A stretch of 64,000 bases of DNA from IMG/VR virus record IMGVR_UViG_3300043256_000274, positions 1 through 64,000 of that record; one strand, written 5' to 3'. The stretch's first letter is position 1. Every line of letters starts with the position of its first letter. Positions 1-64,000 of this stretch are shown here, piece by piece. The DNA is from a virus. Position numbers and translations under genes: made by a program. The notes below the pieces were generated by a model. That model was given only the letters and a program-made list of their open reading frames with translations. It was not told the DNA's origin and did no database searches.

Positions 1-187
1 ATGTGTCGAGGAATCCCTTCGCAACGTGTGGGGTATCGGGGATCGGTCGACCAGCCGTAAGGTCGGTAGGATCCTCTGCGCCGAGGGTACGCTTGATCAG
101 GGTCACCGCGGGTATGCCGGGGCCGAGACCGTCCAGTATCTCGGCTGCGATGTCGACGCCGAACTCCTTGAAAAGTTCAGTCCCCAT
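1..187 (-). CDS. Partial virion protein, probable head-closure/neck protein (runs off window)
   Basis: Hand translation MGTELFKEFGVDIAAEILDGLGPGIPAVTLIKRT...; lies downstream of the head-tail adaptor; not in the ORF track. Confidence 0.55.
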   Translation of the reverse strand, partial: MGTELFKEFGVDIAAEILDGLGPGIPAVTLIKRTLGAEDPTDLTAGRPIPDTPHVAKGFLDT

Positions 188-323
188 GGCCACCTGCGCT
201 CATCTGGATTGGAACCAAGGCATAGCAACGGCCAGAACTGCACTCGATTTGAGCACCGCAGAGCTGGCAACGAGCCCAAGAGTTTGCCATGCCGTTGCAA
301 GGGATGTAGAGGACTACAGTCAT
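177..323 (-). CDS. Small Cys-rich hypothetical protein (48 aa)
   Basis: TGATG coupling with upstream gene; MTVVLYIPCNG...CQLCGAQIEC; fills the gap exactly. Confidence 0.35.
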   Translation of the reverse strand: MTVVLYIPCNGMANSWARCQLCGAQIECSSGRCYALVPIQMSAGGHGD

Positions 324-919
324 CAGGGAAAGCCTTCGCCCTGGCGGAGATCGTAGCGGTCACAGTCGTCGAATTGCGACGGGTCGCAGGTCCCGCTGGC
401 GATGCTGCCGGAGTTCGCTCCGGTGCCGGAGCCGGAGAAGCACTTCACCAGGTCCCACGCCGCGGTGGGCAGTGGGGTACCCTTTCGGCCTTCCGAGTCA
501 CCAGCGCGGAAGAACTCGACCGCAGCAGAGCCCGCGCCGACCTTCTTGACGTTCTTGGCCGTGCTGCCTTTGTCGCTGGCCGTAGGCGTGCCGAGAATGA
601 TGTTGACCAATTCGGCTGTCGCCCAGCACACTTCGTCTGGCACCACCGTGTCAAGGATGAGCGTCCCGTTGCAGTCGGTGAGCGCGACGCGCGGGAACTC
701 AAGCGGCTGCGGAGTGGCGACGTCGGTCGGGACACTCTGCCAGCGCTGCCGGTCGATCCAGCGCGTGGCCTGGACATGCGCCTTCTTGCGGTCGCCTGAG
801 CTCGCAGCATCATAGGCGTCCACACCCAATCGGCCGGCAAGGTACTCCTTGATGTCGGCTTCGGTGCCATACACATCGTAGTTGTTGCCACTGATGATGA
901 TGATTTCGACGGTTGCCAT
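323..919 (-). CDS. Head-tail adaptor (DnaT-like phage family)
   Basis: Motifs A..QATRWID, QPLEFPR, VPDEV..A.AEL, VKKVGAGSAAVEFF. Confidence 0.75.
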   Translation of the reverse strand: MATVEIIIISGNNYDVYGTEADIKEYLAGRLGVDAYDAASSGDRKKAHVQATRWIDRQRWQSVPTDVATPQPLEFPRVALTDCNGTLILDTVVPDEVCWATAELVNIILGTPTASDKGSTAKNVKKVGAGSAAVEFFRAGDSEGRKGTPLPTAAWDLVKCFSGSGTGANSGSIASGTCDPSQFDDCDRYDLRQGEGFP

Positions 920-1305
920 TACTTGTTGATGTCTTGTTCTACCTGGAACTCGCCTTTTCGCACGGTCCGTAGGTTGCTGGCCGCATCAGTCTGTTCGAGG
1001 TCGTAGAAGGCGGAGACCGGGGGTTCGCCCATGGCTGCCGTGAATGCCGCCCAGTTGGCGACAGAGAATTGGAACAGCACACGACCGTCAGTGCCGACAG
1101 GGACAGATCCACTGATCGCGAAGATGTTCGTCAGCGCGTCAATCGGATCCTCCAACGAGTCCACTGTTAGCTCGTATGCGAAGCCGGTGATGTCGACAAT
1201 GACATTGTTCTCGTCCTTGATGACACGTTCCCACACGAAGGTGTCACCCCTGGTGAAACAGAGGGTCTCCTCGGGGGGACACAGGCTAAAGGTATCAGGG
1301 GGCAT
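919..1305 (-). CDS. Virion protein, BppU N-terminal-like domain
   Basis: RGDTF...KD....VDITG...YDLEQTD...G.F.V.QDI pattern. Confidence 0.6.
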   Translation of the reverse strand: MPPDTFSLCPPEETLCFTRGDTFVWERVIKDENNVIVDITGFAYELTVDSLEDPIDALTNIFAISGSVPVGTDGRVLFQFSVANWAAFTAAMGEPPVSAFYDLEQTDAASNLRTVRKGEFQVEQDINK

Positions 1306-1317
1306 TGGTTCACCAGC

Positions 1318-3828
1318 CTACACTATAAGGTCTCCGCCCTCGGAAGTTATCTCAAGATCCGCAGTGGGAGTCGTGATCTGCAGGTCTCGGCTGACGATTG
1401 CGGGTCCTACGACTCCTGCATCAACAATGGGAGCAGGGATCGCTGTACCTGCTGCGACGGCGGGAATCGCAACCACTTGGTCTGCCGTGACGGTGGGAGC
1501 GGGTACATCAGTCCCAGCCGGAATTGATGGGGCATTGACCGTCTGATCTACCCGATCAGGCGCAACGATCACAGCGGCGACGGGCACTGCGCCAACGTCG
1601 GCGGTTTGGTCGACACGGTCAGGCGCCACGACCACAGCGGCAGCGGGCACCGCGCCGACGTCGGCGGTTTGGTCGACGCGATCGGGCGCAACGACCACGG
1701 CACTCGCGGCGACCGCCGGCACGGACACATTCTGATCGGCTGAGACGTCGATAGCGGGCGCGGGGATGGCCGTAGCGGCTGCAACAGCGGTTACATTGAG
1801 CGTCTGGTCTACGCGCGCAGGCGCGAGGACTGCCGTACCGGCGGCTACTGCCGGCACATTCACCGGCTTATTGATTACCGGCGCGAGGACCGCGGTGGGC
1901 GCGGCAACCGCGGGCACGGCTACAGTCTGGTCAACTCGAGCTGGGGCGAGGACTGACGTACCAGCGGCAACCGCTGGTACGGAAATAAGCTGGTCCCCGA
2001 GAACGGTCGGGGCGGGAATCACCGCCGCCGTGGCGACAGGGGAGACGTTCACGGTTTGGTCGACCCGCGCAGGCGCGAGGACTGCCGTACTGGCGGCGAC
2101 CGCTGGTACGTCGACCGGCTTGTTTATGATGGGCGTGGGGATCACAGTCGACGCTGTCGCGGCGGCGACTGCGAGGGTCTGATCTACGCGAGTGGGCGCG
2201 ACGATCACGGCTGTTGCCCCCACTGCCGGGACGGAAACAAGCTGGTCGCCGAGCACTGTTGGGGTAGGGATCGCAGTCGCCGCCGCGATGGTGTCGACCG
2301 CGAGCGTCTGGTCGATTCGGTCCGGTGCTAGGACCGCGGTCGCGGCAGCTTCCGCTGGTACCGGTGCCGTCTGGTCGACGCGGTCCGGGGCGACGACCAC
2401 GGTCGCTGCGGGCACCGCTGGTACGGCCACCGACTGCGGGAAGCGTACCGTTGGTGCGAGTATCGCGGCTGCCGCGGCGATCGGGGGAAGCTGGGTAGCA
2501 GGGACGGACTGGTCCGTACGGTCGAGTCCAACGATTATCGCCTTCGCGGCGATGGCCGGTACGGTCACGCTTTGCCCGGTGACGGTCTCCTCGATACAGA
2601 GGACCGGAGTCGGCTTGGCGTTGTTAGCTGTGGTCGATGGTGTATAGTCGAACCCGGTGGAGGTGAACGCATCGAAATCCCCGGCATAGGAAAGAGCTCC
2701 TGTGTCGTTGAAGATCGAGAAGAAATCACTGGCAAACGCGGAGGATGAATCGGACGGATCTGTTTCATCCGATTGTGTGTGAAGGCAGCCTTCTGTCAGC
2801 GTGTCCTCGTCGATTGCCGATACTCCTATACCAGCAGCGTTGCCGGACGTCGAAACACCCGCGTTGCTCACCTGGCTTGGGAAAAGAAGCGCAAACTGAG
2901 GTTGGAATCCAGGGGCCGTATAACTCTTTGCACCAGTTGTATGCAAAAGCCCAGGCTGATCTACGTCGTAACCGTTGTTGCCATCGCTGGAGTAGCAGAA
3001 GTACCCAAAGCTGCTCGTAGCACTTGTGATGCGCTTCGTGAGGTGGAAGACCCCGCGTGGTGTCCCATTGACGCTCGTCAGCGTGAGCTCCCAAGCGGTG
3101 ATAAGGGTGCTCCCAGTGAAAGGTGGGGTAGACGCGATGTGGGTCGCATCCACATTTTCACCGTGTCGGTTGGCTGGATTTCGAGCGTCCTGATCAGTCC
3201 ACGACTTGTGAGATTGGTCGATCGTCCCTGAGTGGTCTGCACCGAACCCGAAGGAGCAGGCAGCATCAGCCGTGACCGTCGAGGAGAATGCGTTGGCTTT
3301 CGGGTGACCGATGAAGACAACCTCGGGCCGCACGGTCATATCCGTAAGCGTTATCACCCGTGCCGAATTCACCAACTGTGAGTCATTGAGGAACGTGCCC
3401 GCCTCGACGTGACAATCGTCACCCGTGAACATGATCACAGTGAAACGCCGTGCGGCACCAGGCGTCCCGGCCCAGGTCAGTCGCAGCCCATCCGTGATCG
3501 TAGAGGCATCAGCCTCCATGTTGGTCTCGACGCCGGTTCCCGTGTTATTCGAGAACTGGATGCACTTGGTCGTCGACCCCATGTGGGTCGCCTGGGACGG
3601 GTCTGTATTGTGCTCCGAGAAGTAGGAGCAGGCCCATTCCCGGGTAAAGTCCGTCGCGCCCATTCCAATGTGGGCATCGTCGATCGGTGTAGTGCCGTCT
3701 GCAGTTGCCTCACCCCAGAAGAACAGTGCACCCTTCGGCGTACCAAACCCGGATACGGTTATATCCTGGGTGGCGCCAGTGGTCCCCACTGCTGTGTGGA
3801 CGACTCGAATGTCAACGCCGGCAGCCAT
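1318..3828 (-). CDS. Virion fibre/spike-like protein with repetitive C-terminal stalk
   Basis: 836 aa; T/G/S-rich beta-type N-terminal half, then many ~22-aa VPAVAA..VLAP.RVDQT repeats. Confidence 0.65.
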   Translation of the reverse strand: MAAGVDIRVVHTAVGTTGATQDITVSGFGTPKGALFFWGEATADGTTPIDDAHIGMGATDFTREWACSYFSEHNTDPSQATHMGSTTKCIQFSNNTGTGVETNMEADASTITDGLRLTWAGTPGAARRFTVIMFTGDDCHVEAGTFLNDSQLVNSARVITLTDMTVRPEVVFIGHPKANAFSSTVTADAACSFGFGADHSGTIDQSHKSWTDQDARNPANRHGENVDATHIASTPPFTGSTLITAWELTLTSVNGTPRGVFHLTKRITSATSSFGYFCYSSDGNNGYDVDQPGLLHTTGAKSYTAPGFQPQFALLFPSQVSNAGVSTSGNAAGIGVSAIDEDTLTEGCLHTQSDETDPSDSSSAFASDFFSIFNDTGALSYAGDFDAFTSTGFDYTPSTTANNAKPTPVLCIEETVTGQSVTVPAIAAKAIIVGLDRTDQSVPATQLPPIAAAAAILAPTVRFPQSVAVPAVPAATVVVAPDRVDQTAPVPAEAAATAVLAPDRIDQTLAVDTIAAATAIPTPTVLGDQLVSVPAVGATAVIVAPTRVDQTLAVAAATASTVIPTPIINKPVDVPAVAASTAVLAPARVDQTVNVSPVATAAVIPAPTVLGDQLISVPAVAAGTSVLAPARVDQTVAVPAVAAPTAVLAPVINKPVNVPAVAAGTAVLAPARVDQTLNVTAVAAATAIPAPAIDVSADQNVSVPAVAASAVVVAPDRVDQTADVGAVPAAAVVVAPDRVDQTADVGAVPVAAVIVAPDRVDQTVNAPSIPAGTDVPAPTVTADQVVAIPAVAAGTAIPAPIVDAGVVGPAIVSRDLQITTPTADLEITSEGGDLIV

Positions 3829-3834
3829 TAGGCT

Positions 3835-4071
3835 TTACAATGCTCCGTCTTTGGCGTCTACGAGAGCCTGTTCCCAGTTGGTCTTGAGGTTGCCGTCCGC
3901 CTCGATCTCTGCAAACGTCACGCTGATCTTGTGGTTTCCCGACCCGATGGTGACTTCTTTTACGGTGTCTCCCCGTGCCTCAAGCGCCAGCTTGAGCTTG
4001 TTCAGGATCCACCCCATGGAATCGTTGAGGTTCATAACAGCAAGCGGACGAGGCGCATCGGGATCGTACAT
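3835..4071 (-). CDS. Hypothetical protein
   Basis: In operon; start moved to MYDPDAP. Confidence 0.5.
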   Translation of the reverse strand: MYDPDAPRPLAVMNLNDSMGWILNKLKLALEARGDTVKEVTIGSGNHKISVTFAEIEADGNLKTNWEQALVDAKDGAL

Positions 4072-4072
4072 G

Positions 4073-4660
4073 CTAGGTGGACAACGACCCCGGCGTCCGT
4101 GCAACACCGAGTGCAGCCATGATGGGAAGCTCCACGGTCTGATCATGAACGATCAAGGTACGGAGTCGGACGCTCTGAGCATTACCGATCGTGCCTCGAC
4201 GGTGCGTTGCACCATCGACAAGGGCCTCGGCCATACAGTGCAGGGCGCCCTCACTGGTGATTGCGTGACAGCCCAGCTCTATCGCCTTCGCGGTGACGAG
4301 CGCGAGTCCGTCCTGACGGTAGGCATGCCAGGCGCCCGAGGGCTCGTCGAAGGTGACACACCATTCGCGCATGGCCCCTTTATTCACGAAGCCCTCCGGC
4401 AGCGCCGCGTGACCCGTCTGCTCGGACCGCGGCTTGTCGCTGACCCGTTCGATTCGGAGCTCGCGCACGACAGCGTCGCTGTCCGAGACGGAGACGAGGT
4501 CGCCCGCGCGAAGGATGCCTTCGCAAACGAAGACGCCACCGGACCCCATGTGTGCATCGACTTCGAGGATCAGGCGTTGCGCAACAACGCGCCCGCCTCC
4601 CTCACGATTCAGGATCCAGTGTCGGGCCGCTTTGTCGAAGTTTACACGAAACCTATCCAT
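4073..4660 (-). CDS. Hypothetical protein
   Basis: TAATG coupling with upstream gene; start moved to MDRFRVNF. Confidence 0.55.
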   Translation of the reverse strand: MDRFRVNFDKAARHWILNREGGGRVVAQRLILEVDAHMGSGGVFVCEGILRAGDLVSVSDSDAVVRELRIERVSDKPRSEQTGHAALPEGFVNKGAMREWCVTFDEPSGAWHAYRQDGLALVTAKAIELGCHAITSEGALHCMAEALVDGATHRRGTIGNAQSVRLRTLIVHDQTVELPIMAALGVARTPGSLST

Positions 4661-5139
4661 TACGCCGTGATCTGGAGGATGCCTTCGACATTCCACACCA
4701 GGGTAATGTTCCCACCGTTCGTGGTCGTCGCGCTCAGGCCCTCAGCGACCGCGATCAAGAGGGTGTTCACGTCCGTTTGCCCGGCGTCCAGTTCACGCGC
4801 GATGATGACCGTGTCAAACGTGTCATTCGTGCCGTTGCCGATCCCAGTGTAAACTAGGTCAGCCGCATCGAACTCTGCACGATCGTTCGGGAGATCGACC
4901 ACCGTCGCCTTCGACGCGAGTTCCAGAGCTGCGCCACTGCCAGGGTCAGTGTAGCCTGTCGCTACGACCGTATTCACTACGACGTCACCCCAGTCGATGT
5001 CGGTGTCGATGTCGACCACGTACGCAGCCCTCATGAGCCCTGGCGTAATCCTGTCGAGCAGGAGTGCAAGGGGGGGTTCGCCCACTCCCGCGAAGGAGGG
5101 GTCGAGAAGCATCACCTTGCCTTGATTGTACCAAACCAT
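4660..5139 (-). CDS. Virion structural protein
   Basis: TGYT..G..L..K...AEFDAADL...NGGNITLVW..GI pattern common in phage fibre-associated proteins; RBS AGGA. Confidence 0.7.
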   Translation of the reverse strand: MVWYNQGKVMLLDPSFAGVGEPPLALLLDRITPGLMRAAYVVDIDTDIDWGDVVVNTVVATGYTDPGSGAALELASKATVVDLPNDRAEFDAADLVYTGIGNGTNDTFDTVIIARELDAGQTDVNTLLIAVAEGLSATTTNGGNITLVWNVEGILQITA

Positions 5140-5162
5140 TGTTACTGTCCTTTCTGTGCCAC

Positions 5163-5193
5163 GATCGTAGCATCAGCTATCATGTGCCGTCAA
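5163..5193 (-). promoter_or_regulatory. sigma70-like promoter
   Basis: TTGACG-N18-TACGAT with TGn extension; the same TGCTACGATC 10-mer occurs at 13546-13555 upstream of another gene. Confidence 0.55.
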
Positions 5194-5225
5194 TTCTTGC
5201 TTCTGCAATCCTATTATTGCAAAAT

Positions 5226-6800
5226 CTAACTCCCAGAGCTGCCACTCGCTCTCGGCTTGTTCTGTGAGCCTCCGCCGCCGGCACCACCGTCGCTGCCGTC
5301 GTTGTCGTTTTTGCCTGTGTCATTGGGGTCGTTGCTGCGCGCTAGGCGTGCAGCAAGGGAATCTTCGTCGCCTTGGGACTCGTCCGGTGGGTTCATGCCG
5401 CCCATCAGCGCGAGGTCTTCGGGGTCGATGACTGTAATGGGATGGCTCAGGCCCAGCAAGTCCCGGACCTCCAAAATTGCCGGATCGTCTTCGTGGAGAA
5501 GCACGCCAGCCTGGGCCATGTCTCGCAAGGCGCCGGTGATCTCGTCGATGTTCCGGAACTTGAGCTTGTCGGTGACCAGGATGGGTAGCAGGTTCATCGG
5601 CCAGCCATTCAGCTCGAAGATCCGCTTGACGACATCCTTCATGTAGATGGCGACCAGGTCTTTCAGCGTCGAGTCGACAATGAGAGCGAAGTTGTGGCTC
5701 TTGTCCTTCGCCATCGCGAAGGAGCCAACCCCGTTGTCGCCCAGGAGGAGATGCTCGACTCCCAGGACGCGCGCCATCTCCCGGATCTTGCGCTCGATCG
5801 CGACAGCGACCTCGGCGTGGCTGGTGCCACCAGACTTGAGCAGCTCGAGGTCCCACTGTTTGACGTTCGAGGGTCGCTGCGCTTCGTCGGCGGACTCATA
5901 GGCAAGCGAGTCGAGGAGCAGACCCAGCTTCGGGTTGCGGATGTGATTGTCGATGAACTGCGTCATCCCGAGGATCTTCGCGTCACGATCCTCCGGCGAG
6001 ATGTCACCATTGTCCACCAACTCTTGGAGCGCTTGCAGGGGCGCTCGCCCGATGGGCGTGCCGCGCAGGTCGGTCTCGAAGCCCCAGCCTTCGAGCTGTT
6101 CGTAGCGCTGTAGCACGCGCGTTGGCTCGACACAGTGACGGAAGAGGCCGAGGCCTTCCGGGCTGTCACTCAGCGCGTCGTCAACAGCGTAGATGATCTT
6201 GTTCCGCGGCAGGTAGATTTCGCGCTGGGTCAGCGGCGCACGCTGGATGACGCCCTTGACCTCGCCGTCTTCCTCGACGTCCCACTTCTCAATGGTGATC
6301 TGCGGACGCGGCGCGATGTCCTTGAGGCCGATCATCCCCTCTTCCTCGGCCATCTTCTTGAAGGTGAGTTCCTGGATCGAGTAACCGTAGAACCGGAACA
6401 TGGCCGTGCGGCGCACGACGCGGTTCCAGGGCGTGTCCATGTTGTTGAGGATGCGCGTCGTCTTCTTGGCGAGCTCTTCGGCCTTCTCCTCATCGAAGTC
6501 CGGCGGTCGATCGTCTTCCTTCTTGACCCTGGCCTTCCAGTCCGGATTGGAGACGAGGTTCAGGAAGAAGCGCGTCCCCGCGGCGACGATGCTGACGTTC
6601 GCCAGCATGTTCGAGAAGGTCCGGTATCGGTTGCGACCGATTAGGTCCCTGTCGCGTTCGAAGTCGTCGACGAACCCGCCGTACACCGGAGTGCCGGCGA
6701 CGCCCGCTGTCCGCGTTGGCGCGACCGTGCGACGGGCGCGACGGATCGACCGGTCGCTGACGATCTTGCTGATGATCCCGGCACCGAACGGTTTCTTCAT
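5226..6800 (-). CDS. Portal protein (DUF935-like)
   Basis: Directly after terminase; YGYSIQE, SPEGLGLFR, LLGDNGVGSFAMA motifs; 524 aa. Confidence 0.85.
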   Translation of the reverse strand: MKKPFGAGIISKIVSDRSIRRARRTVAPTRTAGVAGTPVYGGFVDDFERDRDLIGRNRYRTFSNMLANVSIVAAGTRFFLNLVSNPDWKARVKKEDDRPPDFDEEKAEELAKKTTRILNNMDTPWNRVVRRTAMFRFYGYSIQELTFKKMAEEEGMIGLKDIAPRPQITIEKWDVEEDGEVKGVIQRAPLTQREIYLPRNKIIYAVDDALSDSPEGLGLFRHCVEPTRVLQRYEQLEGWGFETDLRGTPIGRAPLQALQELVDNGDISPEDRDAKILGMTQFIDNHIRNPKLGLLLDSLAYESADEAQRPSNVKQWDLELLKSGGTSHAEVAVAIERKIREMARVLGVEHLLLGDNGVGSFAMAKDKSHNFALIVDSTLKDLVAIYMKDVVKRIFELNGWPMNLLPILVTDKLKFRNIDEITGALRDMAQAGVLLHEDDPAILEVRDLLGLSHPITVIDPEDLALMGGMNPPDESQGDEDSLAARLARSNDPNDTGKNDNDGSDGGAGGGGSQNKPRASGSSGS

Positions 6801-8302
6801 TCTGCGTTGATGATGGTGGGGCCAACGGCGATTTTACGGGGCTTCGTCTTCAAGAGCCGGGCATACGCTCGAGATGCAGCGTCGACCTGGTCCTTGAACT
6901 TGCCTGCCGGGAAGACACATACTTCCTTGAGGAATTCCTTGTTCCAGGGCGCACGGACAAGGTGGATCTTACCAGCCTCGCACTGTGAGGCCAAGGGGCG
7001 AGCGCGATCCTCCTTGGAGCCAGACTCAGTGGTGATGTGGAAGTTGAACCCTTCGAGAACCAACGCCATGTGCGCTTTCACCGTCTTTCCGGCCGCGCCG
7101 GGGTCCTGAGGCAGGTCTTGAACGCAGGACGTTCCATCGTCCGTCGCGGCCTGCAGGATCATCTTGTCGACCCCTGCCGGCGTCTCGCGAGCGCGGCGCA
7201 CGTCCTCGATGTAGAGGTTTCCATCTCTGGTGCGGCGCATTTTCAGGCCGACCGTGTAGGCAGCGCGGCCATCTTTGGTGGCCGCGAGGTCCCAGCCCCG
7301 GACGAGACGACCACTCTGCGGGACGTCCTTGACGTCGATGAACTGGAAGTCGTCTTCCTGGAACATCCCACCGCCCCGCGGGGTCGGACGCTGTTCGTGC
7401 TGACCGGCCACGGCGTACTCGCCGCCAACCGATCGCATGACTTTCTCGTCTCTTTCCACGCGGGAGCGCGGAAAGAGCTCAGGCCACATTAGATCCCCGT
7501 CCTTCGTACGGGGATCTACCCAGCCGATGCTTGTGTTCGACTTGTGAATATGGTCCGGGTCGAAGTGCATCGGGATGCACAAGTGCTCGTAGCCGAGTTC
7601 CTCTTCGAGGATGAGCCCAGAGATGTCCTCTTGGTGGACGCGCTGCATGATGATGACAATGGCGCTCTGCTCACTGTTCACTCGGGAAGGCATGACCTCG
7701 GTGAACCAGTACAGTGCCTCCATGCGCTTCGCCTCGGACTCAGCGTCCTTGACGTTGTGCGGGTCGTCAATGATGACGCGGTCGCCACGTTCGCCGGTGG
7801 CGGAGCCACCGACCGCGGTGGCCAACTTGAACCCCATGTCGAGGTTGGCGAACTTGCCCTTCGACTGCTCATCCTTGTCGAGTTCGAAGACGTCGCCCCA
7901 GAAGTCTTGGTACTCCGGGCTTTTCATGAGCGCGAGGCACTTACGGTTGTCCCGCAGCGTGAGCTGCTCCGCATAAGCGGCTGCCACATACCGGGTGTGC
8001 GGCATCCGTTTCGGCCCCCACTCCCACGCCGGCCAGAAGACGTTGGTCGTCAGGCTCTTCATAGAGCCGGGCGGCACGTTGATCAGCAGCCGGTTGATCT
8101 TGCCAGCGGTCACTGCCTCCAGGTGCTCGCAGATCGCGCGGATGGCCCAGCCGTCGATGAACTTCGTGCCGGGCTCGAGCACGGGCCACATCAGTTGGAT
8201 GAAGTCGATCAGGTGGGTCTCAGCGTCGAGCTTGTCGAGCTGTCGCTTCGCGGCCGTCTTGTTGGCCAGCGCCCACTGTGCAGTGCGTTGGGTGTCAGCC
8301 AT
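6797..8302 (-). CDS. terL: Terminase large subunit
   Basis: INVPPGSMKS Walker A, IIDDPH Walker B, MQRVH, WDLA, FPAGKFKDQVDA nuclease motif. Confidence 0.95.
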   Translation of the reverse strand: MADTQRTAQWALANKTAAKRQLDKLDAETHLIDFIQLMWPVLEPGTKFIDGWAIRAICEHLEAVTAGKINRLLINVPPGSMKSLTTNVFWPAWEWGPKRMPHTRYVAAAYAEQLTLRDNRKCLALMKSPEYQDFWGDVFELDKDEQSKGKFANLDMGFKLATAVGGSATGERGDRVIIDDPHNVKDAESEAKRMEALYWFTEVMPSRVNSEQSAIVIIMQRVHQEDISGLILEEELGYEHLCIPMHFDPDHIHKSNTSIGWVDPRTKDGDLMWPELFPRSRVERDEKVMRSVGGEYAVAGQHEQRPTPRGGGMFQEDDFQFIDVKDVPQSGRLVRGWDLAATKDGRAAYTVGLKMRRTRDGNLYIEDVRRARETPAGVDKMILQAATDDGTSCVQDLPQDPGAAGKTVKAHMALVLEGFNFHITTESGSKEDRARPLASQCEAGKIHLVRAPWNKEFLKEVCVFPAGKFKDQVDAASRAYARLLKTKPRKIAVGPTIINAE

Positions 8303-8392
8303 GTGACACGGCCTTCCCGCAGATGCGACACCGCTGCGCCACGTAGATATGCCTATTGAACCAACATCGGAAAGGCTTGATCCAGAGGCTTC

Positions 8393-8803
8393 TCATCCAA
8401 GGAGCTTTCGACTCTTGCCCCAAGGCGCCCAGCCGCCCATGCGGACGGCGCGGTACATGAGGTTGCGGCGGATTCGGCCGACGCCGAGCTCCTTCATGAT
8501 GCGGCGGAAGACGCCATCCGCTTCCTTGCGCGTGATGCGCTTGTAATCGCCCCAGCCCGAGTAGCCGATGACTTTTGGCTTGTGCCGGTAGAGGTAGTCG
8601 TGGACGATGGCCGCGGCGTCGAATCGGCCGTGACTGGGGATGAGGCTCTGGAAGACGCGCGGGATGCTGGCGAAGTCCGTCTTGAATCCCTTCGGGACCA
8701 AGAACTGGTCTCGGTTGCCGAGGTAGATGAGGTCAGCGGTGAGAGTCCACTCGCCGGACTTGCCTGCTGCACGGCTGACTTGAATGTCTGAGAGGAAGGT
8801 CAT
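8393..8803 (-). CDS. DUF1353 family protein
   Basis: VPKGFKTDFASIPR, AAIVHDYLY, RKEADGVF, MYRAVRMGG. Confidence 0.85.
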   Translation of the reverse strand: MTFLSDIQVSRAAGKSGEWTLTADLIYLGNRDQFLVPKGFKTDFASIPRVFQSLIPSHGRFDAAAIVHDYLYRHKPKVIGYSGWGDYKRITRKEADGVFRRIMKELGVGRIRRNLMYRAVRMGGWAPWGKSRKLLG

Positions 8804-9024
8804 TCGGTCATGTTCCTGTACTCAGGCCAGCCGCGAGCGATGGCGTCTAGGATGCAATCACCAGAGCAGTAAAGGCCTGCGAAAACGTCCGGATGGTAGT
8901 GGATGTCCGGCATCGCATCAGGGATGTCACGCTCGTCGTCATCACTGACGACAATGACGCTGTCTTTTGGTCGGAGGATCCGACCACACTCTGGGCATTG
9001 TGGACGCGGCTCATTCGGGTTCAC
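8800..9024 (-). CDS. Small zinc-finger-like hypothetical protein
   Basis: GTG start; CPECG...YCSGDC. Confidence 0.5.
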   Translation of the reverse strand: MNPNEPRPQCPECGRILRPKDSVIVVSDDDERDIPDAMPDIHYHPDVFAGLYCSGDCILDAIARGWPEYRNMTE

Positions 9025-9589
9025 CTTTGTCCTCCATTTCGAGCAACTCGCGTAGCTTCGCGCGCTGTTCGGCGGACATCTTCTCCATGTCGGCGAGACC
9101 CATGTCGACGTTGACATTCCGGTTCTCGACGACTTGCTTCTCTTTGAACTCGGGGCAGTGTCTTTTGAGGAGCAGGATCAAAAGCGGAGTGTCGTACTCC
9201 GTGATCGCTGCGTTGACGATGGTGCCGTCTTCGAGGGTGTCCTTGGCGCGGACGCCTTGGAAGTAGATCGGCTTGCGTGTGCCGAGGACGGCACGGCGGT
9301 AGGCTTCCTGGATGAGGCCGTCGCGGAATGCCTGCATCGCACCCTCGACGTCAGAGGCGAACCGCGGATCATCTTGGATGTGGCGCGTCACCGTCGCACG
9401 ATGTACGCCGATGATTCGGGCTGCAGCTTCGCGCTGGCCTCGAGCCTCACCTTCCAGGGCCGTGCAGTACGCGGCCTTGCGAGCGCGCGTGAATTCGGTG
9501 TTCAGGCACCCGCTGGTATTGGGACCGGTCTCGCCCACTTGCTTGCGCGGACCGCCAGACGTTCGCTTCCTGTCGCTGGCCTCACTCAT
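9011..9589 (-). CDS. Terminase small subunit
   Basis: HTH (AAARIIGVHRATV), EAYRRAV.G...PIYFQG, EYD..LLI.LLK..PE.F; upstream of terL. Confidence 0.8.
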   Translation of the reverse strand: MSEASDRKRTSGGPRKQVGETGPNTSGCLNTEFTRARKAAYCTALEGEARGQREAAARIIGVHRATVTRHIQDDPRFASDVEGAMQAFRDGLIQEAYRRAVLGTRKPIYFQGVRAKDTLEDGTIVNAAITEYDTPLLILLLKRHCPEFKEKQVVENRNVNVDMGLADMEKMSAEQRAKLRELLEMEDKGEPE

Positions 9590-9595
9590 GTCCCC

Positions 9596-9625
9596 ATGGT
9601 AGGGTATGAGTACCTCTTGACGCAA
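9596..9625 (-). promoter_or_regulatory. Possible sigma70 promoter giving a leaderless terS mRNA
   Basis: TTGCGT-N18-TACCAT, then 6 nt to ATG. Confidence 0.4.
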
Positions 9626-9690
9626 GGGGATAGCGGGTGTGAGGCCCGAGAAGCCGGCCGGACCCTAGTCCAGCCGGCTTCACTCTTGGA

Positions 9691-9766
9691 TGGCTGGGGC
9701 GGTAGGCTTCGAACCCACAACCGTCCGGCTAACAACCGGGTGCTCTACCAGTTGAGCTACGCCCCA
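9691..9766 (-). tRNA. tRNA-Asn(GTT)
   Basis: TGGGGCG/CGCCCCA acceptor stem, TAGCTCAACTGGTAGAGC D arm, TTGTTAG anticodon loop, GTTCGAAG T loop, encoded CCA. Confidence 0.92.
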
Positions 9767-9770
9767 AGGG

Positions 9771-9891
9771 TGGCGGGGCCGGAGGGATTCGAACTATCCT
9801 CAATGTCTGGCCGGGGCGCCCCGGCTCATGACCACGTAGCGAACGTGCGGGATCGCCTCCGCCTATCGACGGTTCTTCCCGTAGCAGCCCC
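9771..9891 (-). ncRNA. 121-nt tRNA-like RNA of unknown class
   Basis: GGGGCTG/CGGCCCC acceptor stem plus G-CCA, GTTCGAATC T loop, four internal hairpins and no canonical anticodon arm. Confidence 0.6.
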
Positions 9892-10003
9892 AAGTTGTCA
9901 TCGCGGGGGGATCCCCCGGTCGGGACTGAGGAACCCGACCGGGGGCCGCGGCGCGAGAGGACCAGGAGGGCTCGCGCGGTCGGCAGTCTAAGACAGGGGA
10001 ATA

Positions 10004-10540
10004 CTACCTCACAGGCAGCCTTGCGGCAAGGCTGTCTGGGATCACTTGGATGTTGAGGTCTCTCAGGAGCGTGAAGCGCTCCTGAGAGAAACCATGCATT
10101 CGGCCGGTGCAGTGGTGCCACAGCATTTCGGCAGCGATCGAGTCACGCGAAGACATGAGGTCGTGAACATCGACGAACAGCGCGCGGTCCTTGAGGAGCT
10201 CCTTGGTGCGCCGGTAGTCGGAGTCGATCCGATAGCGGAGTGCCAGCGGCATGTGGCGCTTCTCGGCGAAGACGTTCCAGGAGAGGCTCGCGCCGGTGAG
10301 GACGACGAGCTTCGCCTCGGGGAAGATGCGCAGCGCTTCGTTGGGCATGTGGATGAGCCCAGTGTCAGCGTTGCCACAAGCTCTGCCTGGCAGAGCTTGT
10401 ATCCGCGTCCGTAGGTGGATCAGCGATCCACTTGAGTCCGCCAGCCCTTCGTGGAGGCAGAACGAGTCGGCGTAGGTGAGGAAGTTCGCGACCCAGGCTG
10501 TTCGGCTTCGCGGGCGAGCGAAGATGAGGAAGGTGTTCAT
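10004..10540 (-). CDS. Sulfotransferase-like P-loop protein
   Basis: N-terminal FLIFARPRSRTAW..N.L followed by CLHE, resembling the PAPS-binding loop. Confidence 0.6.
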   Translation of the reverse strand: MNTFLIFARPRSRTAWVANFLTYADSFCLHEGLADSSGSLIHLRTRIQALPGRACGNADTGLIHMPNEALRIFPEAKLVVLTGASLSWNVFAEKRHMPLALRYRIDSDYRRTKELLKDRALFVDVHDLMSSRDSIAAEMLWHHCTGRMHGFSQERFTLLRDLNIQVIPDSLAARLPVR

Positions 10541-10890
10541 CGGCCCGTGTCCTCGGTGATTCGACAGAGTTTGCCGTCGCGTTTCATCTGGTGCATCAGC
10601 CGCCAGTACCGGTATCGGCTTCGAAGGGAGGGACGCACCGGCTTGACGTTCTCCGGGAGGTCTGCGTTGTCGGTGTCGTACCAGTCGAGCAGTTTGTGGA
10701 GGTTGGTGATGGCTTCTTCGATGGTCTTACCACCACCAGCGAGAAGGTAGTCTCGAGTGGTGATCTCTACGAGCGGACCCTTTTCAAGGTTCTCCTTCTC
10801 GCTGTTGCCCATGCACCACCAGTTTCTCACCGTGATCGCGAACCAGATGCGGCCGTAGCGGGGGTGGTGGATGTAGTTGTAGTAGCTCAT
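10537..10890 (-). CDS. Hypothetical protein
   Basis: ATGA-coupled ORF. Confidence 0.6.
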   Translation of the reverse strand: MSYYNYIHHPRYGRIWFAITVRNWWCMGNSEKENLEKGPLVEITTRDYLLAGGGKTIEEAITNLHKLLDWYDTDNADLPENVKPVRPSLRSRYRYWRLMHQMKRDGKLCRITEDTGR

Positions 10891-11123
10891 TCTTCCTTGT
10901 CGAGCGTGTAAGCGTCCAGCAAGTCCCAGAAGACGTCGAGGAGTTCACTCGAGTCCATCCGCGGCTTGAGGATGCATCGATCTTCTTCGCCGATCAACTT
11001 CCAGGTTGTCTCGCCCAGAGCGTCCTTCTCGGCTCTTTCGATCCAGATGGACTGGTTGGAGTCGCTGGTCACGACGCGCCAGTTGAAGTCTTCGTAGCGG
11101 ATTCGTCTGTTGGAGTGTGTCAT
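10887..11123 (-). CDS. Hypothetical protein
   Basis: Coupled ORF. Confidence 0.6.
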   Translation of the reverse strand: MTHSNRRIRYEDFNWRVVTSDSNQSIWIERAEKDALGETTWKLIGEEDRCILKPRMDSSELLDVFWDLLDAYTLDKEE

Positions 11124-11138
11124 AGTGTTGATGGAAAA

Positions 11139-11546
11139 CTACAAGCAACCTTCATGCTTTATTTCATCGCCGACTTTCATCTCGAAGCCGTGACCATAGT
11201 AGCCGTTGTGCCAGTTGTAGATGTGCAAGTACAACGTTTTCTTCGTCAAAAATAAGAAGCCACGCGGGCGCAGCTTGAAGATGGCGAATCCACCGCCATC
11301 ATCCGACTCTTCGCCTTCTTGAAAGAACGATGGGTCGAATTCATAGTTCTCCCAATCGGAGAAATCGCCTTCATCTTCGGTGCTGTTCCAACTGAGTTCC
11401 GTCATTGGCTCGTTCACGACGAGCCATCCGAAGTTCTCACATCAGCCGTGGTCAGCGTCGAAACCGACGAAGACGTTGTTCTCGTCAATCCAGTTGTAAT
11501 GGTTGCCCCAGTCGTTAGGGTTTTGCTTGCCTTCAAAGAACTTCAT
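11139..11546 (-). CDS. Hypothetical protein with in-frame TGA at 11442-11444 (candidate selenoprotein or nonsense mutant)
   Basis: ATG overlaps upstream stop; frame reads MKFFEG...DADHG*CENFGW...HNGYYGHGF with no frameshift; ORF track shows only the 3' part. Confidence 0.6.
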
Positions 11547-11737
11547 AGCGCGGCCCTCACTGCGGCGTCCTTGGCTTCGAGCAGCTTGCGCAGCGCGACC
11601 GTGGTCTCAGGACTGTCGGGCTCACGGTTGGCGACTTCATGCGCGAGATTGTAGAATGACTGACCGACTTGTTGGAGATGCCCCGGCAGATGCCAGACAT
11701 CGAAGAAAGGGAGTACATGCTCGATTGAAGGGTGCAT
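11543..11737 (-). CDS. Conserved small phage protein
   Basis: FF...HLP.HLQ...F..LA...PE...ALRKLLEAKDAAVRA. Confidence 0.8.
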   Translation of the reverse strand: MHPSIEHVLPFFDVWHLPGHLQQVGQSFYNLAHEVANREPDSPETTVALRKLLEAKDAAVRAAL

Positions 11738-11754
11738 GGTGCTTCTGTTGAAGG

Positions 11755-11910
11755 GCTCCAGTGAGGGTTGGCGTGGAGAGACGCCTACGTTTTACGCATC
11801 GGCCAGCTACGGTGCTCTGCCGGGACGAACCCGACTTCACCAGCCTTCCGTATCGGCTGCTCGTTTAGGCAACTGTGTCCCAGTACCAGCCGATGCCCCC
11901 TCGCCGGAGC
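11755..11910 (-). ncRNA. Candidate structured RNA
   Basis: Nested helices GCTCC/GGAGC, GAGGG/CCCTC, GCATCGGC/GCCGATGC, GGGAC/GTCCC, CAGCC/GGCTG, GGCGT/ACGCC. Confidence 0.5.
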
Positions 11911-11920
11911 GTTTTCGTTG

Positions 11921-12166
11921 TCAGTCCGCGGGTGAGCGGAAGATGGTCTCGAAGGTCTGTCCGCGATCGTTCATGGCGTAGATGCCGAGATCCTTCTCGG
12001 TCGTGCTGTACGAAGCGCACGCAGTCTTGCGCCCTTCCATGGTGATCGTGAACTCGAACGGGCGGCCCTTGACGGGATTGATGTGGTACCGGTCACACTC
12101 GTAGACGGACGCGTGACGGCGTGCGTCCCCAAGAACTTGGGAATCTCGAACGATGCTGACAAACAT
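11921..12166 (-). CDS. Hypothetical protein
   Basis: C-terminal IYAMNDRGQTFE motif seen in small phage proteins. Confidence 0.65.
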   Translation of the reverse strand: MFVSIVRDSQVLGDARRHASVYECDRYHINPVKGRPFEFTITMEGRKTACASYSTTEKDLGIYAMNDRGQTFETIFRSPAD

Positions 12167-12231
12167 GGTATCTGTCTTTCTTGTTGTCTGTGCGGGAGGG
12201 AGTCCCCCGCATGTCTAGACCAAACATACCA

Positions 12232-12260
12232 TGGGGTGGGGCGGAGAGTCGAACTCCATC
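12232..12260 (-). pseudogene. 3' fragment of a tRNA (His-like C discriminator)
   Basis: GGAG-TTCGACT-CTCC T arm, then GCCCCAC-C-CCA; 5' half absent. Confidence 0.5.
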
Positions 12261-12268
12261 TTCCGTGG

Positions 12269-12342
12269 TGGTCAGGGGGAGAGGATTCGAACCCCCGCCA
12301 GATGCGTCCGAAGCACCGATGCTACCGCTACACCACCCCCTG
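12269..12342 (-). tRNA. tRNA-Pro(CGG)
   Basis: CAGGGGG/CCCCCTG acceptor stem, GGTGC-TTCGGAC-GCATC anticodon arm, GGTTCGAATCC, ACCA end. Confidence 0.9.
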
Positions 12343-12495
12343 CGACGGGAGCGGATGCTCCCGTTTTACTGCAACGGAGGTCGGTGGTGATGTCGCATGG
12401 TGATAATGGAGCCCGCTTGCGCGGGCTCCAGCCGTGTTTCCACAGCGAATTTCATGGCATCTCTCCAGAAGAGAGGGGCCTGTTGGTTCACTCCT

Positions 12496-12537
12496 ATCCT
12501 ACCACCCTACAGGAGTGGTTGCAACCACTCCTGTAGG
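12496..12537 (-). promoter_or_regulatory. sigma70 promoter with its -35 centred in a perfect 32-bp palindrome
   Basis: TTGCAA-N17-TAGGAT with TGn; palindrome CCTACAGGAGTGGTTGCAACCACTCCTGTAGG at 12506-12537. Confidence 0.65.
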
Positions 12538-13082
12538 TCAGCCATCGGGACGACGTAGGCGTGGTGGCAGGCGGGGCCGCTGCCCAGCATCATCGCGACA
12601 AGCTCGCCGGCCGTGTTGAAGATCCCCCCACCCGAGTCGCCGGGGGAGATACCTGACGAGACTCGGTCCATATCGGACACGAGTCCCGTCGTGAGCCACA
12701 GGCCGTAGCCCCCGCCCCAACCGGCGCCGTAGACCTGCTCCCCGAGGGTGAGGGGGGAGTAGTCGATCGCGTGGAGGGGGATCGCCTTCTCAGGGGCCGA
12801 GAAGGCGATGAGCATGGCATCCTCGGTTGGATGGCTCGAGAGGGCCTTGCCTCCGGTGAGCGTTCGGCCGTCCCGCGTCTTCACGGTCCATTCGCCTCCC
12901 CAGGCCTGGCCCATGTGCCCCGCTGTCAGGAACAGGATCTCGTCGTCAGTCACCGCTACCGGGAGGGCCGAGCCGTTGCCGATCGGACAGATGAGTTGCC
13001 AGACGTTGGCCGCGGCCTGGATCCGCGGTGACGGTGCTGAAGTGCAGGACGCCAGCACCGCGGTGATGGCCAGGATCTTCAC
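12507..13082 (-). CDS. Trypsin-like serine protease, predicted lipoprotein
   Basis: Lipobox LASC; LTAGH, D, GDSGG catalytic motifs. Confidence 0.85.
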   Translation of the reverse strand: MKILAITAVLASCTSAPSPRIQAAANVWQLICPIGNGSALPVAVTDDEILFLTAGHMGQAWGGEWTVKTRDGRTLTGGKALSSHPTEDAMLIAFSAPEKAIPLHAIDYSPLTLGEQVYGAGWGGGYGLWLTTGLVSDMDRVSSGISPGDSGGGIFNTAGELVAMMLGSGPACHHAYVVPMADLQEWLQPLL

Positions 13083-13522
13083 GCCAGTCGACCGAGAACG
13101 TGAACGACCATCGTGTCAGACGCATCCTGGTTGTCAGCCTCCGAGATCAGGAGCGACTGGCCTGGCAGGAGGAAGAAGTCGGGCGGTAGTGTCACATGGT
13201 CCGCATCAGCACCGGTGCGTTCAACTTGACCCGGCGCAGCTTCCCACACATTCGAGTTTGACGCTGTCGAGAACGTGGGGATGAATTCAAATTGACGTAC
13301 GACATCGGCGGCTGAGTCCTGAACCTCGAGCTGGATGCGGCGCGCGGTCGCAGCGATGTCAGTCGTGAGCTCGACGCGCACGGAGAGAATCTCCAGCTTG
13401 CTGCCTTCCGCAACATCGGTGTCGTAGGCCAGAGTCTTGTCTCGCGAGGCAGTCTCGTCGGAGAGGAGAATGACGTTGCGGGGACGTCCTTGGGCTGAGT
13501 TGTCGATCCGTGCGAACACCAT
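13079..13522 (-). CDS. Hypothetical beta-rich protein, possibly virion-associated
   Basis: RBS AAGGAG; acidic beta-strand pattern. Confidence 0.6.
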   Translation of the reverse strand: MVFARIDNSAQGRPRNVILLSDETASRDKTLAYDTDVAEGSKLEILSVRVELTTDIAATARRIQLEVQDSAADVVRQFEFIPTFSTASNSNVWEAAPGQVERTGADADHVTLPPDFFLLPGQSLLISEADNQDASDTMVVHVLGRLA

Positions 13523-13577
13523 GGTGGCTCCTTGAGTTGGGAGCAGATCGTAGCACGCCGAGCGTGGAAGCGCGAGG

Positions 13578-14333
13578 CTACTTAGGATGTTGCAAGTAGC
13601 AGTCTAGCACAAAGCGCTCGACACGTTCGACGTCGGGGGGCCCAAGGGAGGTCACGGATTCGAGCGTCTTGAGACGCTGCTCGAGATCGGCAGCTTCACG
13701 CAAGACTTCGTCCTGCGTGACCTTCCCGGTGCGGATGTCGATGATATGCTGTCGCACCGGCTCTGCCATAGGCAGCGTCAGCTTGCCGGTCGTGGCGAGC
13801 TCGATTCCCTGGTGGCCGAGGCGAATGATGTGGCCGGCGTACTTGGTGTCGAACCCGTAGCGTTCGATCAACTCGGGCCGGTTCGGCATCTTGACCTTAT
13901 CGGTGAGGCGCTTACGCTGCTGGATCATGTAGCCGAGGTACGGGCCGAAGAGGTTGTGGCTCACGAAGGCCTCCCGCATGGCGACGAGCTCTTGGCCGCG
14001 GTCGTCCATACTCACGACGAACTCAGGTGGCAGGAAGAGCAGGGTCAGGACCGTTGGGTTCCCCTTGAGCGCGAGCCTGCACCACTTGGCGAGGCTGTAG
14101 ATCGTCAAGTCGAGGTCTCCGGGTCCAGAACGCGCCCCTTCGGGTTGCGTTCTGTACGTCCACTGCTCGAATTTCGGGCGCAGGCCGAAGAAGTGTTCGA
14201 ACGGCTCCACACAGATCCCCATTTCGTCGCGGTCGTCCTGGTCGGCGACCGACAGGCCGTGGACGGTGGAGCCGACCACGCCGCGGAGGATCGTGTTGGG
14301 TTCAGCGAGTTCTTGGGCGTTGGGGTGGATCAT
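13578..14333 (-). CDS. RlaP/YcgL-like DNA polymerase beta-superfamily nucleotidyltransferase
   Basis: VGSTVHGL...DDRDEMGI, LALKGNP, FDTKYAGHIIRL. Confidence 0.85.
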   Translation of the reverse strand: MIHPNAQELAEPNTILRGVVGSTVHGLSVADQDDRDEMGICVEPFEHFFGLRPKFEQWTYRTQPEGARSGPGDLDLTIYSLAKWCRLALKGNPTVLTLLFLPPEFVVSMDDRGQELVAMREAFVSHNLFGPYLGYMIQQRKRLTDKVKMPNRPELIERYGFDTKYAGHIIRLGHQGIELATTGKLTLPMAEPVRQHIIDIRTGKVTQDEVLREAADLEQRLKTLESVTSLGPPDVERVERFVLDCYLQHPK

Positions 14334-14527
14334 GATGTATGAATTCTCCGCTCGATCGGCCGGTCGGTGGGTAGGAGGGGGCGGATGGTGAAGCGCCGGC
14401 GGTGGTCGTTTTCGGCAGTGTCCTGGGGCTGCGCGAATGCGGGCTCGAGACTCCAGTGGACGGCCGCGGCTGAGGTCATGGGGCCGTAGATTCGGCCGTC
14501 TGGGTGGGCGAGGACGTGGTCGTTCAT
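14330..14527 (-). CDS. Hypothetical protein
   Basis: ATGA-coupled; start moved to MNDHVL. Confidence 0.45.
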   Translation of the reverse strand: MNDHVLAHPDGRIYGPMTSAAAVHWSLEPAFAQPQDTAENDHRRRFTIRPLLPTDRPIERRIHTS

Positions 14528-14769
14528 TGGGTGCGCTCGAAGTTGGCGCTGGTCAGGGTGATGGGCCGGACCATGGTGCCCAGGGGGTAGGTCCAGGGCT
14601 CGTCGTGCATGTGCAGGAGTTGGCGCGCGTTGCAGAACGTGAGTTCTTCGCTGGGCATCTTGAGCATGACTAGGTCCGCATCGTCGAGGAACCAAGTGAA
14701 GTTGGCGAGCTCCTCGATTCGGCGTTCGGGGTAGGCGGGATCGCGGATGGTGATGGTGGGTTCAGGCAT
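14524..14769 (-). CDS. Hypothetical protein
   Basis: Operon position and codon usage. Confidence 0.55.
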   Translation of the reverse strand: MPEPTITIRDPAYPERRIEELANFTWFLDDADLVMLKMPSEELTFCNARQLLHMHDEPWTYPLGTMVRPITLTSANFERTQ

Positions 14770-15199
14770 GGAGGTTTCTAGCGACGACAGACTCGAAAGA
14801 CGCCGGCGACGGCGACGATCAGAGCAACGACCACAAGGCCACAGGTGGTGAGAAGGATGATGTCGAACATGGGTGAAGGGTACCTGAGCTTGAGAATTTT
14901 TGGTGTAGGAAATTTTATTTGGGGGAGGGCTCGAGTGGCGCAGCTATTTTGGGTGTGGCCAGGGGTCTCGAATCGGGACACCGATCTTCACAATCCTGGT
15001 ACATGGAAATCCTTTCCATGGACCTAACCCCTTGCTATGCAACGACTTACGTCGACCGCCAAGATGGCAGCTCACCTGGCACGGCGATGCAACCCTATGT
15101 ATACCAACAGGTTACAACATCGGCCATCTTTTCCACCCCACTTGGCACGGCCACGTCTTACCATACCCTTACCTTACACCCCCCTTACATAGGCCCCCT

Positions 15200-15665
15200 T
15201 CGCGTCCAGTCCCAATACGGGAATTCGCGTCCAGTCATCCAGTCTCCGTCCACCCTAGGGTGGATGCGCTAAGCCCATGCGGGGTAAGCACTTAGAGCGA
15301 TTGTCCACTCTGTCCAGTCTCAGCGAGAAATTCGCAGGAGAGTACAGCGGAAGCCCAGTGGTGTCCACCTTACTCCTTTTCCTACTCTCCTCACAATATA
15401 GAGAGAGAGAGTGGATGAGTGGATGGGGTGGACGGAATCCCACGCTGGGCAACGGGTTAGGAGAATCCAGTCTCTGAGATCGAGAGTGGACGTATGGCCC
15501 TGGAGACTGGACATCGGGCCGAGACTGGACGCTGGATGCTCCCAGGCCTCTTATATGGACCCCCTTCGAGTGGACCCCCTTCGAGTGGACCCCCTTGCGC
15601 TATGGAGGTTCCTATGGTGGACGCTGCAGGAGCTCCGCTCCCGCGTCCGCGGAGTGGATGGGTCA
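15200..15665. repeat. Non-coding region with converging TCCA/TGGA short repeats (origin- or terminus-like)
   Basis: GTCCAG/GTCCAC copies on the left, mostly GTGGAT/GTGGAC/CTGGAC on the right of a CAATATA(GA)n core; tandem TGGACCCCCTTCGAG x2.7 at 15556-15596. Confidence 0.55.
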
Positions 15666-15795
15666 TGGGTCAGGTTTCACGCGCGGAGACGGGAGAGAGC
15701 CGGGGGGCTTGCGACGGCGCCCGCTGCGCTCCACCCCACCCCACACCCCCACCACTCGGGGACAATGGCGCCGCCCTAACAGACCCCTAATCACG

Positions 15796-15828
15796 AAAAA
15801 GGCGCCCCGAGCCTATGCCCAGGGCGCC
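15796..15828 (-). terminator. Intrinsic terminator
   Basis: GGCGCCCTGGGC-ATAG-GCTCGGGGCGCC followed by TTTTT. Confidence 0.8.
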
Positions 15829-15850
15829 ATGCGGCTAGAACCAACGCCAG

Positions 15851-16381
15851 TCAGACAGCCGCGAACCCGTCGAAGTGGGCCAGCCCATCGTCCCCGATGT
15901 AGCCGTACGCACCCTCTCCCAGGAGCTTGGCCGCGGCGCTGACAGCCTCGCCCACTGTGACCTCAGCATCCGTTAGCCCAACCAAGGCGGGCGCCAGCAT
16001 TGACAGAGCGGACACGTCAAGTGATCGCCAATCCCACGCCCCAGTCCCATGTCCGACTTGCGACAACCAAACATCATGCCCGAGCAGCTCCCATCCGGTC
16101 CACTGGCGCCAGAGGTCACCGTCCCGTAGCTCCGCGGCACGATCGAGCAACGGCGCGAATCCACGCCACCACGCCAACAGCCGCAGCCCCATCGAGCGCT
16201 CCACCCCGGGAGCCAGTTCTACAGTATCTAGCTCAATGTCATCCTGCGAAGCGAGGCATGGATCCACGCAATACCCCGCCCCCCGATGGGCTTCCGTGCC
16301 ACAAGTGCAGGCCCCGCGGCCCGTGCTCGACCATTGGGCAGCCTCGACGTACCCCGAGACGAATTCCCGTAGCCAGCTCAC
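15851..16381 (-). CDS. Hypothetical (probable early) protein
   Basis: GTGA coupling; FV.GYVEAA.WSS, GHD.WL...GHGTG.WD, YIGDDG motifs seen in phage early proteins. Confidence 0.7.
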   Translation of the reverse strand: MSWLREFVSGYVEAAQWSSTGRGACTCGTEAHRGAGYCVDPCLASQDDIELDTVELAPGVERSMGLRLLAWWRGFAPLLDRAAELRDGDLWRQWTGWELLGHDVWLSQVGHGTGAWDWRSLDVSALSMLAPALVGLTDAEVTVGEAVSAAAKLLGEGAYGYIGDDGLAHFDGFAAV

Positions 16382-17202
16382 GCGGCACCCCCGATCCGCT
16401 CGGACAATCGCTCCACCACATTCCCGGCCCACTTGGCCGCGATCTCGGCCGACTCGAGGCACGCCCCGAGAATCGCGAGGTCCCCATCGGAGACCCCGCG
16501 CCCCGCCATGTTCGGCAGTTCTGAGAAGTGCAACGGCGGCCGGAAGCCCAACACCAGGAAAGCGTGGCAGATTTCCCAGGACAGATCCATCCCGCCCCCG
16601 CTTAGCGCTAGGTGCGGTTCATCGTCGAGCATGACCACGACCACGCAACCAACCGACATAAGCTCAGCCTGAGCGGCTCCCGCGTCGAATCCGCTACCAC
16701 TGGGCAACGGGTAGGCATAGTTCATCATCGGCTCGAATTCCTCCGGCGATTCCTGCGCCAGCTCCGATGCCCGTTCGTCGATCTCTTCCCGCACGTCCTC
16801 TTCCTCTTCCCGCGTCTCGTCCCGCTCCGCGCGCAGCTCCTTGTAGCGCAGCTCCTTGTAGCGCAGCTCGATTGTGTAGTGCAGCGCCGTGGGATTGTGT
16901 CGATGATCATGACGGGTTTTTTTCAGTGATTCTAGCTCCGCGCCGTCGTCCGCATTGAGACCGGTCAGCCTCACCTTGAATTCGTCGGCCGCGTCACTGT
17001 CCCGTTCGTCGATGTACCCCAGCACAATATCCAGCTCCTCCCCCGAAAAGTCCGGGTACACCAGCTCTGCGCGTGGATCAAGTCCATCGGTATCGGTGAA
17101 AGCTTCCGACCAGTCGACGTCAACCGGCGTGGTGGTCACAGTGTCACAGTCAAGTCGGCCGAATCTCTCAGCGGCCAGTTTCTTCGCTCGTTCGATGTTC
17201 AT
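16378..17202 (-). CDS. Acidic hypothetical (probable early) protein
   Basis: RBS AGGAACCAACGCCATG; PMMNYAYPLP, LALSGGGMDLSWEIC; 15-nt tandem duplication (LRYKE) at 16831-16869. Confidence 0.7.
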   Translation of the reverse strand: MNIERAKKLAAERFGRLDCDTVTTTPVDVDWSEAFTDTDGLDPRAELVYPDFSGEELDIVLGYIDERDSDAADEFKVRLTGLNADDGAELESLKKTRHDHRHNPTALHYTIELRYKELRYKELRAERDETREEEEDVREEIDERASELAQESPEEFEPMMNYAYPLPSGSGFDAGAAQAELMSVGCVVVVMLDDEPHLALSGGGMDLSWEICHAFLVLGFRPPLHFSELPNMAGRGVSDGDLAILGACLESAEIAAKWAGNVVERLSERIGGAA

Positions 17203-17213
17203 GGCGTTGGTTC

Positions 17214-17555
17214 CTATTTCATCCGTCCGGTTTCGACCATGGTCCCAAGGTCCGAGACCCTGAATTGTCCATGATCCAGAAAAAGCGTGGCCGCGTAGGT
17301 GTCGCCCGTATTGCAATAGGAAACACCGTCGCGCCCGTCATCGTCGGCGCAGCCTTCTACGCCGTAGGTCCCTAGCAGCTCATCCGCTGCGTATAGCACC
17401 TGTTCCGCACGGGAAGGCTCATTGTAGCATTGTCGGACCCACCGGTCACACTGTTCTGACTCTTCGCGGGGATCCAGCTCCCCGCGAATCATGGCCAGAA
17501 TACGTTGTGCAGTGAACACGCCCGTGATTCTTCTCAAGTGGTGCAGAGTGGTCAT
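17214..17555 (-). CDS. Hypothetical (probable early) protein
   Basis: WVRQCYNEP, LLGTYGVE, YCNTGDTY.AT motifs. Confidence 0.7.
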   Translation of the reverse strand: MTTLHHLRRITGVFTAQRILAMIRGELDPREESEQCDRWVRQCYNEPSRAEQVLYAADELLGTYGVEGCADDDGRDGVSYCNTGDTYAATLFLDHGQFRVSDLGTMVETGRMK

Positions 17556-17686
17556 TATTGTCCCAGCCCCATGCTCTGCAGCATGCCGTAGAGCTTGAAA
17601 AGGCCGAGGGCGAGGACGGACCCCATCCCGGCGATGAAGAGGACGTAGGTGGGCACGGTGCGGAGTGTGTTGGTTATGGCTTGCAT
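17555..17686 (-). CDS. Small membrane protein (43 aa)
   Basis: Same AGGAAACCAACGCCATG leader; one hydrophobic helix; TAATG coupling. Confidence 0.55.
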   Translation of the reverse strand: MQAITNTLRTVPTYVLFIAGMGSVLALGLFKLYGMLQSMGLGQ

Positions 17687-17712
17687 GGCGTTGGTTTCCT
17701 TTTCTACCCCTA

Positions 17713-17740
17713 TTATCGGCGGATTGTCCCCAGCACTGTA
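17713..17740 (-). promoter_or_regulatory. sigma28/FliA-like promoter
   Basis: TACAG-N15-GCCGATAA upstream of the RBS. Confidence 0.5.
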
Positions 17741-17891
17741 GAGCCTAGCCCAGTTTCCAAGGCACTGTAAACCGAGCCAGGTTCTACACTTATGCTATTC
17801 TCCGCGAGCGCAGTGGGCAATCCACAAGAACAGGAGCGGGATTCCCACTACGATCCACAATAGGGCCGTGACAACCTTCTGAAACATGGTT

Positions 17892-19088
17892 CTAGCCTAT
17901 GGTAATGGGCATCAGAATGCCCCGGAAACCTTGCGCGCGGAATTCGATGGGGCTTTGCGGGTTGTTCCACCGGACCTCAACTCGATCCGCCTGGGTCGCC
18001 TTGACGGTATCGGCCAAGTAATCCGGGTTCACCGCGAAGCCGGCCCTATCTTGGACCTCGCCGTTATCATCCTCGAATGTAGGCCATGAATGGATGGAAG
18101 CTCCGCGCAGCTCCGCGCAGCTCTCCTTGCCCACACTCTTCCCGACAACCGACAGCGTATCACCGTCGCGGGTGATTCGAACGGTTGCAGTATCATCCGA
18201 GCATGCCGCCGATACGAGCTTGGTGCGCTTGAGGAGTTCGGTGCAATCCAGGAGCAGAATGCTCTCGACACCCTCGCCCGGAAGGATCGAACTGTATCGC
18301 GGAAACTCCCCGTCGATAGCGCGGACGGTGAGCGTCACACTATCTAGCACGAACCAGAATTTCCCCGTGCATTCGGAGTAGGACAGCGCCGCCACGCTCG
18401 ACTTCTGGCCCTTTTTGTATTTTTTCGGCAGTAGCGCCGTCAATGCTTTGCACCCAGTATTCGGAAGTAGGCCAAGCCCTCTAGACTCACCGTCCACGAA
18501 TTCCAGGCCGAATGTCTCGACCTCATCGAGGACCTCGACCACATGCAGACGGTGGCCGTCCGTCGTGACGATACGGACCGCATTGTCCTCGGGGAATTCG
18601 AATTGAGCCCCGTGCATAGCATAGCGCCCCGCGTCCCGCGCCATGGCAGGCACCGCACGAACTAGAGCCCGGGAGAGCTGTACGGCGTCCATCGTGGCGT
18701 GGCGTTCATCGGGTCCACGCTCAGGGAAACTCGGGAATTCGTCCACATCGAAGGTGCAGAGCTCGATCGACTCGCCGAGATCGGTTGTCGCACTGATAGG
18801 CGAGGTCGGGGACTCTTCCCCGCATGAAAGCGTAACGGTCTCACCCTCGGCCGCTTTGACGAAATCGAGCAGGTCCCGCAGGCCCACAACCATGGTGCCT
18901 ACTTCGATGGTCGACGCGGCAAGCGTGGCGCGGACGTAGCATTCTAGGTCGGTTCCTTCGATGCTACTATCCCCGTCAGACGTGATGCGCACGGCCTCCA
19001 ATATGGGCCGCGCGTCCCGCTTGGGGCTCACCTTCGCGCACGCTTCCAGGGCAGTCCGAAGGGCGCCCGTCGTGGTTTCGATTTTCAT
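17892..19088 (-). CDS. dnaN: DNA polymerase III beta sliding clamp homolog
   Basis: 398 aa; RPIL, GTDLE, DEFP, TTDGHRL, IDGEFP.Y, VNPDYL, ILMPI. Confidence 0.88.
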   Translation of the reverse strand: MKIETTTGALRTALEACAKVSPKRDARPILEAVRITSDGDSSIEGTDLECYVRATLAASTIEVGTMVVGLRDLLDFVKAAEGETVTLSCGEESPTSPISATTDLGESIELCTFDVDEFPSFPERGPDERHATMDAVQLSRALVRAVPAMARDAGRYAMHGAQFEFPEDNAVRIVTTDGHRLHVVEVLDEVETFGLEFVDGESRGLGLLPNTGCKALTALLPKKYKKGQKSSVAALSYSECTGKFWFVLDSVTLTVRAIDGEFPRYSSILPGEGVESILLLDCTELLKRTKLVSAACSDDTATVRITRDGDTLSVVGKSVGKESCAELRGASIHSWPTFEDDNGEVQDRAGFAVNPDYLADTVKATQADRVEVRWNNPQSPIEFRAQGFRGILMPITIG

Positions 19089-19140
19089 GGCGTTGGTTCC
19101 TCAATAGGCAGCCGAGGGAATCCCGGCGGCATGGCTACAG

Positions 19141-19166
19141 TATCGGCGACAATGCAGAGGAATCAA
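19141..19166 (-). promoter_or_regulatory. Promoter for the clamp gene (sigma28-like GCCGATA)
   Basis: TTGAT-N14-GCCGATA; could also be read as sigma70 TTGATT-N16-GATACT. Confidence 0.45.
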
Positions 19167-19317
19167 ACCGAATTCGCCGATTTCCCACTGGAAACCTTTT
19201 CCTGCCGACCCATCTGGGAAGACTTTTCCTATGCGTCAACCTGAGACATGGGGAAATCTTCCAGTCTCGAGCGAGCGACGCCGGCACTGAGCTCGAGACA
19301 CATGGAAAAACCGATCT

Positions 19318-19500
19318 TCATTCGGCTGTTTTGCATTCGGCCCTCATTCGGCTGTCTCGGCTTTTTTTTCGACCTCCCCCGGGTCACTTTTTTTAGACCC
19401 CCCGGGTGCCGATTTTCATTCGGCTGTCCAGCCCTCCCCCGGCCGTGTCCTCAGCGTTCGCTATTCGCGAACAACGAACGAGCTAGATTCATTCGGCTGT
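19318..19500. repeat. Cluster of CATTCGGC(TGT) direct repeats
   Basis: ATTCGGC at 19320, 19335, 19346, 19418, 19491. Confidence 0.8.
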
Positions 19501-19501
19501 C

Positions 19502-19526
19502 CGCGAGTCAGGCTGCCTGACTCGCG
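19502..19526. terminator. Perfect inverted repeat at operon end
   Basis: CGCGAGTCAGGC-T-GCCTGACTCGCG; no U tract. Confidence 0.45.
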
Positions 19527-19527
19527 T

Positions 19528-19620
19528 TCACAGGGAGATGAGGACTTCGAGGACCACCAGGGCGATGAAGCCCAGGCCCCACAGAATCCAGCGCTTCTTG
19601 ACCTGTGGATGGATGTTCAT
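19528..19620 (-). CDS. Small membrane peptide (30 aa)
   Basis: MNIHPQVKKRWILWGLGFIALVVLEVLISL; RBS AAGGAG; ATGA-coupled. Confidence 0.5.
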   Translation of the reverse strand: MNIHPQVKKRWILWGLGFIALVVLEVLISL

Positions 19621-19706
19621 TCGGCTGTCTCCTTGAATCGTTGCCAAGCTGTCCAGATGGACAGTAACGCTTGGACGCTCACAATAGTCAGAATATACCA
19701 GATCAT
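19617..19706 (-). CDS. Small membrane peptide (29 aa)
   Basis: MIWYILTIVSVQALLSIWTAWQRFKETAE; ATGA-coupled on both sides. Confidence 0.5.
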   Translation of the reverse strand: MIWYILTIVSVQALLSIWTAWQRFKETAE

Positions 19707-20050
19707 TCGGCTTCTTCGTCGATCGGCCATCTCGGCATGTGCATGTAACCGATCGTGAGATCCAGCGCTTCGTCGCGAGAGACACCGTCCTGCACACAGA
19801 ACTCACGGAACACCGCTGCGATCAGTGGGACGTAGTGAGTGGTCACGGCCTTCTGCGCCTGGTCGAGCGCAGCAACATCTAGATGTCGTAGTTTCATCAT
19901 GGTCGGCAAGGGGGTAAGGGGGGTCATGTAGATAGGTGTGGGTATCGGTCTCGGCACTCCAACCATGAGTGCCTCGGTCGCGTTGATCTTCTTCCAGGTG
20001 TGCCCTCGGTACTCGAATTGGTCACCGACGATCAGGTCTTGGAAAATCAC
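19703..20050 (-). CDS. Hypothetical protein
   Basis: Coupled ORF; F.DL.VGD.F N-terminus. Confidence 0.6.
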   Translation of the reverse strand: MIFQDLIVGDQFEYRGHTWKKINATEALMVGVPRPIPTPIYMTPLTPLPTMMKLRHLDVAALDQAQKAVTTHYVPLIAAVFREFCVQDGVSRDEALDLTIGYMHMPRWPIDEEAE

Positions 20051-20304
20051 AGCGAGCTATAAAACCTTTCGATGATCGCAGCCACAGCGACCAAGCACTC
20101 GGAGTCCCCGTCCAAAGCCTGTTGTGCAACGTACGGATCCAACTGTGGTCCCTCCCGCTCTCCGCTTCGTAGAGCAAAACAGGTTGTCCGGTCTCCGCGG
20201 TCGATGTCCCCACGTTGTCTCTCGGTGCGCATGATGCGTGCGTAGATGGTGACGTTGTAAAGCCTGCCGACCTCACGCTCGCCGATACAAAACTCACGTC
20301 TCAC
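20047..20304 (-). CDS. Hypothetical protein
   Basis: GTGA-coupled ORF. Confidence 0.5.
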   Translation of the reverse strand: MRREFCIGEREVGRLYNVTIYARIMRTERQRGDIDRGDRTTCFALRSGEREGPQLDPYVAQQALDGDSECLVAVAAIIERFYSSL

Positions 20305-20837
20305 GTCCACACCGCCAGCAGAGAGTCATTCGGCTTCCCGAAGAACGAGCACACGTCAACCCTTTCGGCTCCCATCTGACATAAGTCAAGCGTATCGAGC
20401 GGGAAGACGTGGGTGCGGTCGATCTCCTTCACGTAGTCGGCGCCTAGCTCACCAATGTTCGGTGTGGTGGCGATAAAGACTCCGGCCACATACGTCACGT
20501 CGACCACGAACAAGTAGGGATCGTGCAGGTGCTCCAGCAATTCGATGGCCACGACGAAATCGAAGTTCACCCGAGGAAGCCATCTCTTCTCGAAGTCCGT
20601 TCCGTCGATCGACGCATCGACCGGCAGGTAGCGTCCCTTCCAGCCGCGCACGGTGCGCAGGTAGAAGTCGAAGTCACATGCTCCGGCGCCGAGATCCGCC
20701 AGGATCGAGGAATCGTCCATCCCCTGGGCAAAGAGCTCATCGGCCACCGCGGCGTATCGCAGGAACCGATACTCCAGCGTGCCTGTCCGCTCGCCCAGGT
20801 AGTCGAGAGCTTCCTGTCGTCTATTGGTCATTGTCAT
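20301..20837 (-). CDS. Class I SAM-dependent methyltransferase
   Basis: LADLGAG, FDFVVAIELLEHLHDP, TTPN. Confidence 0.8.
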   Translation of the reverse strand: MTMTNRRQEALDYLGERTGTLEYRFLRYAAVADELFAQGMDDSSILADLGAGACDFDFYLRTVRGWKGRYLPVDASIDGTDFEKRWLPRVNFDFVVAIELLEHLHDPYLFVVDVTYVAGVFIATTPNIGELGADYVKEIDRTHVFPLDTLDLCQMGAERVDVCSFFGKPNDSLLAVWT

Positions 20838-21052
20838 TCGGCTGGTCTTTCAGGTAGTGGCGCTCGTTCACCGTGGACGATGTAGTGAGCGCTGAATGCG
20901 GACATGAGCTCCTCGCCACCTTCGATCATTACAGCGAGTGTAGCCAGGCGGATCTTGTTCTGACAGCCGCGACGCCATACAGCGTTGTCGTCGCTCATCC
21001 GATAGTACCAGTCGAAGCACTTGAGTTGATCGTAGAACTGCGCGAGCGTCAT
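20834..21052 (-). CDS. Conserved small phage protein
   Basis: DWYY.MSDD..VWRRG motif. Confidence 0.7.
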   Translation of the reverse strand: MTLAQFYDQLKCFDWYYRMSDDNAVWRRGCQNKIRLATLAVMIEGGEELMSAFSAHYIVHGERAPLPERPAE

Positions 21053-21378
21053 ATCAGCTCCAGCACTTCACCGACCACCACATCACGGTGGACGATGACT
21101 TTGAAGGGAGTCGGGTATTTCCCTCCACCGTTCATAGCGATGGCTTCCACGACCGTGTTCGCCACCCCGTTCTCAATGACCATGATGAGTGTCTGTGGAC
21201 GAGCGTCCCTCGTCTGCGGATGGTTGGTCACCCCCATATACACCATCCGCTGTTCAGTGCCCCGGAGGATCGTCAACCGCCGGACGTCATCCTTCCACGT
21301 CTCGCCCGCGAGGATCACCCAGCCAACCAAGTCAGCCATCGAGTCAGCGACCCACTCACCTTGTTCTTTGCGCATCAT
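21049..21378 (-). CDS. Hypothetical protein
   Basis: Start moved to MMRKEQG just after the promoter motif. Confidence 0.55.
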   Translation of the reverse strand: MMRKEQGEWVADSMADLVGWVILAGETWKDDVRRLTILRGTEQRMVYMGVTNHPQTRDARPQTLIMVIENGVANTVVEAIAMNGGGKYPTPFKVIVHRDVVVGEVLELI

Positions 21379-21386
21379 GATGACAT

Positions 21387-21417
21387 AGTGTATCGGACAA
21401 TGCAGCCCCAGGCTGGA
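21387..21417 (-). promoter_or_regulatory. sigma28-like promoter, copy 1
   Basis: TCCAG-N14-GTCCGATA; 16-mer CATTGTCCGATACACT identical to 29007-29022. Confidence 0.55.
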
Positions 21418-21468
21418 TCTTTTCTGAGATTTTGGTAGTAGGGAGGGAGACAGCTCCCTCCCCATTTC

Positions 21469-21888
21469 CTACGCCTTGTCGGCGCGTGACATCTCTGCGC
21501 AGCCGACCATCACCACTCGCACGTCAGCGCCGGCCTGCATGAACAGCCGCGAGTCGTCGTTTTCAGACTGCAGGTTCCGAAACCCGAGGATGCCCAGGAT
21601 CGGCCGTACCGCGAACACATCGGGCGCGTCGATGAACTCACCCAGAACGCGGTGCTTGGTGACGCCGCCGTCGTTCGAGAAGAAAACGACCAAGCTACGG
21701 TCTCCACCCGGCAATCCCGGATCTGGGCGAGACGAAGAGATCAATACCTGCTCGATGATGACTCTGTTATCGATGTCGGTTTTGATCGGAGTCGAGTAGT
21801 CTATCCACGAGAACTCAACCTCGACAGGATTGATCTCGTCTTTCGGAACTTCTGCGCGGAATGAAAGAATGACTTTCTGAAAGCTCAT
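21469..21888 (-). CDS. Hypothetical protein
   Basis: RBS AAGGA; intact ORF. Confidence 0.6.
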   Translation of the reverse strand: MSFQKVILSFRAEVPKDEINPVEVEFSWIDYSTPIKTDIDNRVIIEQVLISSSRPDPGLPGGDRSLVVFFSNDGGVTKHRVLGEFIDAPDVFAVRPILGILGFRNLQSENDDSRLFMQAGADVRVVMVGCAEMSRADKA

Positions 21889-21945
21889 TGGTTTCCTTTT
21901 TCTGAGGTATTAGAGATTCGGCCCTTTTGCCGAACCCCGTGCGAA

Positions 21946-22332
21946 TTATACCGGCCTCCGTCGCCGGCGTGACACCCAAACCGGGCCGAAGTAGAACGAA
22001 TTGGCCTTCCAGCGCTTGTCGCGCTCATAGCCAAACAGCCACCGCCGCGGGTTCCACCCGCACGACCAGACTATCCGACTGAGCCCCTCAGTCGGATCAC
22101 CGATGATGACGCGCTGACTGCCCTCGATGCGAGCACAGCACCGCTTGTACTTTTGGCTGCTACCACAGGAGCACAGGCCATTCTGCCCACCGCTGCCTTT
22201 CTTCGTGCCCTTGTAGTGAGCACGTCCGCACCACGGCACACCAAGCGGGGTGGTCGTCCTTGCCACATGGCAGCACGCCAGGCCGGAGAAGGTCGGAAAC
22301 TGACAAAGAGAGCCCATGTCACCCATACTCAT
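21946..22332 (-). CDS. SEC-C motif protein
   Basis: GQNGLCSCGSSQKYKRCC. Confidence 0.6.
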   Translation of the reverse strand: MSMGDMGSLCQFPTFSGLACCHVARTTTPLGVPWCGRAHYKGTKKGSGGQNGLCSCGSSQKYKRCCARIEGSQRVIIGDPTEGLSRIVWSCGWNPRRWLFGYERDKRWKANSFYFGPVWVSRRRRRPV

Positions 22333-22667
22333 TCGGCTCCTCCCTTCGCGATGTGTGCGAGCTCCGTCGCCCACTTCGCGACGTAGGCCCACTGATCCGG
22401 CTTGACGTAGGCACAATCGCGTTCCGCTTGCTCCAGGATGCGAGCGATGGAGCCGGTGAGTTCCCAGCACCGACTCGAATCATGGAGGTTCCTGGGCGTG
22501 GCGCCCAGAGGTACATGCTCGGCTGTCTCGCCGCGGTCTCGAGGCGTGCCCATGAGGTTCTCGAACCGCGCCGCAAGCGTATCGCGACGGTCGGCCCATT
22601 CCAACACCGCTTCGGGTGTGTCGTTCTCCCGGAGTTGCTCCAGGGCTTCTCTGAGTGAACCGCTCAC
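22329..22667 (-). CDS. Hypothetical protein
   Basis: Coupled ORF. Confidence 0.5.
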   Translation of the reverse strand: MSGSLREALEQLRENDTPEAVLEWADRRDTLAARFENLMGTPRDRGETAEHVPLGATPRNLHDSSRCWELTGSIARILEQAERDCAYVKPDQWAYVAKWATELAHIAKGGAE

Positions 22668-23008
22668 GGTAGCTCCACGCCAAGGTACTTCGAGACAATC
22701 CGACGCATGTCGGCCAGGTGATCCTTGAGGCCGGCGACCTCGCCTTCATGGCCCCACTTCGACGGACGCGCGCCCTCGATCCACATTCGGCTCATGAGCT
22801 CTTCGGTCTGATCGGGCTTGAGGAGCACGGTAGGTGAGCGGTACTCGCCCTGCGATGTTTCCGTCCAGCCCGTGTGCTCATTGAGGAATTGCTGTCGGTG
22901 AGTGCTGGGCGACCAACGGCTGATCCAGATGCCGTACCCGTTTGAGTCGTGCAGGTAGCCAGCCGAGACTCGGATCTCCCAGTCGTGCGGGTCAAGTTTG
23001 TCGATCAT
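22664..23008 (-). CDS. Hypothetical protein
   Basis: Start moved to MIDKLD; LM..MW..G.RP...HLADMRRIV pattern. Confidence 0.6.
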   Translation of the reverse strand: MIDKLDPHDWEIRVSAGYLHDSNGYGIWISRWSPSTHRQQFLNEHTGWTETSQGEYRSPTVLLKPDQTEELMSRMWIEGARPSKWGHEGEVAGLKDHLADMRRIVSKYLGVELP

Positions 23009-23141
23009 TTCCCAGTCCTCTTTCGGCCCATCTCCCAGGCTATTCGGCCCTTGAGCCAGCGCCGTAGCTTCTCGCTCGTACAGATGGTGAGCGCGAAGTG
23101 GGAGGTTATCTTGCCCTTGCGGACGTTGCGTTGAATGCCCA

Positions 23142-23840
23142 TTAGCAATCACATTCCTTTTCGTCGTTGCGCCAGTTTTCAAGGTAGTCGGCGCAGTAGT
23201 CGTCGAGCCAGACCAGTGACTCCTGCAGCGGGCCGATCTGTTTCTTCTCCAGGTTCGACCCTCGGAACTCATCATCCTCGGAGAAGCGCCCACCCACGGT
23301 GTTGTAGGTGCTGAGTTTACAGATGCGCTCTAAGAGCCAATGCAATCGTCTTTCGGCTTTGCACTTCTCGGCCTCAGCTTCCTTCACCATGGAGTCTTTC
23401 ATGGTGTAGCGACTGATCGAGCGTAATTCCTCACGTTTCGGTTCCGCTTTGTCGAGGTTGGCGTTGGCAATTGCCACACGCCGGTCGGCGTGGGCAGTCG
23501 CATCCTCTTCGGTGTAGAAGAGCGTCTCTTCGCAGTACACGGAGCCTGACCCCACGCCAGTCTCGGTACACATATAGGCGACCTGCTCACTGGGCTTCCT
23601 CGCCGTGTCGGTTTGCACGGAACCGATAGTGAGCTCGCGAACGTAGGCTTGGTAGTTACGCAGGCCGAGAGTCTTTCGGCCGCGACATCGAGGACATTCG
23701 ACGTCGCCTTCTTCGCCACCGGGCGACTGCCAGGACCAGACGCCGGTACCCAGGCAGTCGGGACATGGCATCTTCTCGGTGCCGTCTATGTTCGAGCGGC
23801 CAAGCCACACTTTCTGTCCGATGTAGTAGATGGGGTTCAA
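23142..23840 (-). CDS. Protein with DnaJ-type zinc-finger motifs
   Basis: CPDCLGTG...CPRCRG; TTG start coupled to the ligase stop. Confidence 0.6.
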   Translation of the reverse strand: MNPIYYIGQKVWLGRSNIDGTEKMPCPDCLGTGVWSWQSPGGEEGDVECPRCRGRKTLGLRNYQAYVRELTIGSVQTDTARKPSEQVAYMCTETGVGSGSVYCEETLFYTEEDATAHADRRVAIANANLDKAEPKREELRSISRYTMKDSMVKEAEAEKCKAERRLHWLLERICKLSTYNTVGGRFSEDDEFRGSNLEKKQIGPLQESLVWLDDYCADYLENWRNDEKECDC

Positions 23841-24793
23841 AAGAGATCCTCCGCGAGTGCTTTCGTTGCCAGGACCACGCGGCCCTGTAGTCGTTTGAAG
23901 TCGATGGTAGCATTCTTGTGCTTCTTGAGGATGGCCCACATCTCCTCGTCGATGAGGTCGTGGAAGACGCGGCCGAGGAGTTGAGGAATGACCTTGTTGC
24001 GGTGTTCGGCTTCGATCTGCTGCTGCCAGTTGTTCTCCAGGCCGTCGATTCCATTGAAGACCTCGTTCGCGATATCAAGCACGACTTTCGCCCGCGTCTT
24101 CCCGACGAGCTCGGCCGTCACGAACTCCTCGGCGATGGCGACCTCGACTTGGAACTCGCCGTGCTTCTGCGCGTGCCCAAACGCACGCGCAGCCTCTTCC
24201 TTGAAGACGTTGCGAACGACCTTGGCCCATGGCGAACCAGCGGTTCGCCATGTGTAATTCTTCAGCACGACGCCCTCACCGAGGCCTGCGCCCTCCGCGA
24301 TCAGGTAGGTGTTGGTCTCCACTTGCGCCTTCAACTGCTCCTCAGAGGGATCTTGGATGGTGCAGAGGGGCTCGATGATGTCCAGTCCCTCTAGGACTTG
24401 AGAGTAGTGATCGTACGGGACGTAGGTCCCCTCGACTCGATCGTAGACGTCGAAGATCCAGAACTTCCGCCAGACCTCCTCGCGATAGGTCTTGAGCGTG
24501 TGCGGCACCATCCACTTGCCGTAGATGATCCAGTTAGGGTTGGCCGCGCACTCATCCCGCAGGGCTGTCGCCACCAGATCGTCGCTCATGACCCACGCAG
24601 CGAAGCCGGCGTTATCGTCGTCGGGTGTAATCTGGCGCCTACGCGATGCGCAGCGCATCGCGTCGCCGTCCCACCAAACTGAGGAGTTCGTCCCGTCCAG
24701 CTTAGGAAATACATGGACGAGCCCCATGTCGATGCCCTGGACGTTGCGATGCCCGAGGCGCTCCAGGTGGTCGTACTTCCGGAACTTAGTCAT
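23837..24793 (-). CDS. ATP-dependent RNA ligase (Rnl2-like)
   Basis: Motif I KLDGTN, ASR, FWIFDV, EGVVLK, AKVV; motif III reads YGKW rather than YGEW. Confidence 0.8.
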   Translation of the reverse strand: MTKFRKYDHLERLGHRNVQGIDMGLVHVFPKLDGTNSSVWWDGDAMRCASRRRQITPDDDNAGFAAWVMSDDLVATALRDECAANPNWIIYGKWMVPHTLKTYREEVWRKFWIFDVYDRVEGTYVPYDHYSQVLEGLDIIEPLCTIQDPSEEQLKAQVETNTYLIAEGAGLGEGVVLKNYTWRTAGSPWAKVVRNVFKEEAARAFGHAQKHGEFQVEVAIAEEFVTAELVGKTRAKVVLDIANEVFNGIDGLENNWQQQIEAEHRNKVIPQLLGRVFHDLIDEEMWAILKKHKNATIDFKRLQGRVVLATKALAEDLF

Positions 24794-25271
24794 TTCGGCT
24801 CTTTCGTCCAAGGATGTAGTCGGGGCGACGCTGGGCGTTGGGGGGACAGACGGCGAGGATGCGCCAGCCGTTCGATAGCTCATCCTGCAGCGTATCAGTG
24901 CAGGCGTCTTGCAGGTAGGTGACTTCGTCGATCAGCAGCAATCCAAGGTCCGGAATCGAAATCTGCACAGCGCAGTCCGCCGCCACTGCCTGCTCTGTGC
25001 TCTTATACTCGCTGAACTTATTGGACAACTGATCCTGCAGCCTGACGATCATCGTGCCCGTCTCACTGACCAGTGTGTCCTTGTCAATGGTGAATTCAAT
25101 CTCCAACTTATGGAGAGCCTGAATCTCTTCGATGCCACCCCAGAAAAGGCTGGCGTACTTCGGCTTGTCACCCTCGGGGAGTTGCGGAATGACCTCGCGC
25201 AGAGTGTCGTACTTCTCCTGCGGGAGTTCCTCCCACTTCCCCCAGGAGTGAATGCTGATAGGTAGGTGCAT
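24786..25271 (-). CDS. Hypothetical protein
   Basis: DACTD.LQ..L..GWRILAVCP....RRPDYILG. Confidence 0.65.
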   Translation of the reverse strand: MHLPISIHSWGKWEELPQEKYDTLREVIPQLPEGDKPKYASLFWGGIEEIQALHKLEIEFTIDKDTLVSETGTMIVRLQDQLSNKFSEYKSTEQAVAADCAVQISIPDLGLLLIDEVTYLQDACTDTLQDELSNGWRILAVCPPNAQRRPDYILGRKSRND

Positions 25272-25726
25272 TACTGAGTCAGGACTTTCAGTAGTTCGAT
25301 CTTGGCTCGGGTGTGTTTCTTCCAAGTCTCACCACCGGACTGCATGGTGAGCAAGTTGTGTCGGATGTCGGCCAGCTTTACCCGCTGGGCTATGGTCGAC
25401 GTTGCGATGATTCGTGCGACGTACTCGGGGTACTCCTCGCCGGCATCCTTGCGCCGAGTCATCGCGACGAGGGCGACAGCTTCTTCCTCCATGAGAGTCA
25501 TGCGTGCCTCATGAAGGTAGAGCGAAGTTCCATGTAGCTCGGCTTCTGTGTCTTCCAGGACGTCGTGCAGCACTCCGACGATCTGTGTTGGCTCTCCGTA
25601 CTCCTGTAGGGCAGCAGCCACAGCGAGCGGGTGTGTGATGTAAGGCTCGCCCTTCCATCGGAATTGATGCTCATGGGCAATAGCCGCGAATGCGATGGCC
25701 GAAGCAAGTCGTTGCTGGTTCTTCAT
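25271..25726 (-). CDS. RelA/SpoT-type HD hydrolase (small alarmone hydrolase-like)
   Basis: AH..Q.R..GEPYI.HP, LHDVLEDT, VKLAD..HN. Confidence 0.85.
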   Translation of the reverse strand: MKNQQRLASAIAFAAIAHEHQFRWKGEPYITHPLAVAAALQEYGEPTQIVGVLHDVLEDTEAELHGTSLYLHEARMTLMEEEAVALVAMTRRKDAGEEYPEYVARIIATSTIAQRVKLADIRHNLLTMQSGGETWKKHTRAKIELLKVLTQ

Positions 25727-26925
25727 CCCTTCACGCACACGATCTGCCTCAATTCAGTGACGATCTCGACCAGGTCTTCCTGGTTCTTCATCACCGTGTC
25801 GATGTCCTTGTACGCGGCCGGGATCTCATCGACCACGCCCGCGTCCTTGCGGCAGTCAACGCCGACGGTCTGCGCAGCCAGATCGTCGGCGGTAAACCGA
25901 TGCTTCGCTTCCGTCCTACTCATTCGGCGGCCGGCCCCGTGGGAACAAGACTCGAACGAGTCCTTGTTCCCACGTCCCCTCACGATGAATGACCGGGTGC
26001 CCATGCTACCCGGGATGATCCCGAGCTCACCTTCGCGAGCCGAGATGGCACCTTTGCGCGTGAGAATCACATTCGCTCCGAAGTGGTTCTCACGCGAAAC
26101 GTAATTGTGGTGGCAGTTGGTCCCTCCCGCGACGACCTTCATCTGGGGGAAATAGTGCTCGACTTCGGCGAGCACTATCTTCATCATCGCCTCGCGGTTC
26201 GCCAGCGCGTAGGACTGGGCCCAGGAAACAGCTTCGATGTAATCATCGAAGTCGCTCTCGCCTTCTGCAAAGAACGCGAGATCCTTGTCAGGCAGCGTGA
26301 TGAAGTAGCGCTCCATGAGCTCCTTCGCCCGAGAGATGAAGTAGTCGGCGATGACCTTGCCAATGTTGCGCGATCCGCTGTGCAGCATGATCCACACCGA
26401 CCCTTCGAGGTCGAGACAGATTTCGATGAAGTGATTCCCGCCCCCCAAGGTGCCAAGCTGCGAGTTCAGGTGTGCCGGCGACTTCCAGCGGATCTTCGGA
26501 TGCTTCTGGATGATCGGCTCCCAGGTGCGGTGGAGCGCGGCGAGATCGGCGAGCGGCTCGCCTCTCTTGCCGCGAGGCATATCCTCATGGCTGTTGAAGC
26601 CTACGGGGACGCTGCGCTCGATAGCGCAGCGTACCCGTCCCATGTTGTCAGGGAGATCCATTGTGTTCAGGTTCGTCTTCACGGCCATCATCCCACAGCC
26701 GATGTCGACGCCAACCGCGGCGGGAATCACCGCACGCTTCGCGGCGATTACGCTCCCAACCGTCGCACCCATCCCCCAATGCACGTCGGGCATCGCCGCG
26801 ATGTGCTTGTGAATGAACGGCATGGCAGCGAGGTTTCGGAGCTGCTGCAGCGCCGAATCCTCGATGTCCTCAGTCCAAATCTTGATGGCCGTACCATCGG
26901 TCGGCGGTAGAACAAGTGCAGGCAT
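25723..26925 (-). CDS. rtcB: RtcB RNA ligase
   Basis: MPDVH.G.G, VGVDIGCG, LGGGNHFIE, HSGSR, HHN, IPGSMG, HGAGR, AYKDI. Confidence 0.95.
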   Translation of the reverse strand: MPALVLPPTDGTAIKIWTEDIEDSALQQLRNLAAMPFIHKHIAAMPDVHWGMGATVGSVIAAKRAVIPAAVGVDIGCGMMAVKTNLNTMDLPDNMGRVRCAIERSVPVGFNSHEDMPRGKRGEPLADLAALHRTWEPIIQKHPKIRWKSPAHLNSQLGTLGGGNHFIEICLDLEGSVWIMLHSGSRNIGKVIADYFISRAKELMERYFITLPDKDLAFFAEGESDFDDYIEAVSWAQSYALANREAMMKIVLAEVEHYFPQMKVVAGGTNCHHNYVSRENHFGANVILTRKGAISAREGELGIIPGSMGTRSFIVRGRGNKDSFESCSHGAGRRMSRTEAKHRFTADDLAAQTVGVDCRKDAGVVDEIPAAYKDIDTVMKNQEDLVEIVTELRQIVCVKG

Positions 26926-27302
26926 CAGGCTTTCTTTCCGTGCTTGAAGGGTCGGGTCTTGTTGTATTCGTGCTTGACCAGCGCCGCGGTACCGAGGTCA
27001 ATGCCTCGAGCCCCGCAGTAGTCGGCCAGGCGCAGGAAGATGTCGGCGCACTCTTCCTCTTCGCAGGTCAAGTCGGGGCACTTTGCGGAGGGCTCATCCG
27101 GCCCTCTTCGAACACACTCGATGACCTCGGCGACCTCGCAGGTAATCAGACCCAGCTTGGCGACCAGGCCCATCGGGGTGTAGCACTCCTCACTCCAGAA
27201 ACCATTCTTGACCACGAGCTCATGGGCGTTGCTCACGACTCGCGCGATGGCGTCGATGAATTGCTTGCCCGATGCCTGTGGTTGTCCGGCTGGTCTTCTC
27301 AT
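26925..27302 (-). CDS. MazG-like nucleotide pyrophosphohydrolase
   Basis: LI..EVAE..E..R, EEE.AD..LR..D, YNKTRPFKHGK. Confidence 0.85.
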   Translation of the reverse strand: MRRPAGQPQASGKQFIDAIARVVSNAHELVVKNGFWSEECYTPMGLVAKLGLITCEVAEVIECVRRGPDEPSAKCPDLTCEEEECADIFLRLADYCGARGIDLGTAALVKHEYNKTRPFKHGKKA

Positions 27303-28531
27303 GATACTTCGAGGGTGAAGGTTGCGTCGCACTGAGGATGCGCACATGGGATTCCGGAGAGGCCTTCAAGCGGCCATCCACTGACGGGCATGTCGACCGG
27401 GAAGAGCGTATTGCACTTCATACACTGAATCTGAACGTACGATTCGGCTGGCTGCGGGAAGCTGCGACCGACGCGCATGTTCTTGGCCTTGCCGGTGCTC
27501 AGGTCGATGTCGCCGGTGATTGCCTCGCGGATCTTCCGGCCTTGCTCGCTATGTATGGGATGGTTCTGGAGATTCGGCTCCGCGCAACTGATTCGGCCGG
27601 TCACGGTCTGCCACTGCCTGCGAGCTTCGCCAGTGTCGACTGGCACTGTGTCGAGGAAGTCGCGCAGACTTTGGTCCTGTTCGATTGCTTCCTGTACGGC
27701 CTCGTCCATATTGGAGCTGCCAATCGACACGTCCTTGTACTTGTCGTACTGACACTTCGGGTCGTCGAACTTGTTCTTGCACGTCTCAATCGTATGGTCG
27801 TCTGTGTTCGGGTCGGGCGGGCCGTGGTCGAAGCCAGGTAGCGACCTGTCGCGCTTCTCGCGGGTCTTGTGGCAGGTCCCGCAGGTTTCACTACCCAGAG
27901 GAGCGTAGCCGCTGATCGTGCCGGGGATGTTCTCCCAATCGTGCGAGTTCCCCCGCGCCTTCGCTCGGCACCGGAGTTCGTCGACCACACTCTGGACGTG
28001 GGCCGTCGACCATTTGCCATCCACTCCCGATGGAAACCACACGTCGCGGCCGGTCTCTTCCTTGACGATGTCCATGGCCTCTTGGGCGGACCAGTTTCCC
28101 CTAATCGACCTGTTGACGGCATCCCTGCGAAGCCTGATCTCTTCCAGGATGGGATTAGTCGAGGCCGGCATCATCTTCTCGGCTGCACGCTCGATGTCGC
28201 CCAGGGGACGAGCATTCGGCTTGTTCCACGGGTGGTCGTGGCTTAGATCACCCGTAAAGATGTCCAGCCTCGGAGCCGGGTGCAGGTAACCGCTCGGGTC
28301 GACGTCCGTCTCGTCGATCGTGCCTGCCTCGGCAGTCCGCACGAACTCGTCGCCATAGCTCGAGGCTACGAGCTCACCGACCTCGACGCGGTAGCACTTG
28401 TCCGGATCGGCACCAGACGTGGCGAGCTCGCGCATCATGTCTTCCATGGCGCCACGATCCGATTCGGCTGTCACCACCCCACCTTTGAGGAAGCGACCTT
28501 CTTCGTACACTTTCCAGCGTATGTTCTTCAT
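27299..28531 (-). CDS. Mosaic hypothetical protein containing a PolA-motif peptide
   Basis: TVTGRISCAEPNLQNHP...GRKIREA plus several CxxC pairs. Confidence 0.6.
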   Translation of the reverse strand: MKNIRWKVYEEGRFLKGGVVTAESDRGAMEDMMRELATSGADPDKCYRVEVGELVASSYGDEFVRTAEAGTIDETDVDPSGYLHPAPRLDIFTGDLSHDHPWNKPNARPLGDIERAAEKMMPASTNPILEEIRLRRDAVNRSIRGNWSAQEAMDIVKEETGRDVWFPSGVDGKWSTAHVQSVVDELRCRAKARGNSHDWENIPGTISGYAPLGSETCGTCHKTREKRDRSLPGFDHGPPDPNTDDHTIETCKNKFDDPKCQYDKYKDVSIGSSNMDEAVQEAIEQDQSLRDFLDTVPVDTGEARRQWQTVTGRISCAEPNLQNHPIHSEQGRKIREAITGDIDLSTGKAKNMRVGRSFPQPAESYVQIQCMKCNTLFPVDMPVSGWPLEGLSGIPCAHPQCDATFTLEVS

Positions 28532-28664
28532 AATCAGTCGGTGTGAATTCGTGCAACGCAGATTCCGAATATGAAATAGAACCGGTAGCTGTGGTGTCCT
28601 CCGTTTGCCGCAGGCACTTTGCGATGGCTCGTGGAAAACGGGAATCGCATGTGGCTCCAAATGA

Positions 28665-29000
28665 TCATTTGATCAGCTCCTTCTCTACGACCCAAAAGGT
28701 CGGGCCATCGTCGTAGGCGGCGCAGTAGAACACCCACGGAGAGTCACCAGCGACCATGGACTCATTCAGCCCAAAGCCTTCTTCGTTGATGTCTTGCACA
28801 AGTAGCTCGTCAGAGGTAGATGTGCCCAGGGAGACGATCTCTTCGACGGTCAGCTTCTTCTTGCCGTCGTCTTCTCGCCACCGATTCACGTCGCGTTCGA
28901 TTCGGCTGGCTGCAGTCTGGATCGACTCGTCCTTGTCGGCGAACACGTCGACCTCGGTGCCGTAGTGGCGATCCTTTTGGATCAGGCAGTAGACTTTCAT
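28665..29000 (-). CDS. Hypothetical protein
   Basis: Starts just after the promoter motif. Confidence 0.6.
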   Translation of the reverse strand: MKVYCLIQKDRHYGTEVDVFADKDESIQTAASRIERDVNRWREDDGKKKLTVEEIVSLGTSTSDELLVQDINEEGFGLNESMVAGDSPWVFYCAAYDDGPTFWVVEKELIK

Positions 29001-29006
29001 AATGAC

Positions 29007-29037
29007 AGTGTATCGGACAATGACGGGTCAGGCTTGA
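29007..29037 (-). promoter_or_regulatory. sigma28-like promoter, copy 2
   Basis: TCAAG-N14-GTCCGATA. Confidence 0.55.
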
Positions 29038-29798
29038 GAAAATTCGACTCCCATGCCCTCCAAGGTGGGGTGGATGAGTTCGAGCACGCCCTGAGCGTAC
29101 TCGCGGATCTCGAATTGTGCATGGGAATCCAAGCGCTGCTCCAGGAAGTGGAGCACCGCTTGGAGCGACACCGTCCAGTAGCACTCGCTGTAGATGCTCG
29201 GCGGAAGGACTAGCCTGGCTAGTTCTTTCGCCACTCCGTTGTCAAGCATCGCCTGGTAGGCGTTGGTGGCGGCGTATAGCGCGTGCTCCATCCACTGGTG
29301 CATTACGCCGGTCAACTCTCCGTCGTTGGCGCTGGCTTGTTTGTCTACGGCAGTATTACGTCGAGCCACATCAGGCATGTAAAATACCGGTTCCAGTACC
29401 TTGTAACGTCCCGACTGCTCATTCCAACTGCAGCCCTTGTCGGTGTCGGCCATGATGTCACTGGCCTCAACATGGCACCCGTCGTTGATCTCTGTTGCAC
29501 CGATGACTCCAAGAGGGGTGCCATCGGTGAGGTTATATTCTCGCCAGTTGGAGTCAACTTGGTGCTTCCACATTTGTCTGAAAACAAACAATGGAGCTCT
29601 GATATGAAAGGTGAAATGCGCGTGCCGGAACGGGGAAGTGTGACCGTTGCCGAGAAGGAAGGCAATCAGCTTCCGGTCTCGCTCTCCAAGCGAGTCGGAA
29701 TCTGAGCCATAGCTGCAGCGAGCAGCGCGGACAACCGAGAGTCCTGGGTGACCGCTCTGATCGACGAGCTCAACGAACCCATGGTCAAGAATCTTCAT
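29028..29798 (-). CDS. thyX: FAD-dependent thymidylate synthase
   Basis: LDHGFVELV, AARCSY, HTSPF, APLFV.RQ..KH, SWNEQSGRY, KELARLVLP, HAQFEIREYA. Confidence 0.92.
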   Translation of the reverse strand: MKILDHGFVELVDQSGHPGLSVVRAARCSYGSDSDSLGERDRKLIAFLLGNGHTSPFRHAHFTFHIRAPLFVFRQMWKHQVDSNWREYNLTDGTPLGVIGATEINDGCHVEASDIMADTDKGCSWNEQSGRYKVLEPVFYMPDVARRNTAVDKQASANDGELTGVMHQWMEHALYAATNAYQAMLDNGVAKELARLVLPPSIYSECYWTVSLQAVLHFLEQRLDSHAQFEIREYAQGVLELIHPTLEGMGVEFSQA

Positions 29799-30126
29799 TC
29801 GGCTTCTTGTCCAGTTGGCCGACGACGTGGCTGAGGTATCTGACAGCCTGGATCCAGTCGTAGGCGTGGAAGTAGCGGGGTCCGTGGGTGATCCACTGCT
29901 CGGACTCTTCGGTGATTGGATTGGCGTCCGCCTGGGTCCAAGTGACACTCAGCACGCGCTTACGCCACCCAATCGTGAAGGTGCCTCCGTCGCAGACGAA
30001 CAGGAACCACGGATCCACCTTGCGTTCCTCCACGTACGATTCCGGCCAGTACCCGTTCGGCAGTTCGTGAACTTCGTTGGGCTCGATACCGGACAGCAGT
30101 GCCAGCGCCATGATCTTGTCCTTCAT
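29785..30126 (-). CDS. Hypothetical protein
   Basis: ELPNGYWP, PWF, IGWRKRV phage motif. Confidence 0.7.
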   Translation of the reverse strand: MKDKIMALALLSGIEPNEVHELPNGYWPESYVEERKVDPWFLFVCDGGTFTIGWRKRVLSVTWTQADANPITEESEQWITHGPRYFHAYDWIQAVRYLSHVVGQLDKKPNEDS

Positions 30127-30128
30127 GG

Positions 30129-30404
30129 CTATTCGACCTCCTGGAGTTCGTTCTCATTCAGCCACTCAACGAGGCATGAGAAAATCACATTCTGCATGCT
30201 CTGTTCGGGCCGTCCGTCCATGCCGATGACCGACCAAAGGTTGATATCCGACTCCATCTGGACGATGAGCCACCTGTAGTGTTCGACGGCATCGGTGACA
30301 ACCATGCCGCGCTGCGGGATGGCCTCTTTCAGTTCAGGAGGCGCAGACTTGAGTATCCAGCGTGTTTTGACCATTGTAGGAATTTCCAATTCTGGGAGCG
30401 GCAA
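30129..30404 (-). CDS. Hypothetical protein
   Basis: Fills operon gap. Confidence 0.5.
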   Translation of the reverse strand: MPLPELEIPTMVKTRWILKSAPPELKEAIPQRGMVVTDAVEHYRWLIVQMESDINLWSVIGMDGRPEQSMQNVIFSCLVEWLNENELQEVE

Positions 30405-30442
30405 TTTTGGCGCGGTGGCGGAGTGGGTGGGTGTGGGTCAGC

Positions 30443-30823
30443 CTAGAACGGCGTGTCGTCGGTGTCGTTTTCTTCTCTCGAAGAAGCGACAGCAGATCCA
30501 TTGCGCTTGCTACCGACGAACTCCCACGACTCGGCGACGACGCTCATCTTGTAGCGCTTGTCGCCGGTGTTGCGGTCGTTCCATGAGTCCATCTTCAAAC
30601 GGCCTTCGAGGAAAGCGAGGCTGCCCTTGGAGTGGTACTTCGCGAACGCTTCCGCTCGCTTGCCCCACATGGCGAAGTCCACGAACGTGACTTCCTCTCT
30701 CCAGCCGTCGCCGTCCTTGACACGACGATTGAGTGCGATGGAGCAGTTGCCGTCGACTCCGAACTCCCTGAGCTCGGGATCCTTGGACAGGTGACCGAGT
30801 AGGGTGACTGTGTTGACGCTCAT
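30443..30823 (-). CDS. ssb: Single-stranded DNA-binding protein
   Basis: VN.V.L.G.L..DPELR, WGK.AE, KGS...EGRL, acidic DDTPF tail. Confidence 0.93.
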   Translation of the reverse strand: MSVNTVTLLGHLSKDPELREFGVDGNCSIALNRRVKDGDGWREEVTFVDFAMWGKRAEAFAKYHSKGSLAFLEGRLKMDSWNDRNTGDKRYKMSVVAESWEFVGSKRNGSAVASSREENDTDDTPF

Positions 30824-31005
30824 GATCTGTTCCGCTGCCGCGCTTTGCGTGCAGACTTGTTCTTCCGTCGCCGGTCGGCGACGCGCTTATTGTAAGGTAC
30901 CTTGGATTCGCTGATGCTGCTGCCAGGTGACTTCGACCAGATGTCCGGACTTTCGGCTCTCAGACCTCTAAGGGCCTCCATGATCTTCGTGAGGGGGTTT
31001 ATCAT
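30820..31005 (-). CDS. Small basic protein
   Basis: RRRKNK.ARKARQRNR tail; ATGA-coupled. Confidence 0.55.
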   Translation of the reverse strand: MINPLTKIMEALRGLRAESPDIWSKSPGSSISESKVPYNKRVADRRRKNKSARKARQRNRS

Positions 31006-31376
31006 GGGAGGATCAGTTGGGGCCGGAGGATTGAACCCATGTATTTCAACTCCAGGATAGTGACGATAGTCTCATACCCAACCTTGGCGTCTGGGTAACA
31101 GTTAGCAAGGATCTGAGCGGCCCCGGACCATGTTCGCATGATCGGGTCATTCACACACTCCAGTAGGATCGCAGGCATATCGACCACTGATCCAACCCAG
31201 CAAGAGAGGGACAGCGCCGTGCCCAGGGACTTCCCTTGGGCATCAACGAGCTCAACTGTAATCGGCTTGCCGTCCTCTAGTCGAGTCGTGCGCTCGGCCC
31301 ATTTTTCACCGAGACGCACGGTCGAGAAGAGCTGGTTGGTCAGGTTGACCGGGTTGCGGAACGCCAGCTTGTGCAT
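31002..31376 (-). CDS. Hypothetical protein (ASCH-like start)
   Basis: FSTVRLG.KW. Confidence 0.55.
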   Translation of the reverse strand: MHKLAFRNPVNLTNQLFSTVRLGEKWAERTTRLEDGKPITVELVDAQGKSLGTALSLSCWVGSVVDMPAILLECVNDPIMRTWSGAAQILANCYPDAKVGYETIVTILELKYMGSILRPQLILP

Positions 31377-31379
31377 CTG

Positions 31380-31700
31380 CTAGAGAGGCGCCTCGTCCGC
31401 GTCCGCGCTTGCCGCGCGATTGGCGAGTTGCTGGGCGCCCAGCCAGAGAGCACCTTGGATGACTCCGAGGATGCGCTGACGCACCGCGTTGGCAGCGCCA
31501 GTCGCGTTCATGGCAGCCATGAGGGCGACGCTGTCGCGCTCGGCGATGACAGCCAGGTCGAAGCCAGGCTGGCCGACGTGCATGGCAAGGACAGCCGTGC
31601 GTTCGGCTGCATAGAGGGCGACCTCGTCGACCGAGGTTGCGAGATCGGCACCGGTCTCCGCGATGGCGGATTCGAGGAGTGCTTTGATTGATTCTTCCAT
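31380..31700 (-). CDS. Ala-rich hypothetical protein
   Basis: Start moved to MEESIK. Confidence 0.55.
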   Translation of the reverse strand: MEESIKALLESAIAETGADLATSVDEVALYAAERTAVLAMHVGQPGFDLAVIAERDSVALMAAMNATGAANAVRQRILGVIQGALWLGAQQLANRAASADADEAPL

Positions 31701-31704
31701 GGGA

Positions 31705-32211
31705 TCAGTCCACAGTCGTAAAGGTCGGAACGAGTTTGCCCGCGAGCGTGACGGTGCCCGTGGGTGTGACCTGGCTGCCGTTGGACAGCCAGCTTTCACG
31801 CGGACGTCTGTAGGTAACGGCGATGAGTTGCTCGAAGCCTGTACTGAAATTACGTAGGCGTTCGCGCAGAGATTCAGCGACTTGGTCGCTCATCTCGCCG
31901 TCATCGACACGGTCCTGAATGCCGCGCTCTGCGTAGGGCAGGAGCATCGACGCCCAGGGGATACGGCGGAGGGCGCTTCGCTCTCCGCCGTCCGCCAGAG
32001 CGGCTTCCAGGTCCGCTACGAGGGAGTCGAGGGATGACCTGTCGGCCAGGTCTCCGTCTTCGACAGCGTCGGCGAGGCCACGCTCGAGGTCGGCTCGGAC
32101 GCCGACCCAGGCGAGCTCCATCGCGGGTACCAGGGTGTTGTCTCTGACCGGAGTGGAGAGACAGGAGGTCGAAACGACAGCTAGAAGCGCTGCCAACAGT
32201 ATGCTCTTCAT
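31705..32211 (-). CDS. Predicted lipoprotein
   Basis: MKSILLAALLAVVSTSC signal/lipobox; RBS AAGGA. Confidence 0.65.
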   Translation of the reverse strand: MKSILLAALLAVVSTSCLSTPVRDNTLVPAMELAWVGVRADLERGLADAVEDGDLADRSSLDSLVADLEAALADGGERSALRRIPWASMLLPYAERGIQDRVDDGEMSDQVAESLRERLRNFSTGFEQLIAVTYRRPRESWLSNGSQVTPTGTVTLAGKLVPTFTTVD

Positions 32212-32274
32212 CTGATTGTCCTTCTGGGATGAGGGCCATTCGGCCCAAGAATTCTCTAATCGTACAGGTGTTTC

Positions 32275-32913
32275 CTACCAGCCGCCACCGGAATCTCGTT
32301 CCTCATCGGTGACATAGCAGGGAAGGTCGTCGAGCTCCGCAGGAAGCATCCCACGGGCGATCTGGTGCTCGACGTGCATCATGCAAGCGATGTTCCAGCG
32401 AGCAGCCGCTAGGTGGTCTTCGTCCCGGTAGCCCATGTGGTGCTTCTCCAGGTGACGCTTCGCACAATTCAAGGCAACCGACATCGGCTGGCCCTTCTCC
32501 CAATTGCGCTCCCCATACTTGACGGCTCCACGCTCAAGCAAGCCGGCGTCCCGCCGCGCCACCATGGGTGACATGAGATCGAAGCGGCCCTTGCCGGTGG
32601 CACCGTCGCGCACGGAGCCAGTGGGAAACTCACGGCGCGTGCCGCTGTCTTTGGTAACAGCGACGATGGACTCTTTCGCATAGTCGACAGCGATGCAGAC
32701 GCTACATAGACCCGTGTTCATATTGGCGATCGGGTCGTGATGACAGCGGGCGCAGAGTTCAGGTTCGGTGGACATCTTTGTGTGCTGGGGCTGGGGGTGA
32801 TCCTCTAGTTCACGGACAGCGTCCGCGTACTCCAAGAGTAGCGCACGAAGCACGCGATTGCCAACGGTTGCCTTCATTGTCTTCGACAACGTCCTAAGTC
32901 CTTCTGAGATCAT
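32275..32913 (-). CDS. dATP/dGTP diphosphohydrolase-domain protein (DUF5664)
   Basis: KDSG.R..F.TG..RD...GKGRFDL, GA.KYG.RNWEKG, EDHLAA..WN. Confidence 0.88.
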   Translation of the reverse strand: MISEGLRTLSKTMKATVGNRVLRALLLEYADAVRELEDHPQPQHTKMSTEPELCARCHHDPIANMNTGLCSVCIAVDYAKESIVAVTKDSGTRREFPTGSVRDGATGKGRFDLMSPMVARRDAGLLERGAVKYGERNWEKGQPMSVALNCAKRHLEKHHMGYRDEDHLAAARWNIACMMHVEHQIARGMLPAELDDLPCYVTDEERDSGGGW

Positions 32914-33413
32914 GCTTTCCTCTTCCTCTTGAACTCGGAGCAGTTGGCATCGGCGATGGCGAGCTCTCGGCCCATGCCGGCAGAGCAGGTAACCTCACCG
33001 TCCTGGCTGGCCCAGCCACGAATACGATTGCGGATGGCGGCAGAGCCTTTCTTATTGGAACACCACACCAGGAACTCGTCGCCGTGATGTCGGATGGCGA
33101 TGGCGTCGCACGGCAGAGCCGCGCGAGCAGCGCGTGTGTTCGACCGGAGCCACAGCCCGAACTCCTTGATGTACTCATCGACGACACCATGGCCCAGGAT
33201 CTTGTTGAGGATACCAAGGCCGTCCATGTCCGCGAAGACGTAGTAGCCCTCGTAGCGACTGCCTGCGATGTACTCTTCGAGTGCCTGCACGTTGAAGATG
33301 CCAGTCAGTCGGTCAGTCCTGACCTGCTGCCTCAGCAGGTCATTCTCTTCCGTGAGCCGGCGGAGTTCAGAGAGGAGTTCCTCGACGGCTGAGATGACTC
33401 TGGTTCCGTTCAT
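32910..33413 (-). CDS. GGDEF-domain protein with variant motif (HGDEF)
   Basis: TD.LTG.FN, DMD, N..LGH...D, RHHGDEF, VTCSAG, AD. Confidence 0.8.
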   Translation of the reverse strand: MNGTRVISAVEELLSELRRLTEENDLLRQQVRTDRLTGIFNVQALEEYIAGSRYEGYYVFADMDGLGILNKILGHGVVDEYIKEFGLWLRSNTRAARAALPCDAIAIRHHGDEFLVWCSNKKGSAAIRNRIRGWASQDGEVTCSAGMGRELAIADANCSEFKRKRKA

Positions 33414-33415
33414 GC

Positions 33416-34000
33416 TCAGTCCTTCTCACTCCAGATGCCGTCGATCAGGCCCCACTCAAGGGCTTGGGCTGCATCAAAGTAAACGTCTGCCCTCTTTCTA
33501 TAGAGGTTCATCCAAAAGCGTTTCGGCTTCTTCGTGTAGCGACCCAGCAAGGTAGCGAATCTACCGCTTTGGAGTTGTTCGGCCTCAGCAAACGCCTTGA
33601 CTTGATCAGGGCTGCCCTTCGTGTCCTCTAGGTAGGTGTCATGGAGCATGAAGATGGTATTCTCCGTTGACCAGCGCTCTCCCTGTTTGCCGCAGGCCAC
33701 AAGCAGCGGAGCAGAGGAGCAACACTTACCGAGCGCGATGGTGTGGATAGGTGCCTTGACGATTCGGGTTACGTCATGCAATGCGAACGCTTCTTCTACC
33801 TCTCCACCATCGGATGTGATGAGCAACTCAATCGGCTTCGTTGGACTTATCGCAGAGAGAAGATAGATGCCACGAATGGCGACGGCTGAGGAGGATTCTT
33901 CTATGTCTCCTTGCAGAAAGATCCTACGACCGAGGATGTCAACTCCGTGGGCGAGTGCAGCCTCAACGCTACCTCTGATGACTTCGGGGTCGTCCTTCAT
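33416..34000 (-). CDS. clpP: ClpP-family protease
   Basis: RRIFL.GDI, PI.L.I.S.GG.V, LGKCCS(S), MLH, D.YF.A..ALEWGLID; Ser-His-Asp triad apparently present. Confidence 0.88.
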   Translation of the reverse strand: MKDDPEVIRGSVEAALAHGVDILGRRIFLQGDIEESSSAVAIRGIYLLSAISPTKPIELLITSDGGEVEEAFALHDVTRIVKAPIHTIALGKCCSSAPLLVACGKQGERWSTENTIFMLHDTYLEDTKGSPDQVKAFAEAEQLQSGRFATLLGRYTKKPKRFWMNLYRKRADVYFDAAQALEWGLIDGIWSEKD

Positions 34001-35304
34001 TTCGGCAGCCCCCAGCGCTTCTCCCAGAACTTCCGCACCGGCACGACGCCTTTCGGCAGTCGTCCCTTGTGTTCGTAGTAGAACCCGTTGACCATACACA
34101 CGCCATCCGTAGTGATGGCGGGTGTCAACTGCAACCCTTTGCCCATGGACTCTGCGATGGCGAAGCCACGGGACCACGCGGGTGAGTTGCCCTTGACGTA
34201 ATACTTCGCAGCCTGGTCGATGGTTGCGCCGGGAGTGGACAGCCAGCGGAAGCGTTTCAGTCCAGCCGACGATCCGATGACCTGCTGGTCTCGGTGGCAG
34301 TGACCTGACCAACCAGACATGCCCCAGTGCAGGAGTTCGCCCGACGCCTGCATCTTGCTCACGATCGTACCGTGCGTAGTCGCGAGCCTGTCCCACAGTT
34401 TGATCATGGGGCGCTTGTCCTCTTGCCCTTTGGGCGAGAGGAACGTCCCAGGCTGGATGATCTCAATGTCCAGGTCATCGAACTCCAGGATCTTGTCCAT
34501 GCGGAGTGTCCGCATGGAGCTCAGGGTCTTCGCGTGTTGGGTGAGGAAGCGCACGAAGCGCGGCATGAAATGGTTGGACTCCAGCCATACGAAGCGCGCG
34601 TGCGGGCACCGCTCGCGCGCTTCTTTCCACATGCAGTTGAGGACGTCGAGTTCTACCTGGAACGGGAGCGTATGGCCAGGGACTTGAGGATGCGTGCTAA
34701 TCTCAGAGCCGTCAACATGGTCTCCGCCCCACACGACAATGTCAGGTTGAGCGTCTTCGATGAAGGTAAGGAAGGCGAGCCAAGTGAACGGATCCATGAA
34801 CATCGAGTGGGTATCAGAAATCCAGACTGCAAGTCTGGCTTTCTGAGTAGCTCGGCGAAGCTCGGGGAACTTGTCAACATGGGGAAGAATGTAGCGGTTG
34901 AAGTATCGTTCGTCATGCTGTCGCTTGGACTCGTACTCGCGAGCCAGTAGCAGAGCACGGTCGCCTTCGCCCTCGCGCAGACCAGCCATGGTCTTGAGAT
35001 GTGCGAAGCGTCCATGCCGGAGTACCTCTTCCTTCGGGAAGTAGCCGTAGAGTTCGTAGCGTCGCAGGCTGATGGAGCGGAACTCATGGAAGGGGTTGGT
35101 CTCCTCGTCCTCAGCGACGCGCACCAGGTCGGCGAGCAGGTCTTCCAGCGACGGCTTGCCCTTGCGCTTGCCGAGACGTTCGCGTTCGAGGCGCGCGTCG
35201 TCACGCGCCTTGCGGTCTCTCAGCTTCGAGGCTTCTCGGGGATCAGAGACGACCTCGTCAGGAGCAGAGATGAATCGGTCGACGTCTTTCTCAGGAGAGC
35301 CCAA
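33997..35304 (-). CDS. Calcineurin-like metallophosphoesterase with N-terminal extension
   Basis: ISDTH, GGDHVD, ESNH, THG, SGHCHR, W..GF. Confidence 0.85.
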   Translation of the reverse strand: MGSPEKDVDRFISAPDEVVSDPREASKLRDRKARDDARLERERLGKRKGKPSLEDLLADLVRVAEDEETNPFHEFRSISLRRYELYGYFPKEEVLRHGRFAHLKTMAGLREGEGDRALLLAREYESKRQHDERYFNRYILPHVDKFPELRRATQKARLAVWISDTHSMFMDPFTWLAFLTFIEDAQPDIVVWGGDHVDGSEISTHPQVPGHTLPFQVELDVLNCMWKEARERCPHARFVWLESNHFMPRFVRFLTQHAKTLSSMRTLRMDKILEFDDLDIEIIQPGTFLSPKGQEDKRPMIKLWDRLATTHGTIVSKMQASGELLHWGMSGWSGHCHRDQQVIGSSAGLKRFRWLSTPGATIDQAAKYYVKGNSPAWSRGFAIAESMGKGLQLTPAITTDGVCMVNGFYYEHKGRLPKGVVPVRKFWEKRWGLPK

Positions 35305-35557
35305 GGTGGTTCCTTGCGTGATGCAGAATGGAGTCAGACGTAACCTTGACGTCGAACTTGGGGACTAGGACGTGTCGATGCAGGTCCCTCCACGGCTGAG
35401 TTGTTTCGCCGGAAGTCTTGAGTTCATGGAACCGTCTGATCGCACGGTTCACATCATCGACATTCTCCATGGCACAGATACGGCACCGGGTAGGTCTACT
35501 GGGCTGGGTCTCGACCAAGTCATCGACCAGCGACTCCGGAGATTTTTCTTTCGGCAT
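35291..35557 (-). CDS. Small zinc-binding/HTH-like protein
   Basis: CRIC...H.RNH. Confidence 0.6.
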   Translation of the reverse strand: MPKEKSPESLVDDLVETQPSRPTRCRICAMENVDDVNRAIRRFHELKTSGETTQPWRDLHRHVLVPKFDVKVTSDSILHHARNHLGLS

Positions 35558-35567
35558 GGTAGCAGAA

Positions 35568-36194
35568 TTACTCGCTTACGACGTGGATCATGAGCACGCC
35601 CCGACCGCCATCGTTCTCCCGGATTGGGCGTACGTCGACAACCCCATGGGCCAGCCCAGCCGCGTCCGCGCGTCCAGATTCCTTGTCGACGAGGAAGCGT
35701 AGCCTAACAGCCTCGTTTGCGCCAATCGCCGCAGCGATTCCTGCGAGCCTCTGGGCGTCCAGACAGACCGTGACATACCTGTGGGTGGGGGGGGCTTGGG
35801 TCTCGGTGGTCTCGAGCACGGCCTGGAAGTTTGGAACCTGCCCCTGGGGGCCTGGGTTCTCGACCCTGAGCCATGCCTTCCCAGACGCCGCCTGAGCCTC
35901 TGTGCTGTGCTCTCCTGTCCTGAGTGTTCCGATGCCCGTTGTCCCCTTGGACGCCTCACGGACGGCCTGGAGGGGCAGAGGACCCAGCTTGAGTTCCTCG
36001 CCCGACTCGCGCCGCGGGAGGTCCGCTCCTGGGCGCTCATCAGGCCCCAGAATGGGCACTACAGCAGCCGAGACGCCGTCGCTGGCCAGGAGTTCGTAGT
36101 CTCCGATGTGGACCGTGTCCAGGTGCAGGCCCGTAGCGGGCTGCGGCTTCGGAGCCGCAGCCCGATGGAGCTCGAATCTCTTGGGTAGTTTCAT
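35568..36194 (-). CDS. Shortened beta-clamp-like protein
   Basis: LASDG..A.VP, VPNF..V, LD...L, GVLM echo clamp domains II-III. Confidence 0.45.
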   Translation of the reverse strand: MKLPKRFELHRAAAPKPQPATGLHLDTVHIGDYELLASDGVSAAVVPILGPDERPGADLPRRESGEELKLGPLPLQAVREASKGTTGIGTLRTGEHSTEAQAASGKAWLRVENPGPQGQVPNFQAVLETTETQAPPTHRYVTVCLDAQRLAGIAAAIGANEAVRLRFLVDKESGRADAAGLAHGVVDVRPIRENDGGRGVLMIHVVSE

Positions 36195-36379
36195 GAGTCG
36201 TCCGGGGGCCAGACATCCGGAGCAAGCCCAAAGTCAATCGGCTGCGGCGCGTTCCGCTGCCGAAGCTGTTCGGCTACCGCCCGCTGGGCAGTCTCCGTCT
36301 TGCCCAGGTGGTGTAGCCCGACCATCGTCAGGAGTACGCCCATGATGAACGATATGCCTGACCAGAGAAAGATCAACAC
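36191..36379 (-). CDS. Small membrane protein
   Basis: N-terminal hydrophobic helix. Confidence 0.5.
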   Translation of the reverse strand: MLIFLWSGISFIMGVLLTMVGLHHLGKTETAQRAVAEQLRQRNAPQPIDFGLAPDVWPPDDS

Positions 36380-36500
36380 GACCGGCGGTCTTCGTGCATC
36401 TCGTCTCGGACGAGCCGGATGCGCTCGGCGACACGACGTCGGTAGCGAGCGACCATGTCTAGCAAGATGGCACCGGCCACCATTCCCCAGAGGAATGTGA

Positions 36501-36737
36501 TCATGAGCGACGGGATCCTTTGGGTGCGACCGCGATGACCAGCGCAGGCTCGGACTTGTAGGTCTTGACGTCGGTGAGAATGACGGATGTGACGGTGACC
36601 CGCACCTTGTTGTGCGGAGGTCGTGCGATGGCAGCCTGCACGCGACGGTGCGCGTCGGCTATGGTCTTGGCGTTCGTGCAGCGAGTGAAGGGCCAGACGT
36701 ACTCGCCCTCTCCTCGCAGGATGTCAGGTAGCTTCAT
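36501..36737 (-). CDS. Hypothetical protein
   Basis: Coupled ORF. Confidence 0.55.
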   Translation of the reverse strand: MKLPDILRGEGEYVWPFTRCTNAKTIADAHRRVQAAIARPPHNKVRVTVTSVILTDVKTYKSEPALVIAVAPKGSRRS

Positions 36738-37048
36738 GATTTGACTCTGATTCCGTGATAGAAGGTGAATTGCTGCTCACCGGTGTACCCACCGAAGCCG
36801 TTGCGCGCGTTGACATAGACTGTGATAGTTCCCACGGTACTCAGCTTCGTGTCCCAGTGGAGACGAGCGGAGCCATAGTCGCGGAGATTATTGCGTAGCC
36901 AGGTGTCGGCAGCGATCATCTCGGCAGTGTAGTCTCCGACCGGAGCCGTTGACTCGGGCGTGCGGTGAATCGGCTCAGGTCGTTCCATCTGCAGCAGTCC
37001 TATGAAGAACATGAACACCAGCAGAGCGAACAAGATCATGACTCTCAT
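36734..37048 (-). CDS. Membrane-anchored protein
   Basis: TM helix; LRD..SA...VNARNGFGGYTG. Confidence 0.65.
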   Translation of the reverse strand: MRVMILFALLVFMFFIGLLQMERPEPIHRTPESTAPVGDYTAEMIAADTWLRNNLRDYGSARLHWDTKLSTVGTITVYVNARNGFGGYTGEQQFTFYHGIRVKS

Positions 37049-37152
37049 TTTTTTCTCTCCAGTAGATGTGAACCCCCCAAGGGGCTCTGAGTTAGTTGTA
37101 CCCCCATATCGTGCAGTGTGCCGCTAACTCTTCAACATTGTTCCCGAAAATC

Positions 37153-37509
37153 TCACTGACGGTCTCTACGTAGCCTCACGTTCTGTAGGCCCATCTCCTT
37201 GAGCCGGGACGGGTCCTTCTTGAGTCTGAGGTTGTGCGCCTTGGCCACGACCGACTTCACGGTGCGGCTGATCTGGCGTGCGATCTCCTCGTTAGGGGTC
37301 GTCGGATAGAGGTCCCGAAGGGCAGCCGACTCTAGGGCTGTCCAGCGGGGCATCGTCTTGACGGGAAATTTTTTCTTATCCTTGCCCAAGGCGAGCTGCG
37401 TGGCGAAGCGTCGGATTTCGGAGATGGATCGGCCGAGGGTCTCGGCTACTTCTTCGTCGGGGGTGGTGCCGTAGATCCGTTTCAGCACCTTGATTTCGTC
37501 GGGGGTCAT
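37153..37509 (-). CDS. Tandem HTH/Myb-like DNA-binding protein
   Basis: Two repeats of T..E...L...Y......EIA..L.R....V. Confidence 0.75.
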   Translation of the reverse strand: MTPDEIKVLKRIYGTTPDEEVAETLGRSISEIRRFATQLALGKDKKKFPVKTMPRWTALESAALRDLYPTTPNEEIARQISRTVKSVVAKAHNLRLKKDPSRLKEMGLQNVRLRRDRQ

Positions 37510-38024
37510 GGTGAGTTTTGCTCTGCCTGAATGCGCATGGCAGCTATGTGGTCTTCGAGGGACACGCCGCGGTCATGTGTCCATCCGAAGTAGGATGGGC
37601 CGCGGCCATTGTGGGGAGTTCCGTCCTCTGCGATCGGACCAACCTGGATGGTGCCGACCGTTATCTGACGGAGGTAGGGAGCGGGTGTGCCGGGTGTACT
37701 GCGATTGAATTCGTCTGCGATTGCTTTGTTCGCGAAGCGGAGCGCGGCTTCGACTGCATCTACATGGCCAAGGCAGGAGAAGATCAGACGCCAGTCGAAG
37801 TCCTCTTGGTCTCTGTCGACGTGGTCGATCGAGATGAGAATGGTCATCTCGTACATGGCCATCTGCCGGAAGCCCAGCTTATGTAGCCGGCGCTCCGGGT
37901 CGGGCTCATCGCCGTCACGGACGCTTCCCAGGAAGACGGACACGAGTTTCGTGCCAGCCTTCGCGGTGAGTTTGCCAGCCTGGGTGGTCATCTGTCGGTT
38001 GAGAATTACGCTTCCGGACTTCAT
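37506..38024 (-). CDS. Hypothetical protein
   Basis: ATGA-coupled; start moved to MKSGSV. Confidence 0.55.
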   Translation of the reverse strand: MKSGSVILNRQMTTQAGKLTAKAGTKLVSVFLGSVRDGDEPDPERRLHKLGFRQMAMYEMTILISIDHVDRDQEDFDWRLIFSCLGHVDAVEAALRFANKAIADEFNRSTPGTPAPYLRQITVGTIQVGPIAEDGTPHNGRGPSYFGWTHDRGVSLEDHIAAMRIQAEQNSP

Positions 38025-38245
38025 ATCTCTGTTGCCTCCAACATCTGTTCCCAGGTGGGCACACTTACTGAGCCGCCCTCGCACACGAAGCGCCAGAGGA
38101 AAGCCATCTCGAATCGGTCATAGACGTCGTCGTCCGTGGAGCCGGCGACCAGGTAGGCCGAGAGTTCGGAGCCAGCCTCGCGGCGGATGCGCTGATAGCG
38201 CTCCCACTTCTCTGAGTCGTCCATGTCTATGTATGCGATGAGCAC
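38021..38245 (-). CDS. Hypothetical protein
   Basis: Coupled ORF. Confidence 0.5.
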   Translation of the reverse strand: MLIAYIDMDDSEKWERYQRIRREAGSELSAYLVAGSTDDDVYDRFEMAFLWRFVCEGGSVSVPTWEQMLEATEI

Positions 38246-40668
38246 TAGAAGACTTCCTCATGCAAGCCGAGACTGCTCTCGGCCGTTGTGCCGAGTGCTC
38301 CGTTCCACTTGAATGCACCGCCAAAGATCCTCTCCCAGTTTTTCCTGCAGACTTCGAGAGGCGGCAGCTTGTAGCCATTGGGCCGCGTGACCTGTTTCGG
38401 CTCACCATCTTCGTCGATGATGGTGTGGCTGCCTGACAGCTTACCGCTACCATGGCTCCAACCCTCCGGCAAGACTCGTTGCATGAACGATCCCAGGATC
38501 GTTGCGTTTGCCGCCAGTCGCGTACCGTACGCCTTGGTATAGGCCGTCAAGTTCTCCCGCAGGTTGGCTCGAGGGATCTGAGCTGGCCAACCCTGGCCAT
38601 CGAAAATTTCTCCATCCTGTAGCTTCGAGTACCACCACTCTTCAATCGGCTTGAAGGTGTGTTCCTTCTGCGACTGCAACGCCTCGGTCTTCGGCACGTC
38701 GCGAACTTTGAAGCCCTTGAGGTCGTAGTGCATCAGGTAATGCAGCAGAGCCTCTCGGCCCCCGTTGTCCATCTCCTTGCCGATCGGTTCGAAGTAAGCA
38801 CCCTTCTGGAGTTCGTTGTCGCTAACCCGTAGGATGAAGAAGCGTCGCTCATACTTACCGGCCGGCACAACCCACTCATCGTTCGATGCCATGATGAGAT
38901 GGACATAGTTGCGGCCCTGGCCGACGTCTACTCCCTTGCCTTCGATAGCCAGCAATTTCTCAGTGATCAGCACCTTGAGCATCCCCTCATGCTTCTTGTC
39001 ACCGGCGTAGAAGGCCTCGTCACCGAAGAGCACGACGCAGTCCCGAAGGTGAGCGTTGAACTTGCCGACCAGGTGGTCTGCCTGGGTGACCGGCATGAAG
39101 TGGCGACCGAACAGTGAGCCAAACTCGCTGGCAAAGACGCCCTTGCCGACGCCTCGTTCACCCTGGAGAACTACAGCGGTGTGGCCCTGCTCTCCAGGCT
39201 TCTGCACCGCGCGGGCCATCCAGCCCAGGAGGTATCGGAAGTGCTCCTCGCTGCCACAGCAGATGTTGTCGCGAAGGTGCGTCAAGTAGAGTTCGCACTT
39301 ACCTGGACGTGGGTCGACAGCGAAGCCAGTCCAAAGGTTGTAGCTACCGGAAACTTCTCGGCCGGGAGCGAAGATGACGCGCTCATAGCTGCGTCGCTGT
39401 GGATGTGTCATCCACCACTTCCCCAGGGGTACCTCGACGATCTTCGGCTCGCCGTCCTTATTCGCGACGGTGATCTCCACCTTCCGATTCATGTAGAACG
39501 TGCCGAAATCGGTCGCTGTCTGGTAGTCCAGCGACATCCGGTCGAGTTCCTCGTCATACTCCTCCGAGATGATACGGCAGTGCCCGCCCACGCTGCGCAC
39601 GACGGCGTGCTTTGAATTGAGTTCGTGAAGGAGAGGGGAAATTCCCCTCTCCTTCGCGTCGTTGATCTGTTTGCGTGCGTACTTGTCCGCGCCACGGCCC
39701 TTCTCGATGATCGACTCGCTGATCTTGAAGCGCTCGTCCATGAGGACGGAGTAGATGACCTCGTCCGGCACGTTGTGGCGCACCATCTCGTTGCAGACGT
39801 ACCAGAGCGGCTCGCTGCGGCTGGCCCAGCGGTCAGGCTCGTCCGGGTCGAAGCCCTGGACGATGACGACGAGCGCGTGCTGGGGGACGCTGTACTTCTT
39901 GAGGTCATCGACGTCGGTGAGCGTGGGGATGTTACCACTGATGTTGACGAGGTCGCTCGACGATCCGAATAGCTCGCCGGTCTGGACGAGCGGTGCCGGG
40001 ATGAAGTCGCTCAGGTTGTAGGCAAGATCGTTCTGTTCAACGATCAAGGCCAGGCAGACCACTCGGCCCTTCTCGACCTTCCTCTTGTCCGGACGGTTGA
40101 TCGTGCCTGGTAGTCGTAGGATGCGGTCGATGTTGAACGTCGGAGGATCACCACCGAACTCGGTGATCATCTGGATGTTGTAGCGCTCGGCCTCAGTGTA
40201 CTTCGCCGGCTGTCCGTCGATGTCGAACGGCTTGGTCAGCCTCCAGTAGCCGTGGTAACCAGCACCCGAGTCGATGATGAATGTGGGTTTCGGAACCCCC
40301 TTGGGAAGGTCCGTCGTCAGGAACTTGAGAAAACGAGCCTTCTCGGCTTCGAGCTCCTCCCCCGGCCGCGGGTCGAGATCGACATGGAGGTACTCCATCT
40401 TGGAGATGTCCTCCTTCTCGGCCTTCTTCGACATCATCCGCTCAATCGGGTTGACCGAGAAGTAGAGGTTGTAGGCCTGGGTCGGGTCCTTGCGCTCCGC
40501 CCCCATCTTCTTCAACCAGGCGCGCATCTCCTTGTCCTGCCCTTGGGCGAAGGGCAAGGTCTCGATGCTCTTCTTGTCGACGCGGATCGCGGTGAGGAGA
40601 TAGAATCCCTTCGGCCGGAAGGTGTGGAGGAACTTGATCGTCTCGTCGTAGTTGGGGGTGAGGGTCAT
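38245..40668 (-). CDS. Primase-helicase (RepB-type primase plus DUF5906 NTPase)
   Basis: HVDLD, DSGAGYHGYW, RILRLPGT.N; GERGVGKG, KFN, DEA, IE.KG, ASN, RRF. Confidence 0.9.
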   Translation of the reverse strand: MTLTPNYDETIKFLHTFRPKGFYLLTAIRVDKKSIETLPFAQGQDKEMRAWLKKMGAERKDPTQAYNLYFSVNPIERMMSKKAEKEDISKMEYLHVDLDPRPGEELEAEKARFLKFLTTDLPKGVPKPTFIIDSGAGYHGYWRLTKPFDIDGQPAKYTEAERYNIQMITEFGGDPPTFNIDRILRLPGTINRPDKRKVEKGRVVCLALIVEQNDLAYNLSDFIPAPLVQTGELFGSSSDLVNISGNIPTLTDVDDLKKYSVPQHALVVIVQGFDPDEPDRWASRSEPLWYVCNEMVRHNVPDEVIYSVLMDERFKISESIIEKGRGADKYARKQINDAKERGISPLLHELNSKHAVVRSVGGHCRIISEEYDEELDRMSLDYQTATDFGTFYMNRKVEITVANKDGEPKIVEVPLGKWWMTHPQRRSYERVIFAPGREVSGSYNLWTGFAVDPRPGKCELYLTHLRDNICCGSEEHFRYLLGWMARAVQKPGEQGHTAVVLQGERGVGKGVFASEFGSLFGRHFMPVTQADHLVGKFNAHLRDCVVLFGDEAFYAGDKKHEGMLKVLITEKLLAIEGKGVDVGQGRNYVHLIMASNDEWVVPAGKYERRFFILRVSDNELQKGAYFEPIGKEMDNGGREALLHYLMHYDLKGFKVRDVPKTEALQSQKEHTFKPIEEWWYSKLQDGEIFDGQGWPAQIPRANLRENLTAYTKAYGTRLAANATILGSFMQRVLPEGWSHGSGKLSGSHTIIDEDGEPKQVTRPNGYKLPPLEVCRKNWERIFGGAFKWNGALGTTAESSLGLHEEVF

Positions 40669-41063
40669 CGACTCAACTCGGGGGGCAGGTCTTCGGCAAG
40701 GTTGGGGCTGTGCCACTGAGCCTGGGCCGAAGCCTCCAACTCAGCGCGCGTGGCCTGCCCCACTATCTTTGCAGCTTCCTCTCCAGTGAACAAGAGCCAA
40801 TCCTGATCAACTTGCAGGAGAAGGTAGGCGTTGCCTCCCTTGTGCCAGCGTCGGGCTAGGTGGAGTTTCTGCTGCGGGGTGAAGTGGGGCAAGCGGACTG
40901 GCGTGCCGGGACGGCTCGGCCAGCCCGCTTTCCACTTCAACTCGATCCACCCCTCGATGTAGTTCACGTCGGGCGTACCTGGACGGCACGGGTTCTCGAC
41001 GCTCCATGCGTCGTATGGCCTGAGCGCCTTGACGACGCGCTGCCTCATGTGCTGCTCGCTCAT
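40665..41063 (-). CDS. Holliday junction resolvase-like PD-(D/E)xK nuclease
   Basis: VEN...GTPDV...WIELK...PQQ. Confidence 0.8.
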   Translation of the reverse strand: MSEQHMRQRVVKALRPYDAWSVENPCRPGTPDVNYIEGWIELKWKAGWPSRPGTPVRLPHFTPQQKLHLARRWHKGGNAYLLLQVDQDWLLFTGEEAAKIVGQATRAELEASAQAQWHSPNLAEDLPPELSR

Positions 41064-41281
41064 AGTCGACCGCTCCAGTATTCTTTCCACTGGTCTTCCA
41101 TAGCAGTCGTATATTCCTCAGAGCATTCATCACAGAGCCGACGATCACGGTTCGGGTCCATGCCCTTGCCGTCCCAATCATATTGTGTCTGAGACGGGGT
41201 GAGGATCAGAGTAGTGCGTCTCTCACATTGTCCTTCACAGATTCCGAAGGTACCATCAATGATGTCGTCAAGACGACTCAT
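41060..41281 (-). CDS. Small zinc-binding protein
   Basis: CEGQC...LCDEC...W.EYW. Confidence 0.6.
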   Translation of the reverse strand: MSRLDDIIDGTFGICEGQCERRTTLILTPSQTQYDWDGKGMDPNRDRRLCDECSEEYTTAMEDQWKEYWSGRL

Positions 41282-41454
41282 CCTTTGTCCTCAAGAACCT
41301 CGAGCGCCTTCTTCCATTGATCGAGTGTCAGGCACTTGTGGTCGTCGTGGACTTGCTTGGCTATGCCCTCGACGAAATCGACCTCCCATTCGGTGAGGCC
41401 TTCTTCGATGTCGCACAGCGCGTCGACGATCTCGCGGTCTTTGCGAATGCCCAT
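41278..41454 (-). CDS. Hypothetical protein (58 aa)
   Basis: LTEWE.DFV motif; below the ORF-track cutoff; coupled. Confidence 0.6.
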   Translation of the reverse strand: MGIRKDREIVDALCDIEEGLTEWEVDFVEGIAKQVHDDHKCLTLDQWKKALEVLEDKG

Positions 41455-41455
41455 A

Positions 41456-41887
41456 TCACATTTCGTGGACGTAGTGAATCTCTATGCCGACTTCTTCGAA
41501 CATCTCGGCTGCGGCACGCTGCTCATCTGCCCAGGTGGCGACCTCGTTGTCGATGTAGGGGACGAACATGACTCGGATGCCAGCCTGGATGATCAGCTTC
41601 GCACAGCCCGTGCAGGGGAAGTGCGTACAGTATATCGTCGCACCGTCGATGGACGTGGTCGCGTTGAGAATCGAGTTCGCCTCAGCGTGGACGACAAGAC
41701 GGTACTTGGTGGGTCGATCATGAAGACGCTCGATGCTGTCTTCTATACCGCGGGGGAAGCCATTGTACCCGGTACCCACGACCCGACGCTTGTCATCGAC
41801 GATGACGGCGCCGACCTTGGTGGATGGGTCCTTGCTCCACTCGGATATGTGGAGGGCGAGTTCGAGGAATCGTTGATGCCACTTCAT
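41456..41887 (-). CDS. dCMP deaminase
   Basis: WSKDPSTKVGA, GYNGFPRG, HAEAN, PCTGC. Confidence 0.93.
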   Translation of the reverse strand: MKWHQRFLELALHISEWSKDPSTKVGAVIVDDKRRVVGTGYNGFPRGIEDSIERLHDRPTKYRLVVHAEANSILNATTSIDGATIYCTHFPCTGCAKLIIQAGIRVMFVPYIDNEVATWADEQRAAAEMFEEVGIEIHYVHEM

Positions 41888-42219
41888 TCGGCTGCCACCG
41901 TGGTCACGCCGGCGTCGGCCGCTTGCTTGCGCATGTTGGCGGTGCCAGCACCGCCGGGGAAGGATAGACAGAGGTCCGGCGCACCGTACTTCAACATCCA
42001 CCCGTTGCGGATGTGGCCAGCGCTCTTGCCGAGTTGCTGCCAAGCTGCATGGATGGTCATGCACGGGATCCCGCGGGACAGAGCCCAGTAGCGGGCTTGT
42101 CGGTCCGCACCGTTCGCGCCACCTTCGATGATGAGTTCGATGGGCTGACGAGCGTCGAGCTCCTGGAAGACACGTTCTTGGTCGCGATAGTTCCGACCGC
42201 CACAGACTAGGACTCTCAT
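41884..42219 (-). CDS. SLOG/YspA-like (DUF2493) protein
   Basis: VLVCGGRNY, EGGA.GAD, AG.IRN..M, FPGG.GT. Confidence 0.88.
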   Translation of the reverse strand: MRVLVCGGRNYRDQERVFQELDARQPIELIIEGGANGADRQARYWALSRGIPCMTIHAAWQQLGKSAGHIRNGWMLKYGAPDLCLSFPGGAGTANMRKQAADAGVTTVAAE

Positions 42220-43595
42220 GACAGCCTCCGGTTGATGATCTCTGTGTATTCTTCGGACTGCTCAATCAGAATGCAGTCTACGCCCTCTTCACGACAGGCA
42301 ACTCCAGTCGTTCCCGAACCTGCGAACGGATCAAGAATCACTGTCCCCTCGGGCATCGTGACGAGCCGCACTAGGTATCGCATGAGTGAGAGCGGCTTCA
42401 CAGTCGGGTGAGTATTGTCCTGTCCTCGATCCTTCTTCGAAGCCTTGGCACAGTAGAAGAAGCGGGAGGCGCCGCCGGTCGATGCCGGTACATCAGAGGG
42501 GTACGCCTGTTCCCCATCACCGGCCCAGCCCTTCTCGTAGGTGTGACGATTCTTTTCTGAGTGTCGCTTTGACTTCGAGCTACGGGCTCCGCTCTTGAGT
42601 TCTCCACTTTGCGCGTTGAGCAGCGCCCCCGCCTTCTCGTCGAGTACGAGGTTCGCGGGCCAGCGCCCCTTCGATTGATCGAACTCTCGGGGCTTCGCGT
42701 TTGCGTGAAATGGCCGCGAGTTTTCTCCGCCGAACTGAAGCGGCGGCTGTCCGCTTCCGCCCGCTTTGGGGCCTTCAATCCGACACCCGTCCACGTTCAA
42801 CCCCGCGACACCGTGCGCGAGCGCGTTCGCGGCGAAGGTGCCGTCGAGCGGCTTCATGGCGAGCACGATCGGCTCCCACGCAGGCTTTAGCGCGGTGCCC
42901 CAGCCATTCCAGAGTTGGGCGGCTTCGGTTGTGTGTTCGTACGACTTGCCAGGCAAGCCCATACCGTAGACTGTCCCATCTCCGCGACGATCTGTTCCAT
43001 CGCTCGACACCAGTAGCCGTAGATCGGCTGCTCGTACTTTCTCACGCCATTGAGGATTAACACCTAGCTCAGAAACCAGACGGTTGTAAGCGTCTAGTGA
43101 AGGTACGCGGAAGCCGTGATCTACACGCTCCCAATTCTCCGTGACAAAACCATATTCAGGAAACAGCGCGGCTAGGGATTTTCGTGACATGCCCTTCGCA
43201 ATACGGCACGTCCTGATATTCCTCGCCATTGATACTCTAGCTTCTCTATGAAGACCATCTGAGCCTCCAGCCTTGTCGATCGCCTTCGACACGTCGAGCG
43301 ACTTTGGGAAGCCCGACCCATACAGCCACATCATGCAGTCGCGTATCTGGAATCCTGCGTCTTCGAGCGAACACGTCAGTCGGTGATACGTCCTCGTCCC
43401 ACCGAACACCAGTGCGATGCCTCCGGGTTTGAGAACACGAAGCGCTTCTTCCCACACCGCTGGTGCGGGAAGAACCTTGTCCCAGCCCTTACCCATGAAC
43501 TCCAGAGCGTAGGGAGGATCGGTTACGATAGCGGTGACAGAGTTATCCTCCATGTCGCGCATGGCTTCGAGACAATCGGCGTTGATGATGTTCAT
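42216..43595 (-). CDS. N4/N6 DNA methyltransferase (beta class) with inserted HTH
   Basis: TDPPY, GSGFPKS, LKPAWEP, HPTVKP, LDPFAGSGTT. Confidence 0.92.
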   Translation of the reverse strand: MNIINADCLEAMRDMEDNSVTAIVTDPPYALEFMGKGWDKVLPAPAVWEEALRVLKPGGIALVFGGTRTYHRLTCSLEDAGFQIRDCMMWLYGSGFPKSLDVSKAIDKAGGSDGLHREARVSMARNIRTCRIAKGMSRKSLAALFPEYGFVTENWERVDHGFRVPSLDAYNRLVSELGVNPQWREKVRAADLRLLVSSDGTDRRGDGTVYGMGLPGKSYEHTTEAAQLWNGWGTALKPAWEPIVLAMKPLDGTFAANALAHGVAGLNVDGCRIEGPKAGGSGQPPLQFGGENSRPFHANAKPREFDQSKGRWPANLVLDEKAGALLNAQSGELKSGARSSKSKRHSEKNRHTYEKGWAGDGEQAYPSDVPASTGGASRFFYCAKASKKDRGQDNTHPTVKPLSLMRYLVRLVTMPEGTVILDPFAGSGTTGVACREEGVDCILIEQSEEYTEIINRRLS

Positions 43596-45568
43596 GATAT
43601 TTCGCCCCAGTTGGGGCCGGTTTCCTTGTCGACTTTGTGAGGTACGTTGCAGGGCACGGCGTTGACCATGATCTCAGCCAGGTGGTCGATCTCATGTTGA
43701 TGCCAGAAGGAGAGGTCGAGCTCGTCGTGTACCTGTAGCTGGAGTCGGATGCCGGCGTCGTCGGCGTCGACCATGGCCTTCTTCATCTGGTCCGCGCTGG
43801 AGCCTTGGATCAGTTTGTTGAGAGCCAGGTGTGTCCAGTCGTAGCTTCCGCTGCCATCTTTCTTGAGAGGGAATCGTCCGTGACGACCGAGGACAGTCTT
43901 GATAAAGCCGCGGGCCTTCGCACGGTTCTCTGCACGACGCGCGAGTTCAGACAGGAACGGCACGCGCTCCTTGAAGAGTGTCAGTAGCTTCTGGCCTTCT
44001 TCGCCAGCAACCTCCAGGTCCCGCCCTCGAAGTGTGATCCACTTCGTCGGCAGGCCGAGGCTACGGCACAGCTTGGCGCCGCCCATGGCGTAGCACAGAC
44101 CGAGGTAGATGATCTTTGCGGCGTCGCGATGCTTCTTGCGTTCCGACTTGTCCCAGGAGTTCCACGCATCATCCCCATGGATAAGCTGGGTCATCATGTT
44201 GTGGTTGTCGGTGGACGGATCGCTGCGGTAGCGTTCGGCTGCTTCGTGAGCGCCGATGCAGTTGGAGAGTTCGGCGAAGTGGACGAGCCATCTCGGCTCC
44301 TGCTGCGAGTAGTCCAGGCACGCCCATTCGGCTCCCTCATCCGGGAGGTAGATCGCGCGCCACAGCTTGCCGATCTCAGGATCACGGGCAGGTTGTTGTT
44401 GCAGATTGGGGTCCCCGGAGGAGAGTCGGCCGGTAATGGTACCGGCCGACCCTCCGTCTTCCTTCTGTCGGCGTAGCTGGTGGAATGTGCAGTGGATCCG
44501 ATCGCCGATAGCATGTGTGCGGATGGATTCGATGAAAGTGGTACGCAGCTTGTTGAAGCGACGAGCTCGGAGGAAATGGTTGACGACCGGGTGGTCTCCC
44601 AAGGCTTCGAGGACTTCCTTCTTGATGCTCGGCTTCCCACTCTTGGGCGTCAACGGCAGCTTGCATCCGGTCGCAGCCTCGATCGCCTTGGCGACGACAG
44701 TCGGACGGTTGATGTCGGCGGTCGTCACGGTTACACCGCTGAGTCGCGTGACCTCCGCGAGCGAGGCCTTCTCCTCCTGGAACGTCTTGCCCTCGACGAT
44801 GTCGAGATGGTCGAAGTCCACGCGCACACCGCGGCGACGCATCTTGATCAACACCGGCATCAGACGTGACTCCAGGTCATACAGGTCCCAGAGCCGTGCG
44901 CCTCGGTCGTCGGCGTCGTCGACCGCTTGGATACGCCTTTCCTGTTTCTGAATAAGGGGCAGAAGCCGACTAGCGTCGGCTTCTGCGTAAGGCCCCACAT
45001 GACGCGCCGGCAGCTTCCACATCTCGGACTTCGCATTGATGCCGAACATCGCTGCGGCCTGAACTAGGTGGCTCTCGTTCTTCCCCTCGAACCCGTTGCG
45101 AGTGAGCACTGCGTCCAGACTGTACTTCATCTGGTTCTCGTCCAGCAGCGGCTCCGCGATCTGGATGTCACGGAAGAAGCGCACAGCTCGGAATACAATT
45201 CCGAGCTGGGCCATGTAGTCGTAGTCGTACGACCCGTTCGCGGTGACCATATCTCCCTTGAATACCTGCGCCTGCTGGCGCAGGTATTCAAGTGCTGCCT
45301 TCGCGTCGACATTGTCCCCGCCCTCATGGTCGATGGGCACGTAGAAGCACGGGGCATTGGCCAGATTCTTCGAATCTGGCCACTCGATCGCGAACGAGAA
45401 GCCCACCACTCGGCCCTTGCGACGCACGCCCGGCCCGGTCTTCGTGAGGTCCGGGTCACACGTCTCGATGTCGAAGGCTACGCGCCTTGCCCCCTCCCAA
45501 CTTGGCAAGTCTGCCAAGTTGGGAGGTCTCCAGTCTGTAACCGGCGCAAACAGAGGAAGTTGAACCAC
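43592..45568 (-). CDS. DNA polymerase family A with 3'-5' exonuclease
   Basis: DIET exo I, YAEAD, TGRLSS.DPNLQQ, DYSQQEPR, R..AK...GL.Y, QGSSAD, QVHDE; GTG start. Confidence 0.95.
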   Translation of the reverse strand: MVQLPLFAPVTDWRPPNLADLPSWEGARRVAFDIETCDPDLTKTGPGVRRKGRVVGFSFAIEWPDSKNLANAPCFYVPIDHEGGDNVDAKAALEYLRQQAQVFKGDMVTANGSYDYDYMAQLGIVFRAVRFFRDIQIAEPLLDENQMKYSLDAVLTRNGFEGKNESHLVQAAAMFGINAKSEMWKLPARHVGPYAEADASRLLPLIQKQERRIQAVDDADDRGARLWDLYDLESRLMPVLIKMRRRGVRVDFDHLDIVEGKTFQEEKASLAEVTRLSGVTVTTADINRPTVVAKAIEAATGCKLPLTPKSGKPSIKKEVLEALGDHPVVNHFLRARRFNKLRTTFIESIRTHAIGDRIHCTFHQLRRQKEDGGSAGTITGRLSSGDPNLQQQPARDPEIGKLWRAIYLPDEGAEWACLDYSQQEPRWLVHFAELSNCIGAHEAAERYRSDPSTDNHNMMTQLIHGDDAWNSWDKSERKKHRDAAKIIYLGLCYAMGGAKLCRSLGLPTKWITLRGRDLEVAGEEGQKLLTLFKERVPFLSELARRAENRAKARGFIKTVLGRHGRFPLKKDGSGSYDWTHLALNKLIQGSSADQMKKAMVDADDAGIRLQLQVHDELDLSFWHQHEIDHLAEIMVNAVPCNVPHKVDKETGPNWGEIS

Positions 45569-45834
45569 TAGAAGCCTTGCATCCCTACAAACGCTTCCTT
45601 GGTCCTGGCTCGCCACTCTGCTTGGGGGAACGAGTGTGCGTAGAGGAAGGCGATGATCTCGGTCGCTCCAAAGCCACCACGACAGCCCCGACCTTCCAAG
45701 TCCATCATCGCGGGCTGAGGTCCGTGTAGGTGGCAATAGACCTCGTAGGCACGCTCGGTCACCTTGGTGTTGACGCGAGGATGTTCGTGAGGGTGGGTAT
45801 GTATTTGAATTGGATGAAGGATCATTGAGCGCAC
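45568..45834 (-). CDS. Hypothetical protein
   Basis: AY.VY......Q...RGGFG..E motif. Confidence 0.6.
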   Translation of the reverse strand: MRSMILHPIQIHTHPHEHPRVNTKVTERAYEVYCHLHGPQPAMMDLEGRGCRGGFGATEIIAFLYAHSFPQAEWRARTKEAFVGMQGF

Positions 45835-46583
45835 ATAATTTCCATGTATGACTTCACGAACTCCGTCGCGAGCGGCGCGACGATCGCGTTACCGTAGCCG
45901 CGCAGTCGTCCCACTCGGAGGGGAGTCCCATCAGCCAGCGACAGAGACTCGGGTTCACCACTTTTCCAATCGCATACTTGCCATGTATCCGAGCCACTAC
46001 AACTTCCAGGTTGGGTGGACGCTTCCAACATTTGCTCACTGCGTCTGCGGTTATCGTCGCAGCTATTGAGCTGCATGTGCGCGGAGTCGGCCACGAAGTA
46101 GAGTCGCTGTCGGAGGTGTGGAGCACCGACCCCACACGCGCTAAGATCCGCCGCCCCAACGGCGTAACCCGCTCCTTCCAAGTCAGCCGATACAGCGTCG
46201 AACCAAGTGAATCCAGCCTTTCGCGCAACCTGCTCTCCAAAGATGACTGGAGGACGGCACTGTTAGATGAGCCGAAAGAAGTGGGGCCAGAGATGTCGTT
46301 CGTCATCGGTTCCTTTTCCTTTACCTGCAACTGAGAAGGGTTGGCATGGGCATGAGCCGGTCCAAACAGGCCGGGTGTCTTCCCACCCGGCCTGTTTGAG
46401 TGCGTGGGACCACACTCCAATGCCAGCGAAGAAGTGGCACTGGGCGAAGTCGCACAAGTCCTCTGGCGCGACTTCGACTATACTCCGCTCATCCACAACT
46501 CCGTCAGCGATGTGCCCTGCCTTGATCAGATTGCGTAGCCACTCGGCTGCGAACGGGTCGATTTCGTTGTAGTACGCAGTCAT
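45822..46583 (-). pseudogene. C5-cytosine methyltransferase large subunit interrupted by in-frame TAA at 46263-46265
   Basis: FFAGIG, SCPCQPFS, then *QCRPPVIFGEQV, GAPH.RQR, LRGYGNAIV all in one frame. Confidence 0.75.
45854..46306 (-). CDS. Nested alternate-frame ORF: probable C5-MTase small subunit
   Basis: RBS AAGGA; WPTP and NP....WLMGLP..W (motif IX-like). Confidence 0.6.
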   Translation of the reverse strand: MTNDISGPTSFGSSNSAVLQSSLESRLRERLDSLGSTLYRLTWKERVTPLGRRILARVGSVLHTSDSDSTSWPTPRTCSSIAATITADAVSKCWKRPPNLEVVVARIHGKYAIGKVVNPSLCRWLMGLPSEWDDCAATVTRSSRRSRRSS

Positions 46584-47110
46584 TTCGGGAAGACGTCAGG
46601 GGTGCGAGTCCACCGGTACTGATTGAGGAAGGCCGCGATCGGATCGGGAAGCATGGTGCGATTGAACCAAGCAGCTAGGTTTCCGATCATGGCGTTGGCG
46701 TTGGCGTTGCCCATGCGAAGCTGATCGTTCGCCCAGAGGAAGAGTTCGAGCTTGTCGAGAGCCTGTACCCAGGTACGCTCGTCGTCGGTGAGTTCGACCT
46801 TCCAGCCCATCTTCTTCTCGATGCGTGCCTCTATCTGTGCCATGCGCTTCGCCAGCATCGGCTCCCCCAGCTTGGTCGGTCCAGGCATGTCGCCTGTCCA
46901 GCGCTCGGGGAAGTCGTGGAACATGATCGCCAGCATGACGTTGCGCGTCACCACGGGCATCAGGAGCCACGCCAGCGTCATCATGTCGAGGGAGTGTTGG
47001 CCCACGGTGTACGAGCCGTGGTGAGGCATGGTGTGGGCACGCTCGACGTAGCTACACTCCCGCAGGATGGCAACCTGAATGTTGAGGTCCATGGCACTAG
47101 TCGGATCCAC
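46580..47110 (-). CDS. HD-domain nucleotidase (YfbR-like)
   Basis: TV..HS, HD.PE..TGD.P.P.K, DKLE. Confidence 0.85.
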   Translation of the reverse strand: MDPTSAMDLNIQVAILRECSYVERAHTMPHHGSYTVGQHSLDMMTLAWLLMPVVTRNVMLAIMFHDFPERWTGDMPGPTKLGEPMLAKRMAQIEARIEKKMGWKVELTDDERTWVQALDKLELFLWANDQLRMGNANANAMIGNLAAWFNRTMLPDPIAAFLNQYRWTRTPDVFPK

Positions 47111-47369
47111 CGATGGAGTCCTCCGCTAGTATGCGCTGTAGCTCGGCTTGTTCGGCTGCCTCTTCCGCTTCACCCGCCTGCGCCTCGCGCATCCTCTCGG
47201 CTGCCTGCTGGAGCATGAGTCCAGCGTTCGCTAGGGCGCACGGCAGGCAGGGCTCGTACTTCACGATCGGACCGACCTCGGTCCGCGTTCCCTGGCTGAT
47301 GACGGGGTAGGTAATCGTCCTGCAGCCACACGGCTCTTCTTCGACAGTCGGTTCTCCGGTGAAGGTCAT
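47097..47369 (-). CDS. Hypothetical protein
   Basis: Start moved to MTFTGEP; PCGC...PCLPC. Confidence 0.55.
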   Translation of the reverse strand: MTFTGEPTVEEEPCGCRTITYPVISQGTRTEVGPIVKYEPCLPCALANAGLMLQQAAERMREAQAGEAEEAAEQAELQRILAEDSIGGSD

Positions 47370-48181
47370 GATTGATCGAACCCAAACGTTGGGCGTTCTT
47401 CTCCTGGTGAGATGATGACGGTGAGCGGGGAGATGTTGGGGGACTGGTCGCCGGCGTACTCGCATCCGGTTCCTTCGCTCATCTCGAAAGCATCGACGCA
47501 GCCGAGAGGATCCAGCCAGCGACCGATACAACTGTACCCTAGTCGCATGTCGACTTGGCGTGGGTTCATGCCAAGGGCCATCCAGTCTCTTCGAGACTGG
47601 ATGTACCCACACGATGGACACACGAACCGCCAGTCGTTGACATCAGGCCCGAACAAAGTTCGGCCCTGCTGTTGCCATTCGGCCATTGTGACCTCGGGCC
47701 ACTCGTCGCTCCACGGCTTCGGCCCGTAGATGTACGTCTCCCAGTTGACCCAGCCGTTCTCGGTGTGGAAGCCCCACTTCCTGGTCTTTCGGCCGTGGAT
47801 CACAAGCGTCGTGCAGGTCGGCGAAACGTAGATGATCCTGTGGGCTCCCTCGGCTCGGCAGAAGTTGAACCAGCGACGGTCTTTCAGCCAGATACCTTCT
47901 TCACCTTCGATTGGCCTGATCTCCTGATACCAGCCGCGCAGTACGAACGAGATGAAGTTCCACGGGTGGTCGTGCATGTGTCGATCAGGGTCCGGACACT
48001 TGATGCGGTGGACGAACACGGAGAACCACGGGCAGCGGAAGACGATGAGTCGCCGTAGGTAGACCGGTACAGCAGGGCCAGTCGTCTGGCCCTGCTGGCT
48101 CGTAATGTCCCACCAGCGCCAGAGGACCCACCGTTGCTTTTCGAGTGGGTCCTGTTTCCTGTGGAAGAAGGGCTTGATCAT
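47366..48181 (-). CDS. Cupin-like domain fused to a VVA0879-like Cys-rich domain
   Basis: HDHPW.F.S..L.G.Y.E...HRI...WGF; then FG.D...W.F.CP.CG, SCIGR, GC.Y. Confidence 0.65.
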   Translation of the reverse strand: MIKPFFHRKQDPLEKQRWVLWRWWDITSQQGQTTGPAVPVYLRRLIVFRCPWFSVFVHRIKCPDPDRHMHDHPWNFISFVLRGWYQEIRPIEGEEGIWLKDRRWFNFCRAEGAHRIIYVSPTCTTLVIHGRKTRKWGFHTENGWVNWETYIYGPKPWSDEWPEVTMAEWQQQGRTLFGPDVNDWRFVCPSCGYIQSRRDWMALGMNPRQVDMRLGYSCIGRWLDPLGCVDAFEMSEGTGCEYAGDQSPNISPLTVIISPGEERPTFGFDQS

Positions 48182-50808
48182 TCGCAGTCTCCGGTGATGG
48201 CGCAGGAGATCACCGCGCCTCGCTTGCCGTCCTTGTTGTACGTGGTACAGCCTTTACATCCGAGCTCCCAAGCTCGGATGTAAATACCCTTGAAGTCGTC
48301 CCAGGACATCGAGCCATCGACGTTGCAGGTCTTGGATACGGCGCTGTCCACGTAGGACTGCGCCGTAGCCAGCACCGCCAGATGTTCGTTTGCTGTGACC
48401 TCACCCGCTGTCTTGCCGCGGACGCCGAGGAACCGGGACCCGTAGTCCTCGAAGCGATATGTCCGCGCGACCTGATCGCTGTCGATGATCTCGCGGTCGA
48501 CCTCATAGGCGAACACCGGCTCGATGCCGCTGCTGATGTTGTCAGCGCACAGGCTGATCGTCCCTGTGGGCGCGATGGAGAGTAGGTGAGAGTTGCGGGT
48601 ACCGTACCGGCCGATGTCCGCACGGACGTCGGCCGGTAGAGTCTGGATGAACTCCCCCGCCTGGTAGCGCGCGTCGAACAGCGGGAACGGACCCTTCTCT
48701 CGGGCCAGCGCAACGCTGGCCCGATACGACTCGTCCCGCAAGACAGTCAGGATGGTCGCCAAGGTACTGACGAACATCTCGCTGCCGTACTCGAAGCCCA
48801 TGGCTTCCAGTGCGTTCGCTACGCCCGTCACACCCAGACCCATTCGGCGCTTCGACTTGGCCTCGCGCTCCTGCTCAGGCAGTGGATAGGTGGCGACGTC
48901 GATGACATTGTCCATGGCCCGTACGACCAGGGGGATGTCGGCCTGGAAGAGGTCGTAGTCGAACTCCCAATGGAACTCCTCGCCGGTCATGCCCCCGCCG
49001 TCGTAGCCGAGATGTCGACCCTGTTTCAGATACATCGTCAGGTTGAACGACCCCAACAGACACGCACCGTAGGGCGAGAGCGGCTGCTCTCCACATGGGT
49101 TCGTGGCCGCGATGGTCTCGCAGTACCACAGATTGTTCGCGGCGTTGATGCGGTCAATGAAGAGGACACCGGGCTCACCCCAATCCCACGTTGACCGCAT
49201 GATGGTCTCCCACAACGCACGGGCGTTGATCTGCCGGACGTTCTGCCCCTCGAAGCGTAGCCAGAAGAGTGCATCGTCACGGACAGCTTCCATGAACTCA
49301 TCCGTCACCGCGACCGAGATGTTGAAGGCCGTCAGCGCGTTCGTGTTCTGTTTCGCATGGACGAACTCCTCAATGTCGGGGTGGTCGACGCGCAGAACCC
49401 CCATCTGGGCACCGCGACGATGGCTCGCGGCCGAGATGCAGACGCAGCCGGCGTTGAAGATGCCCATGAAGGGAAGCGGCCCCGCGGAGTGGGTCTGTAG
49501 CTTCTTGATCAGCGCACCCCTGGGCCTCAGCGTCGAGAAGTCGTAGCCGATCCCGCCTCCCATCTGGAGGGTGGCGAGGGCCTCGTCGAGGCGTTGGGTG
49601 ATGGAGCCATCGCCGACTCGCAGCGAGTCGGCGATAGTCCCCGACACAAAACACTGACCAGTGTGAATTCCACCCTCCAAAACAAACGAGTCGGTGGACT
49701 TGACGCGCGGACAATACGTCATGCCTTTGCGTATTGATCCGATCTCAGCTACGCGCCAACCAGCTTTTCGAGGCACGAACCGATCACGGTGATGCTCCAT
49801 CAGGAAGTCAGCGTTCGTCAGTGATGCGCGGTCGAAACGGAGGTTTCCGGACTCCTTGTTGCGCTCTCCAAAATTCGTAGTGGCCTTGAGTTTTGACCAA
49901 CCTAGCGGGTGGAAGCCAGCGACAGGAGCCCAGCGTCGGCACCACTGGACCTCGTCCGGGGCCATGCAGATTGTAACTTCTGGCTGCGTAGATACGCAGC
50001 CGTCTGTAGCTATCCATCCGCGCATGAACCCACGCAAGTATGCAGGAGAGACGTCGAGCGGTAGCACTTTGAGATTACTGTCAGACTCAATCACCACGAA
50101 CGGATCACCACCACAGGAGTTTGGGTGGGTCACTGAAAGTGCTGGAAGGAATCGTTCGAGAGTTGCCTTTGCACCACAGAGGCGAATCTGGAATCGACCT
50201 GCGCGTCGGAATGAGCCATCGCCATAGATGATGCCGTGGGCAAGACCATCCAAATAGTTGATGGGGCATTCTCCGCGGTCTTGTTCTGTTTTTAGTCCAG
50301 GCGCGTGAAGGTATGCAATCGACAAACCTCGACGCAAGTTACCAGTTACGCACTCCGACCCATCTGCAAGGATCCAGCGATGGTCTGGTGTTGCCCAGAC
50401 GGTTTGGGAGATGCGTCCTGACGTGAGTCTAACCTCTCGTAGATCGCGGATGCCGAACTCATTGATCTTTGCTCGTTGCCACTCGCCGTTGCCGTCGAGC
50501 AACGTAACCTCTCCATATTCATAGGCTGTTGAGAGATCAATCACACCATGCTCTCTCGTAATGAACCGGGTGCCTGCCTCTAGACAGTTGTACGGCGTGA
50601 TGTTGCGCGTGCTACCGATGGCCAACTGTATTCGGCCTCCAGCCAAGAAGCGCTGTTCGAGCAGGATCTCCCGGTAGGGTTTGTAGTGCTCGCCGGGAGC
50701 GAGCACTACAGCCTGCCGGTTGCATGCCTCTTCGAAGCTCTCCCCCGGGCCGCGGTACTTTGCGGCGTGCTGCAGGTCACACTCGGGAACTTGCGGTCCG
50801 TAGGTCAT
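48178..50808 (-). CDS. nrdJ: Class II (B12-dependent) ribonucleotide reductase with intein
   Basis: YN/CFV, GGGIGYDFS.LRP, RRGAQM, HPDI, ATNPCGEQPL, GACLLGS, IAPTGT; no small subunit nearby. Confidence 0.9.
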   Translation of the reverse strand: MTYGPQVPECDLQHAAKYRGPGESFEEACNRQAVVLAPGEHYKPYREILLEQRFLAGGRIQLAIGSTRNITPYNCLEAGTRFITREHGVIDLSTAYEYGEVTLLDGNGEWQRAKINEFGIRDLREVRLTSGRISQTVWATPDHRWILADGSECVTGNLRRGLSIAYLHAPGLKTEQDRGECPINYLDGLAHGIIYGDGSFRRAGRFQIRLCGAKATLERFLPALSVTHPNSCGGDPFVVIESDSNLKVLPLDVSPAYLRGFMRGWIATDGCVSTQPEVTICMAPDEVQWCRRWAPVAGFHPLGWSKLKATTNFGERNKESGNLRFDRASLTNADFLMEHHRDRFVPRKAGWRVAEIGSIRKGMTYCPRVKSTDSFVLEGGIHTGQCFVSGTIADSLRVGDGSITQRLDEALATLQMGGGIGYDFSTLRPRGALIKKLQTHSAGPLPFMGIFNAGCVCISAASHRRGAQMGVLRVDHPDIEEFVHAKQNTNALTAFNISVAVTDEFMEAVRDDALFWLRFEGQNVRQINARALWETIMRSTWDWGEPGVLFIDRINAANNLWYCETIAATNPCGEQPLSPYGACLLGSFNLTMYLKQGRHLGYDGGGMTGEEFHWEFDYDLFQADIPLVVRAMDNVIDVATYPLPEQEREAKSKRRMGLGVTGVANALEAMGFEYGSEMFVSTLATILTVLRDESYRASVALAREKGPFPLFDARYQAGEFIQTLPADVRADIGRYGTRNSHLLSIAPTGTISLCADNISSGIEPVFAYEVDREIIDSDQVARTYRFEDYGSRFLGVRGKTAGEVTANEHLAVLATAQSYVDSAVSKTCNVDGSMSWDDFKGIYIRAWELGCKGCTTYNKDGKRGAVISCAITGDCE
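49654..50586 (-). mobile_element. Intein (311 aa) with LAGLIDADG endonuclease and C-terminal Gln
   Basis: Starts CLEAGT; block B ATPDHRW; HGIIYGDG and RGWIATDG; ends TYC..V....SFVL.GGIHTGQ before C+1. Confidence 0.9.
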
Positions 50809-51038
50809 TCGGGAAATCGTCCGATGACGACGTAGAAGATGGCAGCGAGGATGCGCTCACGGTCGGCAGTGGACGCACCTTCGGGAAGAAGACTAGAGAG
50901 GGGCTCGTACTGAGATCGTAGTTCCGCCATGCGCTCTTTGATCGATGCCAATTCCAGACGGGAACTGGCAGTTTCAACGTTCGCACGCGCAAGACGGGTC
51001 TTGTCTTGCGCGTGGAAGTAGTCAGCGAGATCACTCAC
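50805..51038 (-). CDS. Hypothetical protein
   Basis: GTGA/ATGA coupling. Confidence 0.45.
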   Translation of the reverse strand: MSDLADYFHAQDKTRLARANVETASSRLELASIKERMAELRSQYEPLSSLLPEGASTADRERILAAIFYVVIGRFPE

Positions 51039-51301
51039 CAGCCAAGCCTTATGCGCAGGCGCTCTAGGAACGAGCGACGCAGAGGCCACTCTTCGACCCG
51101 CAGCACGACTTCATCAGTGAGGATCTCGACCCCATCGGCATATATATCGAGTGTGACATGCAGCAGTCCATCGTCGGCACCCGCTTTCATTTCGACGGAC
51201 TTTACCGAGAGTTTCTCAGTCACGTCCTCATCTCCAAGAAAGACCTGGAAGTCTTTGTTGATGTTGGGACCAATTTTGATTCGTAGCTGGTTATTCTTCA
51301 T
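51035..51301 (-). CDS. Hypothetical protein
   Basis: RBS GAGG; coupled. Confidence 0.55.
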   Translation of the reverse strand: MKNNQLRIKIGPNINKDFQVFLGDEDVTEKLSVKSVEMKAGADDGLLHVTLDIYADGVEILTDEVVLRVEEWPLRRSFLERLRIRLGW

Positions 51302-51440
51302 TTCGTTTCCTCAAGAATGTCCTGCACTCGACAGAACGAGCACAAGATTGTGGATTCATCATTTTGCACCACGCGACAACCGACAGGTCGGCCACAGCGT
51401 TCGCAGCTAGGTGCGTCTTCCTCTTGGCTGCAGATGAGTT

Positions 51441-52655
51441 TCACTGGATCACCGTCACAGTCTTGGCGGCACGGGTCAAAGCCGTGTACATCCAACGAGA
51501 CGCATCTTGTCGGAAGCACGAACTCTCATCTATGATACAGACCGAGTCATACTGACTGCCTTGGCTCTTATGACAGGTGATCGCGTAGGCGAAGTCGAAG
51601 CACTGAGCGCCGCGGATCTCGTAGTGGGGGATCTCGTCCTCGGTGCCCAGGAAGTATTGCTTGTGGGCTGTGACCGTGAACGAGTAAGCATCCTCCTCAC
51701 CGGATGCAGCGATGGTGAGGAGCAGCTTGTCGCCTGTGGGGTCGTCCTCGACTCCGACGACATCCCACTGGCTGCCGTTGAGCAGGCCCGTGTCGGCGTC
51801 GTTGCGGAGGCAGATTAGCCGATCCCCTACCACAGGTAGGGGATCGTCTATCCCCATGACGCGCTCTCGGATGCGGCTATTGATTCGGCGCCGCGTCACG
51901 TTCCGGCCGCAGATGACTTGATCGAACGCCGCGAGGTCGGCCGTTGTCAGGCTGTTCTTCTTCACCACCTTCGCATCCCCCTCGGGCCGTAGGTTGAGCG
52001 AGCGCCCAGCACGGACCGCTGTGGCCATGGCGAGGATAGGAGATCCAGCGGCTTGCCGGTGGATCTCCGTCAAAAGGCAATCTGCCTTTTGACATGTAAA
52101 GTAGCCGGTGCCGCGGACGGGCGGAAGCTGGGCGGGGTCTCCAAGTGCCAGGATTGGGCAACCGAAGCTCTCCAGGTCTTGGCCGATCTGCATGTCGACC
52201 ATGGAGACCTCGTCGAGGATCAGGAGCGACGCCTCACGTAGCTCGGACTCAAGGTTCAGGTTGAACGCCGGCTTCTTGAGGTTCTTACTCTCCTCGCGAA
52301 AGAGGAGTTGGAGTTCTCGGAGACGAACTTCGTCCTTCTCGGCTTCCATCTGCTCTCGGATCTTCGTCAACTTCTGAGCGCACTTGGCGCGAGGGATGTA
52401 GATGAGCGAGTGAATCGTGCGGGCACCGTAGCAGCCCTTGGAGTTGAGCACAAGCGCAGCCTTGCCAGTGAAGGCCGCGAAGATGACGTTGCCACCGATC
52501 GCTTCGGCGATGGCCTTGGCGATCGTCGTCTTGCCGGTGCCGGCGTAGCCGAAGAGCCGGAAGACCGGAGGCTGGTGAATGTCACCATGCGACAGCGCTT
52601 CGTGCCACTTGAGCACAGCGTCGATCGCGCCTTGCTGTTCGGGTGTCCATTCCAT
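51441..52655 (-). CDS. Dda/RecD-like SF1B helicase
   Basis: GYAGTGKT, AFTGKAA, TIHSLIY, DEVSM, GDPAQLPPV, EIHRQ, YAITCHKSQGS, YTALTRA. Confidence 0.92.
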   Translation of the reverse strand: MEWTPEQQGAIDAVLKWHEALSHGDIHQPPVFRLFGYAGTGKTTIAKAIAEAIGGNVIFAAFTGKAALVLNSKGCYGARTIHSLIYIPRAKCAQKLTKIREQMEAEKDEVRLRELQLLFREESKNLKKPAFNLNLESELREASLLILDEVSMVDMQIGQDLESFGCPILALGDPAQLPPVRGTGYFTCQKADCLLTEIHRQAAGSPILAMATAVRAGRSLNLRPEGDAKVVKKNSLTTADLAAFDQVICGRNVTRRRINSRIRERVMGIDDPLPVVGDRLICLRNDADTGLLNGSQWDVVGVEDDPTGDKLLLTIAASGEEDAYSFTVTAHKQYFLGTEDEIPHYEIRGAQCFDFAYAITCHKSQGSQYDSVCIIDESSCFRQDASRWMYTALTRAAKTVTVIQ

Positions 52656-52951
52656 CAGTTGTTACCCAAGCATTCAGTACAAACAATCCACTTTCCAGCA
52701 CGACTAGGACCGTAACCTTTCTGATTACAGAAAGTGCAGATGCCAAGGTAGGCGGCTCGCGGATCTTTCGCAAGCTGTTCGACCCGCGCTCGATCGTCTT
52801 TGTCACGCTGGATCTTGTCCGCCGCCAGGCCGGATTCTGATATCCAGGCTGCGCACGCAAGGACACCGGTCGCACTAGCGGCCCAGTATTCGCCCATGCA
52901 CAGGAACATAAGGGTGAAGGCAGCGAAGAGTACAGGAAAGACGTTCTTCAT
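52655..52951 (-). CDS. Membrane protein with C-terminal zinc ribbon
   Basis: Two hydrophobic segments; CTFC...CTEC. Confidence 0.55.
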   Translation of the reverse strand: MKNVFPVLFAAFTLMFLCMGEYWAASATGVLACAAWISESGLAADKIQRDKDDRARVEQLAKDPRAAYLGICTFCNQKGYGPSRAGKWIVCTECLGNN

Positions 52952-53094
52952 AAGGTCTCGCAGTATTCTCGTAGATTCTCGCGTGCGATCTCTTCGGTAT
53001 CGTAGGGTCCATAACTCTCAGACCAAGTCTCGTTCCAAAAGAACCATCCCTGGACGTCAATTCTCTGAAAGATCGGATCGTTGCTTTGTTCCAT
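52948..53094 (-). CDS. Small conserved phage protein
   Basis: W.FW.ETW...GPY.T. Confidence 0.6.
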   Translation of the reverse strand: MEQSNDPIFQRIDVQGWFFWNETWSESYGPYDTEEIARENLREYCETL

Positions 53095-53291
53095 CAGGAT
53101 ATCCCGAAGAGTTGGAGGATTCGCTGTAGCCCACGCGCAGCCTCTTTGCAGTCGACTTTGGTCTTGCCCCAACTCACAGCATGTGTTTTCCCATCGGGTC
53201 CGAAAGACAAGACGAGCACTTGTGTCTGACCATACTGTTCGCCGTAGCGTTTTGCAGCGGCCACTGGGATTCGTTTCGGGGGTTTCTTCAT
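53094..53291 (-). CDS. Hypothetical protein
   Basis: IP..AAK...YG..QV...H..S.G.T..DC..AA. Confidence 0.6.
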   Translation of the reverse strand: MKKPPKRIPVAAAKRYGEQYGQTQVLVLSFGPDGKTHAVSWGKTKVDCKEAARGLQRILQLFGIS

Positions 53292-53324
53292 GGGGGGAGG
53301 TTGGGCAGTTTTCATTCTCATGCC

Positions 53325-53668
53325 CAGGAGGGAGGTTTAGACCAGCGCGAGCTCGGCCTCGTCGAAGACGGGGCAGAAGTCGGGCACGGTCACGTTGCGT
53401 TTGGCTGGTAAAGGCCGTAGGCAACCCCTTGCGCACAACTTTTCTCTAGGTGCGTGCTCTAGTTGTAAGGTGGAGGGTTGCTACGTGTGGTCCCCCTCCG
53501 GAGACCAAACTGACGGGCGTAGCTCCTAGGCAGGGCCGGTGGTCGGTGATCCCTTCCCTGCCTGGACCCGTTCATACAGTCACCGTGGGTCCGTGTAAGG
53601 TGGGGGTAGCTCCCGTGCGGTTCCATCCACACAACCGCCGCCCCCTGGGTCCAAGATAGCTACTTGGT
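53325..53668 (-). ncRNA. Candidate structured RNA ending in a tmRNA-tag-like frame
   Basis: ~340-nt gap; helices GGACCC/GGGTCC, AGGCAGGG/CCCTGCCT, GGTCTCC/GGGGACC, ACAACT/AGTTGT; repeated CCACCTTACA. Confidence 0.45.
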
Positions 53669-54511
53669 CTAGTAGGGCTCGTTCTCGCCGCCCGTGCCGC
53701 CTTCGCCGGCGCCTTCAGTGTCGAAGGCGATGTTGGCCACGCCGTTGTCGAAGTCATCCGCCAGGGCCTTGCCCAGGGGGTAGATGACCTTGGCGACGTC
53801 GCTGGCCGGAAGGATCACACTGGCCGCGATGCCGTCCTTGAAGACGTTGCCGTCATACCCGAGGGGCATGAGGCGGAAGTTGAAGCTCGTACCCTTCGCG
53901 GCCGGGTTCACGACGGACGTGATACGGAGCGGGAAGGCGTACAGCGGAGCGTCGCCGGGGATCTTTCGGATCTCGCCGATCGACTCCTTGTAGGCCTTGA
54001 TCTTCGTGGACGTGAACGAGATGATCGCCATGCCAGTCGGCTCGGCGAGGCTCTCGGCTGACGTCAGAAAACCGATGACGTAGAACGTCTCGATCAGGCG
54101 ATCACCGTCCGGTGTCACCATCTCGTTGAAGGCGAACCTCCGTGCTGCGGCCTTGACGACCTCGTCGCTCGGGCTGAATTTCCCGACGATGGTCCCGCTT
54201 CCCGGCTCGCCCCTCCACGCCACGTAGACGCGGGCGGTGTTGCAGGGAATGAAGACGACGCCTTCGGTGCCGTCGTACAGTTGCTTGGACACGGAGTCCA
54301 TCAGCATCCCCGGCTCGGCGCCTTCGACCTTCTTGGAAGGATCGGAGATGACCTTGCTCAGGGCTTGGAGAAGAGACAGGAACGGAATCGCCTGGTCGGC
54401 GCTCGTCATGTTCTTCGTTCCGGTTCCGGCGTGCTCGCCGAAGTCGACTGTTGCGAGAGCGCCGGCGTCGGCGATCGTGGTGAGGGCTTTCGTAGCTTTC
54501 TTGGTGGCCAT
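53669..54511 (-). CDS. Phage ssDNA-binding protein (YuA-like replication module)
   Basis: D..IPFL.LLQ.LS, GA.PG, I.F.STK.K, acidic tail ending PY; position after helicase. Confidence 0.65.
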   Translation of the reverse strand: MATKKATKALTTIADAGALATVDFGEHAGTGTKNMTSADQAIPFLSLLQALSKVISDPSKKVEGAEPGMLMDSVSKQLYDGTEGVVFIPCNTARVYVAWRGEPGSGTIVGKFSPSDEVVKAAARRFAFNEMVTPDGDRLIETFYVIGFLTSAESLAEPTGMAIISFTSTKIKAYKESIGEIRKIPGDAPLYAFPLRITSVVNPAAKGTSFNFRLMPLGYDGNVFKDGIAASVILPASDVAKVIYPLGKALADDFDNGVANIAFDTEGAGEGGTGGENEPY

Positions 54512-54576
54512 GGTTGGCTTACCTCTTCGTAGTTGACAGTTTGTTGACTCGCGGGATTGAAGGCTCCCGCCGTGGC

Positions 54577-55161
54577 CTATTTCTTCGAGACCTTCGCGTG
54601 TTTGAACTCGCGGATCTGGAAGATGTCTCTCGGCAGTGCTTCACCCTCGAAGCCTTCCTCGGCTTCGGCTACGAGGCGCTTCTTCACGAAGGCCGTCAGG
54701 GTAGACGACTCGACCTTCATGGTCTGGCGTGCGTTGGCACCGAACTCAGTCTCCAGGTTGTCGAGCAGGTCGTTGGCTCGCTTTCCTTCGGAGGCGGCGA
54801 ACGCTACCTCGACGGTGCGCTTGATGTTGCCGCCGTGGCCGTGCTCCATCATCCACGCATGTCCTTTCGGCCGGCTCGCTTCGGGCAGACTGGCACGGAC
54901 GACGTCCTTGACCTGGATCTTTCGGCCGTCCGACGTGTGCAGGATCGGCTGTTTGAGTTCGAGCATGAGCTCAGGGAGTTCGTGCTCGACGATGCCTTGC
55001 ATCCGTGCCGACCTCTGGGCAAGCACGGCTGCAGCCTCCGAGACTGCAACTTCGGCGATCTCGAGTTCCCGCACAAGGGCGGTCAGTTGCTCCAGCTTGT
55101 CGGACGAGGGGGCGACAGCGTGGTCACCGAAATCGACTCCGGTGAGGTCGGGACTGGTCAT
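54577..55161 (-). CDS. Conserved phage replication-module protein
   Basis: LPELM, W....GHG..IK, V..STL.AFVK. Confidence 0.7.
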   Translation of the reverse strand: MTSPDLTGVDFGDHAVAPSSDKLEQLTALVRELEIAEVAVSEAAAVLAQRSARMQGIVEHELPELMLELKQPILHTSDGRKIQVKDVVRASLPEASRPKGHAWMMEHGHGGNIKRTVEVAFAASEGKRANDLLDNLETEFGANARQTMKVESSTLTAFVKKRLVAEAEEGFEGEALPRDIFQIREFKHAKVSKK

Positions 55162-55208
55162 AGGTTCTCCTGAGAGGGGTGTGAGTATGCAGAATCCTAC
55201 CACATGGT

Positions 55209-56684
55209 TCAGATCCAGGCGCGTATTTCGTCACCTTGGACGAAGGCAGCCATTTCGTGCTTCTTGCGAAGGACGTCGATGATCGCGGTGTCCACGGTGT
55301 CGACGGCTGCGAGGTCGATGATGTGGACCGGATCGGTCTGGCCGATCCGGTGGAACCTGTCTTCGCTCTGAATCCGTCGAGACAAGCGGTAACCATTGTT
55401 GTAGTAGATCATCGTCTTCGCGCACGTCAGGGTGAGTCCTTCGCTTCCCTTCGCAGGGTTCGCGACGAACACCTGAGCATCGCCCGCTTTGAAAGAATCA
55501 ACGGCTTCGCCCATCTGGGTTTCGTTGCACTGGCCATCATAGCGGACTGCAGCGATTTTCGCGTCCCGAAGGGCCGCGAGAATCGCTGTAATATCCTGCC
55601 TGTACTTCGCCCACACGATGACCTGATGTCCGGCTTCTTCCACACACTCCAGGAGTAGTTCCACGCGTAGGTTACGGTCTCCCAGCGGGATGAGACTCTC
55701 GTCATCGTCGGACGGAAGATACCCCGAGGTTATCTGTTGCAGTCTGAGTATCCGTGTGATAGCCAGATCGGTCGACAACATTTCGCCGGAGTCCAGGATC
55801 GTGAAGTGCTGCGCCTGGAGATCCTTGTACGCTCGCCACTGCGCCGGTGTCATATCGAAGTAGCGCTTCGAGTACAGCTTCGGCGGCAGGTCAAGTACGT
55901 CCTCCTTGCGCAGCCGGGATCCGTAGCGAGCGACGATCCTCTTGAGCAGGTCAAGATTCCGGTACTCGACGAGCATAGGGAACTCACGCTCCTTGACCTT
56001 GCCTTCCTTGTCCGTGTAAAGCATGCTCTGTTTCTTCCAGATGCCGAACGTGTTCTTGAATGCACCGAAGTCGCTACAGCCGATCTCGAACCACACGGTA
56101 GGATCAAGGAACCTAATCTGGTTGTAGACGTCGAACGGCTTGTCATCAACGATGGTGCCAGTAAGGATGCGGCGGTACGGGCACGCCTTACTGGAGCCAG
56201 AGATCCGCATGGACCTCTTCGAGCCAGGGGTCTTGATCCTGGGCGACTCGTCAAGCGCGTACATGCACGGTCGGCTATCCATGTAGGCCTTCCAGAACGA
56301 CCGGCCCAGCTTCGTCATGACCGCGTCGTAGCTCATGCACACGATGGAGAAGCCGTCGTAGTCAAGGACTGCCTGCGCAGCCGCCCTGTGAGCGAGCGTG
56401 CTGGCCTTTGACGTCTGCCACAGGAAGACCTTCGTGCGCTCTTGGAGCTCGTCAGGGAGGTGCTGAGGAATTTGATCAACGACCCAATTTCTGTGGACCC
56501 CATTGGGCGCCAGCACCATCAGGCCGCGGATCGCACCAGTCTGCTCGAGATGCGCCGCCTCGTTGAGGATCGGCCACGTCTTGCCCACGCCTGGCTCCCA
56601 CAGCAGGCCCCAGGCAGGGGTCTCCTTGTGGGCGTTGAACTCTTCTAGCTGGTGGGCGAACGGACTCGTTTTGAACTCAATCAT
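55209..56684 (-). CDS. SNF2-type SF2 helicase
   Basis: PFAHQ, EPGVGKT, DES..IK, ILTGT, RLQQI, GLTLT.A, QSEDR.HRIGQ. Confidence 0.93.
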   Translation of the reverse strand: MIEFKTSPFAHQLEEFNAHKETPAWGLLWEPGVGKTWPILNEAAHLEQTGAIRGLMVLAPNGVHRNWVVDQIPQHLPDELQERTKVFLWQTSKASTLAHRAAAQAVLDYDGFSIVCMSYDAVMTKLGRSFWKAYMDSRPCMYALDESPRIKTPGSKRSMRISGSSKACPYRRILTGTIVDDKPFDVYNQIRFLDPTVWFEIGCSDFGAFKNTFGIWKKQSMLYTDKEGKVKEREFPMLVEYRNLDLLKRIVARYGSRLRKEDVLDLPPKLYSKRYFDMTPAQWRAYKDLQAQHFTILDSGEMLSTDLAITRILRLQQITSGYLPSDDDESLIPLGDRNLRVELLLECVEEAGHQVIVWAKYRQDITAILAALRDAKIAAVRYDGQCNETQMGEAVDSFKAGDAQVFVANPAKGSEGLTLTCAKTMIYYNNGYRLSRRIQSEDRFHRIGQTDPVHIIDLAAVDTVDTAIIDVLRKKHEMAAFVQGDEIRAWI

Positions 56685-56685
56685 T

Positions 56686-56841
56686 CTACGAGAATGATAC
56701 ACTCACTTGAGGACGAGTTCCTCCACAGCCCTTACAGACAACTCCATCATGACCCGCGAGCGGCGGCTCTACGTCATCAGGGTCATTCTTGTAGGGGCAA
56801 TCGGGACTATGACGAACGGACGAGGGTGATTCAGTAGTCAT
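56686..56841 (-). CDS. Small hypothetical protein, probably leaderless
   Basis: ATG 6 nt after the -10 box; H..DC...CKGC. Confidence 0.45.
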   Translation of the reverse strand: MTTESPSSVRHSPDCPYKNDPDDVEPPLAGHDGVVCKGCGGTRPQVSVSFS

Positions 56842-56847
56842 GCACTC

Positions 56848-56876
56848 ACCATAAAGGAAGATCCTGGAGGGGTCAA
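56848..56876 (-). promoter_or_regulatory. sigma70 promoter for the replication module
   Basis: TTGACC-N17-TATGGT. Confidence 0.7.
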
Positions 56877-56879
56877 GGC

Positions 56880-56913
56880 AAAAAGAAAGGTCCCCGTCCG
56901 GAGACGGGGACCT
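56880..56913 (-). terminator. Intrinsic terminator closing the tail operon
   Basis: AGGTCCCCGTC-TCCG-GACGGGGACCT-TTCTTTTT. Confidence 0.88.
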
Positions 56914-56976
56914 AGTCACCCCATGAAGAACGAGGAGTCGGCTCGTCCCGCAAGGCCTGATCGTAGCAGGAGGGCG

Positions 56977-57279
56977 CTAGGAGAGCAAGGACTTGACCCC
57001 AAGCCACGCGACGCCCAGGAGGGCAGCGACCAAGAGGCCGACCATGGTGAGCAGGGTCTTCTTCTTGACGGACTCGGACATGAGCCGCAACTCGCGGACG
57101 AACTGCATGTCCCGCTGCACGTCCATCGGGTTCCGGGCGTCGATGCCCAGGGTGGACATCGCCTCCACGACCGCGTCGTGCATCAGCTCGCGCAGCTCCT
57201 CTCGGCCGAGGACGTCCCCGTTCGCGATAGAATCGCTCACGGCTTCGCGAATCAGGTCTTTCAGCTCTTCCGGTTCCAT
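56977..57279 (-). CDS. Membrane protein at end of tail operon (possible holin-like)
   Basis: LGID..NP...Q.D...R followed by a C-terminal TM helix. Confidence 0.6.
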   Translation of the reverse strand: MEPEELKDLIREAVSDSIANGDVLGREELRELMHDAVVEAMSTLGIDARNPMDVQRDMQFVRELRLMSESVKKKTLLTMVGLLVAALLGVAWLGVKSLLS

Positions 57280-60251
57280 CAGACGAATAGGATCCCCCAG
57301 GCATCGGTGCCCGCTCCTGGTGCCAGCATCTCAATGTGAGTGACGTGGTTGGAGTCGGTGCTGGTGTGCTGGATCCTAATGGTATCAGAAACGGACAGGC
57401 TTCCGGTAGACCCTGTGGTTCCTCCCTGCGCGATGAGAGTGGTGAAGCCGGCCCCGTTGATGCTGATTTCCACATCGCCGGTCGTGGCGAAGGCCGTCCC
57501 AATCGTGAAGTTGTGGACGCCGGCCGCGTCGACCGTGTAGGTGGCCGAAATCTCGGGCGTGCCGTCCAGGTCCCCGAACTCGAAGTCGCCCGTCAGTGAG
57601 CTCGTCACGTCATAGTCGTGGATGAGCTGCTGTCGAGACAACAAGCCGGTGTCGCCACTCTCATCGTGGACCGCATCGAACACGACCCGGAGCCTGGTCG
57701 GCAGGGTGCCGACGTTCTCATGCAGGATCGTGGTTCGGTTCTGATCGTTGGACGCGCCGGTGAGACCGTCATCGCTGTGCAGGAGCATGTTGCTGCCCTG
57801 CGGGTCCTCGCGTAGCTCCATGTCGTGCGTCGTGTTGTTCGCCGCGGGGAAGCTGGCGTCGAGAGTCTCAGCGTCTACGGTCAACGGAGGGATCTCGTCC
57901 TCTCCGTTGCCTATCCGGTAGTCCCGGCGAATGAAGTCGATCGCGAAGCCCACGCCGTCGAGGCCGGAGCCCTGTTGCTCCAGGGCGACCGTCGTGGCGA
58001 AGCGTGTCACTCCGATGGTGGTCTCGCTGGGGCAGTATGGACGCCGGTTGCGGCGGTCCATGGTGAACGCGATCTGCGTCGCCGTGGACTCCAAGACCTG
58101 GTCGGTCAGAGAGAACGGCAGCATCTTGAGATGGACGTTGTTCGTCTCGGGGATCGGACCGCCCCCACCACCCTCGATGAGGAAGACCTGGTCGCCGGCA
58201 GCGAACGCCTGTTGCGCCGTGTCGAGCACGCCTCGGTACACGGTCTGCATGTCCACGTTGGATCCGCCGTTGACGACAGCCGACGTGACGAGCATGAATT
58301 CGCCGTCGTTCGTACCATCCCACACGTAGATCAGGTTGAGGAGATCCGTGCCGATGCGATCGGCTGACGGCGGGTCACCCGTGACGTCATCATCGAACTG
58401 CTCGAACCGGCTGATCAGATCAGCCTGGGCGTCCGGCGTGTTCGTGATCGTGATGGTCGTCGTCGGGCTGGTCTGGCCTTCGATCAGGGCAGCGTTGAGT
58501 TCGCCGATCAGGGAGAATCCAAACGACTCTCCTGCGATGGCGAAGTTGCCCGAGGGGGTGCCCGAGGAGTGGCGCTCAACGATCTTGTAGCCGACCTCTA
58601 CGCTGCGGTGTCGGCCGGAGCCGTGGATCAGGGCCGGGAACCCGACATGGTCCGGGTTGCGAGCCACGAAGCCTCTCGGCGCCTCGAAGCCGACCTGTTC
58701 GGCTGCTAGGAACGGCAGCAGGTTGTCATCATCGTCGGTCCAGCCGGTGCCCCCGTCCGCGCCGCCACTGCCGACTTGGAAGAAGAACACGTCCTGGACG
58801 CAGTCGAGTGTGATCTGGTTATTCTCCAAGTCGCCCAGATCCACGCGCGTCACGCGCATGGGTAGCTTGGTCAGGCCGAACTTCGCACTGGTGAACGCGA
58901 ACACGTCGACCGGATTCGTGTCCCAGAAGGTCCGGTCCACGATGAACGTAGCCTTCGCCAGCGGATAGCTCAGAGTGCGCAGAATACGCCAAGCGATGTC
59001 GTTCGCTATGGCTGCGTCCTTCACACCAGGCACATTGACAGTCGTCGAGACGTTGACCCCATCCTGCAGACGAATGTTCGCCGAGTCTTGAGCAAGCCCG
59101 AAGGTACCCTGGTACTCGTTCGCACGGTTGAAGAACTTGGTCCGAACAATGTTGGTCGTGTCGTCCCAGGAGCCTCTTGTGAATTCTTTGATCTTTATGA
59201 TGTTGGACTCGGAGAGGACTGTCAGGTCGTTGAGGGTATAGTCGGCTCGAGCTAGGGCTATCTCCCACTGAGATGTGGTCTGGTTGAAAAAGACCTTGCC
59301 GCTCATCTGTTGCTCAATCAACTCGATCAGGTCAAGCGCCTTCATCTGACGATCTAGGAGAAAGCTGAATCCATTGTTCTCGGTCGCAAGGGTCGCTGCA
59401 GCATCTTTGAACGACGTTATATTGATCTTCGCGACCGGCTGGCCCAGACCCCAATCCGTATCCGTGAAGATTTCGTAGAGGACGTTCGCTAGGTTGGCAT
59501 CGTTGCCTCCATTGAGCTCGGCCTCACCTACGACTAGGCCGAGACCGTTCGGGAGACGCCGTAGCTCGAACTTCCAAGGCTTGATCGACGCGCTATTGCC
59601 AACGTAGACCGGACTGGTGTTACTTGTCAGATAGCAAGTTCCGCGGTAGGCCGGCGTCTCGCCGCCCTCTTTCTGAAACTTAGACAGGTACGTCGACGCG
59701 GTCTGCGTCTCGCTACCCTCAAAGAAGCGTAGTGTGCCTTGAACGCCACCGTTGCCTAGGTCATCTCCTCCGAAGAGATTCGGCTTATTGATAGTCAGTG
59801 TAGTGTCATGGGTAACGCTACCACTGAAAACTTGATCATCACCGATCCAGATGCGCAGAAGTTCGTCCACCACGCCGCGGCAGAAGGCAAACTGGATGCC
59901 GACCTTGTATTTGAATCCCTTGGTGATCGTCTCGCTCGACCAGAGGCCAGTTTTGATCTTCTCGCGAATGGCCTCTTGGCGAAGGTCACCATACCAAACG
60001 ACGTTCGGCCCCTTGACCTGTACCGTGCCCCACAGCAAAGGTACGATTCGGTCCTGGGTCGCAGTCGGGAACTGGAAGTCACCCAACCCCGCGGGCTTGG
60101 CGTTCTCCAGATCCGGCTTCGGGCGCAGCAGCTCGCTCAAGACGAAAAGCACTATGTAGATCAGCAGTGTGATCCAGAACCCACCCCTGGCTTTTGCCTC
60201 GGGGTCGTGCTGCCAACGGATTTGTGCTTTCTGAAACTTAGTGAGCTTCAT
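57279..60251 (-). CDS. Tail tip / host-specificity protein (GTA megatron-like)
   Basis: DF.FPTA...R.VP.LWGT, GPNVVWYGD, PAYRG, AN.ANVLYE..TD..WGLG. Confidence 0.85.
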   Translation of the reverse strand: MKLTKFQKAQIRWQHDPEAKARGGFWITLLIYIVLFVLSELLRPKPDLENAKPAGLGDFQFPTATQDRIVPLLWGTVQVKGPNVVWYGDLRQEAIREKIKTGLWSSETITKGFKYKVGIQFAFCRGVVDELLRIWIGDDQVFSGSVTHDTTLTINKPNLFGGDDLGNGGVQGTLRFFEGSETQTASTYLSKFQKEGGETPAYRGTCYLTSNTSPVYVGNSASIKPWKFELRRLPNGLGLVVGEAELNGGNDANLANVLYEIFTDTDWGLGQPVAKINITSFKDAAATLATENNGFSFLLDRQMKALDLIELIEQQMSGKVFFNQTTSQWEIALARADYTLNDLTVLSESNIIKIKEFTRGSWDDTTNIVRTKFFNRANEYQGTFGLAQDSANIRLQDGVNVSTTVNVPGVKDAAIANDIAWRILRTLSYPLAKATFIVDRTFWDTNPVDVFAFTSAKFGLTKLPMRVTRVDLGDLENNQITLDCVQDVFFFQVGSGGADGGTGWTDDDDNLLPFLAAEQVGFEAPRGFVARNPDHVGFPALIHGSGRHRSVEVGYKIVERHSSGTPSGNFAIAGESFGFSLIGELNAALIEGQTSPTTTITITNTPDAQADLISRFEQFDDDVTGDPPSADRIGTDLLNLIYVWDGTNDGEFMLVTSAVVNGGSNVDMQTVYRGVLDTAQQAFAAGDQVFLIEGGGGGPIPETNNVHLKMLPFSLTDQVLESTATQIAFTMDRRNRRPYCPSETTIGVTRFATTVALEQQGSGLDGVGFAIDFIRRDYRIGNGEDEIPPLTVDAETLDASFPAANNTTHDMELREDPQGSNMLLHSDDGLTGASNDQNRTTILHENVGTLPTRLRVVFDAVHDESGDTGLLSRQQLIHDYDVTSSLTGDFEFGDLDGTPEISATYTVDAAGVHNFTIGTAFATTGDVEISINGAGFTTLIAQGGTTGSTGSLSVSDTIRIQHTSTDSNHVTHIEMLAPGAGTDAWGILFV

Positions 60252-60252
60252 T

Positions 60253-61095
60253 TCAGATCAGTCCGTTCTCGAAGATGTTCCGGTTGGGGACGAAGAAGAA
60301 GCCACCGTAGTTGATCACATTCGACGTCACGACTTCCGGCGTGAAGAACTTGGTGTCGCAGGTCGCGATGGTGTGGTCACAGCCAGCCAGAACTACGACC
60401 GTCTCGCCTACGAGGTCGAATGGGAATGGTAGCAAAAGCTGGAGAGACGTGCCCGTGTGGGACAGAATCAATCGCGCATCAGCGCCACCTTGGGCCTCAA
60501 CGAATCCCTGTGTCCAGAAGCCATCGACTTCACCATCTGCCCCCTGGACCGTAATCGTTTCGTCCACGACCGTGAGGACCGTGCCACTGAGTCGGAACGT
60601 GGTGTCCGTGTCGTCAACCTTGCAGCCCGAGTCGTAGAGGACATGGTTGCACAGGCCTTGGTAGGTGAATCGTGGGATCGACCGCGACGTGGCCGAAGAG
60701 ATTGGCTGCGTGGCGATTCGCGCAATATGGCCGTCTTCTTCGAACTTGACACTGACAACAAAGCCTTCGTACAGGGTAATTACCTCCGGCCCAGGGAAGT
60801 CAGGACGTTGCACGCGCTTGACCACGATTCGAGCACGGCTCCCAGGCACCACCGCAATATAGCGACGCGCGAACTCGTTCTCGCCGTCCGTTGTGAAGAT
60901 GACCAGGTTCTCGCGATCTTCTGGGCTCTGGCTGATCTTGCTACGGATCATCGGCTCCGGGTCATAGGTGACGGTCTCGACTACCTGTTGATCCTCAGAC
61001 GGCGTGTATTCGAACGTCTCGGCTCCTAGGAAGAAACGGAAGACCTCGATCGGTTGTGAGCTCTCGATGCTCTCTTCGAACTGTGCGAAGGTCAT
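60253..61095 (-). CDS. BR0599-family baseplate hub protein
   Basis: CNH.LYD.GC, AGCDHT..TC..KF, N..NYGG..FVP..N. Confidence 0.88.
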   Translation of the reverse strand: MTFAQFEESIESSQPIEVFRFFLGAETFEYTPSEDQQVVETVTYDPEPMIRSKISQSPEDRENLVIFTTDGENEFARRYIAVVPGSRARIVVKRVQRPDFPGPEVITLYEGFVVSVKFEEDGHIARIATQPISSATSRSIPRFTYQGLCNHVLYDSGCKVDDTDTTFRLSGTVLTVVDETITVQGADGEVDGFWTQGFVEAQGGADARLILSHTGTSLQLLLPFPFDLVGETVVVLAGCDHTIATCDTKFFTPEVVTSNVINYGGFFFVPNRNIFENGLI

Positions 61096-62834
61096 TCGAG
61101 CACCGTCTTGACCGGGCCGGTTACGCGCGTCATGGTTCCACGCTCATGTCGAATGGTGATCTCGTCAGAATCCCAACGGACTTTCTCGACGAACATGATC
61201 CGTTCCACGGTAGCTTGGGTGTGGACGCCCAGGGCAGAGTCGAGTGTCAGCGTTTCGCGAGTGCTGTCCACGACAGCCGCGCTCACGACATCGCGGAGGT
61301 CATCTGGACTGCCATCATTGTAGACAATCCGGATGCTGTCCCTGGGCTGTCGGGCCTGGACGAACTGTGCGTAGCCGGCATTGGCCACGTTGAGGATGAC
61401 ACCCGCAGCGATGTCCGAGTCGATGACCATGTCATCGCAGAACGTCGAAGAATAGAAGCTGATCTGTTTGCCGCGGAGAGCGTGCAATAGGCCGCGGACT
61501 TCCCAGAGTGCTTGCTTGCCCTTCGCCAAGAGAGCAAGCTGCGAGATGCGCTTGCTCACATCCCACGGGGACGACTGCGCGGTCAAGCCAATCGGGTTAT
61601 CCATCAGGACAATATCCCGTTCGGACTGTTCGGCCGTCGAGCCCCGCACATTGTTGCAGCCGTCGATCAGCACCTTACTTTTGTAGGTACTGAATGCGCT
61701 CGTATCAGCCAGGTCCACGTCGTTGTCCCCAACCCGGAACTCCAGCTTGGCTCGAGCCACACCAGAAACGAATCGGCTACCTTGGATCACACGCCTGGCG
61801 AACCCGGTGCGCAGCGGCATGACCAACGTGCCAGCGGCATAGGTGCTAAGTACGCCCGAGGCACATACAAGGGACGTCGGTGTGGTGCTGGACAGCTCCA
61901 GCACATCGAAGGTGTTCCGGTTGCTGAACACTAGAACTAGACCGCCGATTCGGTAGTCCGCGAAATCCGTGGACTGCACGATCAGCGTGGAGTCATTGAC
62001 TGCCAGCGGGGTCGTTAGCCGGGTGAGCTCGTCCCAGATGGGAAGGCCGAAGGTCCGTGCCTGCCAGTCGAAGAGGATGTTGTGGAAGAAGGACCGCTCG
62101 ATGCCATCGTCCTCCCAGATGAAGTCCCAAGAGAAAAGTTGACGAGGGTTCTTTCTCGCACTGATGCGCAACTCCGTTCCGTCGACGTGAGGTTCGACTT
62201 CGGTGAGCCACTGCAGACGTTCCGTGAAGGGAAGCTCCGGCTGAATCGAGAAGAGGACGACTCGGTTCAGCTCAATCGGTACATTGATCGTCTTGGGGAT
62301 CGTGCCAAAGACGAAGTCTAGGGTCGAGTCAACCACTGGCTGCCCGTTGGTCGAGACCTCAAGCGTCAGAGTCAGACCACCATCTGATTGTGGCACGAAG
62401 GTGTGATCAAACGTCGGTAGGCCGAGAAGAGTCACGCCGGCACCGGCGTTGTTGACGAAGGCTGTCCAGTCGTGATCGGTTCGCCGGAACGCGCTGTAGA
62501 CTTCGAGCGGAGCGCTCTGATTCGACAGGATGTTACCGAAGTCGAAGTCACGCGGGATAATCGTGAAACATTCCCACCAGGTCTCGAACCCGACTGCCGC
62601 TTGCTCTCCCAAGAGGCCGTTGCTGCGCTCGATGATCGGCGGAGTGACCTTGCCCACACCGCCGACGATCGTAGATTCGACGAACGGATGGTCCTGACTC
62701 ACCGCCAATGGATCGTCAACAGTCAGAGTGTTCACGGGTCGCAAGTTGGCGTAGACAGCAGCCCTACGCCCCGGCGTACCACCGAAGATCACGGTGGGGG
62801 GCGCGAACACCAAACCATTGTCCCTTACGACCAT
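61092..62834 (-). CDS. Virion structural (distal tail-like) protein
   Basis: ERLQWLT.V....G.E.R.S.R..PR, L..LRG.Q..F. Confidence 0.75.
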   Translation of the reverse strand: MVVRDNGLVFAPPTVIFGGTPGRRAAVYANLRPVNTLTVDDPLAVSQDHPFVESTIVGGVGKVTPPIIERSNGLLGEQAAVGFETWWECFTIIPRDFDFGNILSNQSAPLEVYSAFRRTDHDWTAFVNNAGAGVTLLGLPTFDHTFVPQSDGGLTLTLEVSTNGQPVVDSTLDFVFGTIPKTINVPIELNRVVLFSIQPELPFTERLQWLTEVEPHVDGTELRISARKNPRQLFSWDFIWEDDGIERSFFHNILFDWQARTFGLPIWDELTRLTTPLAVNDSTLIVQSTDFADYRIGGLVLVFSNRNTFDVLELSSTTPTSLVCASGVLSTYAAGTLVMPLRTGFARRVIQGSRFVSGVARAKLEFRVGDNDVDLADTSAFSTYKSKVLIDGCNNVRGSTAEQSERDIVLMDNPIGLTAQSSPWDVSKRISQLALLAKGKQALWEVRGLLHALRGKQISFYSSTFCDDMVIDSDIAAGVILNVANAGYAQFVQARQPRDSIRIVYNDGSPDDLRDVVSAAVVDSTRETLTLDSALGVHTQATVERIMFVEKVRWDSDEITIRHERGTMTRVTGPVKTVLE

Positions 62835-63844
62835 CAGGCAGAGACTTGCTTGTAGGCGATACCGTTGAACGCGGTAGTCGCAACGCCCCCACCGATGTCG
62901 CGTTGCCTCGCCGGGTAGACCACCCAGGTGTCTGAGCCGATGACGATTTCCTCCTTGGGCGCGATGCTTCGGATGTTCACGCCTCGCACATCAGCTTGCC
63001 AGCCCAGGAAGTAAGCATGGTTGTTGGTGTTGTCGAAGTAGAAACAAGCGATGGAGTACATCGGGATGAGTCCCCTCGTCTTGTCAGCGGAGAACACTCC
63101 CCATGGAGTTGCGAACGGCCCGCCTCGGAAGCCGCCTTGGATAGCAACCTTCGCGTTGGCTGCGCTGTCGTCCGGCTGCACTCCATCGGTTCGGCTGTTG
63201 CCCCAGACGTTGCCCCAGATTGTGCCGCCAGGTTGGTTCGGCATCCCGGTAATACGCATGGTCGCTTGCTGACGTTCGTCTGTACTCACAACTGACTGAG
63301 CGAGTCCATCGAGCAACCAGTTGGAAGTCGTGGCGAGTTCGGTGCCGGAGTCATGAGTGTTGCCGTACAGGTATTCACCGCCGGTCCAGCCGTCGCCGGC
63401 CTTGTTGAGTTCGCCGAAACCGAAGTGGACGAAGATGTCCGTGCTCGTCTCGACGACGATGTGGACATAGGTGGGACCGGAGTCATTCTCGAAGATCGCG
63501 TAGTGAGGGAATGGTCCGTCGCCCAGCTCGACGAAGCGCTCCAACCTCAAGCTCGCATTCGCATGAGATGAACTGGTATTGAATCCGTTGCCAGAGTCAC
63601 CGGTGGCGTCGCCGGGTTCAGTACCAGACGCGGGAAGGAGCACAGTCGCTTGGTGCAAAGACAGCGCCGCGGGTGGCCCACCAACCTCCCACCGGCCAGA
63701 GACGAAGACACTGTTCTTGCTCCAGCCAATGATCCCATTGACGTTATCACGTCGATTCTCGACCCAGCCGTTGGCCGTCACGAAAGTGCTGATTGCAGCG
63801 ATCAAACCTTCGAGGTCGATCGCGGTTCCGGTTGTGAACGCCAT
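62834..63844 (-). CDS. Virion structural protein
   Basis: MAFTTGTA start; H.VVE......HFGFG.L.K; I.IGSDTW..YP. Confidence 0.75.
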   Translation of the reverse strand: MAFTTGTAIDLEGLIAAISTFVTANGWVENRRDNVNGIIGWSKNSVFVSGRWEVGGPPAALSLHQATVLLPASGTEPGDATGDSGNGFNTSSSHANASLRLERFVELGDGPFPHYAIFENDSGPTYVHIVVETSTDIFVHFGFGELNKAGDGWTGGEYLYGNTHDSGTELATTSNWLLDGLAQSVVSTDERQQATMRITGMPNQPGGTIWGNVWGNSRTDGVQPDDSAANAKVAIQGGFRGGPFATPWGVFSADKTRGLIPMYSIACFYFDNTNNHAYFLGWQADVRGVNIRSIAPKEEIVIGSDTWVVYPARQRDIGGGVATTAFNGIAYKQVSA

Positions 63845-63845
63845 G

Positions 63846-64000
63846 CTATTCGCCTGCCTTGATGCAGAAGAAGCTGAACACTTCGTCTTGGTTACCATTC
63901 TGGAAGACGATGTAGCGAACGTCACCGATCTTCTGTACGTCCTCCGACGTGAGATTCGTGGTAGCGTCTGACGCTGAGATCCAGAAACAGTTGTCGAGCT
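63846..64000 (-). CDS. Partial virion structural protein (C-terminus)
   Basis: ELDNCFWISA...SED...IG..RY.VFQN..., similar in style to the downstream gene. Confidence 0.6.
   Translation of the reverse strand, partial: LDNCFWISASDATTNLTSEDVQKIGDVRYIVFQNGNQDEVFSFFCIKAGE

Follow-up and report, generated by a model that had tools for sequence, protein, structure and literature searches.

A 121-nt tRNA-shaped RNA gene, probably non-decoding, beside tRNA-Asn in a phage genome from marine sediment

The locus considered here belongs to a virus record of IMG/VR that is 76,410 bp long, with a CheckV completeness of 100%; the stretch analyzed, called the window, is its first 64 kb. The source sample of the phage was a marine sediment metagenome, as seen from public contigs matched onto the region. 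All the likely genes of the window are on the minus strand. Along this strand, the order of features around the locus is: a hydrolase-like gene (10540..10004; phrog_10855), a promoter-like site, two leader hairpins, a tRNA-shaped RNA gene of 121 nt (9771..9891, with nt 1 = 9891 and nt 121 = 9771, delimited from sequence and fold), tRNA-Asn(GUU) (9691..9766), a 14-bp hairpin, terS (9589..9011; phrog_4044), DUF1353, terL and portal. The RNA gene is single-copy in the 76.4-kb genome. The promoter-like site, TTGCCG-N17-TAGTAT (10001..10029, minus strand), overlaps the stop codon (TAG) of the hydrolase gene and matches 8/12 positions in a consensus promoter scanner, below the cut-off of 9. One of the leader hairpins, with 12 bp, is at 9913..9945 (minus strand). 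The GC-rich, 14-bp hairpin that follows tRNA-Asn (9650..9681, minus strand) is terminator-like and has no U run. The tRNA-Asn gene was called by ARAGORN and scored 57.4 bits with the Rfam tRNA model; the spacer that separates it from the CCA end of the 121-nt RNA is CCCU, 4 nt long (9767..9770, minus strand). The original prediction had placed a tRNA-like RNA of 121 nt just 4 nt upstream of tRNA-Asn, and this position is borne out by the sequence, ARAGORN and Rfam. Both RNAs are probably co-transcribed.

The upper half of the RNA is that of a tRNA. The 5′ strand of the acceptor stem is GGGGCUG (nt 1–7, 9885..9891, minus strand), with U at position -1, and forms 7/7 pairs with positions 9775-9781 (nt 111–117), one of them being U6-G112. 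The opposite strand, CGGCCCC, is followed by the discriminator G118 (equivalent to G73) and by an encoded CCA at nt 119–121 (9771..9781 altogether, minus strand). The T arm (nt 91–110, 9782..9801, minus strand) reads GAGG, AUA, G98, UUCGAAU, C106, CCUC. Its stem is made of GAGG/CCUC, the 3-nt AUA bulge and the closing pair G98-C106, and the loop sequence at nt 98–106 is GUUCGAAUC. The features that mark membership in the tRNA class and are present here are thus the 7-bp acceptor stem, the discriminator, the CCA and the T-loop consensus GUUCRANYC. The acceptor stem, the G-CCA end and the T loop on a bulged stem had all been predicted, and each one was found in the sequence (9891..9771, minus strand).

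Concerning the lower half, the minimum-energy and the centroid folds both predict a five-way junction, with loops of 4, 4, 5 and 6 nt. Domain A (nt 11–44, 9848..9881, minus strand), obtained in both folds, consists of a CGGGA/UCCCG stalk around the hairpin CCGUC-GAUA-GGCGG and, as modelled, occupies the position of the D arm. Hairpin B (nt 45–59, 9833..9847, minus strand) is predicted as CACGU-UCGCU-ACGUG, with 5 bp and a 5-nt loop. It is followed by rod C (nt 60–87, 9805..9832, minus strand), predicted to contain 11 bp, the bulged residues A63 and A66, and a GCGC tetraloop. Four internal hairpins had been proposed for this region. Two of them, GCCGGG/CCCGGC and CACGT/ACGTG, were seen, the first being undersized as it extends to the 11-bp rod with two bulged A. 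The four of them cannot be formed together, because C45 is shared by CCGC and CACGU. The remaining two, ACGG/CCGU and GCGG/CCGC, are an alternative pairing for nt 10–45, different from the predicted fold in which CCGUC/GGCGG is nested in CGGGA/UCCCG.

The possibility that such a structure appears by chance was considered with a script that went through 0.94 Mb of phage DNA, both strands, in search of a T arm (bulge allowed) combined with an acceptor stem of 7/7 pairs in a total length of 60–150 nt. The matches followed by CCA were ARAGORN-called tRNAs or the 121-nt RNA, and nothing else. About ten random-looking matches were also obtained in those 0.94 Mb, none with CCA after it, and chance matches with CCA are expected at roughly 0.01 per 64-kb window, before the position beside a tRNA is taken into account. 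That position, on the same strand and 4 nt away from a real tRNA, adds to the case against chance. The energy of folding says less: rod C folded alone gave a z score of -3.35 (0/200 shuffles fold as well), and the whole RNA an unremarkable z of -1.69. So, fold energy alone is weak evidence, and the tRNA hallmarks are the stronger argument for something beyond chance.

Despite those hallmarks, the RNA was not recognized as a decoding tRNA. ARAGORN made no tRNA call in its default mode, and only junk models with 4/7 acceptor pairs in its relaxed and intron modes. The Rfam tRNA model (RF00005) gave no match at the gathering score or with E up to 10, and the tRNA-Sec model (RF01852) gave no match either. 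These ARAGORN and Rfam runs had been suggested as a check of the original prediction, and the RNA was not scored in them as a known tRNA with an intron or insertion. None of the hairpins has the makings of an anticodon arm, for which a 7-nt loop containing U33 and a purine at position 37 would be needed. Opening the U49-A55 pair of hairpin B does give a 7-nt loop, UUCGCUA, with U33 and the anticodon CGC, but with U at position 37. Considering the silence of the detectors, the 5-nt loop of hairpin B (4 nt in the relative X2 described below) and the tetraloop on the rod, the 121-nt RNA, as read from its sequence, is without an anticodon and would be unable to read a codon. The idea of a working decoder, whether a tRNA with an intron or insertion, a suppressor, or a tRNA-Sec for the in-frame TGA seen 1.6 kb away in the gene at 11546-11139, draws on that TGA and on the openable hairpin B. 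Nevertheless, it has to face U37, the loop base lost in X2, the absence of G3:U70, the absence of UCA, CUA or UUA from every loop (the single UCA lies within the rod stem), an acceptor stem of 7 bp that is not that of tRNA-Sec, the junk intron models and the silent Rfam tRNA and tRNA-Sec models. U37, the X2 loop and the detectors largely refute it, and its probability is considered very small indeed. The lack of an anticodon loop to cut also makes unlikely the proposed role as a decoy of anticodon nucleases: there is no hairpin with a 7-nt anticodon loop, and the sole candidate loop loses a base in X2.

Searches for other tRNA-like classes gave similar results. In the tmRNA mode of ARAGORN (-m) nothing was found, even at a 70% threshold, and the Rfam tmRNA model did not match at the gathering score or with E up to 10. 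The alanine identity elements are replaced by G3:C70 (instead of G3:U70) and G73, and neither a tag reading frame nor pseudoknots were seen. The prediction that the RNA is not an ordinary tRNA, a tmRNA or an alanine-type molecule thus agrees with ARAGORN, Rfam, G3:C70 and G73. There is, to be sure, a likeness of outline. The tRNA-like domain of tmRNA, which is processed by RNase P (PMC11143913), shares with the phage RNA the acceptor stem and T arm, the 3′ CCA and a long helix at the place of the anticodon arm. On the other hand, tmRNA has the alanine identity (G3:U70, A73), an mRNA-like part and pseudoknots, all of them missing from the 121 nt. YrlA (RF02553) is likewise a tRNA mimic with a long helix; it has an acceptor-like stem as well as both T and D arms, and it is linked to RtcB RNA-repair operons (PMC4201824, PMC7790460), with Salmonella RtcB operons carrying YrlA (PMC4201824, PMC7790460) and the M. 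smegmatis YrlA being cut by RNase P and receiving CCA (PMC4201824). Its chain runs in reverse, however, ending in the Ro-binding helix while the acceptor stem is closed by a loop; the phage RNA is the opposite.

These likenesses, plus a slight resemblance of the rod base (GGUC-A-UG / CA-GAC) to the Ro-binding GGUCCGA helix, are what can be said for a mini-tmRNA, or an end-permuted Y-RNA-like scaffold, that would recruit SmpB and the ribosome, or else Ro/Rsr or a repair protein. As to the tmRNA side, the missing G3:U70, tag frame and pseudoknots and the empty ARAGORN tmRNA mode speak against it. As to the Y-RNA side, the YrlA model reached 16 bits versus a threshold of 69, and did so only on 9741-9803, a different stretch; the Ro-binding motif GNCGAAN0-1G is absent, with GUCGAU and GGCGAU instead; and no match to a TROVE/Ro gene was found in the whole 76-kb genome. 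Every testable defining feature of YrlA fails. A mini-tmRNA and membership in the YrlA class were both rejected, and a scaffold of this kind is regarded as highly improbable.

Only two relatives of the 121-nt RNA were found: a contig, X2, and a tRNA-Glu-like rod RNA in the contig of a related phage, L087. The latter is one of two rod-type RNAs of 95–98 nt located in tRNA islands (L087:2286-2383 and L085:263-358). Both contigs belong to the same phage group, with terS 59–63% identical to that of the phage studied here. Their rod RNAs have a D arm of the tRNA-Glu type, a 4-nt variable loop and a 38-nt rod that replaces the anticodon stem-loop and reads CCUGG, A, UU, internal loop, 6 bp, tetraloop, AA, CCAGG. 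The layout of this rod (stem, bulged A, 2 bp, loop, 6 bp, tetraloop) is that of rod C. The differences are a four-way junction, an ordinary D arm, acceptor stems of 6 bp and a CCA that is not fully encoded; nothing in them corresponds to the 5′ half of the 121-nt RNA. The L085 copy is called a 95-nt tRNA-Ala(UGC) by ARAGORN, and the Rfam tRNA model accepts neither copy. The match of L087 to nt 82–112 covers 26/31 positions, including the sequence just 5′ of the T arm, and the T arm of L087, GCGG-AUA-G-UUCGAAU-C-CCGC, repeats the AUA-bulged design with a compensatory change of A92-U109 to C-G. As this match runs on through the 3′ strand of rod C, aligning it with the 3′ strand of the L087 anticodon stem, rod C is read as the counterpart of the anticodon arm, which is considered probable from the alignment, and AUU as a short variable loop.

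It is worth considering the other way of reading these helices, because the modelled secondary structure alone would equally allow hairpin B to be the anticodon arm and the rod the variable arm of a class II-like molecule. Class II tRNAs (Ser, Leu, Tyr, Sec) and allo-tRNAs also have a five-helix junction and a long extra arm, and G73 occurs in tRNA-Ser and tRNA-Sec. They differ from the phage RNA in that the latter is without a 7-nt anticodon loop, has an oversized D region and shows no 8/5 or 9/4 geometry. SerRS ignores the anticodon, and would make use of G73, the G1–G3:C70–C72 pairs and the long arm. An aminoacylatable mimic of this type could be charged by SerRS for a non-ribosomal use, or could sequester a toxin or other enzyme directed at tRNA-Ser, the biology of MenT/AbiE being the background to this idea. 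The topology of five helices around one junction, G73 with the GC-rich acceptor stem, and the presence among the neighbouring genes of RlaP, a 3′-end nucleotidyltransferase, would fit such a mimic. It fits less well that the L087 alignment puts the rod at the anticodon arm, followed by a 3-nt variable loop, that there are zero nucleotides between hairpin B and the rod where class II tRNAs have positions 44–45, that domain A bears little resemblance to the D arm of class II tRNAs, and that the Rfam tRNA and tRNA-Sec models give nothing. An aminoacylatable class II-like mimic is therefore judged improbable. The serine-type elements that had been predicted fared unequally: G73 is present, and the long arm is placed by the L087 alignment at the anticodon-arm and not the variable-arm position, so that its serine-type character is uncertain.

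The closer relative, X2, is a 151-nt contig of depth 3 from a second study (a marine metagenome), about 86% identical over the 3′ 93 nt of the RNA. The match covers 9767-9859 with 13 mismatches and 2 gaps, and the further 34 nt of X2 do not align to nt 1–32. The contig is known from a list of differences that includes eight substitutions, the other 5/13 mismatches, near the aligned ends, being unlisted. Rod C contains all eight of the listed substitutions, plus one of the two deletions. The pair G72-C77 is changed to C-G, a double compensatory change; G67-C82 and U64-A84 become the wobble pairs G-U and U-G; the GCGC loop becomes UCGA; the bulged A63 is replaced by a C able to pair with the new G84; and G65 is deleted. 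The sole listed change that breaks a pair is G60-C87 to a G-G mismatch. With the listed changes introduced, the rod still folds, at -13.7 versus -17.5 kcal/mol. The second deletion removes one base (9841) from the loop of hairpin B, which goes from 5 to 4 nt, and this argues that it is not an anticodon loop. The apparent covariation support comes, then, from one low-depth contig of 151 nt and one distant relative.

No further relatives were recovered in wider searches. With blastn against GenBank phages, queries of 351 nt and 121 nt found only tRNA-Asn or nothing, and the L087 RNA as the query found nothing. Pattern scans of IMG/VR (a 29-mer, a 16-mer of the T arm, an 18-mer of L087 and a 17-mer of the 3′ end) revealed no relative, the four matches of the 16-mer and two of the 17-mer being unrelated. 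The two flanking proteins and the terS alignment, used as queries in IMG/VR, gave none either, and no close kin of the phage is present in that database, where the best large-terminase match is 58% identical. In 80 loci of terL relatives, nhmmer and blastn detected no relative of the RNA. The matches of the covariance model R1 stayed at E values of 0.2 or worse, both in 52 loci and in the whole records of 36 more distant viral relatives, from which the RNA was thus absent. A pattern scan of GTDB produced 14 matches, all of them in coding sequence or in tRNA 3′-end fragments with no 5′ partner within 420 nt; these fragments are probably remnants of integration sites and not homologues. A large protein database contained 20 terS homologues, 56–81% identical and several of them on contigs of 66–75 kb, and an alignment-based scan of JGI and NCBI metagenome contigs yielded seven loci.

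The comparison of gene order among the related phages is informative about the place occupied by the RNA. The corresponding gene end of L083 has TTGCGT-N17-TAGGAT, and between this site and terS come a leader hairpin, a tRNA-Met of the ordinary type and a further hairpin. In L086, the slot between hydrolase and terS holds a terminator hairpin only. The presence of a normal tRNA-Met in L083 behind a promoter-like site of the same pattern, TTGCnn-N17-TAG(G/T)AT, means that the 121-nt RNA stands where a tRNA gene stands. From these sequences, the interval between the hydrolase gene and terS seems to be a promoter-driven, variable tRNA slot. Being directly upstream of the small terminase gene and rich in inverted repeats, the same stretch could be suspected of acting as DNA, as a pac or cos site or as an attP-type tRNA fragment, all the more so as tRNA 3′-end fragments without 5′ halves, like those matched in GTDB, are common at integration sites. 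Such a reading does not agree with the perfect pairing of two acceptor strands that are both present, with a T-loop consensus and a CCA that are features of the RNA level, with a strand and spacing that fit a tRNA operon, or with the plain tRNA that holds the slot in L083. A pac or att site was therefore rejected on account of the paired acceptor, the RNA-level hallmarks and the tRNA-operon arrangement, and the chance that a DNA element is the explanation is considered minimal.

The variability of the slot also has to be weighed against the possibility that the RNA is a decaying or chimeric pseudo-tRNA, i.e., the functionless leftover of recombination events in a tRNA island that changes rapidly, although transcription and processing might persist. 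Genes for tRNA come and go in the slot, which holds tRNA-Met in L083 and none in L086, and the window contains, right after tRNA-Pro (about 12228-12262), the dead 3′ 40 nt of an L085-type RNA. The differences between L085 and L087 are uncompensated, with two changes in the distal hairpin of L087 and an A-C mismatch in the acceptor stem of L085. Besides, in a MAFFT alignment nt 17–29 of the RNA fall on the 5′ end of L087, which would fit the internalization of a former acceptor strand, and the whole-element z score of folding is low in magnitude. What speaks against a relic is that all six helices are free of mismatches, including those in the extra ~45 nt, that the acceptor stem is 7/7 with an encoded GCCA, that the rod remains paired in X2 despite eight substitutions and one deletion, and that the extra hairpins do not belong to any repeated element of the genome. 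On balance, a functionless relic is the main rival reading, a real possibility though rather unlikely. The view that the locus is a real non-decoding RNA gene appears quite probable from the sequence, and we lean, with less assurance, towards a genuine, lineage-specific gene for a tRNA-derived, non-decoding RNA that would act by tRNA mimicry.

Among known RNAs, by analogy, the nearest functional counterparts of the 121-nt RNA are RNA C and RNA D of phage T4 (the species 1 and 2 stable RNAs; rnaC 139 nt, rnaD 119 nt). The likeness resides in the size, about 120–140 nt, and in the location inside a group of phage tRNA genes, in the same orientation as these and a few nucleotides away from one of them; RNA C and RNA D sit beside tRNA-Arg in the T4 cluster. 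T4 rnaC has a canonical T arm, CCGGG-UUCGAAU-CCCGG, long extra hairpins and no anticodon call. The traits of this type of phage stable RNA, namely the tRNA cluster, the tRNA strand, a tRNA-like T arm and a non-decoding character, are all displayed by the 121-nt RNA, although the type is a functional class and not a homology family. In rnaC, unlike in the RNA studied here, the pairing of the two ends is imperfect and CCA is not encoded, and T4 differs in host group and genome type. No homology to rnaC or rnaD was detected with model R1 in the T4 locus or with blastn against GenBank phages, and the T4 RNAs themselves matched no Rfam family. Their roles are still unknown (PMC3014915). From its sequence, the RNA may then be described as a phage-encoded, non-decoding tRNA-like RNA outside any described family.

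Coming back to the preferred reading, a genuine RNA gene acting by mimicry, the following course can be proposed. Transcription would start at a phage promoter in the variable tRNA slot ahead of terS and include both the RNA and tRNA-Asn. By analogy with tRNA processing, RNase P would cut at G1, and its release of tRNA-Asn would leave a CCCU trailer that exonucleases would trim to the encoded CCA. The original prediction of an RNase P-processed RNA is upheld to the extent that the determinants of 5′ processing are present: the 7-bp acceptor stem, U at -1 and the 3′ GCCA, which make it a candidate substrate. U is the usual base at -1 in bacterial RNase P substrates. A review of these substrates is available (PMC11143913). 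The product, according to its sequence, keeps the top half of a tRNA, with the acceptor stem stacked on the T arm and the GCCA end, and the predicted fold replaces the bottom half by the 11-bp tetraloop rod and two extra hairpins. The weakest step of the proposal is the mimicry itself, whose target, judging from the context, would be a protein able to recognize the elbow or the acceptor/T half; specificity would be increased by the rod and the extra hairpins.

What the mimicry might serve is suggested by genes for RNA repair in the same genome, which encodes RlaP nucleotidyltransferase (13578-14333), an RNA ligase (23837-24883), an HD_4 protein (25271-25738) and RtcB (25726-26844). The existence of RtcB, ligase and nucleotidyltransferase, implied by the original prediction, was thus verified. 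Enzymes of the RlaP type extend damaged 3′ ends of RNA by one or two nucleotides and contribute to restoring repaired tRNA (bioRxiv 10.64898/2025.12.29.696909). The nearest of the repair genes is 3.7 kb away from the 121-nt RNA, and a partnership with RtcB, ligase or RlaP is possible, on the basis of co-occurrence in one genome only. RtcB, RNA ligase, RlaP and the HD protein would suit a decoy, sponge or adaptor in a conflict over tRNA, and a decoy or adaptor role in a tRNA-centred conflict between phage and host is tentatively ranked first among the functions that could be imagined, although with a probability well below even. A bolder version is that of a purpose-built top-half mimic with the rod and the extra hairpins as a platform for binding. 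It could neutralize a host defence enzyme whose attack or modification is aimed at the acceptor end or elbow of tRNAs (e.g., nucleotidyltransferase toxins of the MenT/AbiE type), or be the RNA subunit of the phage RtcB/ligase/RlaP kit, as a chain-permuted analogue of Y RNA; with the sister rod RNAs, it would form a new class of counter-defence RNA. This version is speculative and doubtful.

Phage tRNA genes are now viewed as weapons in the fight over cleavage of host tRNA. To our knowledge, the non-decoding tRNA-shaped RNAs, present in the literature since T4 RNA C and D in the 1970s, have not been assigned a function. The RNA described here offers a clean case, with an intact acceptor/T half and encoded CCA, a replaced bottom half, a sister design and four RNA-repair genes. 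If it binds a defence or repair enzyme, it would provide the first function for a neglected class, and an RNA-based form of counter-defence that is new. A mere relic, in turn, would illustrate the decay of tRNA islands and products missed by gene finders. As a last observation on these islands, the one of the window that contains tRNA-Pro is preceded by TTGCAA-N17-TAGGAT.

The contigs L085 and L087 of related phages carry tRNA-Glu-like RNAs of 95–98 nt (L085:263-358 and L087:2286-2383), with a D arm of the tRNA-Glu type and a 4-nt variable loop, in which the anticodon stem-loop is replaced by a 38-nt rod, a bulged helix closed by a tetraloop. Neither RNA was accepted by the Rfam tRNA model, and that of L085 was called tRNA-Ala(UGC) by ARAGORN. 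The phage group of the 121-nt element (window 9771..9891, minus strand) thus appears to have two types of tRNA-like RNA that do not decode, these rod-type RNAs being the second.

The window itself contains a tRNA 3′-half remnant, GGAAGAUGGAGUUCGACUCUCCGCCCCACCCCA, read in the sequence at 12228-12268 (minus strand), immediately 3′ of tRNA-Pro (12342..12269, minus strand). It keeps the acceptor 3′ strand and the T arm, the 5′ partner being absent. It can be aligned to the 3′ portion of the L085 and L087 rod-type RNA, and the gene downstream of it is the same as that found behind those RNAs. From this sequence comparison, the remnant seems to be a truncated RNA of the L085 type, and the truncation perhaps coincided with the arrival of tRNA-Pro.

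Isolated pieces resembling tRNA 3′ ends, GGAUAGUUCGAAUCCCNCC...GCCA or ACCA, were also found in Acidobacteriota MAGs (L096, L105 and L108), a Spongiibacteraceae MAG (L100) and IMG/VR (L091 and L093). For these six, no 5′ acceptor partner was found within 420 nt and none was called as a tRNA; most likely they were left behind at integration sites. In all three Acidobacteriota copies, the upstream sequence is also conserved.

Concerning the element and tRNA-Asn, their acceptor stems are very similar (GGGGCUG/CGGCCCC and UGGGGCG/CGCCCCA, respectively, both with G73). So alike are they that, in the predicted fold of the precursor (window 9640-9995, minus strand), the 5′ strand of the element pairs with the 3′ strand of tRNA-Asn. 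This likeness may reflect shared descent, and it may be relevant to the order of processing.

T4 rnaC (species 1 RNA, L094:1409-1547), to which the element has been likened, has a T arm without flaws and folds much better than shuffled versions of itself (z −4.57). It is nevertheless not represented by a family in Rfam, where tRNA-Sec, with 17.5 bits, is the top match.

A promoter-like motif, TTGCnn-N17-TAG(G/T)AT, recurs upstream of tRNA islands at three sites: window 10001-10029 and about 12496-12525 (both minus strand), and L083:402-430, in another related phage. At two of them the hydrolase gene that lies upstream ends on this TAG as its stop codon. It may be the promoter type of the RNA genes of the phage.

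An in-frame TGA (...GAC CAC GGC TGA TGT GAG...) occurs at window 11435-11437 (minus strand), inside the frame 11546..11139. The 121-nt element was considered as its decoder and rejected, because no RNA in the window has a UCA anticodon. The intergenic stretch 11755-11910 (minus strand), flanked by two small genes, is strongly self-complementary and had no Rfam match at the gathering score; it belongs to the same RNA island.

Follow-up and report, generated by a model that had tools for sequence, protein, structure and literature searches.

To determine whether an in-frame TGA in a small phage gene is a true stop or a selenocysteine (Sec) codon, we analysed a window of 64,000 nucleotides (positions 1 to 64,000 of IMG/VR record IMGVR_UViG_3300043256_000274). 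The window is part of a 76,410-bp virus record from a marine sediment metagenome that CheckV rates as complete. A sequence-only reading had proposed that a translationally coupled gene on the minus strand carries a TGA next to a Cys codon, followed by a bacterial SECIS-like hairpin, and that its product is a Sec-Cys-Glu protein relying on the host SelABCD, a TGC-to-TGA mutation or a sequencing error being the main alternative. As shown below, every feature it described is present in the sequence and its interpretation is supported, although the function of the hairpin as a SECIS and the presence of SelABCD in the host, which is unknown, remain unproven.

The interrupted gene and its family

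The positions of the gene and of the surrounding features are given in Table 1. The start codon overlaps the stop codon of the upstream ORF as ATGA, and the frame, which reads ...VGFDADHG-TGA-CENFGW..., is interrupted only by the TGA. To address whether this codon could be an error, we compared independent assemblies. A Logan contig of about 20x k-mer depth is identical over 10900-11900 with no variant, and the two halves of the gene, of 34 and 88 residues, are each called on three contigs from JGI and Logan. An assembly or read error is thus very unlikely, although only one DNA run contains the stretch and the data probably come from a single sample.

Table 1. Positions of the features in the window (L081 rows refer to a separate metagenome contig)
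Feature	Position	Strand	Description
Whole gene	11139..11546	minus	135 codons plus the TAG stop (11141-11139); ATG at 11546-11544; member of phrog_10011 / DUF7448
In-frame TGA	11442..11444	minus	Codon 35, on the first Cys of the CCE motif; proposed Sec codon
Upper stem-loop	11406..11426	minus	UGGCUCGU / CGUGA / ACGAGCCA; perfect 8-bp stem, loop CGUGA, starting 15 nt after the TGA; candidate SECIS
Extended stem-loop	11394..11438	minus	45 nt; lower GAG/CUC and UUCG/CGGA helices plus the upper stem; -16.2 kcal/mol
Shine-Dalgarno-like motif	11554..11558	minus	GAGGG, 7 nt before the ATG
Upstream ORF	11543..11737	minus	64 codons; TGA stop (11545-11543) overlaps the ATG of the gene; no Pfam match
Downstream start codons	11417 and 11405		GTG and ATG, 8 and 12 codons after the TGA
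Terminator-like hairpin	11257-11276	minus	Hairpin followed by a U-run (CUUAUUUUUG), inside the gene
Intergenic structure	11740-11920	minus	Multi-branched fold upstream of the operon
tRNA-Asn(GTT) and tRNA-Pro(CGG)	9691-9766 and 12269-12342	minus	Flank the block of small genes that holds the interrupted gene
Trypsin-like peptidase, RlaP-family nucleotidyltransferase and 876-residue ribonucleotide reductase large subunit	12507-13082, 13578-14333 and 48178-50808	minus	Encoded in the phage
L081 radical-SAM protein	4147-5121 of L081	minus	CxxxCxxC motif; three genes upstream of the TGA-bearing family member; identified by eye
L081 N-acetylmuramoyl-L-alanine amidase-like gene	1652-2101 of L081		Identified by eye

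The phage also encodes a portal protein, a large terminase, tail proteins, a DNA polymerase, a primase and a helicase. The intergenic region upstream of the operon, which a separate sequence-only note had also flagged, folds with an MFE of -79.3 kcal/mol (z -3.47, 0 of 200 shuffles as stable) and has no Rfam match; Rfam detected nothing but tRNAs near the gene. The terminator-like hairpin inside the gene lies in a stretch (RGFLFLTKKT) that differs from close relatives, but the count of such sites in the region is not above the shuffle expectation.

The protein read through the TGA matches phrog_10011 (E 3.1e-19) over residues 12-126, which span the TGA. By contrast, its match to Pfam DUF7448 (PF24240) is weak, 18.4 bits for a cut-off of 27 bits, but many close homologs carry PF24240. 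This viral family is of unknown function; a profile of the family found 1261 clusters at 50% identity among 1.84 billion representatives, and its Atlas clusters are almost entirely viral. In an alignment of 45 homologs, the TGA falls on the first Cys of a CCE motif, which is Cys in at least 90% of them, and all 45 IMG/VR loci have CCE. The 'CCE...NGYY' motif given by the sequence-only reading is correct. N18, D21, G28, E37, F70, N111, NGYY, H119 and G120 are invariant and are all kept in the protein of the window, which also has the DENNV, FDxxF and HNGYYGHGF motifs of the family. AlphaFold2 gave a confident, mostly beta model (pLDDT 88) in which CCE and HNGYYGHG both lie in loops between strands. 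Neither Foldseek nor VIA-align found a convincing match in the PDB, the best being Z 5.3 over 39 residues, and the ESM Atlas gave only viral hypothetical proteins.

Recurrence of the stop at one column

To determine whether other members of the family share the TGA, we searched metagenome contigs with a degenerate DNA pattern for the conserved N-terminal motif followed by TGA-TGY-GAR. Two hits in JGI metagenome contigs, called here L081 (GQC-TGA-CEDAGWFIS...NGYYSHGF, 34% GC) and L082 (SQV-TGA-CENAYW...NGYYDHGF), are genuine and divergent family members with TGA at the same column. The same pattern found no family member in IMG/VR, the own record left out, and gave a single hit in 596 Gb of prokaryote genomes, in a Cyanothece MAG; a looser pattern gave a single hit in IMG/VR. 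Neither of these two hits is a family member, which matches the expected chance rate and shows that the metagenome hits are not noise. It should be noted that no TGA form was found in 30 cultured-phage records or in about 80 IMG/VR loci. All 30 cultured-phage records have the family member as one annotated gene, those of KP13-26 and KP2025, flagged as double, only overlapping the next gene. Moreover, the three TGA forms verified at the DNA level are scattered singletons in the tree, each beside Cys forms.

As an unbiased control, we searched 5.8 billion predicted proteins with a profile of the first 43 residues and asked where the short N-terminal fragments end. Of 46 fragments, 14, including that of the window, end exactly at column 34, the residue before the first Cys, whereas no other end position holds more than 3 and none ends after the first Cys, so that none has a stop at the second Cys. 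Together with L082, the column-34 set forms 13 lineages below 80% identity, and the binomial tail for 13 of 45 at one prespecified column is about 5e-11; ten of these lineages are inferred from where proteins end and not from DNA. Two fragments, P0232 and P0064 (the latter on a 27.5-kb contig), end just before the conserved Trp of CCExxxW and could be TGG-to-TGA mutants or come from phages that read TGA as Trp. Three diverged pairs share the stop, P0072/P0222 at 90%, P0252/P0254 at 84% and L081/P0242 at 97%, indicating that the stop is inherited and not only recent. In addition, P0033, the closest relative of the C-terminal part of the window's protein (55%), begins just after the motif, at the position of the first downstream start codon of the window, as expected if it is the second half of another TGA form.

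No genome-wide change of the genetic code is involved. TGA ends 57 of 89 ORFs in the phage, where the only tRNAs are Asn and Pro and no suppressor tRNA is present. In L081, two neighbouring genes end in TGA within ATGA overlaps, and the interrupted gene fits a tightly packed operon only if it starts at the upstream ATG. A genome-wide search for other TGA-interrupted frames in the phage was too noisy at 60% GC to be used.

The downstream hairpin and the decoding machinery

We next compared the hairpin with those of other family members, using bSECIS-like criteria (a single hairpin, an apical loop 16-37 nt from the UGA, a loop of 3-14 nt and a G in the first two loop positions). The upper stem-loop is the centroid structure of the local fold, and the lower helices appear in the best single-hairpin fold. 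The window ranks 2nd of 36 family sequences, whereas L082 ranks 11th (-4.5 kcal/mol) and L081 14th (-3.8 kcal/mol). The three hairpins start 15, 12 and 11 nt after the UGA, include the conserved Trp codon in the 5' arm and have GU in the loop, part of which follows from the conserved protein sequence. However, a qualifying hairpin at least as stable as that of the window occurs at 8% of random positions of this 60% GC genome, 11 of 33 Cys forms equal or beat L081, and a Cys-form relative, L079 (IMGVR_UViG_3300025018_000111), has a perfect 15-bp hairpin (-18.9 kcal/mol) at the same place after its TGC-TGY-GAR. Similarly, the energy of the 63 nt after the codon did not separate TGA forms from Cys forms. 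The hairpin, which is the weakest part of the case, is compatible with a SECIS but does not prove one; bacterial SECIS elements are known to be heterogeneous (PMC12013277).

No selA, selB or selD was found in the 76.4-kb phage, and no tRNA-Sec was detected by ARAGORN over the whole genome or by Rfam over the 64-kb window. Decoding would therefore have to use the system of the host, which could not be assigned, as the nearest terminases are only 40-48% identical and come from Shewanella, Rhizobium and Erythrobacter phages and the nearest tail proteins are about 32% identical and come from Pseudomonas phages.

Selenocysteine and the alternative explanations

Taken together, these results suggest that the gene probably encodes a 135-residue DUF7448 / phrog_10011 protein in which the UGA is read as selenocysteine, giving Sec-Cys-Glu where relatives have Cys-Cys-Glu. 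SelA, SelB, SelD and tRNA-Sec would be those of the infected cell, with SelB recruited by the stem-loop. Comparative support is strong, but there is no direct biochemical evidence, and the identity of the inserted residue, the role of the hairpin and the Sec competence of the host are inferred. A recent nonsense mutation (TGT or TGC to TGA) inactivating the gene in this phage, whatever the other lineages do, is unlikely but possible: a single transversion is enough, the gene is a small accessory gene, the TGA forms stand beside Cys forms in the tree, the hairpin is not statistically special, and defective family copies with frameshifts or deletions do exist (P0062, P0063, P0068, P0071 and P0065). 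However, random inactivation, contig-end truncation and sequencing error all fail to explain a stop confined to one Cys codon across so many lineages, never found at the adjacent Cys and shared by diverged pairs. The downstream frame also keeps every invariant residue, and none of 45 tblastn-confirmed IMG/VR loci is broken.

A conserved leaky UGA, read at low level without SelB by a near-cognate tRNA (Trp or Cys) so as to throttle expression of the full-length protein, would also explain the conserved downstream frame, would need no Sec machinery in the host and would make the weak hairpins of L081 and L082 irrelevant. We consider it about as unlikely, since it gives no reason why the UGA always replaces the first Cys, Trp at a near-invariant Cys would probably be non-functional, and Sec/Cys pairs are the established explanation for this pattern (PMC12013277). 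Even less likely is a split gene producing a 34-residue peptide and a C-terminal protein separately initiated at the downstream GTG or ATG, although gene callers predict the two pieces separately. In this case the segment following the TGA would go untranslated, yet it matches the family consensus in all three DNA-level cases (CENFGW, CEDAGWFIS, CENAYW); in addition, L081 has no start codon for 30 codons after its TGA and no good Shine-Dalgarno motif precedes the internal starts of the window, which argues that the region is translated through the UGA. An artefact or an altered code is the least likely, given the assemblies and the use of TGA as the commonest stop in the phage.

These observations correspond to the working criteria for new bacterial selenoproteins, namely a Sec/Cys pair with conserved flanks, UGA-bearing homologs elsewhere and, as a candidate only, a SECIS-like structure downstream (PMC12013277), except for a demonstrated Sec-using organism. 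As in bacterial selenoprotein genes read by SelB, of which E. coli fdhF is the prototype, the UGA lies on a Cys column and a stem-loop with G and U in a small apical loop begins 11-15 nt after it; here, however, the gene sits in phage genomes that carry none of the Sec machinery, its family is viral, and the hairpin shows no statistical or covariation support. UGA is redefined as Sec in a few viruses (PMC8310308). The selenoproteins of animal viruses rely on the Sec machinery of the host, as proposed here, but they use eukaryotic 3'-UTR SECIS elements and are captured host genes of known function, whereas this is a bacteriophage gene of a virus-specific family with a candidate bacterial-type SECIS inside the ORF. 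In the literature we could search, no paper reports a bacteriophage selenoprotein or mentions DUF7448, a marine survey found few or no viral sequences in selenoprotein families (PMC9402790), and two recent bacterial selenoprotein resources, one of them PMC12013277, do not mention phages.

It is probable, although not established, that DUF7448 / phrog_10011 is a bacteriophage-borne Sec/Cys family in which roughly 1% of the lineages, including this marine-sediment phage, encode selenocysteine at the first position of a vicinal Cys-Cys motif. If true, gene callers would systematically split such genes, a virus of bacteria would depend on the expanded genetic code of its host, and a Sec codon would tie these phages to Sec-competent hosts and could serve as a marker of host range. 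The Sec position would further point to the reactive residue of a widespread viral protein of unknown function and no recognised fold, the conserved pair being, by inference only, a redox-active or metal-binding centre.
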